Positions 1-64,000 of a DNA stretch of 64,000 nt are shown here, piece by piece. Each line of letters begins with the position of its first letter. Position 1 is the stretch's first letter. Below the pieces are notes generated by a model, which was not told where the DNA came from, ran no database searches, and worked only from the letters and a program-made list of their open reading frames with translations. Source of the stretch: Microthyrium microscopicum (Eukaryota); contig MU004238.1 of NCBI GenBank assembly GCA_010405405.1, forward strand, positions 1,437,530 through 1,501,529. The letters are read 5' to 3'. A program made the translations under genes and the position numbers.

Positions 1-1286
1 GTGATGATATGCATTCAATGATGTTCCACCTCCAGCATCTCCAGTCTCCACAATTTTGCGAACTGCTCGTCTCAAACGTTTCCGTCGATCCATTTCCGCT
101 TGAACATCGAAATTATCTCCCAATTTATCAGCTAATCGCGGATAGACCTGTTCGTGCATCATTGCCAGATTTCCACGATTTCTTCCGATGTCCAAGAAGG
201 CATTCCCATGCACGTTAACCTCTCTAAACACTTCAATCCATTGACTTGGATAGTTTTGTGTAGCAAGAAATTTAAGCACCCGCTCCAAAGGCCATTGATA
301 TCCAGGATCTGAAGGAGACAGAGGCTGTTGTGTTTGTAAAGCAGCGGGGAGAGATTGTGGATTTTGGGGAGTAGCCGTGGGTGGTCCAGGCGATGCGAAG
401 CCATTTGGTGGCACTGCAATCGATCTTGGAGGTGCTGGCGTCATTTGTCCATGGGCAAAGGTCGGAAAAGCATTGGATCCGTCAATTGGGGTTTGAAGCG
501 TAGTCATCCCCGTATTAGACTGAGTGCCATAGTCTGAATGTGTACCATATTGTGGTTGATCGTAGTACAAATCATCTGGAGGCGGGATACCGACTCCTGG
601 TCCCCATCCTTCACCCCCAGGAATATATGTAGCGGAGACTAAACTGCCAGTGCTATTCTCTCGAATGGACTGTTGTGTCTGTTGCTGATAGGTACTGTAT
701 GCTGAAGGATTATAACTTGGAACAGGTCGATTGCTAGCGGGCGGGGGAGGAGGATACGACTGTTGTCGTCCACCCCAGAAGGAATGCGCATTTTGGGGTA
801 CAGCACTCGGAGGCCCGCTTGGAGGAGGAGGTATTATCAAGCCATGATGTTGTGGATGCTGTTGACGGGGCGGAGGCCCTGGGAGCGATATACCGATGGG
901 AGTCTGTGGTGGTCTAATATGGTCAGTGTATGATCAACATGAATGCGCCCGGCTCAGCCCAACGCTGATAGAACTGTTGAAGACAATTCCACAGCACCAA
1001 CTGCACAGAGCCAGGCGCAACACTCAAAAGATGGTTGCACATAAATATCTTACGGTGGAGGAGGTGGGAACCCATTGCGATAGGCGCCATGCATGGCGCC
1101 GTATGCCAAATATGAATTGTTCTCTGTAAAGGATCGTTGCCGGTGCGGAGCAGCTATAGGCGATGGCGAATATGCCAAACTTGGATTTGCGCCGGGAACT
1201 TGCAGGTTGCTGTTAGAAGAGGAATAGGCGGGCGGATCTTGTGGAGGGAGGTCAGAGCCGGATCGTTGGCGGTTTTCGACTGTCAT
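1..1286 (-). CDS. BCK1: Cell-wall-integrity MAP kinase kinase kinase (Bck1/Mck1 type), 5' portion; runs off the window start
   Basis: Exon 1 is 1286-1054, followed by a GTAAG...CTGAC...TAG intron (1053-914). Exon 2 (913-<1) is open and reads ...SLVSATYIPGGEGWGPGVGIPPP...YQWPLERVLKFLATQNYPSQWIEVFREVNVHGNAFLDIG..., which matches the N-terminal motif and SAM-like region I recall for filamentous-fungal Bck1. The kinase domain lies outside the window. Confidence 0.75.
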
Positions 1287-2402
1287 GCTAAGAAGGAGCA
1301 GAGTCCAGACGACAAACCCGAGATAGGATGGACTGATGTTCGTCGCTCAATATGAAGGGGGTGGGAGTAGCGGTCCGAGCGCTGAGATAGGTCTTTCTAA
1401 TATCTATTCCCGGCCTGTCAGATACATCAGGCCTGCGACAGTATCAGAATCAGATGTCCCAGGATATGGCGATATGGCGACGACAATGGGGATGGTGTAG
1501 ACATGAAAGTCGCACGCAAAGGAGGTGGTGAGACGAGAGAATAATGTCAAGACGGACCCCCTCTTGGAGTCTTGGAGAAGTGTTGGTGGTTGGATTCTGA
1601 CGAGAAGGAAGCAGCCAATCCCCGCGCTTACCTTGACGCCCGAGGCCATTGCTGTTGGCTCTTTTCTCTAGCCGTCTCCTCTCATTCGTTGCTTACAGCT
1701 TTTAGCAGCGGAGAGAGCCTCGAGAGCGTGGATGCTGCCGCTTAATGGCCACGCATAAGTTATAACGCGACATAAGCCAAATAAGCCACGCTAGAAGACT
1801 TCTAGTCTCTTTTCATGTGAGCCTCTCAAAGACTTCATCTTGTCTTTTAAATCCACCGCAAAACACATCTCTCACAGTTCCACGAGTGTATGAGACAGAA
1901 TCTTACATCAATCCCAACAACTTCAAAGGCCTATCAATGGACCAAAAAATTGACGTGCTCCCATCATCTTCGCTGGCTGCCATGTGCCACGCTTTCGTAC
2001 CGAGATTCCCATCGAACACGTTGAATGCTCGATTTTCCATCGAACGCGACGCGATATGAGACATCATGTCTTTAAACATCGAGTGCAATGAGAGGCATCA
2101 TATCTTTTTGCTTATCGAGTGCGATGGGGGATTTCTGAGTTGATGGGAGCGCGCCACTTACTTGGTCGACCTACGGTATTAGCAGTCTTTTTTTCAACAG
2201 TTCTAACAGATCCTGTCGAGGGCGTAGACAGTCAATCAAACCATCGATTACGGTGGGAGAATAAGTATATTCTCGTTATCAAGTGCGATGGTAACCATCG
2301 TCGCAGATGGGAGAATGTCAATTTTTTTTGTTCAGTGGCTAAAAATTTGAGAGACAGATTGTTCGGATTCAAGACACCCCCTTTTTCTCCAAAACATTGC
2401 CC

Positions 2403-5400
2403 CTAATCCTCCCAAACCTCCCAATTTCCTGGTCGAACAGCTGTCTTGTCAGCATCAGCGATCAGCAGACTCGCTTCATATCGTTCCTCACTACCGTCTA
2501 CTGTCTGGCCCAATCGCTCGGCTACCAAAAACATGTCTCCCTTTCTGGACAACTCGCGATATATTGGCACATCGAAAACGCGTAGACCCATTATTGTCTC
2601 GTCGCTGAACTGGCCGTCGTAGCTCTTACCCAACACCCTAGCCGCATCTCCACGGCCGTGCATCAAGCTAATGCGCATAGGCGATCGAAGCGGAAGGTTT
2701 TCAGTCAGTGGATCGTCCATCAAATCGCTTGTCGAGGACTGGTTTACGGGAGGAATGTAAGAGGACGAGTATTTGAATATTGCAGTGATGGCTGCGCCGC
2801 GTAATGGATCCAGCTTGATCGCAAGTTTGGTCACTGAGCCACGGAAGACAGCTGTGGGTAGTCGCAGAGTTGCTTTGCAGAAATCCTCAGCTGGGATTAC
2901 CTTGACTTTGACATCGGTATTGGTCTCAATCGACAACTTGAAGCGACCATACTGCTTGGCCTCGAAAGTTGATGCAACGATTGTGTATTTGCCCGGCTCA
3001 ACCATGACGCGACTTTGGACGAAGCTGCTTCCCTTGCGGTATTCTTTCGAATCAAGTATAATATCCTGATTCTTAACAAGATACAGTCGTTTGCCGCCTC
3101 CATAGCACAGCTTGACGTTGACATTGCGTTCAGGAGTATAGCACTCAAGCAATAGGGCCATTGCAGTTGGCTGGTGTACTTCCACGCTCCACTGAGGATT
3201 GATTGAGAATGAAGGGCTTGTCGTAGAGCCTCCGGCGTTCCACATATTCCATTCACCAAGTTCCATGTGGCTGCAAGAATACGTATTTGTAACATGCGAG
3301 ATCTTGATTGGGTCCAAAGCAAAGGCTGAAAGAGAGAAAGTCTCCATCGTGGCAGGCAGGTTTTGCTCGCCAACAACAACGGTATACCGAGGAGACTTTC
3401 CCTTTGGAGTTTGCATCCGAAGTAGTGTTTGCATCGAATCCACAAACCGGCCCTGCTCCATAGCACCGGCTTCGTTGTAGACTCGCTTGCCATCATTGTC
3501 GAACACGTACAGATTAATGTGGCCATCGTATTCCGAAGACCCAGTGCTAGCTGCAACTTCACTGATCAGAGACTCAAATGCAGATGCCTCTTTCGAGTCG
3601 TCGCTGAGCTTCTTTGTTGGCTTGTCCGCTTCTTCGTCGACTGTACATCGAGCATCCATTGTTAGATGGCGGCATAAGAGAAGCCAAACCGGGCCACCAT
3701 TCTCCACCGTTAGTGAGAATTGAGGGTTTCGCGCCAGGGTGTTGGTTGCTCTCGAAGCGGTGGCCATATCCCACTGAAAGTGTATATCCTGCCGATATCT
3801 AAACATGGCTGGATTCCAGTTCAGATATATGAATTCGAAATTATGAAACATGTCGTTCAGAGTCATCCAAAAAGTTCCCGGAGCAACATGGTTTCCTGCT
3901 GGTGGTAATTTGGAGAGTGGTCGCGCCCGTGGTTTTGGTGTAAAGTTCCCATTCTTGTCTTTCGAAGCCAAATCTTCACTATCCCACAATGTTTCTTCGC
4001 ACCATGGATTTTTTATCAACACCATCTCTCTACCATTCTCTTCCCGTAGGTCAAGGATCGCATAATTGTGTTGACTAACGAGTCCCAGCTCCGCTTCGAC
4101 TTCTGGGGACATCTTTCCGGTTCCTGTGGTCATGAGGAGATTGCCCTCTTCAAATGAGCCTTTCATTCTCTTCCACAGGTTGTCTGGACTTGCTCTGCTA
4201 AATGTCAGCGTCATACCGAACAAACGGATCTGCTTTTCTTACTGCTGTAGGAACACTATCTCTGGAATCCATCCAGTGATGATCCATAGGTCAGTATTGG
4301 AATTACTTCCTGGAAAGTCATAGCCTCCTCGAACTTTGAGATATGCCTTTTCTATAAGAGCAGGCCACAGTAAAGTTGGGTTATTTCGATCAATGATATG
4401 AAGCATTCTTTTCGTCTTGGATACGGGAAGTGAGTCGTCTATCTCAACTGCTCGACGGCATCCATTGAAATTGAATCGGAAAAGGTATCGTCCATTCGGG
4501 GACATCGCAGGGCAGTTGTTTTTCGAATCCCATGGAAAAATCACCGCAGACAGAATCTACCATCCACGTCATTAAAACGATTCATTACCAATCCTGGCTG
4601 ATAGTACTTACGGATGGATGCCCTTTTTCTGCTCGAGCTCTCTCAGCACACAAACTCGCTACCACTGAACAATCGAGCGCAGCATCTTGAACCAGATCGA
4701 TTTGTCTCTCGGATAACATACAAGGTCTCATGCCCGCGGGATTTGAAAACCATTCTGGCGGAGGCAAAGCTTCGCTTGCCCGATTCCAAGCTCTATAATT
4801 AGCACGTTGGTGAGGCGCCAGACTTAGCACGGTCGAATCAGTAAATACCCCGGCATCAGTGAATCTCGTAGTATCAAATTGACCGTCCAGGTGCCAGGAT
4901 GGATCGTCCGACGGGCGCAAGATGAAGTCCTTGAGCTCAGGTGCTCGAGTCCAAGGTGGGAACTTTTGCCCATTGACACGAGAAGATTGCCATAGAAGCT
5001 TCTGCTCTGAGACCGGTATGGGACGGGACGAGCGTGGACCGAGATGATCAGTGAGCTCTGGCCTCGAACCTGAGATCGGCAGCAGCGATTGAGCGAGTTC
5101 ATGCAAGTTGAAAGACCTGAACCTGTTAGTGGAAACTTGTCATAGAGAGTGTGATGGCCTCCGTAGCACATTATGGACGCCACGATATGAAATCATTTGG
5201 ATGGTACGCTATTCCCCATAGCGTATCATGACAGCTATGATAAGCTATGGTTATTACGAAATGCTATATTCGAAACAAGCTAATATGATGGACGTCGCGT
5301 GTTATGGAAGCGATAACATACTGTCGAGTCAACAATATGATATGGCAACCATAAGCCGCTGTGGCGCCCATAGCAGGCTTTGACGATAACATGTTCTGGC

Positions 5401-5671
5401 GCCCATGGTGCCCGAAGGAAATCCGGACTTACCCAGTGACATTTGATTTGTGAACGGAAAGAAGCTGTTTCCTAGCTTCTCGGATCCGCTCGATGTCGTT
5501 CATCAAGCGGGACGCCTTCAATCTGAGGCGTTTTTGGGTATCTGCGTCGAATTTGGGATCCTTTAAGAGCGAAAGGCAAGCTTCAGCCGCTTGGAACAGC
5601 AAGTTTTCTCTCTCTTTCGAGTTCGATGGAGCATTATCAGCCTTCCGGAGGAGAGTATTTATGGATTCCAT
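2403..5671 (-). CDS. palB: Calpain-like cysteine protease PalB/Rim13 (ambient pH signalling)
   Basis: Exons approx 5671-5433, 5122(or 5116)-4612, 4556-4243 and 4197-2403. Catalytic motifs: LVQDAALDCSVVASL (Cys), QHNYAILD (His), IKNPW (Asn). Also LWPALIEKAYLK and C-terminal calpain-III-like repeats (NPQFSL, AGGS...NPQW). Confidence 0.93.
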
Positions 5672-7189
5672 TTTCAAGGCAACATTCGATGGGTTGAAGA
5701 GTGTAGGATGGTCAGTTGTAGAGTTCTGGTGTTGAAGTAGGATGTTTTGTATCAGCGCGCATGGTCGAGGAAGGAGCGATCGTGGCCTCAACCTGACCAC
5801 TTCTCAGCATAATATCTTGAGTAAACCTCAGCTACAGAAATCTGGAGCAATTCTCAAGTAACATCTGCTTACGGTAGTCAACATTTGCACAGGCAGAAGA
5901 GACTTTGGACTGACATAAACTCACCGGGCTCACTAACTCGAGCTTTATACTTCAAATTTCAGGTGGAAAACGCCGCTGAGATTTTCATAACACGGCTATT
6001 GTCTGACACTCATTGAACTAATGATACAATGAGTCGAGTAATACAAACCGGTCTAAATACCAGTACTGTTCGTGGCCAAGACAAGAGTCGAACGTTGTAG
6101 CTTTGAGTATCTGTGTCAAAACTCGACTTTGCAATTCGATCTCTACGCAGAAACTGGGTAAACAATATCTTTCATTCCTCGTAAGCTTGAGTAAGCAAAA
6201 TTGGCTATTGGAATATCACCGAATGACCTGTTCAGAGTTGGAGGGTGTTGAAGTCAACTTGAAGGTTGACTTTCCCCACCACCACTGGGGTGGTTGCCCA
6301 TAGAGAGAGTATTCTGCGTGGTAAGTCTACGTGTTCTCGTACCATACTATTTTATACATTCAAAGCTCAGCTTCATCACTCAATATATTGAATAAAAATA
6401 CAACGCGTAAATATAGCTGGAATATCGATGGGCCTGTGAAATGAGGTAGAAAATCGCACGGAGTATAAATGTCAGAGCGTGCCTTAAAGCTCTGGCACCA
6501 ACCTTGATATTCATACATTGAAGCAAAGCGGATGAAGCCGAGATCTAAGGCCGCGACAGAAGTAAATCGATCTGGCAATTAAAGCGCCTGCCACGTGTGG
6601 TGTTGAAGTCGACGATCCGATGAACCATCATTCAAGAACACAGCCCCAGTAAAAGCTCTCTCACCAGCAGAATCAACGATCAGCAAACCCAGCAATGCCA
6701 TCAACAACCATCCAGCAAAAGCCCCACTAAACAGACACCAAATGAACGACGCAGACTTTGGCCGGGGCAGATGCAAGTAACAAAGCAGATGTGGCGTTGG
6801 AAGACCTCGCCCGCAATGCAGCATATTTACCCTCGGCATCTCGGGGCGTGGAAAACAATCTAATGACGGGCCTCATGCCAATTGAGTCCACCAGCTTTTT
6901 TAGCCGCACTCCTACATTCTCCGTTCATTGTATCCCTTTTCTGAAATAACCAGTGCCCTGACTACCTTTCAGACTTCTCGAGAAACTCGTTTGTTACCAT
7001 GATATAGCGGCGCGTTTGAGTCAAATCCACCATCCGCCCAAAGTTCCCTTTCCCCGCCAATCGTACCCGGTTTTTGCGTGCCGACGAGGCTTGACTGGCT
7101 TTCGTGACCCGAGGACGTCTTATACATATACTTGAACGGGAGATTACTGGGGTTCATTTTCGTCAAAACTTTCCAGGCTTTTGTAAAAA

Positions 7190-8357
7190 ATGCCTGTTCA
7201 GTCCAAGGAGATGGCGCTTCCCCCGTGGGGAGGTGCGGTAGCTGGTGCGACTGGTGCTGTTATGGCTAATGCTTTGGTATACCCGCTCGATCTGTAAGAA
7301 TTTGGACCTGAAAAGCACCTCGCGTGAAAGAACGTAGAGCTAATGTGTCTCATAGCATAAAAACGAAGCTGCAAGTCCAAACGAAAAAAGGCGCCATCCT
7401 CCCCGAAGGCTCAGTCCACTACGACGGCACCTGGGATGCCATCGTCCGGATCACACAGACCGAAGGCCTCGCTGGTCTATACGCCGGAATGCCAGGCTGC
7501 CTCATGGGAGTCGCTAGCACAAACTTCGCCTACTTCTACTGGTATACCCTTGTCCGAGGACTATTCATCTCGCGGTACCCAGGTCAACCAGGAACTGCCG
7601 CTGAACTGTCGCTTGGAGCAGTAGCTGGTGCTCTCGCGCAGCTGTTCACAATCCCAGTTGCGGTCGTAACGACAAGACAGCAGACTGCGGATAAGGCGGA
7701 TCGCAAGAGCTTGATGGCAACGGCACAAGAGGTTATCAACGGAGAGGATGGCTGGACTGGTCTGTGGAGAGGGTTGAAGGCTAGCTTAGTGTTGGTTATA
7801 AATCCATCCATCACATATGGTGCATACCAAAGATTGCGGGTTCAGTTGTTCCCCAACAAGAAGAATCTGAGCGCAGGAGAGGCCTTCTGTAAGTTTACAT
7901 CGTGATTCGCCAAAATTGCCGAAACTAACAGCGAGTAGTACTCGGTGCAATCTCAAAATCGATTGCAACAGTCGTGACCCAGCCTCTGATCGTCGCAAAG
8001 GTTGGTCTACAATCAAAGCCACCACCAGAGCGCAATGGCCGCCCATTCAAGACATTTGGGGAAGTGCTCAAGCACATTGTGGACAATGAGGGTATCATGA
8101 GACTCTTCAAGGGTATCGGACCTCAAATTCTCAAGGGGCTGCTTGTTCAGGGTCTTCTGATGATGACTAAGGAGAGGTATGTGAAACTCAGCTCGATTAG
8201 CTGTACAAGAGCCATTCTAACATTTCTCGACAGGATCGAACTCGCATTCATTCTCCTTTTCCGTTACATACGACAAGTACGCAGCGAACAGCTCGCCAAA
8301 CTCTCTGCCTCGGCGAGCGCAGCCCTCGCGAAAGCCAGCCCGGTTATCGTCAAATAG
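7190..8357 (+). CDS. ANT1: Peroxisomal adenine nucleotide transporter (mitochondrial carrier family)
   Basis: Exons 7190-7293, 7356-7888, 7939-8176 and 8234-8357 with canonical introns. Three carrier repeats: YPLDLIKTKLQ, IPVAVVTTRQQ, QPLIVAKVGLQ. Also contains STNFAYFYWY and LVLVINPSITYG. Confidence 0.9.
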
Positions 8358-9332
8358 ATTCTCGGCAGCGAAGACCAGTGTGTGAGCAAGTGACTGTCAT
8401 AATATTATACCCTCAGTCATCATGATTCGCTTGAAAATAGACAGCGTATACAACCTTTGACGGCGTCTCTGTGCTGGATCATGGCCAAGGAGAAAGGCAC
8501 CTCATGACACGTAACATAGAATTTCTTTCCCTGTACATTTTTTTCGGGTTTATGGAGCGGTTGCATGTTTGGTTTCTGACGTTGGATAGTAACGGGACGC
8601 TAGTTTTGGCGAAGTAAATGTCAAAAATATGAAGCTAAATGGCCAAAAAGTGTTTTGAAGACGTGAAATGTGCCATGAAATAAAATTTGCTCAACCACCG
8701 ATATGCTCGAGAGCCGGCAAGGTTGAATGGTAAGGTCATGGTTATTCGGTCTAGGAACCTGTTGCCGTCGGGTAATCATTTTTACGCAATCGTGAGAGAG
8801 CTCAAGCCGACAGGATGAGATCCCATTTCAGTTTTGAGGAGAGAAGAAGAACGAGGAATTGATTCTGCGAAGTTGGGGTGGTCGATGAGACAGGGGCAAT
8901 ATAGTATTATCATTGGGGCTAGCCATGAGCGGTTTTGATCAAGCTTGATTAGATTGGACAGTTGGATTAGATAAGATGGATTAGAGGTGACCTTTGGGTT
9001 GCTACGCCACGTTTAATATGGGTTGTGCCTGACGACACTCCCACCCGCCTTGGATCAACCGGGTCACTTTGGACTACCTGCACCTCTGACTCTATTCCTT
9101 ACAATCTGCTGTCACTTTGTTGTCTTTTCACTTGCCAAAGCGTGTTGTCCTCTCTCTGCAGCTATAAAGCCAGCTTGTACTCTCGTGTGATCATCCTTAC
9201 CCCTCCTCTCCACAATCCAACAACATCTTTTGCCCCACCAACTGCATTCCCGATCCGCCTTATATACAGTCCATACTGTAGAACGCTTTTCTATACAACA
9301 CTTACTACCTTTTCCCACACACAAAGTCCAGC

Positions 9333-10211
9333 ATGTCCAGTGGAGCTGCTAGAGGCGGCCGAGGTCGAGGCGGAAAGTTCTCAAAGCCAAAGCGAGGAGG
9401 TCAGTAACTTTGGAGCCCAATATCCGATCTGCTCTCCCATTACTAACACAGAACTCCAGGCGGCAAACACTTCAGCCGAGATCTCCAACCTCTCAATGCC
9501 GATGGCGAGGTCGATAACATGTGGGCTGTACGTTCCTCTCCCTCTATACAACCCTAAAGTCCTCTACTAACCTCACGCTAGCCCCGCAACAAGAAGATCG
9601 ACGAAGATGATTCCGAAGAAGACGATGAAGATGACTCCTCCGAGGAAGACTCCGACTCCGACGGCGGTGACAAGCCAAACATGACCCGCGAAGAGCGCCG
9701 CGCCGCCGCCAAAGCCCGCAAATCCGCCGCCATCGCTCGCAAAGGCGGCCGTCCTCAACCCGGCGACCTACCATCCTCGTCTGAAGAAGAATCCGATGAA
9801 GAGGAAGATGAAGGCGATATGCCCGCCAACCCCAACCATAGTGCCGCCGCCCGCTCACAGGCATCCCAAGCACCTGTTCTCCCTGACGAAGCTGCTGCAG
9901 AGGCTGCTGGCGGCAAAGCAAAGCCCAAGGGCGCACTAAGCCGTCGTGAGAAGGAGGCCTTGGCAGCACAGCAGGCGAAGGAACGTTACGCCAAGCTACA
10001 TGCTGAGGGCAAGACGGACGAGGCCAAGGCGGATATGGCGCGATTGAAGGAGGTTCGTGAGCGTAGAGAGGCAGAAGCTGCGCGGAAGAAGGCGGAGGCA
10101 GAGGAGCGGGCTGAGCAGGAGAAGAGTAAGACCGAGCAGTTGGCGCGCGAGGCGCGGATGCGTGAGGCTGCAGCTGGACGAGGTGGTCGTGGAGGAAAGA
10201 AAAAGAAGTAG
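9333..10211 (+). CDS. PP28/PDAP1-like heat- and acid-stable phosphoprotein
   Basis: Exons 9333-9399, 9460-9527 and 9582-10211 join in frame. RGG-rich termini, an acidic middle, and the motif LSRREKEAL...[29 protein letters not shown] typical of the PP28 domain. Confidence 0.85.
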
Positions 10212-11114
10212 TGGTGTTCTTCCGATCATGATATAGGTAATCAAGGTCTTGTGCGTGTTGTTGCATTGGGTATATTGCATGGTCCTCGGTTGGGACTTGG
10301 TATAGAGTATGCTTAGTGCCTGATTTGTTGAGGCTTGATATACATTCTATTGCATACGTACCGTAGTGTTTTGTCTTGGGCTTTGTGACGTTCTATCTAC
10401 ATCAATGAGACCTGTCTCTATCCACAGCTGGTATCGCCCTTCTGTAAGGTCTCCTACAGGGAACCAAGGTGCAACGCAAAGGATCCATTGCAAAGACCTG
10501 AGTCCGACTTGCAAATTATCGAAACATTTCGTAGAGTTACTTGTGTCTGGATCAAATCTTGTCGCTGCCCATAGAATTATTCGACGACTTCCCCAAGTGC
10601 ATCTTGTTCTCTGGTGCTGAATGAGATATCCTGTCACCGTCACTGTCAATCCACGACTTGCTCACCATTATCAAACATTGGCAGGTCACAATCACAAAAG
10701 AGCCACATTTTTGGAGACAATATTCATTGAACTATCTATTTTCCCCCTTCCATCTCTGCCTAGTAACCGTGCAAGGATAGGAACTCACTCAATTCATGAG
10801 TATCGTACAAATAAACCCCCTTCTTCCCTTTTTTTTTGTTCATATTTTTGGTGTTTCAACGCAAGATCCTTTCGAATGACAGGCCAGGTCCTGTCCGATC
10901 AAGCCGTTATGGTTGGTTTCTTTTTTTGTGTCTGGCTTTTCGTGTTTTCTGACATGCAATCGTGGGTATCGTTTTGGTGGTGCAAAGTTGGGTATTGTAC
11001 AGTGCAAGTGGGTATGGGCAAATCAATGATGGTAGTAACAAAGCAAAGGTGAAGCCGGTGATCTCAAAGGAGACATCATGTCGTGCCGGCTCGTGTTTGA
11101 TGTGTGCCAGTAGT

Positions 11115-14100
11115 TTAGGCGTACCACATCACATTTTTGAGGGAGTCGTTGAGAGGCAGCAGATTGATGGTCGCAGGATCTTCGCCGCCGGAGCGAGCAT
11201 CCGCAAAGACCTTGCGAGAGTCCTCACCTTGGAGAATACGCATCTCAACGCGCTTAGACTCAGTCAACAACGAGGCCATGTCAGCATGTGGCTTGGCGCG
11301 GTAAGCCGCAAGATGGGCATAGTAGACAGCGGGGAACATCGAGACTGGTGTAGTCGAGCGGATGTACTGGAAGCTGTTCTCAAAGATGAACTGTTGTAGA
11401 AGCTCGACTGGGTAACCCTTCTCATCCAATATCATGCGATAATGGACTGGGCGAGCAGTACCCTTAAGGGCGACATGAGAGTTTAAGTACCAATCATACT
11501 CGTTGGCCAGAGTTACACCTTTCTCAACCAAGGTTCCAGGAATGGGATTGCCGTTTTGATCGCCTCGATCAGGGAAGAAGCGGACATGATGGCGCTTGGT
11601 GGCAATGAGGACTGTGAATTTGGGAGTCAGGGTACCGGTCTTGTTGAGGGACTTCATGTAATCCTCAAAGGCTTTCTTGAGATCGCGAACCTCTTCGGCG
11701 ATCACTTTGTATGCTTGCTCATTGGAAACGCCGTCTCGAACATAGATGATTGTCTGCGGAGCCATTTTGTTGGCAGGGCACCATATTTTGAGGATCTCGC
11801 GGAACATCTTCTTGATGGCATTCGTGGAGATCATCTCTACGCGCTCACCGTTGGATTCCACTTGAGCGTGGAAACGGTTGAACTTGTGGTCAGCACTCGC
11901 CACAAGTGCAGCAATGGAAGGATCGTTGGATCCGGGAGACGCATGAGTAACATCTGCACCGAGGACAAGAATGCCCTGGCCAGGTTCGTAGAATTTGGTG
12001 ACATTGGTCAAGGCTGTACCAGCTCGACATGTAGCTCCACCAAGCTTCGCATTCACTTTCATGCAAATATTTGATATGTACTGTCCGCTCGGCTCTTTAC
12101 CGTTCTTGAAGTGTTTGGAGGCCATGACTTGTGATGCGGTGCCCCAGCGTAAGTCACAATGACGCTTGATGCCATTGTAAGTTTCCACGTTGCGGTCAGG
12201 AACTACGAAGAAGAGCAGTTCTGGCTTGCTAGTCGCTGTCTTTTTGATCTCGTTGGCAAACTCGTCGAAAGTAGTAGTTCCGCGAAGGAAGTCACCAGAG
12301 AAGATAGCCGGCTTTGGGTTTGCCATTCGACCTCCATGACCAGCGAAGATCTTTACAAAGGAAGTGGCAAATCCTTGTGCTTGAGCTGTGGTGATGCATG
12401 GGCCACGACGGTCCTTTTGAATGGCAATCGCCCAGGTCTTGGGCTGAACGGAGTTGGTACGGTCGAATTTTTTGCCATCAATACGCCATCTACCAGACTG
12501 GGTTTCCTTAGCAAGAATCTTGCCATTTTGAAAGTCGACAGATGGGCAGTTGAGTAGCCGAGCGTCCTTCAAATGCACAGGGCTCTCCGCGTTTTTCACG
12601 ACCATACCGTAGTGCTTCAAGTAAGGGTCTTGGGGCCAATTCATGCTATGCACAGCTTTCTGAATGGAATCCCAGCGAGCTTTGGGTAGTGTGACTGCAA
12701 AGTTCAACATGGCGGAGGTCTGACGCTCGTCCAGTTTGAAGGGATAGCGCTGGTCAGGAGAAATGGCAACGACCTCCATTGGAAAGTAATCAATCATTTC
12801 CGTGAAGACAGGCTCTCCATCTTTGTCTAGGACCTTTTTGCCATCCTTGCCAATCTTCAGTTGTCGCTTTTTTACAGCGACCATGGGGAAGTGACCAACA
12901 ACAATTCCATACTTCTTTTTGAAATAAGCAGCAACAGAGATTTTTGTGACCTTGCCGTTCTCCTCTTGTTCAAAGTAGTGTTGATGAGGAGATTTTGGAA
13001 CAATGTCGGAGATACCCTTTTCAGCTTCGAAGACATTGACATCTTTGGATTTGAGATGTCGGGGGTTCATTCGAACGCGGCGGAAGCGAGACATGGCCTT
13101 TCCGGTGCGGGTGCCGTCGTAATAAGCCTTTTGGGCTTCGCGGTCATTCTTAGCATTTTTCCAGGCTGTCTCCATGTCGCGCTTGAAGTCGTTCTCAAGA
13201 GTCTGGGTGTTGCTCATACCAAGATACGCAGGCAAAAGTGCCTTTAGCATACCAGGTCTAAAGAAGGCACAATTGGCCACATCAACCACCAAAGAGAGGG
13301 TGCGTCGAGGTTTGTTCTGCGAGTCGAACTCCTGGAACGTAGGCTTGAAAGAAACATAAACCCCTTTGACAGCATCCACACCATAACCGAGATCTGCACG
13401 ATCATTGATATTTGGCTCCTTGGCAGCCTTTTCGGCTTTGCGGAAGAAGGACTTTTTGAGAATGACCATGTTTCGACGCGGCGACTGGTGAAGAACGTGC
13501 TCAAGGAAGTTGAGAGTCTCGCCCCAGAAAGTCTGATTGCGGTCCAAATCGGTAGCATCTAAGGTCGAGGCTTTGTTTCGAATCTCGTCCTTGCCTTGAA
13601 GCATGTTCGCCATAGACGTGAAGTCGAGTTTCTTGGCGAATTTGATCGTCACAGTGACACGGTTTGGGCTGTCAGGCTTTGACTGCTTTTTACCTTCTTG
13701 AACATTTAAATCAATCTCTTGGACGATTTCCTTTTCAATATGGGTGTCTGACCAGCCAATTTTGTTGCCATCGTAGACGAAGGTGTTCGGACTTGGAATG
13801 AGTGCTTGTACAGCACGGTCGTTCCAGCAGCGCTCTTTGATTTTTCGCAAGGTAGGTTCGCGACCTTTGCCATTCTTGAAGTCAATGTCGTACTGGTAGA
13901 TTTTGGTGCTGCCATTGCACAACTTTGTAGTGTCGACTTCCCAGCAATTGATTTTGACTGGGATAGGCTTGCCTTGGCCGTTTAGCTTCATACGCTTTGG
14001 GATCTTAGTAGCATCGATCTGTGTTTTCTTGTTAGCCAGATTGTCATTGACGAGAGACAAGGGGGATTTGAGAGCAGAAGGAGATTTGGGAAGACGTTGG

Positions 14101-14135
14101 GAGGACATCTTTGGGGATGATTGAGGAGTCGACAT
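11115..14135 (-). CDS. Argonaute protein (N-L1-PAZ-MID-PIWI), probably SMS-2-like clade
   Basis: Single 1006-aa ORF. Motifs: IYQYDI, VYDGNK, PAZ end YFPMEV, MID SNICMKVNAKLGG, PIWI LGADVTH, RVEMI, YVRDGVS, KRHHVRFF, GTARPVHY, PAVYYAHLAA. The catalytic D-E-D-H residues are present. Confidence 0.97.
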   Translation of the reverse strand: MSTPQSSPKMSSQRLPKSPSALKSPLSLVNDNLANKKTQIDATKIPKRMKLNGQGKPIPVKINCWEVDTTKLCNGSTKIYQYDIDFKNGKGREPTLRKIKERCWNDRAVQALIPSPNTFVYDGNKIGWSDTHIEKEIVQEIDLNVQEGKKQSKPDSPNRVTVTIKFAKKLDFTSMANMLQGKDEIRNKASTLDATDLDRNQTFWGETLNFLEHVLHQSPRRNMVILKKSFFRKAEKAAKEPNINDRADLGYGVDAVKGVYVSFKPTFQEFDSQNKPRRTLSLVVDVANCAFFRPGMLKALLPAYLGMSNTQTLENDFKRDMETAWKNAKNDREAQKAYYDGTRTGKAMSRFRRVRMNPRHLKSKDVNVFEAEKGISDIVPKSPHQHYFEQEENGKVTKISVAAYFKKKYGIVVGHFPMVAVKKRQLKIGKDGKKVLDKDGEPVFTEMIDYFPMEVVAISPDQRYPFKLDERQTSAMLNFAVTLPKARWDSIQKAVHSMNWPQDPYLKHYGMVVKNAESPVHLKDARLLNCPSVDFQNGKILAKETQSGRWRIDGKKFDRTNSVQPKTWAIAIQKDRRGPCITTAQAQGFATSFVKIFAGHGGRMANPKPAIFSGDFLRGTTTFDEFANEIKKTATSKPELLFFVVPDRNVETYNGIKRHCDLRWGTASQVMASKHFKNGKEPSGQYISNICMKVNAKLGGATCRAGTALTNVTKFYEPGQGILVLGADVTHASPGSNDPSIAALVASADHKFNRFHAQVESNGERVEMISTNAIKKMFREILKIWCPANKMAPQTIIYVRDGVSNEQAYKVIAEEVRDLKKAFEDYMKSLNKTGTLTPKFTVLIATKRHHVRFFPDRGDQNGNPIPGTLVEKGVTLANEYDWYLNSHVALKGTARPVHYRMILDEKGYPVELLQQFIFENSFQYIRSTTPVSMFPAVYYAHLAAYRAKPHADMASLLTESKRVEMRILQGEDSRKVFADARSGGEDPATINLLPLNDSLKNVMWYA

Positions 14136-15949
14136 GATGAGCCACCACTTGATTGTTCAGAGCCAGAAAGTTGTGGACTGCAACGCCCAGAGGACTCTTC
14201 ATAGCTTTATACCACATCAAGCGGTTCTCGCATTGACCAAGACGAGGGGAAAACAAGAAAGTGAAGTACACCAGGGGTGTATTTGACCGGCCTCAAATAC
14301 GTCAAAGCTTGGGAAGGAAACGCCTTTTTGGAAAATAGTGCATGTTCTGAAATGGTAAAGTAACTTACGTCGGCGCCATTGTATTTGGCCCAGAACTCCC
14401 AGTTCTGCTCCACACGCGCCGAAGACTCAGCGAAGTTGGCATGCAGACGTCGGAATTGCTCGAGAGCACGGTTTGGGGCTTCCATCTTGTAGATGAACTT
14501 GCGGTGGCTATTTGAGTTAGTGGTGTTGGGTTGGATTGAGTAGAGTTTTGTAAGTGGGAGAAGTGTATAAGGCTTTGAAGGTTGTCGAAGCAATGGTTCA
14601 AGATGTGGAAGACGTAGAGAAGAGTGGTTTGTAGGAGAGATGGTTATGAAGAGGGTAGAAGAGGTTAAATAGACGAGGATCTGGAGCAGAGATGCAGTGA
14701 CGGATCTCGATGTCCCAATGAGGCAGTGAGACTTCTCAACGTCGACTGAGCCAACTGAACCAGTGTCTCTCAAGTGTCTGAAGTTTAGGCAGATGCGGTG
14801 TAATTGGGCAATTGAGAACGGAGGGGAAGTGCTAGGAATGCTGCTAGGAAGATTCCTTACCAGTTTGAAGAGCTGAGAAGACGAAGCTTGACGCTGAGTT
14901 AGTAGGAGGGTTTTGGAAAGCTTGAAGCTTGAAGGGTAGTAGAGTGCTTGATTGACGAAGTGTTTTGGGATCAAAGTAGAGTTGGTAGAATGGATGGAAC
15001 TTGTGTGGATGTAGAAGTGTGTGGTAGAAGGATGATGAAGAAGAAGTGGAGGATTGGAGCGATGGATCAAAATGCTTTATACCAACGAGATGCAGGATTG
15101 GAAGCGGTCGAGTGACTGGGACCGGATGCAAATGGCAATGAGAACTTACGCTGACGAAGGTTGAGATACCCGATGGGGTGACCGAGTGCCCTCAGAGCAC
15201 TGAGGATAGAAAATGGGGCAGCAGCAGTTGTCCGCTGGCCTAGTGAATGGATTGGATATTGAAGATTTGAATGATGAAGAGGGAAGGGTGAGAGAGGGAT
15301 GAGAGGGTGGTGAGAGAGATAGACGGTGTTTGTTGATGATTGTTTTGGCGAGAGGCAGCATTCATGATTGGCAACTACTGCCGGTTGCCAATGGCCACAC
15401 ATGCACCAAGGCACGAAGTAGAGCAGGAACCCAGGCCGGTCCAGACCAGAGATGAGTCGGGTGCTACCCACGTCTTGGAAGGCGCATACCACTTCCCTGT
15501 CTGACGGTATCGTGGGTTTCGTTAGAGTAAAGCCATTTGAAAAGCAGCAGTAGCAAAAGCGATCAAGAAAAGCGCTGGAGGAGGCGTGACCTGGTTCATG
15601 TATGAGTGTTGTGAACCACTGCAGAAATCGTATCAAAGAGTTATCGAGTTCACCAGAACCATGCCCAAGAAAAGCACGGATTGTATGATTTCTGATCTTA
15701 TTCTAGCACCACGCTCAGCTTTTTGATTCATACCAAAGAGAATAGAAATTGCACTGTTGTCTACCACGAGGCAAGGAATCGAAGGGCACATGGAAGAGTC
15801 TTTCTACAGAAGGGAGGAGAGAAGCGGGCGATCAGAGGCAGGAAACTTACTTCTAACATGCTACTCTGCTGATCACGCACTTGTCCTGGTACCTGTTACA
15901 ATGGATGTCCAATTTCTCGAGTGGCATTCAATACAAAAGGAGTGCGAAT

Positions 15950-15992
15950 GCCCTCGAATGAGATGAGAAGTCGCCCTCGAATGAGATGAGAA
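15950..15992. repeat. Perfect 20-bp direct repeat with 23-bp period
   Basis: GCCCTCGAATGAGATGAGAA at 15950-15969 and at 15973-15992. Confidence 0.9.
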
Positions 15993-18446
15993 ATCCAGTC
16001 GCGCTCCTTGTTACAAGCCATTGATATTCAAATTTTCGAGTCCATTTGTTGTGCCGCAGCTGAGCTCTAGCACTCAGCAGATCCAGATTCAAATAGCAAG
16101 TCCTGGAGTTGTTTGGAAAATTATTGTATATGCCTTAGACTCTGACAGCGGCAAGAATTGTAGCATTAACCACGCTAACACTGGGCGGCGTATTGACATT
16201 CAAGCCTAGCTGCAGTCTCTTTTCCAATGCCTCTTATCAAGTAAGTAGCCATTAAAGATCCAGACACGGTTCCACGTGCGTTCGATTGACATCTAGTGTT
16301 CTCCCAGGACTCCAGAGACAGTGTCGACTCTCCCAACACAAACCATGCAGTTCGCCGACGGTACGGGACATGCGCTCCTCAAAACCATGCATCCTCACAT
16401 TCCTTGCTCATATTGCCTTCCCAAGTATTCGTGTCTTCAATGGATATCGATATTTGTGCCGGACGATCATGATTGCGCTGTCGCCGCGTGGGAGAGGAGT
16501 AGGGGTTCCATCGCGGGACTTCAAAGGTAGCGGATTGCTGCTGGCCGACTTCCGTCAACGTAGGAAACGAAGAGGTGAGAAGGGGAGACGGATGCTCGTC
16601 GCCAACGCGTCTGTATTTGTCGTTGTGCATGTTCCGCTGCAAGTGATGTTGGATACCGTCGAGGGCTGGGATGATTGATCCGATGGACCGCCAGGAAAAA
16701 GCAATTATCAATGCAGGGACCAACCAAATGAGCCTCAGCCTTATGAACCCTGGAAGAAATTAAGTCAGCATCAGGCTAATGTCGCTGCTTCGAATCCGAT
16801 TTGCCATGAAGCTCTCAATTTCTTCCAGAATAGAGTATAGGTAGGAATTGTTGATGGAGAAGCAGCAAAAGGGGTAAAAATGATCTTTGTTTTGAGCTCC
16901 GTGTTGTAAATCCTACAAGCAAGATGCCGATACACAACGCCAAAATGCAGCGGTGACACCATATGTTCGCCTCAAATTCCAAGTGCTTTGCCAGAAAAGG
17001 TCTACCTACTTCACAGTTTCTAACCAGAAAGCTTGGCGGGCCTAAAGTGTTGATCCTGTTCGCGTTATACGTTGAGCTTATTCATTCATAGATTCATCAT
17101 CTCCATTCCAACACCTATCTTTTTCAATCAAAGTCTGTACCTTTCGTCCACCATTCTCCCCAATCAATATGCCGACCTTCAGACATGAGTTCTCAATTGG
17201 ACATGTCCAGCACCATCATCCAAGACTACAACAAGACTTGTCATCAGCATACAGCCAGTGCAGACACCCCGACGTTGAAAAAAGGCTCCAGCCTAAGAGA
17301 ATATTACAAAAGCTGCGACCACGCTGTAAATTACTTTACCGAAACAATACACGATTGAAATACAGTCAATGCTGCGACCAAAATGGCTAGACCATCCAGA
17401 CCACCGCTTTCACTCCTCGACCGTACCACCGGCCTCCTCCTTGACCACTTTTCTCGGCCTCACGATCCAATCATACTTCGGCAAAGCCTTATCTGTCCTC
17501 GGAGACCGGAGTAGGCGTTTGTCCAATCGAAGAGCCTGGACTCAGTAATTCACATTTGGCGCGGATATTCGACCAGTGGCTTAAGATGGTCTTTGCCCCA
17601 GGTCTACGGGCCAAGCATCGCAGCTGGCTACCATCGGCAAGTTTCATACCAAGGCGACGATAGCCGCCGGGGACCAGGCGCGAAGTGAGAATCAAGGTAC
17701 TTGCACTGCGTGAGGAGGGCCATATAAACGGTGCAAAGAGCTACAAGAACCCAAACTCCAGGCAGGCGATCGCTGGCGACTTCAGGGCGTGAACAGAACG
17801 TGCTCACCCGCTTCAGAGTTATGTTTGGGCCCGGAATCAGTATATTGCGAGAGAGACAGAGAAAGGTGGAAGTCAGAACTTGACATGGTCAGTGGAGCCA
17901 TTCTCTAGTGAGTGCGATTCAAGGTCGCTCAAATAAGCCGAAGCATTGTGGTCTTGTTGATATCTGTTTACCAAGTTCAACGAACAGCGCTTGACCATGG
18001 GATGAAATGACTTCAACTTAGCTTCAACTTCAAAGTCTGAGATATGATACCCCACTGCCTATCCTGGATATGGCAAGCGGCTTTGGCAGAGAGAAGAAAG
18101 CAGCACACATTGCTGTATTTCCAATAGCCTCAAGTCAAAACAGAGTAACTTCTCATAGTAGCGGTGCGCCTTCTACTCCAAGTATGGGAGAAACGTTGAG
18201 CCGACAGGAAGCATAAAACCATTGCTTCTCGTCACTCTGCACTCTTCTTCTCTTATTCACCTTCCTTCAACTACTTTTCATGAACATTGTTAAGTCAGAT
18301 TAATTCAACCTGACACACCTCTTCTCTTCCAAGGTTCATACCCTTCCAACCGCTTCAGCACCTCCCAGCAGCTCTGCTATCTTCCAGCGAGTCTGTTATA
18401 TCCCAGCAACTCATCTATCTACCAGCAGCTCAGCCAGATTTTCAAG

Positions 18447-20209
18447 ATGCCTTTGAAACGAGCTTATATCAAGAAGCTCGAAGACGAAGTAGACGAGGAG
18501 TATGGCTTGAAGGGCAAAGGCAAAAGCTCAGGGGCTCAGAGCAAGAAACGTCGAGCTCTCAACAGCCTGAAAGCCGAAAAGAAGAAGTCAAAGAAGTCCC
18601 GAGTTCGCGGTAAATATCATCCCCTGCACATCGCGAAAGTCTACAAGAGTGAAGGCACAGGCATCTTGCAGATCGAAAATGCGAACCCGTCCAAGAAGGT
18701 AAAGCTGGACAGAATCATGAAGTGTATTATCAAGGCCGATCATCCAAACACACCAGAGCAGGAGAAGAAATCCTCACTTTTCCTAGCTCAGCGCGAATGT
18801 GAGCGCTTGAAGTTCACAGTCGACAAGGTCCGCCGTTGGATGAAGTACAAGACAAAGGATGGAATTAGTACGGTTCGGATTGAGCGTTACGCTGAGGACG
18901 GTCGCGGCATGACAAACGAGGGATTCGTACCTACCTTAGCTGATGCAATCGCAAAGGCATGGGCCCTCATCAAATTCTCGACTCGGGCTCAATATGGAGG
19001 CAAGTTCTTCATCGAGTGGAGCTTCTTCGGAGTCGCGAATCGAACTACCCAGGCTGCACAGGAGTTTGTCCGATGGCATAGATGTGAGTTTTTATTTTTC
19101 CTGGCACCTTCGCTTTGGGTCATTGATTGTTGTGGCTTCCATCGCACCTGATGGTTTTCATAATACTCTCTGTGCTATAGTAGTCAATGGTTCCCATAAG
19201 ACTCGATGGATATTTGGGCCGAAAAGGTCTTTCGGCTTTTTCGACGGATATTATTGTTGGGAACTCTCTTTCGTGATCTGATACTGACAATTTCCAGGCA
19301 TCTGGGAGTATTCCATGCTGCGAAAGCAAGATCAAGACGTTCGGACTGCAAGAGCCAAACAAAGTGGCAAGAAGATTCCCAAAAAGCTTAACTTAAGAAG
19401 CTTGCGGATGGGATGCGCTGCTGGAATAAATGCTGGCGTCATGGCAAAAGTCAAGGCCATCGAATACCGCGGCAAGATCGCGAAGCAGAAGCTGGTCGAA
19501 GCGAATGATCTGCAGCGAAAATTGGAGTCTGATCGTAAGAAGATGGAGGGTCGAGCTGCTGGTAGCTCACGAGTGGATAAGAAAGCCATTGAGGCCGAAT
19601 TCGCAGTCAAACAGGTTGCCGGTGAGCTGGACGAAGCTGAGGAGGAGGATGACGACGATGAGACTCAAGTTGGCGATGAAGCACCTGTAGACTTTGAAGC
19701 AACCGTCCTGGAGACTATCGAGATGGAAGACGATGTGGACGCCAGTATTGCTCAAGTGGCTCAACGAGCCCGTGAGCTGCAAGATATCCGCGACACAGCA
19801 TCGCAAGCCATCGCAAAGGTCAATCGACTCCAGACTGAGCTCCAGCGGGCTGAGGATTTCTTCCACATCTATCGAAGCATGATCACGAAAGTGAAGAAGA
19901 ATGTTCCACGCCCAGTTCCGCACAAGGACGAGGCCTCGTTCAAAGATGGCTTCAACTGGGGTCGTATCCAGACAGTCCAGGGTAAGTTTTGCCCCTATGA
20001 TAGATCACATAGCGCTGGTTGCAGCCTTATACTGATGAACTATAGGCATTATTGACCAAGAATGGGCAGATGATGACTCCGAGGAGTCAGAAGACGAGAA
20101 TGACGAGCATGAAGAGGAGGAAGAAAAGGAGGAAGAAGAGAATGAAGAAGATAATGGAGAAGATGAAGAACAGGAAAACCAGAAAGGCATGGTTAGTGAG
20201 GACGAGTAG
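18447..20209 (+). CDS. Hypothetical protein, about 495 aa: Lys-rich N-terminus, coiled coil, acidic C-terminal tail
   Basis: CAAG-ATG start. Exons 18447-19083, 19298-19981 and 20046-20209 are joined in frame by GTGAGT...CTGAC...CAG and GTAAGT...CTGAT...TAG introns (junctions RWHR-CIWEYSMLRK and VQ-GIIDQEW). I recognise no family. Confidence 0.7.
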
Positions 20210-20323
20210 TGTGCTGGCGATTTGATATAACCCGGATGTGGTAACTATCATACATCGGACTGGAGTGCCATTCATTATGGTTACTCCACTTTCTCTCGTT
20301 TTGACTTTCAGCTGGAAATGCTA

Positions 20324-20459
20324 CGACCTCTGGCTGCGATACTGAGATTTTTCTCGAAAATTGGCAGAAAATCTGATGGAACACGAGATTGTTTCGACTT
20401 TGGTTGCGAGAATGAGAATTTTTCCGAGAATTGACAGACAGTGTGACAAAACATGGGAG
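20324..20459. repeat. Degenerate tandem duplication of about 70 bp
   Basis: CGACCTCTGGCTGCGATACTGAGATTTTTCTCGAAAATTGGCAGAAAATCTGATGGAACACGAGA versus CGACTTTGGTTGCGAGAATGAGAATTTTTCCGAGAATTGACAGACAGTGTGACAAAACATGGGA. Confidence 0.7.
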
Positions 20460-20934
20460 AGCTATTGATCATGTAGTTAGTTGCTTTCATCGAGCGGTGC
20501 TTTCGATAATGATGGTTTGCATGAAATGAAATGTCTTTAATTACAAGTCGGAACTATTCATCGTGGTATTTGTAAGGGATACTCTAGAGTACAAGTCAGC
20601 AGAGAAATAGTGTACAAAGTAATCGGCCTACTAGAACCTATAATTATAATAGCCACCCGTTCGTCCACCTGGCATAACGCGAAGATGCTACATAAACACG
20701 AATTCCGCCCATACACGCAGATATAGTCAGGCACCCAGCTTCCCCAAGGAAGAGCACTGTACAAATCCATATCAAGAAAAGGTAAAACAAGAATGATTTC
20801 ACCACCCATCAGTAGAACATCCAGCTATGCAACGCATCCTTCTCACATTTTCTTGGCTCTTCGATCAATCCACATATTTCATCATCGTAGAAAGGTTATA
20901 TAAAAGCTCTAGGCTGCACCACTTCATAAGAATC

Positions 20935-22734
20935 CTAGACTTCTTCATGGTCATGCGAAGCGTGATGTGTCAAGCTAAGATGACTTTCTGATCGCTGTCT
21001 CGTCAATGGTGGAACCGCTTCAGCCTGTCCAGCTCCGCCATCCAGCACAAAGGGGCCGGCATCATTTCGAGGTGTCATTGGGCCTTCGGTTGGTACCCCG
21101 TTACCGTTAGAAAGAAGGTCATACCGCCGGGTGCCTGGTGAGGGATTACGATTAGGAATAGGACGAGCGGCAGACATGACTGACCCGTTTGGCGGTGGTG
21201 GTGGCGGAGGTGGAGAGGTGGTGACGGCGGGAATTCCATTCAAATTACTCTCAGCGCCCGCGGTTGCTGCTATAGGTGCGCTTACAGGCTCAACGGCAGG
21301 GGGAGGTGGTGCTGGACGTCCCGGTGCAGGATTTATAGCATCGGCCATAAGAGAATCACCTTCATCATCGACTTCGTGCTGCGGTTCTTCCATAATCTTG
21401 GGATCGAGAGTCGTAGGTGCAATTGCTGGACTTTGTTTACTCTGCTCGATCGCTTCTTTGAGATCTTCCTCCCAATCGCTCTCTTGCTCCTCCACTTCCG
21501 CTTCAAGATCGGCGACAGCGCGGCAGTTTGGACATAAAAACTGCGGATAGTTTGATCCATTGAGAATTGGGCGAATACATTTATAATGCCAAACATGAGA
21601 GCATGGCGCAACAAACAATGACTGACAAGGCTGCTGCAGATTAGCACATGCTCCCGCGAGGATAAGATTTGACTTACAGCGACCGACATTAGACATATAG
21701 CGCATTCTGAAGAGCTTAATGAAGCAGTATCTGAATCTCTTTTTGGTTTTGGATCAGCCAGCTTTCGCAATTTACGATGTGTTGTTTTGCTGCATGCATT
21801 AGCACCTGTTGTGTCAACCTGAAAGGGGGACTTACTTAAAGTTGTTCAACGCTTTCTGCCAACCACGATTGAGCTCTATCCGTATTTTTACGCAACGGAA
21901 TATCATCTCCTCGCCCCCTCTGAAGTCTATACCTAGTTGTACAACATCACCATCGTTGATTGGCCATGGTCTGCTTTCCACTCCAGGAGGGCTCAAACGT
22001 AGATGATTGAGAAAGGTGCCCGAGCTTGATTTGACATCTTTGATGAACCACTGAGAGTTCTCGCACCAAAATTCGCAGTGTCGCCGTGAGACGACTTTGG
22101 ACTTGAAGCCGACTGGAGCAGATGAAGGCGTGTTACGAGGAATGTCGCCTGGCTGAGCATCTCTCTCAGAGTAACGCCCAACCTTTATCACGGACTCTTG
22201 TGTAGGTAGTGTGCGGGAGACGGCTTGGAAAGCTAATGAGGGACGGGTGGCTCGTGGATCGTGATGAGGTATAAAGCGGATGGAAGGGAGGTTGTGAGAG
22301 TCTTTGGGAGCTTGATCCATCGGAGCGGATGAGTTTCGCGTCATGGGTAAAGATGCTGTAGCCTCAGAGAGATCGTTTTGAGGGGAGGCCAGGTCCAGGT
22401 TTGTTTCAACAACTTGAGGCGGCGTAGTAGTTGTGTTTGTTCCGGACACAGTGCCGCGTAAAGTCGGGAACCAACCGCTTGGAGTGTTACTGGAGTTGGC
22501 GGATGTAAGGATAGACGCAGGGGCACTGGTACTGGCAAGTGGTGGTTGTGGTGGGGATGCTGGCACAGCTGGCGAAGGTGGAAGAGGGGGAGAGTGTTCG
22601 TCGCGGTTCGGGATCTGCCTGGAATCACTTTGTCTGTGGTGTGTATAGTTCCGCAAGTAGCTCAGACCTCTGCCAATGCGAGAAGGCGACTGAGGCGGGC
22701 TTGTTGGGGGGTTCTGTTCCGAGGTAGTCAACAT
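20935..22734 (-). CDS. DMA1: FHA-RING E3 ubiquitin ligase (Dma1/Chf family)
   Basis: FHA motifs: IKVGRYSE, GFKSKVVSRRHCEFW, DVKSSSGTFLN, QLGIDFRGG. RING: CAICLMSVAPCQSLFVAPCSHVWHYKC...CPNCR. Introns 21835-21790 and 21677-21631. Confidence 0.93.
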
Positions 22735-23752
22735 CACCAAAAGAATTAAAGGAGGGCTGTAGGCTGTAGGAGGAGTTGAGACGAGGCGACTTGGGCGACA
22801 AGCGTGCTTATGGAGACAAGGCGCAAATGTGGCGGCGCTTGAACCCTTGAAAAGCTGGAGCTGACCTCGCTGGGGAATCTTGAATGTCTTGAAATGTGCA
22901 TGCAGCGGGAGTGGGCTTGTAGGCTGTGAGCATCACTTGATTGCTCAACATCAAGATCAGGCGAACTGCGTCTGCGGTAGTAGACAGTGCACCGCGTGAG
23001 TCTCTTGGATCTTGACTCTGCTGTGACCTCAAACTGTCACCGTCTGAACAAAACAGTGCGTCGCAGCAAATCGGAGGTTTGATGTGTTGCTTGCGGATAG
23101 AGAGCTTGTGGTCACGACGCAAATAGGCAGCAGCTAGGCATAGGAAATAGTCAAATGAAGATGATGAGATGCAGAGAAAGAGCTGAGCAGCAGATGGCAG
23201 GAGGTACTCATGATATGGAAAATGTGGATATGATAGGATATCACAGGCTTTACAGAATCACAGCAGTATTGAAGGAGTAGAGTACCCTCAGCTATGCTTT
23301 TTTATCCAGCTAGGTTCCAACTGAGTCATTTCCCAATGGTATTCAAATACAGAGATATTGATAGTCTTGTATCAAACCCAGTCGAGTACCTACTAGTAGG
23401 TATGTAATGACGATACTCCATACAGAATCAGATCTGATGAATATTAGTGATCTGCTTTGGCAGGTAGGTCGCTTTTGGATGGGCATTGGAAGGCCATCCA
23501 TATAAGCTGTAACGTCTGCACAGTGCAAATATTAAGACAGATGTTTCGAGAGTTGAGAACAAGAAGCAAAGCTGGTAACAATAATTGCCTGTATGTTGTG
23601 CATTTGACGGTATCCGCCATGCGCGTCTGTTGCGTTAAGGGGGTGCCTTATCCGCCTGTGCTGACTAACCATCTTAGTGAGGTCCTCTGTCAATCTCATG
23701 CTCCAGAAAAAAGTTGTTGCCACGACCAGTTGCGCTTTTCACTCATACAATA

Positions 23753-25548
23753 ATGCTACGATCAAGGACCGCTCGCGCGGCTTCGTCCATAATACGAAAT
23801 GTATCGAGGCCGTCCTTACGAACACTGGCCAGCGTAGCTCCTGTTCAGGGAAAGGTATGCTACGCCATTGATTCACCTGCTGCGGAACTGACTTGCGCAT
23901 TAGGACCCCGTTGAACTAGATAATATCACAACCCTACCTAACGGCCTACGAGTTGCAACGGAGGCACTCCCAGGTCACTTCTCAGGCGTCGGAGTTTATA
24001 TCGATGCAGGCTCGCGCTACGAAAATGCATATCTTTCAGGAGTTAGCCATATCATCGACAGGCTTGCCTTCAAGTCGACATCAACAAGAACTGCGGATAA
24101 AATGCTGGAATCGATGGAGATGCTAGGTGGTAACATTCAATGCGCTTCCTCACGAGAAGCATTGATGTACCAAGCCGCAACTTTCAATTCCGGCATCCCA
24201 GACACCATGGCCATCCTCGCCGAGACCATCCGCGATCCGCTCGTCACACCCACGGAGATAGAGCAACAATTACAGACGGCGGAATATGAGATTGAAGAGA
24301 TATGGGCGAAGCCAGAACTGATACTGCCGGAACTGGTTCATGTTGCGGCTTACAGGAATAATACGTTGGGCAATCCACTGCTGTGTCCCAAGGATCGATT
24401 GCCAGCGATAAATCGGGATGTGATCGATGCTTATCGAAGGACGTTCTATCATCCAGAGCGTATGGTAATTGCTTTTGCCGGAGTAAATCACGAAGAAGCT
24501 GTACGGATGACCGAGAAATATTTCGGCGATATGCCAAAAGGAACAGGGCCAGCACTACCTTCAGAGGCAGACATTAAATCATCGCTGGAACCTATCTCAG
24601 CAGCAACTGGTGGGACCTTATCAAATGGAATCAAAAGTACTTGACTAATGCTCTATAGGCTCAACATCGTACGTTGGTACACCACCTCCGCATCAAAAAT
24701 CTATTCTCTCCAAGCTCCCTTTCATCAAAAACCTCTCCACGTCAGCTTCTCGCGCTGCTTCCGTATCAGACCAATCTCTTTCATTTGAACCTCCAAACCT
24801 CACACTTCCCGCCACATACACTGGAGGCTTCATGTCTCTACCAGCCGCTCCTATATTAAATCCAAACATCCCTCCTCTTACACACATGCATCTCTGCTTC
24901 GAAGCGCCATCTATTACCTCGGACGAGATCTACACAGTCGCCGTCATGCAAACATTGCTCGGTGGAGGAGGTAGCTTTAGTGCCGGTGGGCCCGGTAAGG
25001 GAATGTATTCCCGACTATATACCAACGTGCTGAACCAGCATGGCTGGATTGAAAGCTGTGTTGCATTTAACCATGGATATTCCGACTCTGGAATCTTTGG
25101 CATTGCTGCATCGTGTATCGACCCATCACATACGCCTCACATGCTAGATGTAATGTGTCGCGAGCTCAAGATGCTCTTTGCCGAGGCTGGACGAGGTGTT
25201 CTTACATCACGAGAAGTTGAAAGAGCAAAGAATCAGCTTCGTTCAAACCTTCTTATGAATCTAGAGAGCCGTATGGTTGAACTGGAAGACTTGGGCCGGC
25301 AGGTCCAGACACATGGACGCAAGATTGGCGCCCAAGAGATGTGTGATAAAATTCAGGGCGTCACTGTCGCTGATATACAGCGAGTCGCGAAGATGATGTT
25401 CCAAGGAGGCGTTCAAAGTCCTGGTGGTGGAAGTGGTGCTCCGACTGTGATTGTACAGCAACAGGGCCATGAACAGGACACTGGCTTCAAAGGCGGTTGG
25501 CAAGAGATCCAAGAGCGCATCAAGAAATGGGGCCTTGGGCGCATGTAG
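23753..25548 (+). CDS. MAS2: Mitochondrial processing peptidase alpha subunit
   Basis: Arg/Ser-rich presequence, ITTLPNGLRVATE, DAGSRYE, and the glycine loop LLGGGGSFSAGGPGKGMYSRLY. Introns approx 23855-23903 and 24610-24658. Confidence 0.95.
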
Positions 25549-25755
25549 TACGTGGAGAAAACGTACTGTTGTGTATATATGGCTGCTTCAAGCCCAAAAT
25601 CTGTACTATTAGACACGTCACTATTATGATACCATCAGCTCTGCCATGTGCGTAGGAAGTTAAATCAAAGATTTCTTAGCACCGAATGCCTTTCAAAATT
25701 ACTTTATCGCCGTCATGGCCTTCAGAACCAATAATTGACCTGACGATTACTCAAA

Positions 25756-26296
25756 TCACTTTCCAGTATCCATAGCGCCCTCTGACTCCTTGGCCTGTTC
25801 CAGCCATTCCGTCGCTTCCTTCACTAGCTCCTTTTCTTTTCGCAAGCCAACATCTCGGCTTCGGCTGTTTAGTACAGCGACATCCATGGCTCCCATCCCG
25901 CCGTTGCTTTTGGTATCCTCTACGGGTAGAAGAATGCCGGCTTCTTCAAGCGCATAAGACTGCTGGAGAAGAATCTGCTTAAGGCGAAATAGCGTTTTGA
26001 AATAGTCGCGAACATGTGTCTGGATTCCAGCCTTGCGAGCTTCTAAAGCAGTTCCATCTGCTTCAGCGAGAAGCTCGGCATTGTGTGTAGAGTCTGATAA
26101 CAGCGCAATGGCAGAGCCAGCAGACTGTAATAAGTTCGGAACGTCCTAGCTATTTAGTGAGGTATTCGGGCATTTGGATAGCATTACATACTCGGCTTAG
26201 GGCTACAAGGACTTTGAGGTTGTCCATGTTCCCATATACTTGAGGTTCGGATTCGGATCCATTTTCAGAGCCATTGTCGGACCGATCTTCCTCCAT
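25756..26296 (-). CDS. MED11: Mediator complex subunit 11
   Basis: Exons 26296-26192 and 26145-25756. The second reads DVPNLLQSAGSAIALL...DYFKTL...QSYALEEAGIL...NGGMGAMDVAVLNSR..DVG, the pattern of Pezizomycotina Med11. This exon is absent from the ORF track. Confidence 0.8.
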
Positions 26297-26848
26297 GATG
26301 GAAAGGCTTGGGTAGTAGTTGTGAGAGACTGCAAGAGATGGTGTTATGTAATTGCCGGAGAATAGGTTTGTCGCCTGGTGATGAGCATTCTGCGCGTTGT
26401 GTAAATGTTGAACCAAGTAACACAACCATCTCTTTTTGGGGTGAGGTTGGAAGTGATAGCATAAGCGCCGGTTTAATGGTTACAATTGGTTGCATAGACG
26501 CCGAAGCGTGCCTTAAAAGGCAACTGCGACCCTCTAAGCTCTTTCCTAGTGTGAACGTTCATCTTCACTCCATGCATGCTTTGTCAAAGCGCCTCACTTC
26601 AACCTCCATCAACCACCCATATTCTAGATCTTCAATTGCTCATCTGTCTACTTCTTGCTGTATTCATCTCTGGCCATCGCATATCGAATCAACATCGAAT
26701 TACTTTCCAGGGACCTTGTCTTCATCGCCTCTACATTCGCGCTGCGCGCGGCCAACATCGCGAGCCTCGAGATTTGTAGGATCATCTGCGCCGTTAAGTT
26801 ATGAACAGTTTACGCTAATGACTGATAGCTTGAAAGAGATCTGCAGCC

Positions 26849-29800
26849 ATGTCTAATATCCCAAATGTCCCATCACGGAGTGGTAGTATCGCCAATGGAC
26901 CACCAAGCGCAGGCATGAACTCGCAACAAGCACCGCCTCCTACCCCAGGCGCTGCGCCAACACAGCAAAATCTAAACCAAATAGTAAGTCGATAGAGAAC
27001 CAACTGGAGATGTTTGGATTGAGTTTTTTTTTTATTCTTGCTTGTCTTGCTTGTGTTTTTGAGAAGCGGGATCAGACAATCTCAGCAGATGTCTGGGCGG
27101 TACGCTTGTGGCCTGGCCCTGCACTTGTTTTTCACTTTCTCATTTTCTTTGCTGTCCTTTCCGTTTGGCGTCCTCTTCCTTTGCGAGATCTGGAGCTGGA
27201 GACTATCTGGACTTGACCATGAGCTGCAAAATCGAGGGTCTCAGCAGACTTACCTTTCTTGACAACTCATGACATCCATCACGAGGAGGATCCACCCTGG
27301 AGATGCTTTAACTATGGAATGCCTTCCTATCCAATTTATGGAGGCCTTTGAGACTCACACCACCAGCAGCACCATAATGCCTCACTCCAAGGACTAGGCA
27401 ATGCCCCAAATCGAGGACAAAGCAATTCTCCCAGCCAAAGACCAGGTTTTGCGTCTCCAAATACTGCAAATATGTATCAATTTCATCCTGCTGGCTTCAG
27501 CCAAGGACAGGCTTCTAGGCCGTCACAAGGCTCTAATCAATCGCAAAATGGTGGCCGTTTACCTGCTCATGGCCGCTCATTATCGAATAATGGTGCTCCA
27601 ACCCCATACCAACCATTATCTAATCAGCGGGTTAACACTCAAGATGGTGGACAGCCTCCGGCCAAGAGACAGCAAGTCTCTGGTGGGCTTTTTTACCCTT
27701 CTAATTACCCTGCCTCTCCTCGTCAGGGGACCTCTCAGAATTACGGACAGTCACAATCAAGTCCCCAAACTATGCCTGGTAACAATATGGCGCCATCTAA
27801 CCGTTCTGCCTCAGGCCAGCACTGGAATTCTTCAAATCGAGGTCCTCTGCAGCTACCAGACCAGCATATGTCAACTGAAAATTCAGCACATGCGCAGCAT
27901 GGTGGCTTTTCCGCCTCTCAGCTAAGCTCCCCTAGTCGAGGACCATCGCAGCAACAAATTTCGCAAGCAATGTCTTCATCACAACTGAATTCTCAAGGCC
28001 GGGCTCAGACACAGCGACCAACATCGCAGGGAATATCGCCTAATCCACAAATGAGCCCGCATAATCAGGCTCCAATGCAGCAACTGTCATTTTCAGGGGC
28101 GCCTCCTTCACAGATGAATGCTCAAGGCTGGGAAGCAACACAGCAACAATCATTTCAAGAGCCTCCATCCGGTCCACAATTTAATATTCCGGGTCGGGCA
28201 CCGGCGCAGCAACAGTCGTTACAAGCGGCGTCAGCTTCACAAACAATTGCTCAAAGTTGGGCTCAAATACAAGAGCAACCATATCAAGGACCCCTTCATC
28301 TACCCGCAAACCCCCGCAATCAGGCGCAAGCACAGCAAAACACAGCTCAAGATCCTCCATATAGTCCACAGGCGCAGGTTACTCAGAATTATCAAGCGGC
28401 ACAGCTCCCGACATCTCAAGTCACTTCTTTCAGTCCTCAGTTGCAATCGCCAACTACTCAAAACCAACGACCAGTGCAGCAGTCGTCTCAAGCAAACTTC
28501 TCTAGTCCGCGACCAATCTATCGCAATAATCTGCCAGAGAAGCGGCCGCTGAACCAAGGAGCTCCTTCTCTCCCGAATTTCAAACTTCAGGGTCAGCTAT
28601 CGACACCGTCCCAACACGCTCCATCTCGTTTGAGCGACGAAAGTTCACAAAACCGGGCCTCGCCGTCTCCACAACTTCAAGTACCTTCGCCTACATCGAA
28701 CTTCTTGCAAGAAAATCAGTCGCACCAAAATTCTCCGGGTGGCGTGCCAGGACAGCAGCGGCAATTTCAGGGACCGGCTTCTGGCTCTCAGCACAACGCT
28801 CCCAATCGTAGCCTGGTGACTAGTAATTCTCAAACTCGAGTGTTCGATCATCATTCAGAAACTCAAGGGCCGGCAGTTTCTGGTTTTCAGCCCAATTCTT
28901 CCAATCGCGGCTCTGCACAACAAGCAGCAATTCAAAGTGCTGTCTCTATTTCACTACCGAAGGTCCACAGTCAGGTAACTGAGCAGCTCAAGTCTCAAGG
29001 TAGCGGACCTTCACTGCAAACCCAGGTCCAAGGTTCATCGAGCTCATCTCCAAACTTGTTGCATCGAGCTGCACAATCGTCGCCTTCTCAAAGTCACGCA
29101 ACAACACAACAGCCACCAAATCAAATACTTCCTACCCAGCAGCAACAGTGCCCCAGCCAAGGACAAGCGCAACTACATTCTGCTGATCCTAATCGACCGT
29201 ATCCTCACTCTCAGCATCGTGTACCAGCACAGCAGTTGTCATATCAGGTAACTCCTAGGTCACGGCCACAGTCTCAGAGCCAAGGACAGGCGCATCCAAA
29301 TCCCTCAAACCACGGGCAACAAGCAGCATATGCTAGTAGGCAGTTCAATACCCATCCTGTAATAAACACCCAATCGAAATCTCCGCCGAATCGGCCAGCA
29401 AATCCCGCAATGGCGCCTCCTCTACCCTCTTGGAATGCATCATCCACTTCTCGAACTTATCTCAGCCCAGGTCCTTCCTTTTCGAATCGCCAGCCATACT
29501 ATGGAACCGGAACTCCCGGCATGCGGCAAATTCAACGACCGCTGGCCCCAGTCGTGGAATATCAGCTCAATCCCAATACGGTATAATTTGTGTTTGAAGT
29601 TTTGTCTTTGAGATTCTTATTTTTTTTTGTCAAAGGAGACGCGACGTTCAATATACTCAGTTTGCTAACGTAACTTCAAGGTTCTTGAGTACCTTAATAA
29701 AAAAGGGTATGCAAAAACAGAGGCGACACTTCGTAAAGAATCTGCCAATCTTGAAGCCAATGGTACGCCCTCTGTACGACGAGCTCGAGAAACTGGTGGT

Positions 29801-31807
29801 CCGGCTTATGATAAAGCTTTTTGTAAGTTGCGGATCCATTTCTACCATTGTGATGAGGTCTAACACGTTGATAGCGATTCTTCTAGGATTCATTGAAGAC
29901 AGCTTAGAAGCCTATCGCCCTGAGCTTTATCGACTGTTGTGGCCGATTTTTGTTCATTGCATTCTTGATCTTGCGGCCGATTACTATCCTCGCGAATGCG
30001 AGGCCTTCTATAAGAAGCATCATGAACGATTTGATCGCGAGCATGTCGATGAGCTTCGACAACTCTCTGTTATCACAAGCCCGGAACACTTGGCAAGCAG
30101 CAGCCTTGCTAAACTGTACCGTGAAAACAAATACCGACTCACTCTGACAAAGATGGTCTATGCCATTCTGGTACAATTCCTGGAGAATAGGGAAGAAGAC
30201 GGTGGCGACATTCTTACCAAACTTATCAATAGCCATCTTAAGATCGTTGAAGTAGAGCGTGCCGCAGTAGGAGAGCGAAGTTTAGCTGCTATGCTTGCAC
30301 GCAAAGGTGAAGAATACGACCAGCCTGCCGAAGATGAAGGCATCCCCGGCCATAATCCTGGATCTGCAAACACAGATCCCAACGCTCCTAATGTTCTACC
30401 TCGTCTTGCGCTCGGACCTTTACCTATGGACGTGGACCTTGCAGATGATGTTCGCGCAGAATTAGCTGAGCAAGATGAAAAAGAGCCGCCAGCCCCTGGC
30501 GAGGATTCGCTTGTGGCAGTCTGGGACGAAAAGGTCAAAAAAGAACCAACCGAAGACGCGCCTTCACGCGAAACAATTCCCCTCCCACCTCCTCTAGCTA
30601 GAGATGTCGCAATGGAAGTCCAGAAGGTTCGTGAGCATCGTGATCGATTCAAGATAGATCCTTTCACGGGCGGAACTCCACCAGGCGTTAGTGTTTGTAT
30701 GTACACATTTCACAACACACACGAAAGGTTAGTGGAGATATCATTATTGAAAACATTCGCCTGACATGTTCTAGCTTCAACTGCCTCGATTTCTCTGGAG
30801 ACTTGTTATTGGTAGCTGGAGGCACGGCTTTAAGCTACATTCAAGTTTGGTCACTTGACGGATCGCCCTTGATAGATATGAGTAGACCAGACGAAGAGAA
30901 GCCACCATCTTCGCGCCGCCTAATAGGTCACTCTGGACCTGTATTCGCAGTTTCTTTCCAACCTTCAACAGAAAAGCCGAAAACTGAGACAGATTTCCTG
31001 AAGGACACCCATACAGGCCCCCATCTCCTCCTTTCCGCCTCAGCCGATAAGACTATCCGTCTTTGGAGCTTAGATGCCTGGACATGCCTGACCTATTTCC
31101 GCTCACATCTAGCCCCCGTCTTCGATGTTCAATGGGGTCCTTACGGGCACTACTTCTTGACATGTGGTGCGGACAAGGTGGCCCGTGTATGGTCGCAGGA
31201 ATCTATAGCGCCATTGCGCATGTTCGTCGGCCATGAAAACGATGTCGAATGTGGCGCATGGCATCCCAATGGCGCATACGTCTTCACTGCAGGCGACAAA
31301 ACCATTCGAATGTGGGATATAATGCGTGGCACCTCACTGCGCATGTTTACGGGACATACTGGGAATATTACCGCCCTCGAATGCTCTCGCGATGGCAAGA
31401 CTCTAGCATCTGCGGATGATCAGGGAAGCATCTTTTTGTGGGACCTGGCAACTGGTACACGCATCAAGCGCATGCGTGGGCACGCCAAAGGAGGCATCTG
31501 GTCTCTCTCATGGAGCGTCGAATCGAACCTCGTTGTCTCTGGTGGCGCTGATAACACTGTTCGTGTTTGGGATGTTGCTCCGCGTGCCGAAGGTTCTCGG
31601 GCAGCCGATCTTAATAAGACAGATGGCTCCATGAGTGCTCCTCCGGTTCCGAGCGTGTTACCACCTAAGAAGTCGAAAAAGGATGTTGTGATCACACCTG
31701 ATCAGATCAGCTGTTTCCCGACCAAAAAGAGTCCTGTCAAGAAGGTCATGTTTACTCGGGCAAATCTTTGCATTGCTGGGTCTGTCTTCGAACCTGAGCC
31801 AGCTTGA
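26849..31807 (+). CDS. TAF5: TFIID/SAGA subunit TAF5 (LisH, NTD2, WD40)
   Basis: Exons 26849-26983, 29681-29822, 29875-30727 and 30775-31807. The exon 1/2 join restores LisH (QQNLNQI|VLEYLNKKGMQKTEATLRKES). NTD2 motif YRPELYRLLWPIFVH, then SVCMYTFHNT and WD40 repeats (LIGHSGPV, MFVGH, MFTGH, RMRGH). Confidence 0.93.
27472..29586 (+). CDS. Q/S/P/N-rich low-complexity ORF (704 aa) nested in TAF5 intron 1; either an independent gene or an alternative exon
   Basis: Uninterrupted 2.1 kb ORF whose frame is open from 27352. It has internal ~21-aa repeats and lies wholly between the TAF5 donor (26984) and acceptor (29680). Confidence 0.65.
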   Translation: MYQFHPAGFSQGQASRPSQGSNQSQNGGRLPAHGRSLSNNGAPTPYQPLSNQRVNTQDGGQPPAKRQQVSGGLFYPSNYPASPRQGTSQNYGQSQSSPQTMPGNNMAPSNRSASGQHWNSSNRGPLQLPDQHMSTENSAHAQHGGFSASQLSSPSRGPSQQQISQAMSSSQLNSQGRAQTQRPTSQGISPNPQMSPHNQAPMQQLSFSGAPPSQMNAQGWEATQQQSFQEPPSGPQFNIPGRAPAQQQSLQAASASQTIAQSWAQIQEQPYQGPLHLPANPRNQAQAQQNTAQDPPYSPQAQVTQNYQAAQLPTSQVTSFSPQLQSPTTQNQRPVQQSSQANFSSPRPIYRNNLPEKRPLNQGAPSLPNFKLQGQLSTPSQHAPSRLSDESSQNRASPSPQLQVPSPTSNFLQENQSHQNSPGGVPGQQRQFQGPASGSQHNAPNRSLVTSNSQTRVFDHHSETQGPAVSGFQPNSSNRGSAQQAAIQSAVSISLPKVHSQVTEQLKSQGSGPSLQTQVQGSSSSSPNLLHRAAQSSPSQSHATTQQPPNQILPTQQQQCPSQGQAQLHSADPNRPYPHSQHRVPAQQLSYQVTPRSRPQSQSQGQAHPNPSNHGQQAAYASRQFNTHPVINTQSKSPPNRPANPAMAPPLPSWNASSTSRTYLSPGPSFSNRQPYYGTGTPGMRQIQRPLAPVVEYQLNPNTV

Positions 31808-32218
31808 GTACGGATTGTTATGACCAATATAACTCATTCTATGACGTCCTTCGAAAACTATCAACATCTGGCTCGTCGCATAACAATTCGACAATTTCAC
31901 GAACGAGTAGTCGATTATCAATTCAAGGGCACAGCATAATGCCTGCTAAAATCTGCCGGCTGAAGGATACATCACGACTCGCTCTCTGACATAAGCACAA
32001 TATATCCCTATCTTTTGATGCTGAGGTCTTCCGAAGCATGTAATATACTATCCCTATTCATCGTATCGCTCTGTAATCTCCTGCCTGTTGGTATGGGTAT
32101 ACAGCGATGGTTTGCATCTTTGGTAGGAAGAAATTAGTCAAAGAGCCAAAACAATTATTATTGTGCATCAAAACTCCGTCGCTATGCCACTGATGTGATT
32201 TTAAGCCCTTTCAAGACA

Positions 32219-32654
32219 CTAAGCAGCAGCAGGTACCCCTTGACTGGCCTCGAGCTGGCTTTGAAGTTGATAGATCTGCTCATTCGTTAGTCAATCGCCT
32301 CTTAGCTAGACACAGTTACTATGATCTCACCTCCATCTTGAGCTTTTCACTCTTCTGTCTTACTTCTTCAATCTCCTTCTCTATGCGCTCAATTTCTCGG
32401 TTGATGAAGCTTAGACGACCTTCCACGGCCAAAACTGCCTCCGTCTTGTCCTGTTTGAGTAGCACTGGTCCAACGAGTTTGTAGATTCCGGCCTCATCAT
32501 CCAGAGTAGCAAATTCTTTCTGTACTGCTTTGTTTTCTTGTTGTTGTGATTCCAGCTTTTGTCTTGCGGCGACTGAGTTGCTGAGTTCGGTTTGAAGTGA
32601 GTTGTACTCGTCTGTGAGCGCTTGTAGATGTCCTCCAGGACCAGGATTTGCCAT
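32219..32654 (-). CDS. YKE2: Prefoldin subunit 6
   Basis: ARQKLESQQQENKAVQKEF...IYKLVGPVLLKQDKTEA...VEGRLSFI. Intron 32330-32276; last exon IYQLQSQLEASQGVPAAA*. Confidence 0.92.
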
Positions 32655-33097
32655 ACTGAAGGTTCGTTGGAAGGTATCTAATAATTCGTAGTTATGATGA
32701 GAAAGTTAGACTTACAAGAACTCGTCAAAAAAATAACATTGAACCAAAATCACCTCAAGAATCTCTATCACGTGTCCGTGCGTTGCCCCTCGCGATCTGG
32801 ATTCTGGCCTGGTGTTGCCCGACGGAACTTCAGCTTTCTTTCCATTTATACTTGATCAATCTCGCTTATTTTGTCCTTTAATCTGTCTCTGTTTCCTTTT
32901 CGATAGCTACTCCTCACCGCCGTCTTAGAAGTCCAACACTTTACGCCACTTCGTCCAAGTCACAACCCCGCCAACTGCGCGACTGCCTATATCGTCACAT
33001 CCGAGTCTCTCGCCTGCGCGCTGCTAAACACCTGAAATCGAAGTTCTCGAACTTGACGTACTTTTGAAAACGATAATACACTGCGGACATACTCAAA

Positions 33098-34646
33098 ATG
33101 AGCAACACGGACTTTCTCGGGCGGGCGATTGATACAGTGAAGAAGGCGATTGAGTTCGATACGGCGGGAAACTATAAGGAAGCTTATACGTGGTACATGA
33201 ATTCTTGTAAGAACTCAGTAACAGTGAATCTTGACGAAGGATAGTTGCTAATACGAAAGTAGTGGATTTGTTCATGCTTGCCCTCAAGTGTACGTCCAAT
33301 GATCGCGCAGAACCCAGCTTATGCTAACCTATGCGATAGGGGAGAAGAATGCCAAATCGAAGGAAGTTGTTCGACAAAAGACCGCCGAGTATATGGACCG
33401 AGCAGAGAAGCTGAAAACATACTTGAATGAGGATGGAACGGGGAAGAAGCCTGCAGCGATGGGATCTAATGGAAAAGCATCTGCTAATGGGTATTGAAAC
33501 CCATTCTATTTGGTATTAGATTCGCGGCTAACATTGTGGATTTAGCGGCGGCCCTGAAGAAGAGGATGCGGACTCTAAAAAGCTACGAGGTGCATTAGCC
33601 GGTGCCATTCTGACGGACAAGCCTAATATCAAATGGGAGGATGTGGCTGGTTTGGAACAAGCGAAGGAATCGTTAAAGGAAGCCGTCATATTACCCATCA
33701 AATTCCCACATCTCTTCCAAGGCAAGCGACAACCGTGGAAAGGCATATTGCTATACGGACCTCCGGGTACGGGTAAATCCTACCTTGCCAAGGCTGTCGC
33801 GACAGAGGCAAACAGCACATTCTTCAGTGTCAGCAGTTCGGATCTAGTATCCAAGTGGATGGGTGAGAGTGAACGGTAAGTTTTCCAACAACCTGTGTCT
33901 GGGAGATTATGCTGACTTTCGAAGGCTCGTGAAACAACTATTCAACATGGCGCGAGAAAACAAGCCATCTATCATATTCATCGACGAAATCGATGCTCTA
34001 TGTGGTCCTCGAGGTGAAGGCGAATCAGAAGCATCTCGACGTATCAAGACTGAGCTGCTAGTACAAATGGATGGTGTCGGAAAAGATTCTAGAGGTGTGC
34101 TCATTCTTGGTGCCACGAACATTCCCTGGCAGCTTGATGCAGCTATACGGCGGCGTTTTCAACGTCGAGTCCATATTAGTCTACCGGATCTCAATGCTCG
34201 TATGAAGATGTTTGAGCTTGCTATAGGAACGACTCCATGCGAACTCAACCAGGCGGACTACAAGAAGCTGGCGGTTTTAACGGAGGGATACTCTGGTAGC
34301 GATATCGCCATTGCAGTACAAGATGCACTTATGCAGCCCGTGCGGAAAATCCAGATGGCAACTCATTACAAAAAGGTATGCTCAAGACCATTATCGAATT
34401 TGCCGATTTACTAATACTTTGTAGGTGATGGACGAAGGTGTGGAGAAACTTACTCCCTGCTCGCCTGGCGACCAAGGAGCAATGGAGATGGACTGGACAC
34501 AAGTGGACTCAGAGAAGCTCCTGGAGCCACCATTACTACGAAAGGACTTTGAAAAGGCCATCAAAAGCGCGCGGCCAACAGTCAGTCAAGGCGATTTGGA
34601 GCGCAATGCGGAATGGACCAAAGAGTTTGGTAGTGAGGGAGCTTGA
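33098..34646 (+). CDS. VPS4: AAA ATPase Vps4 (ESCRT-III disassembly)
   Basis: MIT N-terminus [19 protein letters not shown], Walker A GPPGTGKS, Walker [18 protein letters not shown], and the C-terminal LTPCSPGD...WTKEFG. Several short introns. Confidence 0.97.
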
Positions 34647-35063
34647 TATAGATAAAGGGGGAATTGTAGAAGCAGTCATGATACCAAGACACCTGATTTC
34701 ATAGCGATGGGCAGATATTTTCCATTAAAAGTGTTAATAGATATCTCGTCTCTTAAGTAGCACATTGGCCTGTTATCTTTGCTAATGCTTCCTTGCCAGC
34801 TATAATAAGCAGGGGAAATAGCGAGGTGTAAACACAAAACGTATGCTAACATCATGTCAGCCGCATATAATGGGCATTTCATGCGGTATCAATCAGGAGG
34901 GATCTCAGCCTTGTGCTGAGCCTTGTCATGCAGATGCAGGGATGATTCGTCAACCTCCACTTGGTGTGACATCAAGCCATTGCACAACAAACAATCGCAT
35001 TCCCCCCTCTCCTCCATACTTTTAGATCAACTTATGGCTTCTACCTCGTTCTAATAACCAGCA

Positions 35064-36791
35064 ATGCGCGTTCTATCGCTGCTAGGCGCTCTATCTCTCG
35101 CCCTCGGCGCACACTCCCGCCACCATGCCTCTGATCATCGACACATAAATGACAATCCCAAACGCATCGCCATCATAGGTATGCCTCTTCCCCTCGAATC
35201 CTCCACTCCTCACTGACCAAACCTAAAGGCGCCGGTGCCGCCGGAACTTCCGCAGCTTACCACCTGCGCACCCTCTCTACCGGCGCATTTCCCCTCTCCA
35301 TCACAATCTTCGACCGCGCTTCTTACATTGGCGGCCGCTCCACCACCGTCAACGCCTTCTCCTCGCCCGAGCACCCAATCGAGCTGGGTGCCTCCATCTT
35401 CGTACCCGTAAATCAAATTCTCGTAAATGCCACCGCGCGCTACAACCTGCCCACCGATTCACACGGCGACCGCAAGCCAGATGGGTGGACGGGCGCAGCG
35501 CTGGGTATCTGGGATGGAGAGAGCATTGTGTTTGCGCAAAGTACCAGTAGCACTGTGTGGGATGCGATTAAGCTACTTTGGCGGTATGGGTTGGCGCCAT
35601 TAGCAGCACAAAGGGCCGTGAAGGATATGGTGGAGCGGTTTATGGGGATGTATGATGGTACCTGGAAGGATATTGGAGAAGAGGCGGGAAGAGTTGGTCT
35701 GTCAGCAATGGCGGGCCTGACTGGTGAGCAAGTGCTCAAGGAGAAAGGGGTTAGTGATCTGTTTGCTAGGGAGGTAGTGCAGGCGGCGTAAGTTTGGATT
35801 CTGTGTCGAGAGATGTAGGCTAATGATGTTCAGGACGAGGGTGAACTATGCGCAGAACATTGGTGTGATATCTGGATTAGAGACTATGGTATGCCTAGCT
35901 CCAGATGGTGCTATGGCCGTGGAGGGTGGGAATTGGCGCATCTTTGAAGCGATGGCGAAAGATGGCGCAGATGAGGTCCTTCTCAACACAGAGATCAAAA
36001 AGGTCATACGGCATGAAAACGGGTCGTATGGGCTCACATTCACCAAGAGCAAAGTGACGAGACAAGGTGTCAAGGTGTTCAAGGACGAGTCTGCCATTTT
36101 CGACGAAGTCATCATCGCTGGACCATATCAATACACCAATCTGACTATTCAGCCTCCTTTGGACTACACACCGGATCCGGTTCCATATGTTAGTCTACAT
36201 GTCACGCTCTTCACGTCACCACTCCTCCTGTCGACGGCTTACTTCAAACAACCAGCCAATACACCAGTCCCTTTGGTAGTGCTCACTACGCTTCCTGAAG
36301 CAGACTATCCACGCGATAGCAATAAGCCAACCAATGCCGGACGGCCTGGTTTCTTCAGTATAAGCATGCTGCGCACTATCGTCAATCCCAAAACACAACA
36401 GACGGAATATTTGTACAAGATCTTCGCTCCGGATCCATTGACACCCGGATTTCTTGCCCAAATCCTAGGTATCGCGACACCTGGCTCATTTGAAGGTTTC
36501 CCAGAGAACGAAGTGAGCTGGCTACATCGCAAAACCTGGGATAGCTACCCTGTCGAATGGCCGCGGGTGACTTTTGAAAGATTGAGCTTGGGCCCTGGGT
36601 TGTGGTATACAGGTGGCATGGACAGTTTTATCAGTACCATGGAGACTAATGCATTGTCGGGCATGAATATTGCAAAATTGATGATCGAAAAATGGACCAA
36701 GGCTGCAGGCCGACTGGCGTCGGAATCCACCCTCTCAGAGCAAGATATGGCAGATATTGAGCAGAAGATGGAGTTCAAGTTGAAGCGATGA
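35064..36791 (+). CDS. Prenylcysteine oxidase/lyase (secretory FAD enzyme)
   Basis: Signal peptide, RIAIIGAGAAGTSAAY, IGGRSTTV, IELGASIF, RTRVNYAQN, AVEGGNWRIF, FISTMETNALSG. Introns approx 35179-35228 and 35788-35833. Confidence 0.9.
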
Positions 36792-36959
36792 TTCTTTATT
36801 CAAAGCCTAGAAGATTGTTTGGTGCTGGGGCGTACTCCTCGAGAAGTTGCTATTGATACAATGTAAAGGAGTAATGTATGATACACAAATGTTGGGGTAT
36901 TGGCGTTAAGGGCTCTCTGAAAGAGAACGATATGATACAATTCATTAGTTTTTATGCTG

Positions 36960-37954
36960 TTATACGTGCTTTCGCAGCGTGGCTCCGCACCATAACACCG
37001 GCGCGAGGTGTTTCGCCGCATTAAATCCAAATAGGCTAATTACGAAGAGTATGGAGAGTATCGGTACAGGCGCAAGTAACAGCTCCGTATGCTGTAGGAA
37101 TGGCAAAGCTGCAAACTCGTTAACTCCCTCCAACCCCGTCTTTGCAAGAAACATACCATTGTACCCCAAAAACGTTATGGCAGTATAGTACATCGCCGCC
37201 ACAAAATACAGCAAGTTCCCAAAGAAATGCGATATCCTATGCCATCTATTAGCTTCTTCTCCGCCACTTTCCCGTCAGCATTATAGCTCACCAATAGTCC
37301 TTGGCCACCACCGGCATCAGAAGAAACTGCACCACATACAGCACCACCCAGACCGGGAGAAACGCTCGTATGCTCACATCGAAGCAATATCCAAACTCGA
37401 GCGCTTCCTCCCCGGAGCCTGTCAGACTTGGCGCAAAAAGACCCTGCCTCCTCCGCCCGCCTGGTAGGCCTGGTACACCTGGTCCCAGCAGCCGGCCTAC
37501 CAATACATATGCCAGCGTGCTGACGGCTAGCGATGCGAGGAGAAAGTGTCCGAATATGAAGACGAGTGTTATGCGTAGTGTGGGTAGTACACCGTCAGCG
37601 TAGGCAACACCCCATGCGAGCGCAGTGAGTAGGAGAAAAAGGGCGAGAAGGTATGTGAAAGATGGGTCAGGCCGATGCCATGTATTCTTCGTTTGTTTCT
37701 ATTGCCTGTCAGCACTGGAAATAGGTAATGAGCAGAGGCCAACGGACATGATAGTATATACTGCGGAAGACCTTCTTAGGCGCAATCATCAACGAGGTCA
37801 TTTCCCAGATGGCGAGCTCAAAGTCCATCTGCGGGAACTTGAACAGGCGCTTGAAGAAGCGCGGCATGCGGACGGCATCGCTGCGCGAGGAGGAGGGCGC
37901 GATGCCGCCGAATGTTGACGAGTGTTGGCGCGGGAGAGATATGTGTGGGTTCAT
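36960..37954 (-). CDS. GMH1: UNC-50/Gmh1 family Golgi membrane protein
   Basis: RMPRFFKRLFKFPQMDFELAIWEMTSLMIAPKKVFRSIYYH, TWHRPDP, LEFGYCFDVSIRAF, ITFLGYN-ALPFL. Three short introns. Confidence 0.93.
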
Positions 37955-38769
37955 GCCGGCGGGAGAAGATGGGATGGGGAGGATTTGGGTGGTTTGGTTG
38001 CGGCGGTTTGGAGAAGAGGATGTTGGAGTTATGGACATGTGGACGTTGGGGTTAACTGAACTGACTATCTGATGCAGTCTCGCCCCCTGGTCATTGCTTG
38101 ATATAAAATTGTGAACAGGAGCCATTCACAACTTCTCAAAATGATACTCTTGTATGACAGCTAGGAAAATCATGGATTCTCTGGAATGTATCCTAGCATA
38201 AAGATCAACAACATAATTGTCATGCTTCCATAAAATTTGATGTGTACCATCCGCTAAGCTTTATTAGTAGGTGTGTCAAGTTCCATTGAAAGAGCCAACT
38301 CCCATCGAATGCGCTGGGACCTAAAGCAACTTCTTGTCTTCAATGCTATGGAAATGCTAGTAGCTAATGGAGGCTCGCCAACCATTGTGACACCCAATTG
38401 AAGCCCAGAAAAGAGATTCCGCGCTCCGGATGTAGTATAATACAATGATATATTGACATTCTATAAGGTTTTCGTAATACATGGAGAAGAAATGTTTGGT
38501 AGAACCGCCATGATTTCCACACACATTCAACTTCGCCTTGACTCATACATTCCCCTTCTGGTTTCGAGAACTGGCAGTGTTCGTTGTGGATTCATACTGT
38601 CCATCGGATCACATCAACCATAGAAGCATCCAAGGGAGTGAATCCGAAATGTCTGCGTCTTCGTCGCCTGGCTGAATTTGCCAACCTATCAACTCTGCAG
38701 TGACGTTCTCAGCCATCGGCGCGCTTATTGACTTGATGATGCTCTCTTTCCCGCAGCATTTCATAGTCT

Positions 38770-40398
38770 TCAAGCTTCACGCTGCTTCTGTGGCAGAATC
38801 TCACCGGCTTGCTGGCGTTCCTGCTGCAGGACTGGTGCCTCATACTCCCACTCATCGTCCTCCTCATCAAACTCTTCGCCTCTCCAGCTCGCAACCACGC
38901 GATCCCAAAGACCCTTCTTCCCTACCATTCCCAACACCAACACAATCGGCAAATACCATACACTTGCCCAAAACAAGCTCCTTGCCGAGCCCTTGGCACC
39001 CTGCAGCTTAACGAATTCCAATGACCGCCAGACCATCCAAAAACTGACCGGCCCTGACGCTACTACTGCCCAACTATCCACTACGCCTGCAGTATACAGC
39101 TGCACAATGGTAGCCGGAAGAAGCGCAGAACATCCCAGCGCAAAGAACGCATCAAGTCGCGGTCGGCTACTACATAACATCTTGTAACCAGCTGCCGCAT
39201 ATTCGTGCCGAATGGTCCAGCTGAGCGCTGCAAAATGTGGGATCTGCCAGAGGAATAGCAAAGCTGCTAACGCCCACCCGCCGCGACTATCTGGACCGAA
39301 TAGTAGTTCGTGCCAGTCGCCGGATTCACTGGCTGTTTGGCCGGCTGCTGCGGTCCAGCCCATCAGTGGAGGTATCGCGCCGACGACTGCGCCGACCCAT
39401 GTGTTGATAGGATGAATGCGCTTCAGAGGTGTGTAGACAAAAGCGTATAGGCCGATGTTTGCGGCGGCCAAGAAGGCGGTAGTCGGGTTAACACCGAAGT
39501 AGAGGCCGGCTGTGCCAAGAGTGCCGGTAAGTATGGCGAAGATGAGGGCGGCACGTTTAGTTAGTAGACCGCGGACGAGTGGCCGGTTGCGAGTGCGGCT
39601 CATAAGAGCGTCGTATTGAGGTTCGAACAGCATGTTCAAGGCGTTGGCGGAAGCGCATGTGAGAAATGTGCCAGTGGTGAGAAAAAGGAGGGTTATAGGA
39701 CTTAAGGAGGGAACAGCGGCGGCTGCTGGATCGAGCATGGCGGGAACCGGGTACATGCCATAGGCTGCGGTGGATGTGAGGATGATGAGGAAAGTAAGGC
39801 GCGGTTTGGAGAGGGAGAGGTAGGTTGTGAATTTGCGCTTGAAAGATTGTTCTGGTAGGGCATGCGAGATCGTGGTTAACCGAGATGACGCATCTTGAGG
39901 TCCAATATCGTCCTGAACTGACGATATGGCTTGCTCGCTCGGCCTTGGTGTCTCTTTACCCTGCGGCGTTCTTATGCTATGTAATGTCTTCGTGTCTGGC
40001 GGTACCTGATCCCTAATGTCTTTTTCTTTCCTTATTTTAGACAGCTCTCTCACACTGTATATAGCCGGTCCCTTCTTCCGCCTCTGCTCTTCTCCTTTCG
40101 TCTTGTTCTCAGCACGGAATTGTGCCACCAGCTCCTTCACTCTCTTCTGCCGCCGCTCATTTGCGGATATATCAGGTGGATCCGCTTTCGTCGACTGTTT
40201 TCTCGAGGATGTAAAATTCCATGACCTGTCCGACCTCTTGAGGCTTTTTGCAAGTCGATTCGATGTCATCAAATGGCCCGCTAGACGTAACGAGGCCGTC
40301 GAGGAATAGCTCCGCGTGCTTGGCTGACTTCGAGCAATTTGATGGAGACAATTCGTACATATTGAATCCAAGGAAGGAAGAAAAGGCCGGACGAGCAT
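38770..40398 (-). CDS. COX10: Protoheme IX farnesyltransferase (heme O synthase)
   Basis: LSKPRLT, DALMSRTRNRPLVRG, YTPLKRIHPINTWVGAVVGAIPPLMGW, WQIPHF, YAAAGYKM. First ATG at 40398. Confidence 0.95.
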   Translation of the reverse strand: MLVRPFLPSLDSICTNCLHQIARSQPSTRSYSSTASLRLAGHLMTSNRLAKSLKRSDRSWNFTSSRKQSTKADPPDISANERRQKRVKELVAQFRAENKTKGEEQRRKKGPAIYSVRELSKIRKEKDIRDQVPPDTKTLHSIRTPQGKETPRPSEQAISSVQDDIGPQDASSRLTTISHALPEQSFKRKFTTYLSLSKPRLTFLIILTSTAAYGMYPVPAMLDPAAAAVPSLSPITLLFLTTGTFLTCASANALNMLFEPQYDALMSRTRNRPLVRGLLTKRAALIFAILTGTLGTAGLYFGVNPTTAFLAAANIGLYAFVYTPLKRIHPINTWVGAVVGAIPPLMGWTAAAGQTASESGDWHELLFGPDSRGGWALAALLFLWQIPHFAALSWTIRHEYAAAGYKMLCSSRPRLDAFFALGCSALLPATIVQLYTAGVVDSWAVVASGPVSFWMVWRSLEFVKLQGAKGSARSLFWASVWYLPIVLVLGMVGKKGLWDRVVASWRGEEFDEEDDEWEYEAPVLQQERQQAGEILPQKQREA

Positions 40399-40871
40399 GG
40401 TCTGAAGCACCAGTGGCTAGGGTTAAGGATTGAGAGCTCGACGAAGAAAGTCGAGGTCCGTCGGCGATTGAGATGGTGGTTAACAAAAGTTCGGCAGGTC
40501 TTGGCATGGATCTCTTGGCATCAATTCTGGAGTTATGATCTTGATATCTGTCAGAACATTTACATAGTGATTGTTATGTGTTCTTTCTTGTTTTCAAGCG
40601 TTAAGAGATTGAACTGAAGAAGAGAAGAAAAACACTTTCATTGCATAATGAGAACGCCGGGCTGGTACCTGATATGCGTACTTCTACAATCTCCAATCCT
40701 CCCTAACATGCTGAATGATCCAATGGTATCCTGCTAAATAATAATGAGAATGGTATCAAACACGAGCTCTTTTCTTGCACATAGTACAATCCAAACTAGA
40801 CGCCAACGCATGGTCAAATCAAAAATCAAATACGCCTCCTTCATGATAGAGTCTTGAGCTTGAACAGCTCC

Positions 40872-42938
40872 TCAAACTCCCTGGCTCGCTCGATTAAGAA
40901 CACGAATATAGTTCGTGAATATGCCCACGATCCCTTCATAATTGTTCGGCATCCCTTGAGCAGTCTTCTGCCCCTCTCGCACAATCAGATCCGTATCGAG
41001 CTCCAGCTCCAGCTCATGCATTTTTTCAGCCTGAGGATCCGGGCGCCCTCCTGTCAAAGCTCCACTGCTAACTTGTGTCAAATCCATACTAACGAATTGA
41101 TGTTTGTAGCTCAGACGATCTTTGTAGCGAGAACGGCTTGATCCGTCTCTTTCCACGACCCGCTTAAGGCCTTCCACTGGGTGGGGGAACTTGATTTCCA
41201 CCGAGACACTAATCCGCACGTCAAATGCGTCTTTCGGACAAGTGATCTCCATATCCGCAATACGGAATTTCATAATGGCGTCCTTGAATTGGCCGGTTTG
41301 TGCATTGGTCGTAGCACGAACTTTCGGCTCGTGCTTCTGATTGCTGCGAATGTGCTGTAGAGAATCCGGTAGACTGTTGAGAAACTCATGGGGAGGCTCA
41401 AAAAACGTGTCCATTTCCCGCAGATGTTCGTATTTGATAGGGACTCGCTTCGGATCATTTCTGGTCCGCTCTGTCTCCGTATTCAAATATTCGTTGAGTA
41501 ACCGATGTTGTTTCTAGATATGATTTAGGTTTAGGTCAACAACATGTCGCATGGCACTTACAATGGTCATGTCACTCTCAAAGCGGAAGCCCATGTTAGC
41601 GGTTAATGCTGCTTCTGTAGTGATGCCAAGATGAACTCTGTCGCCCAGATTTCCATCTTTGAGTTTACCAAGACGTGCCTCGACTTCAATGACCCCGAAC
41701 TGCGGATCCATTGGAGGGGCTTGTACAACATTTGAGAACAAGAACTCCGCAATCTCACGCGTGATATCATTATATGGAACATGATTATCAAGACTGAGTT
41801 CGTAGTCTCCCACCGGACTGACTTCAAAGGCTCGCGAACTTTGAGCGTGGTTAGATCCATTCGTCTGTGTCGCGGGGGCTGGAGCTGGTGCCGGAGGTGA
41901 CGCGCCGTTTCTCTCAATATGATGCTGCGAAGGAACGCGCTGAGGTCTCGATTCTACGGGTCGATCTATTGATTCTCGAGGTGTCACTACCCATTGGTCC
42001 ATCGTCTTGAGAGGTGCCCATCTTGCCCGTTGAGCCCAAGCCGGGGTGCCTTCATAGCGTCGGCGTTTTATTGGACGTGCAACCTGTTCCGCTGTTGAGC
42101 TCAGGCTTCTCTTCCGCGATTCAGAGTTTCCATCTTGTGGGGTTCGCATTGCACTCATTGAATGTGAGCTACGAGGGATTTCCGGAGTTACGGGAGAAGG
42201 CTGGGTGGGTGTTTGGAATGTGGCGGATTGTGGAGGAAGCGGGCTCGTTTGTATGAAAGAAGGGTTCGGAGGAATCGGTGGAGGCATCGCTTTCACCTGA
42301 ATTGGAGACTGAGAAGGTTGCTGAAAGGTTGCCATGGACCGAATATCAACAGGAGATTGTGAGGGATAAGTTGAGTGAAAATCGTGTGCGCGTGCTTGAA
42401 CTGGTGAGGAAGTTACTGATGCAGCGTGAAGGAATTGCGGAGAGTGCTCAAACTGGTCTCTGGCACTTATAGGCTCGTGAATGGCAGAAGTTGGGTTTGA
42501 GATGATAGAATGGATTGAATGTTCGCGGGTATGGGTTCGACTTGGAGTATTTAAGGGATGACCATCAGATCGCAGCTGATCATTTTGAAGACTGGGGTGG
42601 TGTGAGTGGTATGGATCTTGTGAGGTTATGGAAGTGCCACGAGGGATCGAATTTGGCATAGTCTTGGGACTGACGCTCAAACTTGGATCGCGAAAGTATT
42701 CCTCTCGATGAGGCGCGTACGACGAATGAGGTAACGGCGGTTGATTTGGGTACATTTCTGGGGATGAGGGATGCGTATACGCAGGGAATGACTGTTGGCG
42801 TGCAAGAGAAGGATGGCCTTGGTGCGCTACGTGCTGTAGTGAAGGTTGCGCAAGAGAGGCCGAACGAATGGGTGGACGTGAGGTGGTACCGGCGGGCGGT
42901 TTGTCCGCCGGCTTATTGAGGATTGATCTGAGATCCAT
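40872..42938 (-). CDS. CET1: mRNA 5'-triphosphatase (capping enzyme beta subunit)
   Basis: Starts MDLRSILN, has the PAWAQ motif, and CYTH motifs IEVEARLG, FESDM, DVRISVSVE, RYKDRLSY, DLTQV, HELELE. Intron 41561-41514. Confidence 0.92.
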
Positions 42939-44345
42939 TGCTTGGGTTTTTGGAGGTTGATCGAAATGTTGCTAAAACGGAAGGTGCGCTTGGAACTAGT
43001 GGTAATAGTGATGGAATGTCAACCAAAAGCACGACTCCCAGACCTCTTAGACTCCAGTCTCCCACCACTAAACACCCACACGGTTGCGCCGGATGAACGA
43101 TCACGAAGAGCTGGCAGGCTTCCAATTGAGGCTGAGATATGACAAGAACTGATTGGATAGCAAGCAAGGCCTCGGACAGAGACGGCTAGTGAAGAAGGCG
43201 TGTAAAGTCAATGGACACAGTCATTTTGCGCGAGTCTGGGGTAGCGTGCAAAGAATCAACAAACAAAGCGCTGATTGCAGTCGCACATGAGACACATGCA
43301 CACAGACGAGGGAATGTTTAGCGACCAGGAGGCCGCAAGAGTCCAGATGAGTACAGGGTGAGAAGGGATGGTGTTGTAGAGATGTTGGAGATGTTGGTTG
43401 TGGAAGGATGAAGCCAAGTTGAGCTCTGGCTTTGCGCAGCGCATACCAGACAAGCGACTCTTAGAACCAAGTGGAGGCGCGGGCAGCCGCTGTGCATGAG
43501 AAGGGAGAGAATGGATGACTCGATGCTGACACAATGTGTATGTTGCTCTTGAATGGTTATAGCCTAACAGCAAGAGTGGACACTTGTCTATATTTGGAGA
43601 TTGATAACTTAGTAATGGCAGCCTGATGCTTCGCTTCTGCCTACATATGTAAGGAGGCAGCATAGTATTGCCAATGTAATGTAGACCAGGCGAAGCTGTA
43701 GAAAATCAAAGCGAATGCGCATAGAGTATATTTTTTAAAGAGGATACAAGTTGTATTGAATGCGCTACATAGGAGATGCATACATTGCAAGATATCTTGT
43801 TGATGGTTTATGGTTCCTGACCAGGAATTAGGCTAGTCCTATTCAGGATTGGAAGTCACGACCAGTTGCCACATGCATCGTTCCTGCCTTTGAGGCCTAA
43901 GGCTCCTTCCTTGCCAGGCCCCAAAGCAGTCGCGTCCTTGAATGTTGGTGACTGCCATGTGTGTTGGTTGCTCCTGCGCTGCACGGCCAGCTACCACCAG
44001 ATGCGCCCTGACACTGACACCAGGCATGACCACCCTTACAGTTTGACATTGTCAAGACTCCAAACCACCATCTCTACAACTCCTTTCATCCATCTCCATC
44101 GCCATCGCCATCACTTTGCCTCATTCCAGCCGCCTCAATAATCACAATCTCCATTCTGGTCGTGGCTGTTCACTTCGTTCTGTCCTTTCTCAATCACGAT
44201 TCTCTTGCCTTCCACCACTCTCTCCAAGCTACAGCTCACTCCATCGCCCACACTTAATTCCCCGTATCTCTCCATCCTCAACCATCGCCTTCAGATATAA
44301 CATACATTGCCAGCCTACTCTCCGAGCTCCCCAACACTGACCGTC

Positions 44346-47300
44346 ATGGTCCGTCTCACATCTGCCGCCGGACTCGTCGGCTTCTTGTCCGAGCCTGATC
44401 CAACTCTCCGGAGCTTCGCCCTTCATTCTTTGAACGAACACGTTCAGCTGCTTTGGCCCGAGATATCAAATTCAATAGCTGACATGTAAGTTTTGACTTG
44501 TTTTGTCTCACATTACTCTTTACTTCGCTTTGTTTGCGCAAGAGCTGTCGCGCCAAGCTCCTGAGCTATGTCGTAATCATGACTTGAAGCTAATAATACC
44601 AAATAGTGAGGCGCTTTGCGAAGATGAATCTTTCTCCGAGAGAGAGCTTGCAGCCCTGGTGGCCTCAAAAGTTTATTATCAGCTTGGCGAATACAATGAA
44701 AGCATGACCTTTGCTCTCAGCGCTGGCAAGCTATTTGATCTCGACCATCCCAGCGAGTATGAGGACACTATCATTGGTATATCTGCAATTTCCACTTCAA
44801 ATGAACTGCATGCTAACAACTATGAAAGCTCGCTGCATTGATACATACATTACACTCTCGGCGATGAAGAACCCCAGCACACCCGCCATTGGCTCATTCT
44901 CACCACAACTACCCTCAGCATTCCCTTCTAATTCTAACGGTAGCGCAAACATCGCTGCAGGATTGACTTCTCCGACCACACCATTCTCTCAATCGGCACT
45001 CCCGTCAAAATCGTTACTATCGCGCCAGAATTCTTTGACGTTTGATCCGAATCAACCTGCCGAATTAGCTCCGGGCATGCCATCCACTCTCCCTACTCTC
45101 ACTCCCGTGGTCCAAAAGAACCTCCAGGCGGTTATTCGGAGACTCTTCGAGAGCTGCTATCGCAGTGGCGCCTACCAGCAAGTGGTTGGCATAGCCATCG
45201 AGGCGCGAAATCTCGACGTTCTTCGAGAAGCCATCCTCAAGGCCAGCCAAACTGATAAGAAGCTCGGAAAGAAACCATCAAGCAGTACACCTGGTAAAGG
45301 AGAAGAGTTGATGGAATATGTTTTGGATATCTGCATGAATGTTGTTCAAGAACGAAGCTTCCGGAACGCAATTCTCCGACTGATCCTCGATCTACTCAAC
45401 GACATCCCCAACCCTGACTACTTCTCAATCGCTAAATGTGTCGTCTACCTAGATCAACATTCGATGGCTTCGAGTATGCTCAAGCATCTAGTTGAACGGG
45501 GCGATGGGAAATCCCTCGCCACGGCTTATCAAATATCTTTTGATCTCTATGATAATGGCTCGCAAGAATTTTTGTCCAAAGTCATTGAAGAGCTGCCTGA
45601 GACTGAAGAAACAGATGAGGAGAAGCCAGCCACCAATGGATCGGCAATTCACCCCGACTCAAAACCAGAAGATGCCGAAAAGGAACCTCTCCTTGCCAAC
45701 CAAGACTCTGACACGAACGGAGAAGCGACGACAATGGTTTCTAGATCGAAACCTCGATCCGAGAACGAACAAGAAGTCAAAGCTTATACCTCTATCCGAC
45801 AGATTCTTCGCGGTACCAAGAGCATTGAACTCAATCTTGAATTCTTATATCGCAGCAACCGAACCGACAAGAGTGTTCTCAACAAGCTTCGAGACAGCTT
45901 GGAGGCTCGCAATTCCATATTCCACACTGGTATAACATTTGCCAATGCGTTTATGAATTCCGGTACCACAAATGATTCCTTCTTCAGAGAAAATTTGGAG
46001 TGGCTCAGCAAGGCGGTCAACTGGTCTAAATTCACGGCTACTGCTGCACTCGGTGTCATCCATCGGGGCAACATCACCCAAGGCCAAAAGCTTCTGGAAC
46101 CATATCTGCCCAAGGATAGCTCTCTTAGCAACTCGGTATACTCACAGGGTGGTTCTCTATACGCGCTTGGTCTCATTTACACAAACCATGGTCATCACGT
46201 TTTGGACTATCTTCGGACTCAATTCAACAAAGCAACCGAAGAAGTTGTCCAACATGGTGGTGCTCTTGGTCTTGGTGTTGCTGGTATGGGCACTGGCTCA
46301 GAGGCCATTTATGAGGACTTGAAGCAGGTTCTCTACACCGATTCTGCTATCAACGGTGAAGCAGTTGGTCTTGCAATGGGCCTGGTCATGCTTGGAACCG
46401 GCAACATCAAGGCCCTTGAAGACATGATTTCTTATGCTCACGACACTCAGCATGAAAAGATTGTTCGTGGTCTTGCCTTGGGCATGGCTTTAGTCATGTA
46501 TGCCCGGCAGGAAGCTGCTGACGAGCTAATTTCTGGTCTTTTGGACGACCCAGATCCAACTCTGCGTTACGGTGGTATCATGACAATCGCTCTGGCATAT
46601 TGCGGCACTGGCAGCAACAAAGCTGTGCGTAAATTACTCCACGTTGCTGTCAGCGACGTCAGTGATGATGTTCGACGGGAAGCTGTCATGAGCTTGGGCT
46701 TTGTACTCTTCCGAAAGCCCAGCAGTGTTCCACGTATGGTTGAACTGCTCGCCGAATCATACAATCCTCATGTACGATATGGTGCAACCATGGCTTTGGG
46801 TATTGCCTGCGCAGGTACAGGCCTTGATGAGGCCATTGATCTTCTAGAGCCCATGCTTAAGGACTCGGTCGACTTTGTTCGCCAGGGTGCAAATATTGCC
46901 CTTGCCATGATCTTGGTTCAACAAAATGAGGCAATGAACCCAAAAGTAGCCACCATCCGCAAACAATTCACCAAAACCATAAGTGACCGACACGAGGATG
47001 CCATGGCCAAGTTTGGCTGCGCGCTTGCTCTGGGCATCATTGATGCCGGCGGGCGAAACTGCACCATCGGACTTCAGACTCAAACTGGCAATCTAAACAT
47101 GACTGCAATCGTCGGCATGGCAGTATTCACACAATACTGGTACTGGTTTCCGTTAACACACTTCCTCTCTTTAAGCTTCATGCCTACTGCGGTTATTGGG
47201 GTTGACCAAGATCTCGAAATTCCAACCTTTCAATTCCACAGCAACACACGCCCAAGCATGTTTGATTACCCACCCGAGGCTGAAGCAAAAGCCGAGGAAG

Positions 47301-48040
47301 TCATGGAGAAGATCAAAACCGCTGTCTTATCGACGACTGCCCAGGCCAAGCGGAGAAGACAGGCCAAAGAGGCCAAGCAACGTGGTGAGAGTATGGGTAT
47401 GAGTATGGAACTTGACCCACCCAAGTCCGCTGTAGACCGGGAGACATCCGCACAACCTGAGGAGGCCAAAAGTGGCGAGGACGAAAAGACCCCCGAAAAA
47501 GAAGAGGCTATAACCAAGCGGAAACAAGAAAAGGAGAAGGTTGGCTATGAACTTGACAACATGTCCCGAGTGCTACCAGCTCAACTCAAATATATCAGCT
47601 TCCCTGGCGAGCGGTATGTACCCGTCAAAAAGGTAAAAATCTCCTACAATTTAGAAACTGTCTGATGCTAACAACGTCTCTAGCCAACCGGTGGTGTGAT
47701 ATTACTCAACGACACTACTCCCTCCGAAAAGAAGTCCCTCCTTGAACTAAAAGTTAAGAAGACTGCAGTCAAGGCCGCTCCAGAAATGCCAACCAACCGC
47801 GGCAACGCACTCTCCAACCTGTTTGGTGACCGTGCCGGTCGACGTGACATGCCTCTCTCGGCGTTACTCGGCGTAAACGATGACCCACCAGAGTACTCCT
47901 CAACTGACCGAGCCACTGAACGACCAACCTCCAGCAGTCAGCCCCCGCGAAGCGCGGCGGCAGATGAAGATGGCAGTGGTGAAGCTGATCTTCCAGAGGA
48001 CTTTGAGTACATTAGCGACGATGCCATGGAGGAAGATTAG
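44346..48040 (+). CDS. RPN2: 26S proteasome regulatory subunit Rpn2
   Basis: MVRLTSAAGLVGFL, ALVASKVYY, NWSKFTATAALGVIH, PC repeats, SYNPHVRYG, QYWYWFP, NMSRVLPAQ. Three introns. Confidence 0.97.
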
Positions 48041-48265
48041 TAGGATCATTGTCGTCGTCAGCGTGGCTCGCGTCACCACTCCAATCCCTAACCACACAAT
48101 CCTTCCCATATCCAGTTTTTAGTATTACGGAGCACAGGGTCTAGTGTAGGCATGGCATTATAGTAGAAATCCGGCAGGCGTAAACGGCCGCGATATCAGT
48201 GTAATATATCAGTTTATTCATTTTTGCATCTATACTTTCCCTGCCTCTTGATTCCTTGCCGTGCC

Positions 48266-49043
48266 TTACAGGTTCGTCGGCGTCCAACCCTTGCCATCTG
48301 TAATCCACACCTCCCGCTCCCCCTTTACACCTTCTTCATACACCTTCCAGTACGTCTTTGCGATATTAGCTGGTGAAAATATCTCGCTCTCGGGCTTCAC
48401 GAGTCCATGCACGATGATCGCGCATACGTGTATCCCTTCTGGCGCGAGCTTTTGCGCCAGCGACATGGTTAGATTGTGCTGTGAGGCTTTACTCTGGGCC
48501 AGCGAGAAGAAGGGATGGTATGGTGTCTTGTAAAGCCCGCCGCTCGTTACAATTAGTGCAGGTGAGCGACCTTCTTCCTTGGCTAGACTCGCTAATTGTG
48601 GTGCAAGGATTTTAGCAGCTGTATAGAGTCCTAGCGTCGTCACCTATCGTCCTCTTTATTAGTTCAGCTAGCGAGAGTTGTGAGAATGTGAATTCTACCT
48701 TATAATCACTCAACACACGCTCCTCATCAACTTCAAATAGCCCGCTTTTGCCTGTTCGCGCCGCATTGTAGATGACTACTTCCGGGGCCCCAAAATCGTT
48801 CTTGATGGATTCCAGGGCGGTCGTGAGACTGGCTGTGTCTGCGAGGTCTGCTGGGTAGGCTTTCACGGTTACTTGTTTGCCTGCGTGTTCTGCGGCTGCT
48901 TGGACGCTGGAGACGTCGGTTGAGAGACGCGAGGCTGTGCGGGCTACGAGGGCGATGTGGGTGAATGTGGAGCTGGCGAAGTGGGAGGCGACGCCGACGC
49001 CGATGCCGGGTCCGGAGCCGAGGACTATTAGGAGGCGGGTCAT
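48266..49043 (-). CDS. Short-chain dehydrogenase/reductase
   Basis: LIVLGSGPGIG, VVIYNAA, LIVTSG, FFSLAQSKASQHNL, GIHVCAIIVHG. Intron 48698-48644. Confidence 0.88.
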
Positions 49044-49586
49044 TGTGGTGGTGAGAGAGATTTGGTGTTGCGGACGTGAGAGGCCAGTTTGGTGTTGAGT
49101 GGTGATGATGAAGGTGGATGGAGTTGGTGGTTTGGGACGTTGGGGAATGGAGGGAGGGGAAGTATACTGAAGAGCTATATCAGATGTAGTATTCTAACCG
49201 GTTTACTACTAGTATGATTTATTATCAAAGCTTTCAGAGCTTATATCCAGAGCACGGAGACGGTTTGTTCAAAAGCTCACCCTAGTAAGCTATAGTTGCG
49301 AGCTGGAGTTGATATTGAGCTTTCATACCTCGGCTCAGGGGATGGATGTTTACCCCTGAGTGCAAACATCATTTATAAACATTGTGGATTTGGAGACTAA
49401 CTACGTTGTGTTTATATCTATACACAGAATAGGTAAAATAGCACAAAGAGTGCTCTATACTCTACTATAAATTTCCAAGATACCCAAAACGCCAATGTAT
49501 GTCCAATCCATGCGATGCTATATTGTACTGACCCTCTGCTACGTCTCCAAACATAAGAAAACAAGTTGTCGAAGTAAGCTGGCGCT

Positions 49587-52500
49587 TTAGCGTCTCTCCA
49601 CAAGCAAGAAATGCATTGCTGCGTAGGCGAGGAGAATGAAGCTGGCGCAAAAGATACCAAGACTGGTCGCGTCGATGGCTTTGTTATTGTTGTTGAAACC
49701 AAAAGAGCTGAGGATAGCGGCGCCAGGAACTTCAATGTCAAGACCGTATTTATGGTCAATGAGTCGAAGTGGGCTGACTTCGTTGACGATAAGACCTTCG
49801 AAGCCGTAGTGGAAGATTGAAAGCTGAAATGAGATTAGTATGCGAAATGACAGTATATTTGACTTTGACTTACGTGCTGTAGCCATAAGGCTGCCTTTGG
49901 GATGGTATCATGATTGAGTAGGAACCCAGAGAACAGCAAGGAGAACAGCATGACCAGACTGCCAATGAGGTTTGCAACTGCGCCGTTGCTGAAGATGATG
50001 CCAATAAACAGGCAGATGGCAGCTGCTGCAAGGTTGAAGAGAACCAGGAAGAGAATAAAATAGGAAAATTGAGGCCAACTGGGAATAAGGCCAGTCATAG
50101 GATAAACGATTGCACCCATGATTAGTGGTGGCATGAGTCGAAGAGGTATAATGTCAAAGATAACCTTGGCGGCGAAATAGGACACGGGTGAGTAGTATCC
50201 CTTGGCTCTTTCTCTCATGAACAAAAGTCTTTCGTTTGCAAACACCGTCAACGAGGTTAGCGTACTGAACCCGAAAAGCGCAAGCAGGAAGAAGAACAGT
50301 CCAAGTCGGTTCTGGAAACCTTTGATGTCGTCTGTAAGGTTGAAGAAGAGGAACCCTAGGAAAACGGCGAGAACGATAGCGATAGCGTAATGGGTAAGCA
50401 TGAGCATAGGATTCCGGTATAAGTTGCGCCACGTTCTTACGGATAAGATACGGAATTGGCCAAGCAAGCCAAGTCTGGTGAAGCCCTTGACTTTGGAGTT
50501 GTTACCATTAGTAACAATGTCTGGGTTTGGATTGCCATTGGCAGTATTTGCCGATGTGATGGCGTTTTCCATATCTTCCAGTATAGTGGAGGAGACCTGA
50601 GAGCCACGATACTTGGCTATCAAGATGTCGAGATCTGTGCCTGTGGTATCATCGGCTAATGGTGGAGTAGCATCTGGGTCGTCAAGATTGAAACCTGGAG
50701 GAGCTCCACGTTGAGTCTGCAGGCGAAGCCATTGTTGGTGATCATCCGGAAGAGAAACTTCGTCATCAGTTCGAGATGCAGTTGATGCTGGTACTCCCGA
50801 GTTCTTCCTTCGAGAGAACAACTGTCTTTCTTGTTGTTGTCGTACCGAAAGTTTCCGTTTAGTACTAGGTCGCAAAAGCGGTTCTCGATCTGCTGGGCTG
50901 CCAATCGAATCACCGTCTATGTTAGAGGCACTGCGTATAGATTTCACAGCCATGGTACTGCTCGCTCTTGTCATGTGCTCTGCAGGATTGTAAAGCGACC
51001 CTGAATCCTCTATCGGATCTCTAGGTGTTCCAGCATGCATAGTTAAATCGACCAGATAATCGGCAATGTTGAAGCCAGGTGGACATGAGAAGCCGATACT
51101 ATCGAAATATTGTTGACAGCTGGAAAATGGACCGGAATAAACAACATGGCCTTGAGCTAGAAGCACAAGTTGGTCAAATAAGGCGACAATGTTTGATCTT
51201 GGCTGATGGATTGTCATGACCACTGTCCGGTTGTAATTCTTGACGAGGTTTACGAGACATTCAACCACATTGAATGCGTTGTAAGAATCTAGTCCACTGG
51301 TGGGTTCGTCGAGGAAGAGAATGCTAGGGCTTGTGACAAGCTCGCAGGCAATACCAACACGACGTTTTTCGCCGCCAGATATGCCCCGGCCACTACCTTC
51401 CTCGGAGCCTATGAGTTGGTGACGAATATGATGAATGCCAAGTTGTCTCTCCACGTCGTCAACACGTTGCATCTTGGCTGATATTCCCATATCCTTTGGC
51501 AGCCGAAGCATAGCACTATCGACGATCGTTTCGTGAACAGTCAATGTTGGGAGCAGAGTGTCGTCCTGATCGACAAATCCAATAACTTTGCGAAAGTCGT
51601 CGTCTGCGATCGTCTCTCCGTTAATGAAGAACTCTCCGTACGTAGTGCCTCGCTTGTTTTTCCTGGCCAATACATCAAGGAAGGTCGTCTTGCCCGCTCC
51701 TGATGCTCCCATGATGGCCATAAGCTCTCCAGGATGTACGACACCTTGAATATCATGAATAATTTCTTTTCCTTTTAAATTATAGGCAACGTCTCGGAAG
51801 GCCAGAGATGCGGGTTTATGATCCAGCATGAGTTTTCCAGCTTCATCGTCGTCCTCGTCTGGAAGATGAATAGGTCCCCAGGATTGTCGTCTTGAGAAGT
51901 AGTAAACCAGAAGGACTACTGCCACGATGAACAAGGCGCATCCAGCAATAATTCCTGCTATCAATGGAGTGTTGATTGTCTTGACTGGCCTCTCATGGCC
52001 TGGCACTTCTGACTCATGAATGCATTCCCCAGCATTGCACTGCAGGAATATCTTCTTGTCGCCGAAAACGGATGAGATAAGATCATTCATTGCGGGTTCG
52101 GAGAACTCGCTGCCATCATCGCTCGCGCCTCCTTCAGACATTATGGTGGTGAAACTGGCAGGTCCCTTGATCTCTTCCTCTAGAAAGTCTCCGAGATCAA
52201 TGCTTCCATTTTCACCGCATAACATCCTGCCCGGGACACATCGACAGTTTATTTTTTCGCATTCATAAGAAGTTTTGTTGCTATAATCGTCCAGGAGTTC
52301 GACACCAGCTGTACAGTTGGTCAGTCCACAATAAAAAGATTCCCTTTGGTCGACCCAGAATTGAAAGTTGCAGGTTTCGTCCATAGCATCACAAGAAAAT
52401 GTGACCTGGGGCTTCTGGCCTTTGAGCTGGTCCAAGATCTGCTTGTTCGTGACATCGCATTGCTGGTAGTTTTGACGTACTACCATACCACCAGTATAAC

Positions 52501-52915
52501 ACAAGCCGCCTTCGCCACCAGGAACGAGCGCATTGCAGACGTTGTTGGATGTGCACATGTTGCAATTAATACCATCCCATCCATCATCGCAGTCGCAACT
52601 ATCGCCCTTCCTCGGAGGTCTGTCTTTCCCACCGGCTAGGGAGCCGCAAAGAGGATCTGTGCAATCCTCGCCTCCCCAACCAGCAGGGCAGGAGCACCGT
52701 CCAGTGGCGGCGGTACAGTTTGCAAATTGATGGCATCTGAAGTCGGCAAGATTGCAGTTGAAGCATGGTGGGCAATCGTCCGGCCGTTCGGCGAATATGG
52801 AAAGGGCTGGATCGAAGCCGGACGATTGATAGACGTTATGAGACTGGTAGGCATCGGCGATAGCAGCAGAAGCTATCACGATAGCTGCTGAGAGCAGCGC
52901 TTTGGCGTTCCGCAT
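49587..52915 (-). CDS. ADP1: ABCG half-transporter with EGF-like luminal domain
   Basis: Signal peptide from MRNAKALL, Cys-rich CPPCFNC, Walker [10 protein letters not shown], signature [19 protein letters not shown], and a C-terminal TM domain. Intron 49873-49824. Confidence 0.95.
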
Positions 52916-53204
52916 GGTGAGAGGGATAGAACGAATGCAAAGCGGTCTCAGCACATGGTGAGAAGAGACAAGAGAATGAACAGAAGGAACAAGAAGGAAA
53001 ACGTGCTCTTCAAGTGCTTGTGTCGTGGTGGTGTTTGGAGCTCTTGAAGCATGGGAAGCATGGGAGGCCTGGATGTAGGCTTCGTGGCCAATCACAGACT
53101 ACACGTTCGCATCATCACTACCCGTCGACCAGACGGAAGCTACAGCGTCAGTGCTCAATGCCAAGACGCTAAGACAAATCTGATCTGTAAATCTACATTT
53201 CCAG

Positions 53205-54941
53205 ATGCGATTTTTGGAGGATGCAAGGAAACATCGTCGACCGAGACTGAACAATTTTTCCACTCGAATTGCGCCGAAGACACTCTACACCAACAGATCC
53301 TATCCACTGGCGCCGCTTTCTCGAGTCTTGGGCCCTCTGGCCCGTCGTGGCCTCCAAACTATTGCAGTCATGGAAGTTCAACCCGCGAGACCTGTCGCAA
53401 AAATATTCCCACAGTCTGTTGTCAGTGAAAACTCGGAAGAACAGAAAGAGCTCGCAGTCAAAAAGGCCAGGAGCATAGCGAGATCCAAAGGCGAGATACC
53501 TGATGACGATGAAGTTCTCGTAACTCCTGTCAATGATCCATGGCCACGGCCTTACTACCTCGAGCATGGGCTGCGACGGGTGCGACCTTATTTCTTCACA
53601 TATAATACATACTGCAAAGGGCGATGGAGAGATAGGCCATTGCTGGAAATATTTGCAAGTGAGTTCAGGGATCGCTCCATCGACTATTATGTACGTAGTC
53701 AAATAAAATCTTTGCTCTTGAAGATGGCTTCCATGAATCTAACCAAAGGTGTAACATTGTAGAAAAGTGCCATTGAGAGCGGAAACATCACAATCAACGG
53801 AAAGCAAGTTGCGCCTAAAGATCTCGTACGAAATGGCGATGTTGTTACTCATACCATCCATCGTCACGAACCACCTGTAACCCCAAAAGCCATTGGGATA
53901 GTTCACGAAGACGAAGACCTTATGATAATCGACAAGCCCGCCGGAGTCCCGGTTCATCCAGCTGGCAGATACAACTTCAATTCACTTATTGAGATTCTAC
54001 GCGCTCAAAGAGGCTACCAATTCAATCCACTTCCCTGCCACAGACTGGACCGATTGACCAGCGGTATCATGTTTATTGGCAAACATGGCAAAGCTGCAGA
54101 GAAAATGGGCAATCAACTGAAGGACAGAACTATCAAGAAGGAATACGTCGCCCGAGTAGTTGGCGAATTTCCAGAAGGCGACATAATATGTGAAAAGCCT
54201 GTCCTCCAAATCAGCCCAAAATTAGGCCTCAATGCCGTTCGAGCAAATGGAAAGGAAGCACGCACAGTGTTCAAGCGCCTGGCATACTATCCTCCAAAAG
54301 AAGACCAAAAGGAAGTTTCCAATACCAACGGCGCAACATCCGACGACCCAGAGTCATTACTTCAACACGCCGATGGCACCCCCTGGAAACGCTTCAAAGG
54401 CTACTCCATAGTCCGCTGCATGCCCCTGACAGGTCGCACCCACCAAATCCGCGTACATCTACAATTTCTCGGCCACCCTATAGCCAACGATCCTATCTAC
54501 AGCAACCAGCGTGTCTTTGGACCTGCTCTCGGTCGTGGAACTGAGGACAGCCAGGATGACGAAACTATCATGCAGCGTCTTGAGCGCATGGGCAAAGATG
54601 AAGTGGCTGATGCCGTCGCCTATCATGACGAGATGGTCGATAAGTACCATGAACGGCGCGCAGAGAAGATGACGGGTGAGACGTGTGACCTGTGCGATAC
54701 GCCGCTATACAGTGATCCGGGTCCACATGAGCTGGGGATCTATCTGCATGCGAAGCGGTATGCGTGCGATGAGGATAGTTGGTCGTATGAGACTCAGCTA
54801 CCGGACTGGGCGCTACCACCAGATGGGTACGACGGGCCGGTCGAATGTACGCCGGACACAGATCCGATGGCGGTGGATCTAGCGAAGCTAAGTCTGGAGA
54901 AGTCGGAAGAAGTAGCAGAGCCTGTGGCACCAAAAGCATAG
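53205..54941 (+). CDS. RluA-family pseudouridine synthase (Rib2/Pus9-like)
   Basis: VRPYFFTYNTYCKGRW, HRHEPPV, DKPAGVPVHP, HRLDRLTSG, PLTGRTHQIRVHL, GHPIANDPIY. Intron 53691-53762. No deaminase domain is evident. Confidence 0.92.
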
Positions 54942-55005
54942 GGAGTTTATATGAAGCTTTTAGACTCCAGAGCTAACCACTGTTACAAACTATCGACTCA
55001 CAGAC

Positions 55006-56236
55006 TCATTTCACCGTGACAGGAGCACCATTCTGTTCGCCAGATTTGAACATAGCCTCCAGTAAAATCAAATCTTTGAGAGCTTCATCTGCCGTTTGTC
55101 GCGCATCGAGCTTGCTCGCTTTTAGTCCTGCCGCCCACTCCTTGATTTCAGCCGCTACACCGCTAACGCGATCAAATTTCTTCTCCTCAGCAGCAGTAGA
55201 CCCGGGCTTTCGAAACTTGCAGGAGGCGCCCTCTACGACAATGGAACCCTTCTCAAAGGCAAGTTGGTAAGTGTTTTCCCGTGGGAAGGTGGTGCCAAAG
55301 GAGACGGAAAATGTCCCTGATACACCAGCCTTGGTCTTCAACGTGGCATTGAGTGTGTCGATAGGTGGAAGGTGTTCTTGAAGCTGCGCTGTGAACGCAG
55401 AAGCTGTCGCAACCGTGTTATCCTTCTCGCCCAAAAGAAAGCGGGTGGCAGCAACATAATGAACACCACCATCTAGCAAGAATCCTCCCTGATAACCCGG
55501 GTGCTTGCGCCAAGGTGTGTCTTCAACACAGTCAGCAATCTATGAAGTCCGCGAGCCGATCGAACGTACTAAAGTATTTGCCATCATCGCCTGTGAAGCT
55601 ATGGACTCTCACCTGAAACTGAAGTAATCGTCCCAGACTTTTAGCCAGATCCGCAGCGTAGATGAACTCGGGCCAGAAGCGACCATTCTCTGCCACTCCC
55701 CAGGTGACTTTGCTCGAATCGATCTCTTTTCCATACCAGTCGACGAGCTCCTGGGCTTCCTTGACGTCTTTCGCAATGGGTTTCTCCGAGAGCACATGTT
55801 TCCCAGCTTTTAATGCCTTTCGAATGATCTCGGGCTGTACCAAAATTGGCAAGCTAACCTGTCAGTCAGCTTCTTTGACAGACAGTAAAAGGGGTAAGAA
55901 ACTTACGCGATGACAACTCCATGCACATCACTGCGAGCTAAAAGATCATCAAGCCTCTTTCCGGCCCCAGAATCGTCGCTATACAGATCAACGTCGTCAC
56001 CAGCTTCCAGTGACTTTGCCGACTTGAGGCTTCGAGAGTAAATTGCAACGAGCTTTAGATCTGAGCCGGCTTTGATGGCTGGCTATTCCGGTTTTAGAAT
56101 CAACACATTCTTTTCGAAACTAATGTTCGTACCAGGTGCTCTTCTTTGGCGAAGATTCCTGGGGATGTCAGCCTCAATCATCGGGTCTCGTAAAATTACA
56201 CTTACCTCCTCCTAGGATTGCAATGCCGAACGTCAT
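55006..56236 (-). CDS. Gfo/Idh/MocA family NAD(P)-dependent oxidoreductase
   Basis: MTFGIAILGG-GIFAKEEH, AIYSRSLKSA, ALKAGKHVLSEKP, WRKHPGYQGGFLLDGGVHY. About four introns. Confidence 0.92.
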
Positions 56237-56717
56237 TTTCGAAAATAATCGATAATGTGTCAAATATACCCTCTGAGTACCAAGTTCTACTGATAAATGC
56301 AACAGGTAAATCTTTCAGATAGAATTTATGCAAAATGTCGCCATCACTTTGCGGCCCCGCTGAGGGGGCAATGGCTACCTCGTTCGCTCACGAACTTGAT
56401 CCACTGAAAGCTTCTTGCAAAGTCGACCATTCCAACGGCTAGAGGCGGTGTATCTGTTGAGCTTCCTGATATATCGCCCGAATTATATCGCACTGAACAT
56501 TAGCGTTGCTGGTTACTGGATGGGTCAACAGCCAGCAATAAGAGGTTGACGAGAAGTCTCTGTCTATTTTCTTTGCAATTGCTTCTTGGAACATTTCGAA
56601 AGGCACATACTCCTGGAAATATCAAAGTCATGATGGGTAGCCATCGCGGGCTTATTTTCCCATGACTCCTGTCACCTTCTGGACAGGACAACGCGATCTT
56701 CTCGGGATATATTCACA

Positions 56718-58289
56718 ATGCATCGCCTATTCTCAATCACGGAGATGGTTACCGCCATTCTTACGGTCGACAGTTCTAGGAACGACTTACTCCAAAGCTG
56801 TCTCCAAGTCAATCGTTTGTTCTCTCACGAAGCCGTCCGGATCTTGTGGCGCAGATGTGGAGCCGGATTTCCTGTTACTCATTCAGGCAGAGATCCTACG
56901 GCCCTTGATCTGGCTAAAATCGCTGCCTACGATATGTTACGTGCTCAGTACTATGCCGACTGTATTTACGAGCTTCGATTCGCTCCCAATGAAGAGGTCC
57001 GGTCATGGCAAGAAGAAGTACGATTCTACAAATTCTTAACGAACCTGCGATTCCCTGCTCTCAAATCTTTTGCGATCGAAACCTGCGATGTTTCTTATCT
57101 AGAACCGAGAAACGAACTGAATCACTTTCTTCTCCAATGGCTTGAGCTGTCCTGGGATGTGGAAGATAGCCCGAACCTGAAGGCTTTTCACATGGTTTTA
57201 AAGGAAACATTTCCTTCAGATGGCATAGAAAACTCTGTGTGGTTCGTCAAATTTGCCCCAATCTTGTCGTCACTTTCTGTTGAGCTTTTGAATGACCACT
57301 GGTCGCTAGCCTTGCTGAAAGCCTTAGCTGCTCTTCCTGCATTACGCAAGCTTCAGGGCGGGAAATTGAGCTCAGAGCTGCTGAGTGATTTGTCCAAGGG
57401 ATTTCCAGTTCTAGAAGATCTGGCTACAACATACTCAGGCTCATTCGAAAGCCTAACGTCATTGTTCCCACAGGTTTCAGTGTTAACGCTAGAACTTTCG
57501 GACCCCATTCACACAGGGCTGGAAAAGCTGGGTGGTCTTTCAGTTCTGACATCCATGTACGATGATTGCTTACCCAACTCCCTGATTCATGCAAGAGCCG
57601 AGTGTAGTGGAGAGAAAAGGAGGTAGGCACAATGCGGTCGCATTGTCGGTCAATCTTCTTCTTCAATCCATCGGCTCTTCAATACCGTATTAAAGCAGGT
57701 GCTAACTGACAGTAGAGATCTCACATATGCTATGCGTGGTATCATCTCAGGACCAGAATTACTTGCATTGGCCCACGGATGCCCCCATATCAGAACCGTC
57801 AACCTACCTTCAGCTGGTATGCTCATGGCAGATGAGCCTTGCCCTCAGGGCCAATGTATCGATGATACAACAATAGACGAATTCGCACGCGCTTTGCCAA
57901 AGATTGAGACATTCTCTTTTGGGCTTGAAAATCGCTCCGCACTTACTCATCAGTCCGTCATTTCGCTCGCACGTCATTGTCCAGAGTTGGGCTTCTTCCA
58001 TATCACGGCCAACATCTGCATACCTGATTTAATTCAAGGTTTAGAAGAAGTTTCAGAGAAAATTTCGGCTGCACCATTGCCATCCGTCACATTCATGGGC
58101 TTCTATCTGATTGACGACAATCCGCACTTATATGGCGACATAGCCTCACTTGCCCGCCGATTATGCAGACTAGCGCCTATTCTTTGCGAGTTGTCAATCA
58201 CGGATGGAAGTGAAAATGATGATGAATTCAGGGTGGAGGTTGAGGCGATAGCCGGCCCATGGAATCAACGTGATGATACTCAGGATTGA
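56718..58289 (+). CDS. F-box-like / RNI-like leucine-rich repeat protein
   Basis: N-terminus MHRLFSITEMVTAIL...CLQVNRLFSHEAVRILW resembles a divergent F-box. LRR-like units (LPALRKL, FPVLEDL, GCPHIRTV, HCPELGFF). Intron 57557-57715 joins the two ORFs in frame. Confidence 0.7.
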
Positions 58290-59207
58290 GATACCAAGCG
58301 GAAAGCGAAGTTCGAAGCACATAGAATGCAAGAGAACGGAAGTCGATGGGAAAAGAAATATATAGACTATTGATTGTGGGGTGGTTGGGCACAAATACTC
58401 CCATGGTTCTGTGCATGGTAGAGCTGATAACCTCACAAGCACAATAATGGAACACACGAGGTCACTGTTCACTGGAAGAGCAGTCAGTGAATGGGGCTCG
58501 TCAAGACCACAATCAGTCTAAAAACAGGCTCCTGGACTTACCACAACAATGACGACAACGACTTCAGTCGATCTCAGAGCATTCAGCTGCGAATTGATTG
58601 AAAGAAGCATTAGTCTCAGATATTGAAGAGAGAGAACATCATTTCTCATTCAAAGATCATAGGAATCACAAGTCATTCAGTTTCCCGATTAGATTTCACA
58701 TCACAGCAAGCACAATATCAAGCACGGAACAGACGGCATCTCCGTAGGCGCGAGCAGTCTTGATCAACTAGCAAACACCTGGAGAGACCTACTATAGAGA
58801 AAGGCTTATAGCTGGAGACATTATCAAAACCTTGGACGTGGCATAGCTCGTTGCTAAACCGACATCTCCTGATCATCATCCTTAGGTGTCAAGATGTAAT
58901 ACGATATCGTCAAAAGCTCGCGTGGCTAAAGAAGGCTTCAGACGATTTAGTTACTGGTTGTGCTAAATAGTATGAAAGCCTGGAAATCTGGGTGTCTATC
59001 TCCGTAAAAGCTCATGTGCCAAATCAATATTCTCGTAACTGCTATAAGCGGGTAAATAAAAGCGACGAGTGAGATCATATATGTAATGCTTCTCAAAGCT
59101 ATCTTTGCGACGATTAACGAATTTAAGCAAATCAAACTTTCTCCCAACTACCTGTCAAGATTTTTACAAACTATAGCATCTTGACGAGCCTTTATATCTC
59201 AGCCAAG

Positions 59208-59717
59208 ATGTCGAAAACTGGTGACGCTCCTGCTGGTAAACTCCTGAAATACACTTCTTATCTATTCAAGAACCCCAATATTTCCGAAAAGGAGTTTCAT
59301 GATCATTGGAGGAATCATCATGCTCGCTATCCCCTGGAGGCATTCAAAAAGCATGGTGTTGTGAGATATACCCAATACCACTGCACTGAAGCAACACGAA
59401 ACCTTCTCACACCAATGGTCGAAGGCAGGAAAAACAACCCAGCTGCTATCCTCAAAATGGAAATCCTACCGGTAGACGCAATCGTCCAGATTTGGTATGA
59501 TAGCCAGGAAACATGGCAAGCGGTAGCTAAAGAGCCAATCTTCGGCAACGCCATCTTCGAGGATGAAGCATACTTATTCGATTGCTCTCGCTGTTACGCC
59601 ACACTGGGATGGGAGGAGGATATGGTCGTAGACACCCAGATTGTTATGCCGGGAGATAGACTGTCCAGTTGTCAGTGTCAATGTCGGAAGTGCGATGCAG
59701 ATTGCCCGGCAAAGTGA
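59208..59717 (+). CDS. EthD-domain (dimeric alpha/beta barrel) protein
   Basis: KNPNISEKEFHDHWRNHH, VRYTQYH, DAIVQIWY, FEDEAYLFD. CAAG-ATG start at 59208. Confidence 0.85.
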   Translation: MSKTGDAPAGKLLKYTSYLFKNPNISEKEFHDHWRNHHARYPLEAFKKHGVVRYTQYHCTEATRNLLTPMVEGRKNNPAAILKMEILPVDAIVQIWYDSQETWQAVAKEPIFGNAIFEDEAYLFDCSRCYATLGWEEDMVVDTQIVMPGDRLSSCQCQCRKCDADCPAK

Positions 59718-59761
59718 CGGTCACAATAGTTCCTGAAAAATGATTTTGAATGCAGTTTTTA

Positions 59762-60705
<944 letters not shown>

Positions 60706-61650
60706 CTTGATGAGGTTTGTTCAGAATTTAGGTTAAGCGTAAGGCTTTGGTGTCAAGGTTTGTGGAATCTTTTGAAGTTGAGAGCTGTGAAGAGTGATGG
60801 AGGTTGAGAAGATCTTTGATACGAAGAGATAGCGGGGGAGGGGAGCTGTGATGCGGGATTTTTAGGATATAAAGGGGCCAAAATATGCGATAGGGGCTAC
60901 CATAAACTACCCAAATATGCGCTATTACTCTCAACAGTCCTCTAGGACTTCTAACTCCATAAACTGGTTTGTGAAACGTGCTGCAAGACACAGGATGAGG
61001 GGAGCCATCATCTTCCTTGAAGAACCTGGTGCTCGAAACTCAGAGGTTAGAACACGTCGTTTGATGAGTTTTCCTATTTACACAAGCCACGATCTTAACC
61101 TAAACTGATCAAGCAGATGCTTTAGCGTCCTTGAATGGACCTGGCATCAGAGGCGATGAAGGTTTCGCTGAAGAGGTTGCTGCTGTTTTTGGTACAAGGC
61201 TGAAGAATAGAAGTGGCATGTGGCAGAGAAAGGTACTCTAGTTCACTACATCACTGCAACTTTATGATTCCGCTGAATGAATTACAGCGCCGTGCCAGGA
61301 TCGTATACCATGCTGTGGTCATCATAGAGCTAACTTGAAGTGTGAAGAGTGATAGAAATGCTGGGACATGCTTTGTGGTGGCTCAACTAGGGGCGGTTAG
61401 GATTGAGGTAATTGGTGTATTTTGATACCAGCTGCTAAGGATGCCCATCATAACACAGTCGTTATGTGAGTTGATATATGCCTTACAAGGTATATTGTTG
61501 ATTTAACGATACCAGATTGAGGTGTCTTTCCGAACTTAGGAAAGTCGGTATATGATTTTCGGGACGTTGAAGTAAAAACCGCGGGACAATCTTATCTCCA
61601 ACAGAATCATTCAACCTATAGCAACCATCTTATGACATGTAATTGCAATC

Positions 61651-62336
61651 TCAAAGTAAATCATCTTTCTCCTTGTACGCAGGAGGAGCCTCCCACGAAG
61701 AATCTAGCCCACAAGAATGACGTGCGGATGAACGTTTAAACAATTTCTTGAACCCCTATCACCAGTACCCTTTGACATGTCTTGTTCTTGAGTTCCAGCA
61801 GACAATTCCGCAGCTGGGGACACTGCTTCCGGAAGACAGACCGAGGATGCTGCCAAAGCAGCTTTCTTTATCTCCTTCTCCTTCTCCTTCTCACGCTTCT
61901 CCGAAGCTTTCCGCTTTACGATCCACTCCCACAATGCCTGCTCAGCCATAAGCTTCACACTTGGACTGATTGTCTCCAGGCCACCATCCGAGCCTGAGTA
62001 TGTTGGTGTATATAGCACAGATAGTTATTCGCGTGTCAAATCCCTTAGGCCTGCTCCGGATATGTAAATGGACGAAAGCATCTCATGCAACCAGCGGGTG
62101 TGTGCTGGCACTAGACCGTAGCGCTTCATGGTAAGCACATTCATCATCCAGGATCGTACAGCCAGATAATCGCAACCAGTGATTGGTAAGGGCCTGGGCT
62201 TCTCGTCGTGAATCATGTAGTTGATATAGTCGAGGATGTCCTCACTTGTTGCATCTGGATTATGAGTAGCCCAGTCATCACAAAGAAACCGGTAATGATT
62301 GTACTGGATCCCAGTTGTGGGTGTATTGACGGTCAT
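61651..62336 (-). pseudogene. Hypothetical gene split by one in-frame TAA (pseudogene, sequence error or readthrough)
   Basis: ORFs 62336-62025 and 62018-61704 are in the same frame, separated by TAA CTA TCT. A possible intron (61768-61704) would give the terminus DSSWEAPPAYKEKDDLL*. Confidence 0.45.
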
Positions 62337-62931
62337 GGTGGGTGGTGTTTTAGTAGATCCCTTCGATACTAATGTGGTGCGAAATTAAGGTTGATGTGAC
62401 TGCTTTGCCGATAAGGGAACCGACTCTATCAGATATTAATGAATTTTAGGCTTTTTGACCAAGCAAGAGGTAGTTCAAGTTCTACTTATGGCGGGCATCA
62501 AGTTAAGAGGCCAATGACTGCTCTTTATGATTGGAGGCTGTGCAATAAATAATAAGACAGACTGCAGGTTGATTTGGCTGCCGGTTTATGAATGAGCCAA
62601 AACTTGTGCTCAGCCTTATTCAGTGACTTGCTCAGCCTGCATGGCCCTCGAAAGAAACCTATGTCCACTAATCGATGGGGAAAGAATACAGACAGTCACT
62701 CGCTCAACGTTGGCCCCCAATATCTCTTGGTTTGCTTGAACCAGCAACAATGGCCCACGAATTTGTGAGCTTTGATGACTACTCAGATATAACTCTAAAA
62801 CAACGACGAGAATGGAGATCTACGGTGCTGCCAAGAGAAAGCTGCAATTGAGTCGTCCTGTGATGCCATGAAATGCACTATTCTCCATCAATTATTCTCT
62901 ATAACAAATACTCTAACCGCCATCAGAGCTG

Positions 62932-64000
62932 CTATTTTGACCACCCACTGGTATCCATCGAAAGATCACTCAAGAAACCTGCCGCCACTGCATTTTCGTC
63001 CAAAAGAATATTTGGGTCAACAGGCATGTTTTCATAACCCATCATATCCGGGATTGTTGTAGCAGGCATCGCCGCTGCTGCAGTTACCAAAGGCATCATA
63101 CTTTGCTCGTCCATTGTAAACTGAGCACTTGTAGGTACTTGTAAAACACCACCCTCAGGCATGGTCGCTATTAGAATGCCAGGTTGTGAGGGTGTCGCAG
63201 TCTGGTTGATGGCTGAAAACTGCGACACCGGCATTTGGGTGAAAAGGACTGGTATGCCGTTGGCGGTGAGCATGTGCGGTTGTGCCGGGTTGATCATGGG
63301 AGCTGCACTTTTGCCTGGCTCGACACAATCCTGGCAGTTTTTGATGACCAGTGTTGCCGTTTCTTTGATTCTAACCCAGTGATATCTCTCGGCAACTCGA
63401 GCGGTAGTCTTGTTGATACCTTCGTGGGCTAGTTCGTGCATCTCCCTGGCCACATCATATTGCCTCTGAGGATCTGATATCACTTCCTTATCCTTCAGAT
63501 ATAGCTTTTCCTCCTGCTGCCCTGAGGCATCCAAAGTGTTTTCGAGAATCAGTCGGTAATGTGTTGCTGCGCTTCTCAATCTCGACTTTTCGGCTCGAGT
63601 CGCACCATCTGGGTACTTTGCGTGCTTGAGATAATACTTGATTTTGTCGAACCGTTCGTCAGTGGCAAAGTCCTCCGGAGTTGTTGCATCAAGCTCCCGC
63701 CCGAATATGATGGCATCCACCGGCTCATCATGGCTCTTCAGATGACCACATCCCTTGACCCTTCCAATCCTTTTGAACCCCAAAGCATCCCAAATCTTGC
63801 ACGAGGCCACGTTCGTTTCATACACAAGATTGAAAACAGAATACGTGTATCCTAGCTTGGGTGCCCACTCGACGTAAGTTTCTCCCATCAAACGTCCCAC
63901 GCCACGATTCCTTGCTCCATCAGTGACCAGAAACGTCCCATTGCACACATGGCTGCTGCGACCAGGATAATTCGGTTTGATGTAGAAACTGCCAATACAC
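62932..64000 (-). CDS. SPT10: Spt10-like GNAT acetyltransferase with H2C2 zinc-binding domain (3' part)
   Basis: GSFYIKPNYPGRSSHVCNGTF, LGYTYSVFNLVY, ASCKIWDALGF, and HELAHEGINKTT...YHW...CQDC. The 5' end is beyond the window. Confidence 0.88.
   Translation of the reverse strand, partial: CIGSFYIKPNYPGRSSHVCNGTFLVTDGARNRGVGRLMGETYVEWAPKLGYTYSVFNLVYETNVASCKIWDALGFKRIGRVKGCGHLKSHDEPVDAIIFGRELDATTPEDFATDERFDKIKYYLKHAKYPDGATRAEKSRLRSAATHYRLILENTLDASGQQEEKLYLKDKEVISDPQRQYDVAREMHELAHEGINKTTARVAERYHWVRIKETATLVIKNCQDCVEPGKSAAPMINPAQPHMLTANGIPVLFTQMPVSQFSAINQTATPSQPGILIATMPEGGVLQVPTSAQFTMDEQSMMPLVTAAAAMPATTIPDMMGYENMPVDPNILLDENAVAAGFLSDLSMDTSGWSK

Follow-up and report, generated by a model that had tools for sequence, protein, structure and literature searches.

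A 744-codon open frame in the oversized first intron of Microthyrium microscopicum TAF5: a candidate optional exon

The TAF5 locus

TAF5 is an essential transcription-factor gene. In the 64,000-nt stretch of Microthyrium microscopicum DNA analyzed here (the window), it lies on the forward strand and shows the TAF5 domain order of LisH (21.8 bits), NTD2 (TFIID_NTD2, 5.7e-38) and WD40 (4.9e-46) in Pfam searches; Venturia TAF5 is 66% identical across NTD2. Exon 1 (26849..26983) runs from the ATG at 26849, encodes 45 codons (MSNIPNVPSR...TQQNLNQI) and ends in phase 0 at CAAATA/GTAAGT, a boundary read from the sequence; its last residues are the opening positions of the LisH motif. The LisH exon (29681..29822; VLEYLNKKGYAKTEATLRKES...) matches profile positions 7-27 only, and is followed by NTD2 and the WD40 propeller at 29875..31807 (exons 29875-30727 and 30775-31804, then a TGA stop). 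The two parts of LisH are separated by TAF5 intron 1 in its ancestral extent (26984..29680), a phase 0 interval of 2697 nt with a GTAAGT donor, a GCTAAC branch site (29664-29669) and an AAG acceptor, TTTGCTAACGTAACTTCAAG/GTTCTTGAGTAC, at 29680/29681. These limits agree with the sequence-only reading, made before any comparison, and so does its remark that most introns in the window span 45-70 nt: the downstream TAF5 introns are 52 nt and 47 nt (the latter between 30727 and 30775), and the median of 37 candidate introns in the window, a heuristic and noisy set, is 55 nt. A splice-site weight matrix derived from the window was dropped because this set was too noisy.

The sole public model, P0001 (Microthyrium microscopicum, 1469 aa), reads most of the interval as coding. 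Its six exons map exactly to the window: residues 1-45 are exon 1, and between these and the LisH exon the model places a 33-nt micro-exon (27067..27099; RDQTISADVWA) and an exon 3 of 2214 nt (27367..29580; 738 codons), which follows GACTCACACCACCAG, precedes GTATAA and consists of the long open frame. The last intron of the inserted part (29581..29680, 100 nt) joins a weak phase 0 GTATAA donor to the ancestral branch site and acceptor. Every inserted exon length is divisible by 3 nt (2214 and 33) and the flanking exons are in phase 0, the geometry of a cassette exon. The micro-exon is doubtful; its composition differs from that of the open frame (log-likelihood ratio -0.36), the 83-nt intron preceding it has no CTRAY branch motif close to the acceptor, and joining exon 1 directly to 27367, with the micro-exon left out, is also frame-compatible. 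The GTATAA donor at 29581 lacks the usual G at +5, and the TAA inside it is the stop codon of the open frame. Two convincing introns elsewhere in the window, at 44777 (GTATAT) and 47633 (GTAAAA), also lack the donor +5 G; both have a TGCTAAC branch site.

The open frame

The frame extends from stop to stop over 27352..29586 (744 codons plus the TAA stop). The sequence-only reading took the first in-frame ATG (27472..27474) as the start, and the same-strand ORF of 704 codons that it described, ending with the stop at 29584-29586, is indeed present within this longer frame. The length is far beyond chance: with dinucleotides preserved, 5000 shuffles of the 2697 nt gave 169 codons on average and 425 at most, never 744, the runner-up forward frame in the interval has 175 codons, the reverse-strand maximum is 98 codons, and the remaining two forward frames of the ORF region contain 12 and 27 stops. 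By composition, the ORF is rich in Q/S/P/N, as first noted (Q 17%, S 16%, P 13%, A 8%, N 8%, G 7%). By yeast criteria, a prion domain is a long Q/N-dominated stretch with few proline or charged residues, and amyloid or prion behavior needs experiment. The label “prion-like” given to the ORF at first sight is not established by these figures: Q+N make up 25% overall and at most 35% per 80 residues, no Q run is longer than 4, proline stands at 13% and charged residues at 7.9%. AlphaFold2, run without an alignment, gave pLDDT below 50 for 738 of 738 exon 3 residues and no helices, and the segment is predicted to be intrinsically disordered. Synonymous codon usage (log-likelihood ratio 0.004; reference range -0.022 to 0.061) is uninformative on translation because codon bias in this genome is too weak; GC3, at 0.38, is below that of all 18 reference frames.

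Where does the coding segment begin? ORF-type composition starts at 27352, 40 codons ahead of the first in-frame ATG and 5 codons ahead of a plausible acceptor before 27367 (a branch-like CTCAC, then CAG). The log-likelihood ratio of the 40 codons upstream of the ATG (+0.35) is close to those of the ORF (+0.33) and exon 1 (+0.37), while sequence farther upstream scores -0.29; the value for the 40 codons is reached by 0.12% of background stretches, and their S/T/P/Q/N/G fraction of 0.65 is matched by 0.1-1% of background 40-residue stretches. The ORF also matches the short N-terminal tail from exon 1 in composition, whereas the in-frame stretch just upstream of 27352 differs. ORF-type composition that precedes the ATG and begins just behind an acceptor favors a cassette exon over a nested gene starting at 27472.

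The ORF has no recognizable relatives in any collection searched. It matched no Pfam family and none of 1.84 billion representative sequences; no homolog was found among proteins of 387-1232 residues, in the ESM Atlas, or by tblastn across 80 metagenome loci, and among longer proteins the sole match is its own 1469-residue Microthyrium model. As a separate protein, it is present in no database searched. No donor gene was found either, and several origins were considered and rejected. Repeat expansion is contradicted by the lack of internal or tandem repeats and an empty self-BLAST (the sole tandem repeat, 9 nt x 2.1 copies at 27036-27054, lies outside the ORF); a mobile-element insertion, by flanks in which direct and inverted repeats do not exceed chance matches of 14-22 nt and by the absence of Pfam families and of internal repeats; and an intron-hosted small RNA, such as a snoRNA, by the absence of Rfam matches at E<=1 in 26500-30000. 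A duplicated TAF5 N-terminus was sought by Smith-Waterman alignment against composition-matched shuffles, with no significant result (p = 0.48, 0.31, 0.05). Two pieces had been suspected as degenerate copies of the exon 1/LisH junction, the ORF C-terminus (...TPG...VVEYQLN) and an internal ...TTQQPPNQI; exon 4 gave p = 0.012 in the same test, with a meaningless alignment.

The ancestral junction and the LisH motif

Sequence comparison supports 26983 to 29681 as the ancestral TAF5 exon junction. NLNQI/VLEYL is contiguous in 35 of 120 TAF5 proteins among those listed and at one intron-less metagenome locus (L007), and QQNLN.I is invariant in 13/13 aligned Dothideomycetes and retained in Microthyrium. 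The contiguous junction contributes the first six LisH positions: when the ORF is part of the product, the motif scores 21.2 bits, under the 21.6 cut-off, and covers profile positions 7-27, as compared to 35.8 bits and positions 1-27 at the orthologous contiguous junction. Judging from this invariance, the retention of the motif and the loss of LisH score upon inclusion, the canonical junction must still matter in Microthyrium. Tothia, Venturia and Verruconis all have a conserved counterpart of exon 1 at the N-terminus; TAF5 translation thus begins at 26849, not near 29600, where the sequence-only reading had placed the transcript start that would refute it. The Microthyrium gene resembles canonical fungal TAF5 in its exon 1, LisH exon, NTD2, WD40 and NLNQI/VLEYL junction but, unlike it, has ~2.7 kb between the LisH halves, with a 744-codon open frame inside.

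Intron 1 in related fungi

A GT...AG intron is found at the identical position in 41 metagenome loci, with lengths from 87 to 1903 nt and a median near 480 nt among the 32 non-duplicate introns listed. A long intron 1 is the rule in related fungi rather than a peculiarity of Microthyrium, whose 2.7-kb interval is an extreme case of a positionally conserved, usually long TAF5 first intron. Sense frames are longer than 95% of shuffles in 13 of 33 introns, antisense frames in 2 of 33. In-frame dN/dS, the measure named in the sequence-only reading, is 0.28-0.61 for a small conserved ORF of L009/L013/L077 and 0.64 for the longer one of L056/L061, in neither case clearly apart from shifted-frame controls. 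No homology was found among the ORFs of separate lineages except L056-L061 and L003-L005, and those of other lineages have no sequence similarity to the Microthyrium ORF. A sense ORF in intron 1 is not universal: within L002/L003/L005, the frame has been lost in L002.

A parallel in another lineage is the pair of loci L056 and L061, in which a 402-427-codon sense ORF occupies the same TAF5 intron and the frame is kept from a conserved ATG to a conserved phase 0 GTGGGT. All four indels inside the ORF are multiples of 3, as opposed to none of the 11 in the flanking intron, and 0 of 20000 neutral simulations remain open at the observed 40% divergence. The amino-acid sequence seems barely constrained, and the combination of a kept frame with such a sequence is what would be expected of a spacer read through to reach the TAF5 body. 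Frame conservation stops at the in-phase GTGGGT rather than at a stop codon, which points to onward splicing into TAF5. At the other end of the ORF, an in-frame stop precedes the conserved ATG by 4 codons, and in L056 there is no AG between the two; this ORF would need its own start, hence an internal transcription start, and the mechanism may differ among lineages.

An optional exon or a hidden gene?

Why would a gene with a conserved junction carry a frame that interrupts it? We tentatively favor, at somewhat short of an even chance, the view that the segment is a giant exon which TAF5 itself may include or skip, and not a gene of its own. On inclusion, exon 1 would be joined to the acceptor at 27366/27367, either directly or through the 33-nt micro-exon, and the phase 0 GT at 29581 would serve as donor for the ancestral acceptor at 29680; the product would be a long TAF5 whose LisH motif is interrupted by ~750 disordered residues. 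Skipping (26983 to 29681) would yield canonical TAF5 with LisH intact. Both splice forms would be made and the long one translated. A parallel comes from Verruconis gallopava, which has two deposited TAF5 isoforms that differ solely upstream of VLEYL. Against an optional exon, fungi seldom skip exons, GTATAA makes a weak donor, and no clear branch site is seen in the deposited model's first intron. The sequence-only reading pictured a dual-output locus in which TAF5 alternates with a nested gene: the ancestral junction is real and the ORF is not a product of chance, but the nested gene fares less well, as the deposited model counts the ORF among the exons of TAF5 and ORF-like composition precedes the ATG. 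Nothing supports the stage-specific choice that the same reading suggested.

As an independent nested gene, the ORF would be transcribed from an intronic promoter, run from the ATG at 27472 to the TAA at 29584, use its own polyadenylation site and encode a free 704-residue disordered protein, while TAF5 would splice out the whole interval. We consider this unlikely. In its favor, the ORF is a complete one, its ATG has an A at -3, pyrimidine-rich tracts lie upstream (about 27000-27185), and the L056/L061 ORF requires its own start; however, the 40 codons of ORF-like composition upstream of the ATG lean against an own start, and two out-of-frame ATGs, at 27377 and at 27401 (where a 174-codon frame opens), come first unless transcription starts within ~70 nt of 27472. 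Furthermore, the TAF5 acceptor follows the stop after only 94 nt, in which a 3' UTR with its poly(A) site would have little space, and the absence of the ORF from databases as a separate protein also weighs against it.

The ORF may instead be untranslated intronic sequence, a very young insertion or a relic in which stops have yet to arise; the public model would then be an ab initio artefact. No homolog was found anywhere searched, the ORF lacks genome-typical codon bias and its GC3 is the lowest among the frames compared; gene callers have a known tendency to fold long ORFs into the models they build. The JGI model of Tothia fuscella suggests just this: it has ~330 unrelated residues at the same place, similar neither to Microthyrium nor to other intron ORFs, and VLEYL is lost. 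The Tothia model resembles a gene-caller artefact, and the Microthyrium model, from the same pipeline, may be one too. Yet 744 open codons that no shuffle reproduced, in a sequence that is unique, non-repetitive, unlike a microsatellite and with no donor gene found, argue against this, as does the recurrence of sense ORFs in intron 1 of several independent lineages, one with frame conservation; we regard this explanation, too, as improbable.

Two other readings keep the 5' junction of the optional exon but not the choice between splice forms. If the 29581 donor were unused, exon 1 joined to the ORF would run to the TAA at 29584 and end early, an alternative last exon that replaces TAF5 with exon 1 plus a disordered tail; this corresponds to the choice between splicing and polyadenylation put forward in the sequence-only reading. 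The same 5' junction evidence applies, the weakness of the GTATAA donor fits and a T-rich stretch past the stop could act as a terminator; however, frame conservation in L056/L061 ends at an in-phase GTGGGT donor, and we consider this reading quite unlikely. Least probable of all is a constitutive exon, with the deposited 1469-residue form as the only TAF5 mRNA in a lineage with a huge N-terminal disordered insertion: it matches the deposited model, and disordered N-terminal tails ahead of LisH are ordinary in TAF5 (human TAF5, for example), but it would leave LisH split (21.2 rather than 35.8 bits) even though the exon 1 half is unchanged, as in the 13/13 relatives in which it is contiguous with VLEYL, and it would trust a pipeline whose Tothia model is visibly flawed.

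Known systems and significance

The optional exon, if real, would add to a protein not expected to vary. TAF5 serves both TFIID and SAGA as a core scaffold and is considered invariant in structure; a review describes its domain organization as stable, with “no domain innovations” (PMC6672047). The same review describes two metazoan forms, TAF5 and TAF5L, which are split between TFIID and SAGA; unlike the forms considered here, these came from gene duplication, not alternative exons. One may speculate, by analogy, that two N-terminal isoforms of one fungal TAF5 gene could play a role like that of TAF5/TAF5L. We know of no isoform-specific function of TAF5 in fungi.

Other precedents differ in instructive ways. 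SKI7/HBS1 is reported as an ancient, long-conserved case of fungal alternative splicing in which one gene gives rise to two proteins (PMC3597508); there, splicing was demonstrated by experiment and both products are conserved in sequence, whereas the optional part in Microthyrium evolves beyond recognition and its splicing is inferred. The intron-nested genes reported from Drosophila and mammals (PMC3814207 and PMC11694760) share with the Microthyrium ORF a location wholly within a host intron but not its apparent lack of an own-start signature, its position on the host strand or the mere 94 nt from stop to host acceptor. A further case is Verruconis gallopava PV09_07610, which has the same locus and intron position: one deposited protein (P0122) reads ...SQQNLNQI/VLEYL and the other (P0007) enters VLEYL from a different 47-residue N-terminus. 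As known from these deposited proteins alone, the Verruconis case involves 47 residues, an acceptor that is read through and an exon 1 that is replaced, as opposed to a 740-residue insert.

A broader proposition, which we put forward as unlikely, is that Pezizomycotina TAF5 is a two-output gene whose oversized intron 1 serves as a platform for alternative 5' coding sequence, from an 8-11-codon start by the acceptor to disordered exons of 400-740 codons, which would evolve fast enough to seem unrelated from one lineage to the next yet stay open and in frame. If so, the cell would make canonical TAF5 with a complete LisH plus a second, long-tailed form whose LisH is truncated; these forms might split between TFIID and SAGA, or serve activator recruitment. 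This would be a single-gene counterpart of the animal TAF5/TAF5L split, with the Microthyrium ORF as its largest example. A second fungal TAF5 with hundreds of disordered residues in LisH would give a basal transcription factor a new layer of regulation, and would show clearly that selection can keep a segment “open and in frame” without acting on its sequence. No description of a TAF5 intron-1 ORF or optional exon was found in the open-access literature.

The share of contiguous junctions among the listed TAF5 proteins also bears on annotation, since it implies that many public TAF5 models are probably truncated at the N-terminus or wrongly extended. TAF5 intron 1 misleads gene callers.

The TAF5 locus and its open frame

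The + strand of the window encodes TAF5, in which Pfam identifies a LisH motif (in the piece from 29681), a TFIID NTD2 domain (from 29886) and WD40 repeats (from 30878). Exon 1 comprises 45 codons, from the ATG at 26849 to ...TQQNLNQI, with GTAAGT directly downstream at 26984; the LisH exon opens with GTTCTTGAGTAC (VLEY) at 29681, directly preceded by TTTGCTAAC-GTAACTTCAAG, and 2697 nt separate the two. This interval contains a same-strand frame that opens at 27352 and meets its first stop, a TAA, at 29584-29586 (744 codons, or 704 from the first ATG at 27472); the other frames reach at most 175 codons on the + strand and 98 on the - strand. The sequence-only reading, which had pointed to a long ORF in TAF5 intron 1, was right, and the ORF exceeds chance: dinucleotide-preserving shuffling of the interval, repeated 5000 times, never gave 744 codons (mean 169, maximum 425), a result that also makes untranslated sequence an unlikely explanation.

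What would the ORF encode? It is a Q/S/P-rich, predicted disordered region (Q 17%, S 16%, P 13%, N 8%) and is not repetitive; an alignment-free AlphaFold2 model stays below pLDDT 50 throughout its 738 residues and contains no secondary structure, weak evidence consistent with disorder. A prion-like character, also proposed from the sequence, is not established: Q+N makes up 25% of the whole and no more than 35% of any 80 residues, and the high proline content argues against it. No relative was detected: none of 1.84 billion representatives matched at E<=0.001, and there was no Atlas neighbour, no Pfam family and no match in 80 metagenome loci.

Exon or nested gene?

Among proteins of similar length the ORF has no match; among longer ones it has a single match at 100% identity, the 1469-residue Microthyrium microscopicum BT63DRAFT_416072 (a TAF5 NTD2 protein in UniRef). 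Mapped onto the + strand, this protein occupies six exons (26849-26983, 27067-27099, 27367-29580, 29681-29822, 29875-30727 and 30775-31804) with introns of 83, 267, 100, 52 and 47 nt; the second is a 33-nt micro-exon and the third, of 2214 nt, is the ORF. Thus, the only public annotation makes the ORF a TAF5 exon rather than a nested gene. The genome paper reports use of the JGI pipeline (PMC7082219). The sister model from Tothia fuscella (P0004) counts against the deposited one: it joins ...ANQPHS to KKGY, skipping VLEYL and reading the branch-site region as protein, looks like a gene-caller artefact and is probably wrong. Its residues 48-385 include ~330 unrelated S/T/A/P-rich residues after NLNQI; in Tothia, too, intron 1 is probably long and contains a sense ORF. 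Alternative 5' ends at TAF5 have been annotated before, in two deposited Verruconis gallopava isoforms that differ solely upstream of VLEYL.

The boundaries of the ORF bear on how it is entered. Between the upstream stop (27349-27351) and the first ATG lie 40 codons whose S/T/P/Q/N/G fraction is 0.65, as in the ORF; their log-likelihood ratio is equalled or exceeded by just 0.12% of 3292 background stretches. The in-frame stretch just 5' of the stop is unlike the ORF, and the change falls at GACTCAC-ACCACCAG, where a branch-like site is followed by an acceptor. Exon 1 shares the ORF composition, and a start at 27472 would face interference from the out-of-frame ATGs at 27377 and 27401. Together, these features favour entry by splicing from exon 1. 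An independent nested gene is correspondingly unlikely: its composition would begin 40 codons before its first ATG, two out-of-frame ATGs would lie in its way, and the sole public annotation speaks for a TAF5 exon. Because exon 1 can be joined directly to 27367 in frame, the micro-exon, which is of odd composition, may be spurious. Pyrimidine-rich tracts lie just 3' of the exon 1 donor (~27000-27185), with 2.1 copies of TCTTGCTTG at 27036-27054; in filamentous fungi such tracts often precede transcription starts, and introns contain them too, as polypyrimidine tracts.

The 3' end of the ORF offers a weak donor, the phase-0 GT at 29581 (GTATAA, whose TAA is the ORF stop). A product of exon 1 and the ORF that terminates at 29584, leaving this donor unused, is rather improbable. 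Weak donors seem to be tolerated in this genome, since one large gene contains two convincing apparent introns without a +5 G, 44777-44828 (donor GTATAT) and 47633-47683 (GTAAAA), each with a perfect TGCTAAC branch site and flanked by open frames of 93/944 and 975/118 codons, respectively.

The ancestral junction

Of 472 relatives found with the NTD2 part as query, the best 120 were examined. QNLNxI is contiguous with V[LI]EYLxKKGY in 35; 44 have another, mostly short, N-terminus before VLEYL; 36 start further downstream, as does P0003, a database protein flagged by a stray pattern match alone. In the remaining four the exon 1 motif stands apart from the LisH exon, with 749 (Microthyrium), ~330 (Tothia), 69 (Lophiotrema) and 51 (Recurvomyces) residues between them. 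The 69-residue insert of Lophiotrema nucula (P0114) is N/Q/Y/P-rich, and Bogoriella megaspora (P0086) has a 247-residue S/P-rich N-terminus joined straight to VLEYL; both are possible further cases of coding sequence in intron 1.

Q-Q-N-L-N-x-I-V-L-E-Y-L is invariant in an alignment of 13 Dothideomycetes. The contiguous Venturia junction scores 35.8 bits against Pfam LisH over all 27 positions, whereas the deposited Microthyrium junction (...YQLNPNT-VLEYL) scores 21.2 bits, below the 21.6 cut-off, over positions 7-27 only; thus, the LisH motif takes its first turn from exon 1. A constitutive exon, which would impose the poorer junction on every TAF5 molecule, is the least credible of these readings. 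In Microthyrium exon 1 is unchanged and similar to the Tothia, Venturia and Verruconis N-termini, which indicates that TAF5 translation starts at 26849. On this comparison 26983->29681 is the ancestral splice, and it is probably still in use.

We lean, tentatively, toward an optional TAF5 exon, with long and canonical forms both made; what probability this and the other readings above leave over falls to something else. Precedents exist for alternative exons, for lineage-specific disordered insertions and for nested genes; unusual here are the gene concerned, the size of the segment and its location within the LisH motif. TAF5 is described as invariant (PMC6672047). No description of an ORF in a TAF5 intron was found in open-access papers.

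Open frames in intron 1 of other fungi

Scanned with a TAF5 alignment, metagenome contigs yielded 80 loci, 51 with the VLEYLxKKGY exon. In 41 of the 51 an exon 1 motif lies upstream, with a GT...AG intron precisely between I and V; nine have no recognisable exon 1 within the contig, and in one (L007) the junction is contiguous. Intron 1 ranges from 87 to 1903 nt (median ~480 nt, 32 non-duplicate introns), and the remainder of the gene is nearly devoid of intron sequence (matches span ~2.05-2.15 kb for ~685 residues); a long first intron is thus the rule for TAF5, of which the Microthyrium interval is an extreme. Open frames are enriched on the sense strand: of 33 non-duplicate introns, 13, some of them mutual relatives, have a + strand frame longer than in 95% of 300 shuffles, and 2 of 33 have such a frame on the - strand. 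The longest frames occur in the longest introns: 427 codons in 1900-1903 nt (L060-L064), 402 in 1770 nt (L056), 448 in 1719 nt (L037) and 182 in 856 nt (L040). They encode S/P/T-rich sequences without Pfam families (one of ten tested gave a weak, chance-level match) and share no similarity among themselves or with the window ORF, except in the related pairs L056-L061 and L003-L005. Recurrence of frame-conserved, sequence-free ORFs in the same TAF5 intron across fungi is also unusual.

Are such frames translated? L056 and L061 belong to related species (exons 86-90% identical, intron ~60%), and their frame is bounded by an ATG and a phase-0 GTGGGT, both conserved. Between these bounds all four indels are multiples of three (18, 27, 21 and 75 nt); none of 11 in the flanking intron on both sides is, and a 2-nt indel lies 27 nt past GTGGGT. 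Neutral simulations at the observed 40% divergence left 0 of 20000 copies open (mean 14 stops). The dN/dS of 0.64 compares with 0.62-0.77 in shifted frames, and among five close variants SNP density is highest in the ORF and even across codon positions; the amino acid sequence thus appears hardly constrained. An in-frame stop lies four codons 5' of the ATG in both loci, with no AG between them in L056; with the preserved frame, this indicates that in this lineage ribosomes begin the segment at its own ATG. Its coding part stops at an in-phase donor that could join it to the LisH exon. The pattern points to selection for an open, in-frame state, as expected of a leader read through to the TAF5 body, and, solely by analogy, lends indirect support to translation of the Microthyrium ORF and to its 3' junction with TAF5.

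Other features of intron 1

In 25 of 38 distinct TAF5 loci (including L002, L004, L005, L008, L012, L018, L023, L028, L038, L047, L052, L056 and L060) an ATG, typically 8-11 codons before the acceptor, is in frame into VLEYL. Its frame crosses the branch site (GCT AAC, Ala-Asn) and the acceptor; the other two frames do so in 2/38 and 15/38. Many database TAF5 models start here (MDPNVTAQ-V..., MSRNANAIPQ-V...), and the ATG may be a real alternative start for intron-initiated transcripts or a gene-caller trap. In the window (29621-29680) this start is unavailable because the TAA of GCTAAC is in frame.

Three related loci share ~80 conserved codons in intron 1 (approximately L013:760-996, L009:5720-5955 and L077:3340-3573; ...SQIA.DSAI.LF.GLL.NGVYY.PA...LDN.GSVR...), ending at the branch-site TAA. 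Second codon positions change least (5-6 differences vs 11-14 at the other codon positions), and dN/dS is 0.28-0.61, not clearly apart from one shifted frame; L077 carries a 1-nt frameshift downstream of the shared ATG, and the stretch matches no Pfam family.

The pattern of L056 and L061 is not universal: in the L002/L003/L005 group the frame is lost in L002. These three loci share a conserved block, GCGTCACGTG.A.C.GCAGTGAC, with the palindrome CACGTG, in the first 100 nt of intron 1. CACGTG is a classic fungal E-box-type promoter motif, and the block hints at regulatory or promoter DNA within the intron.
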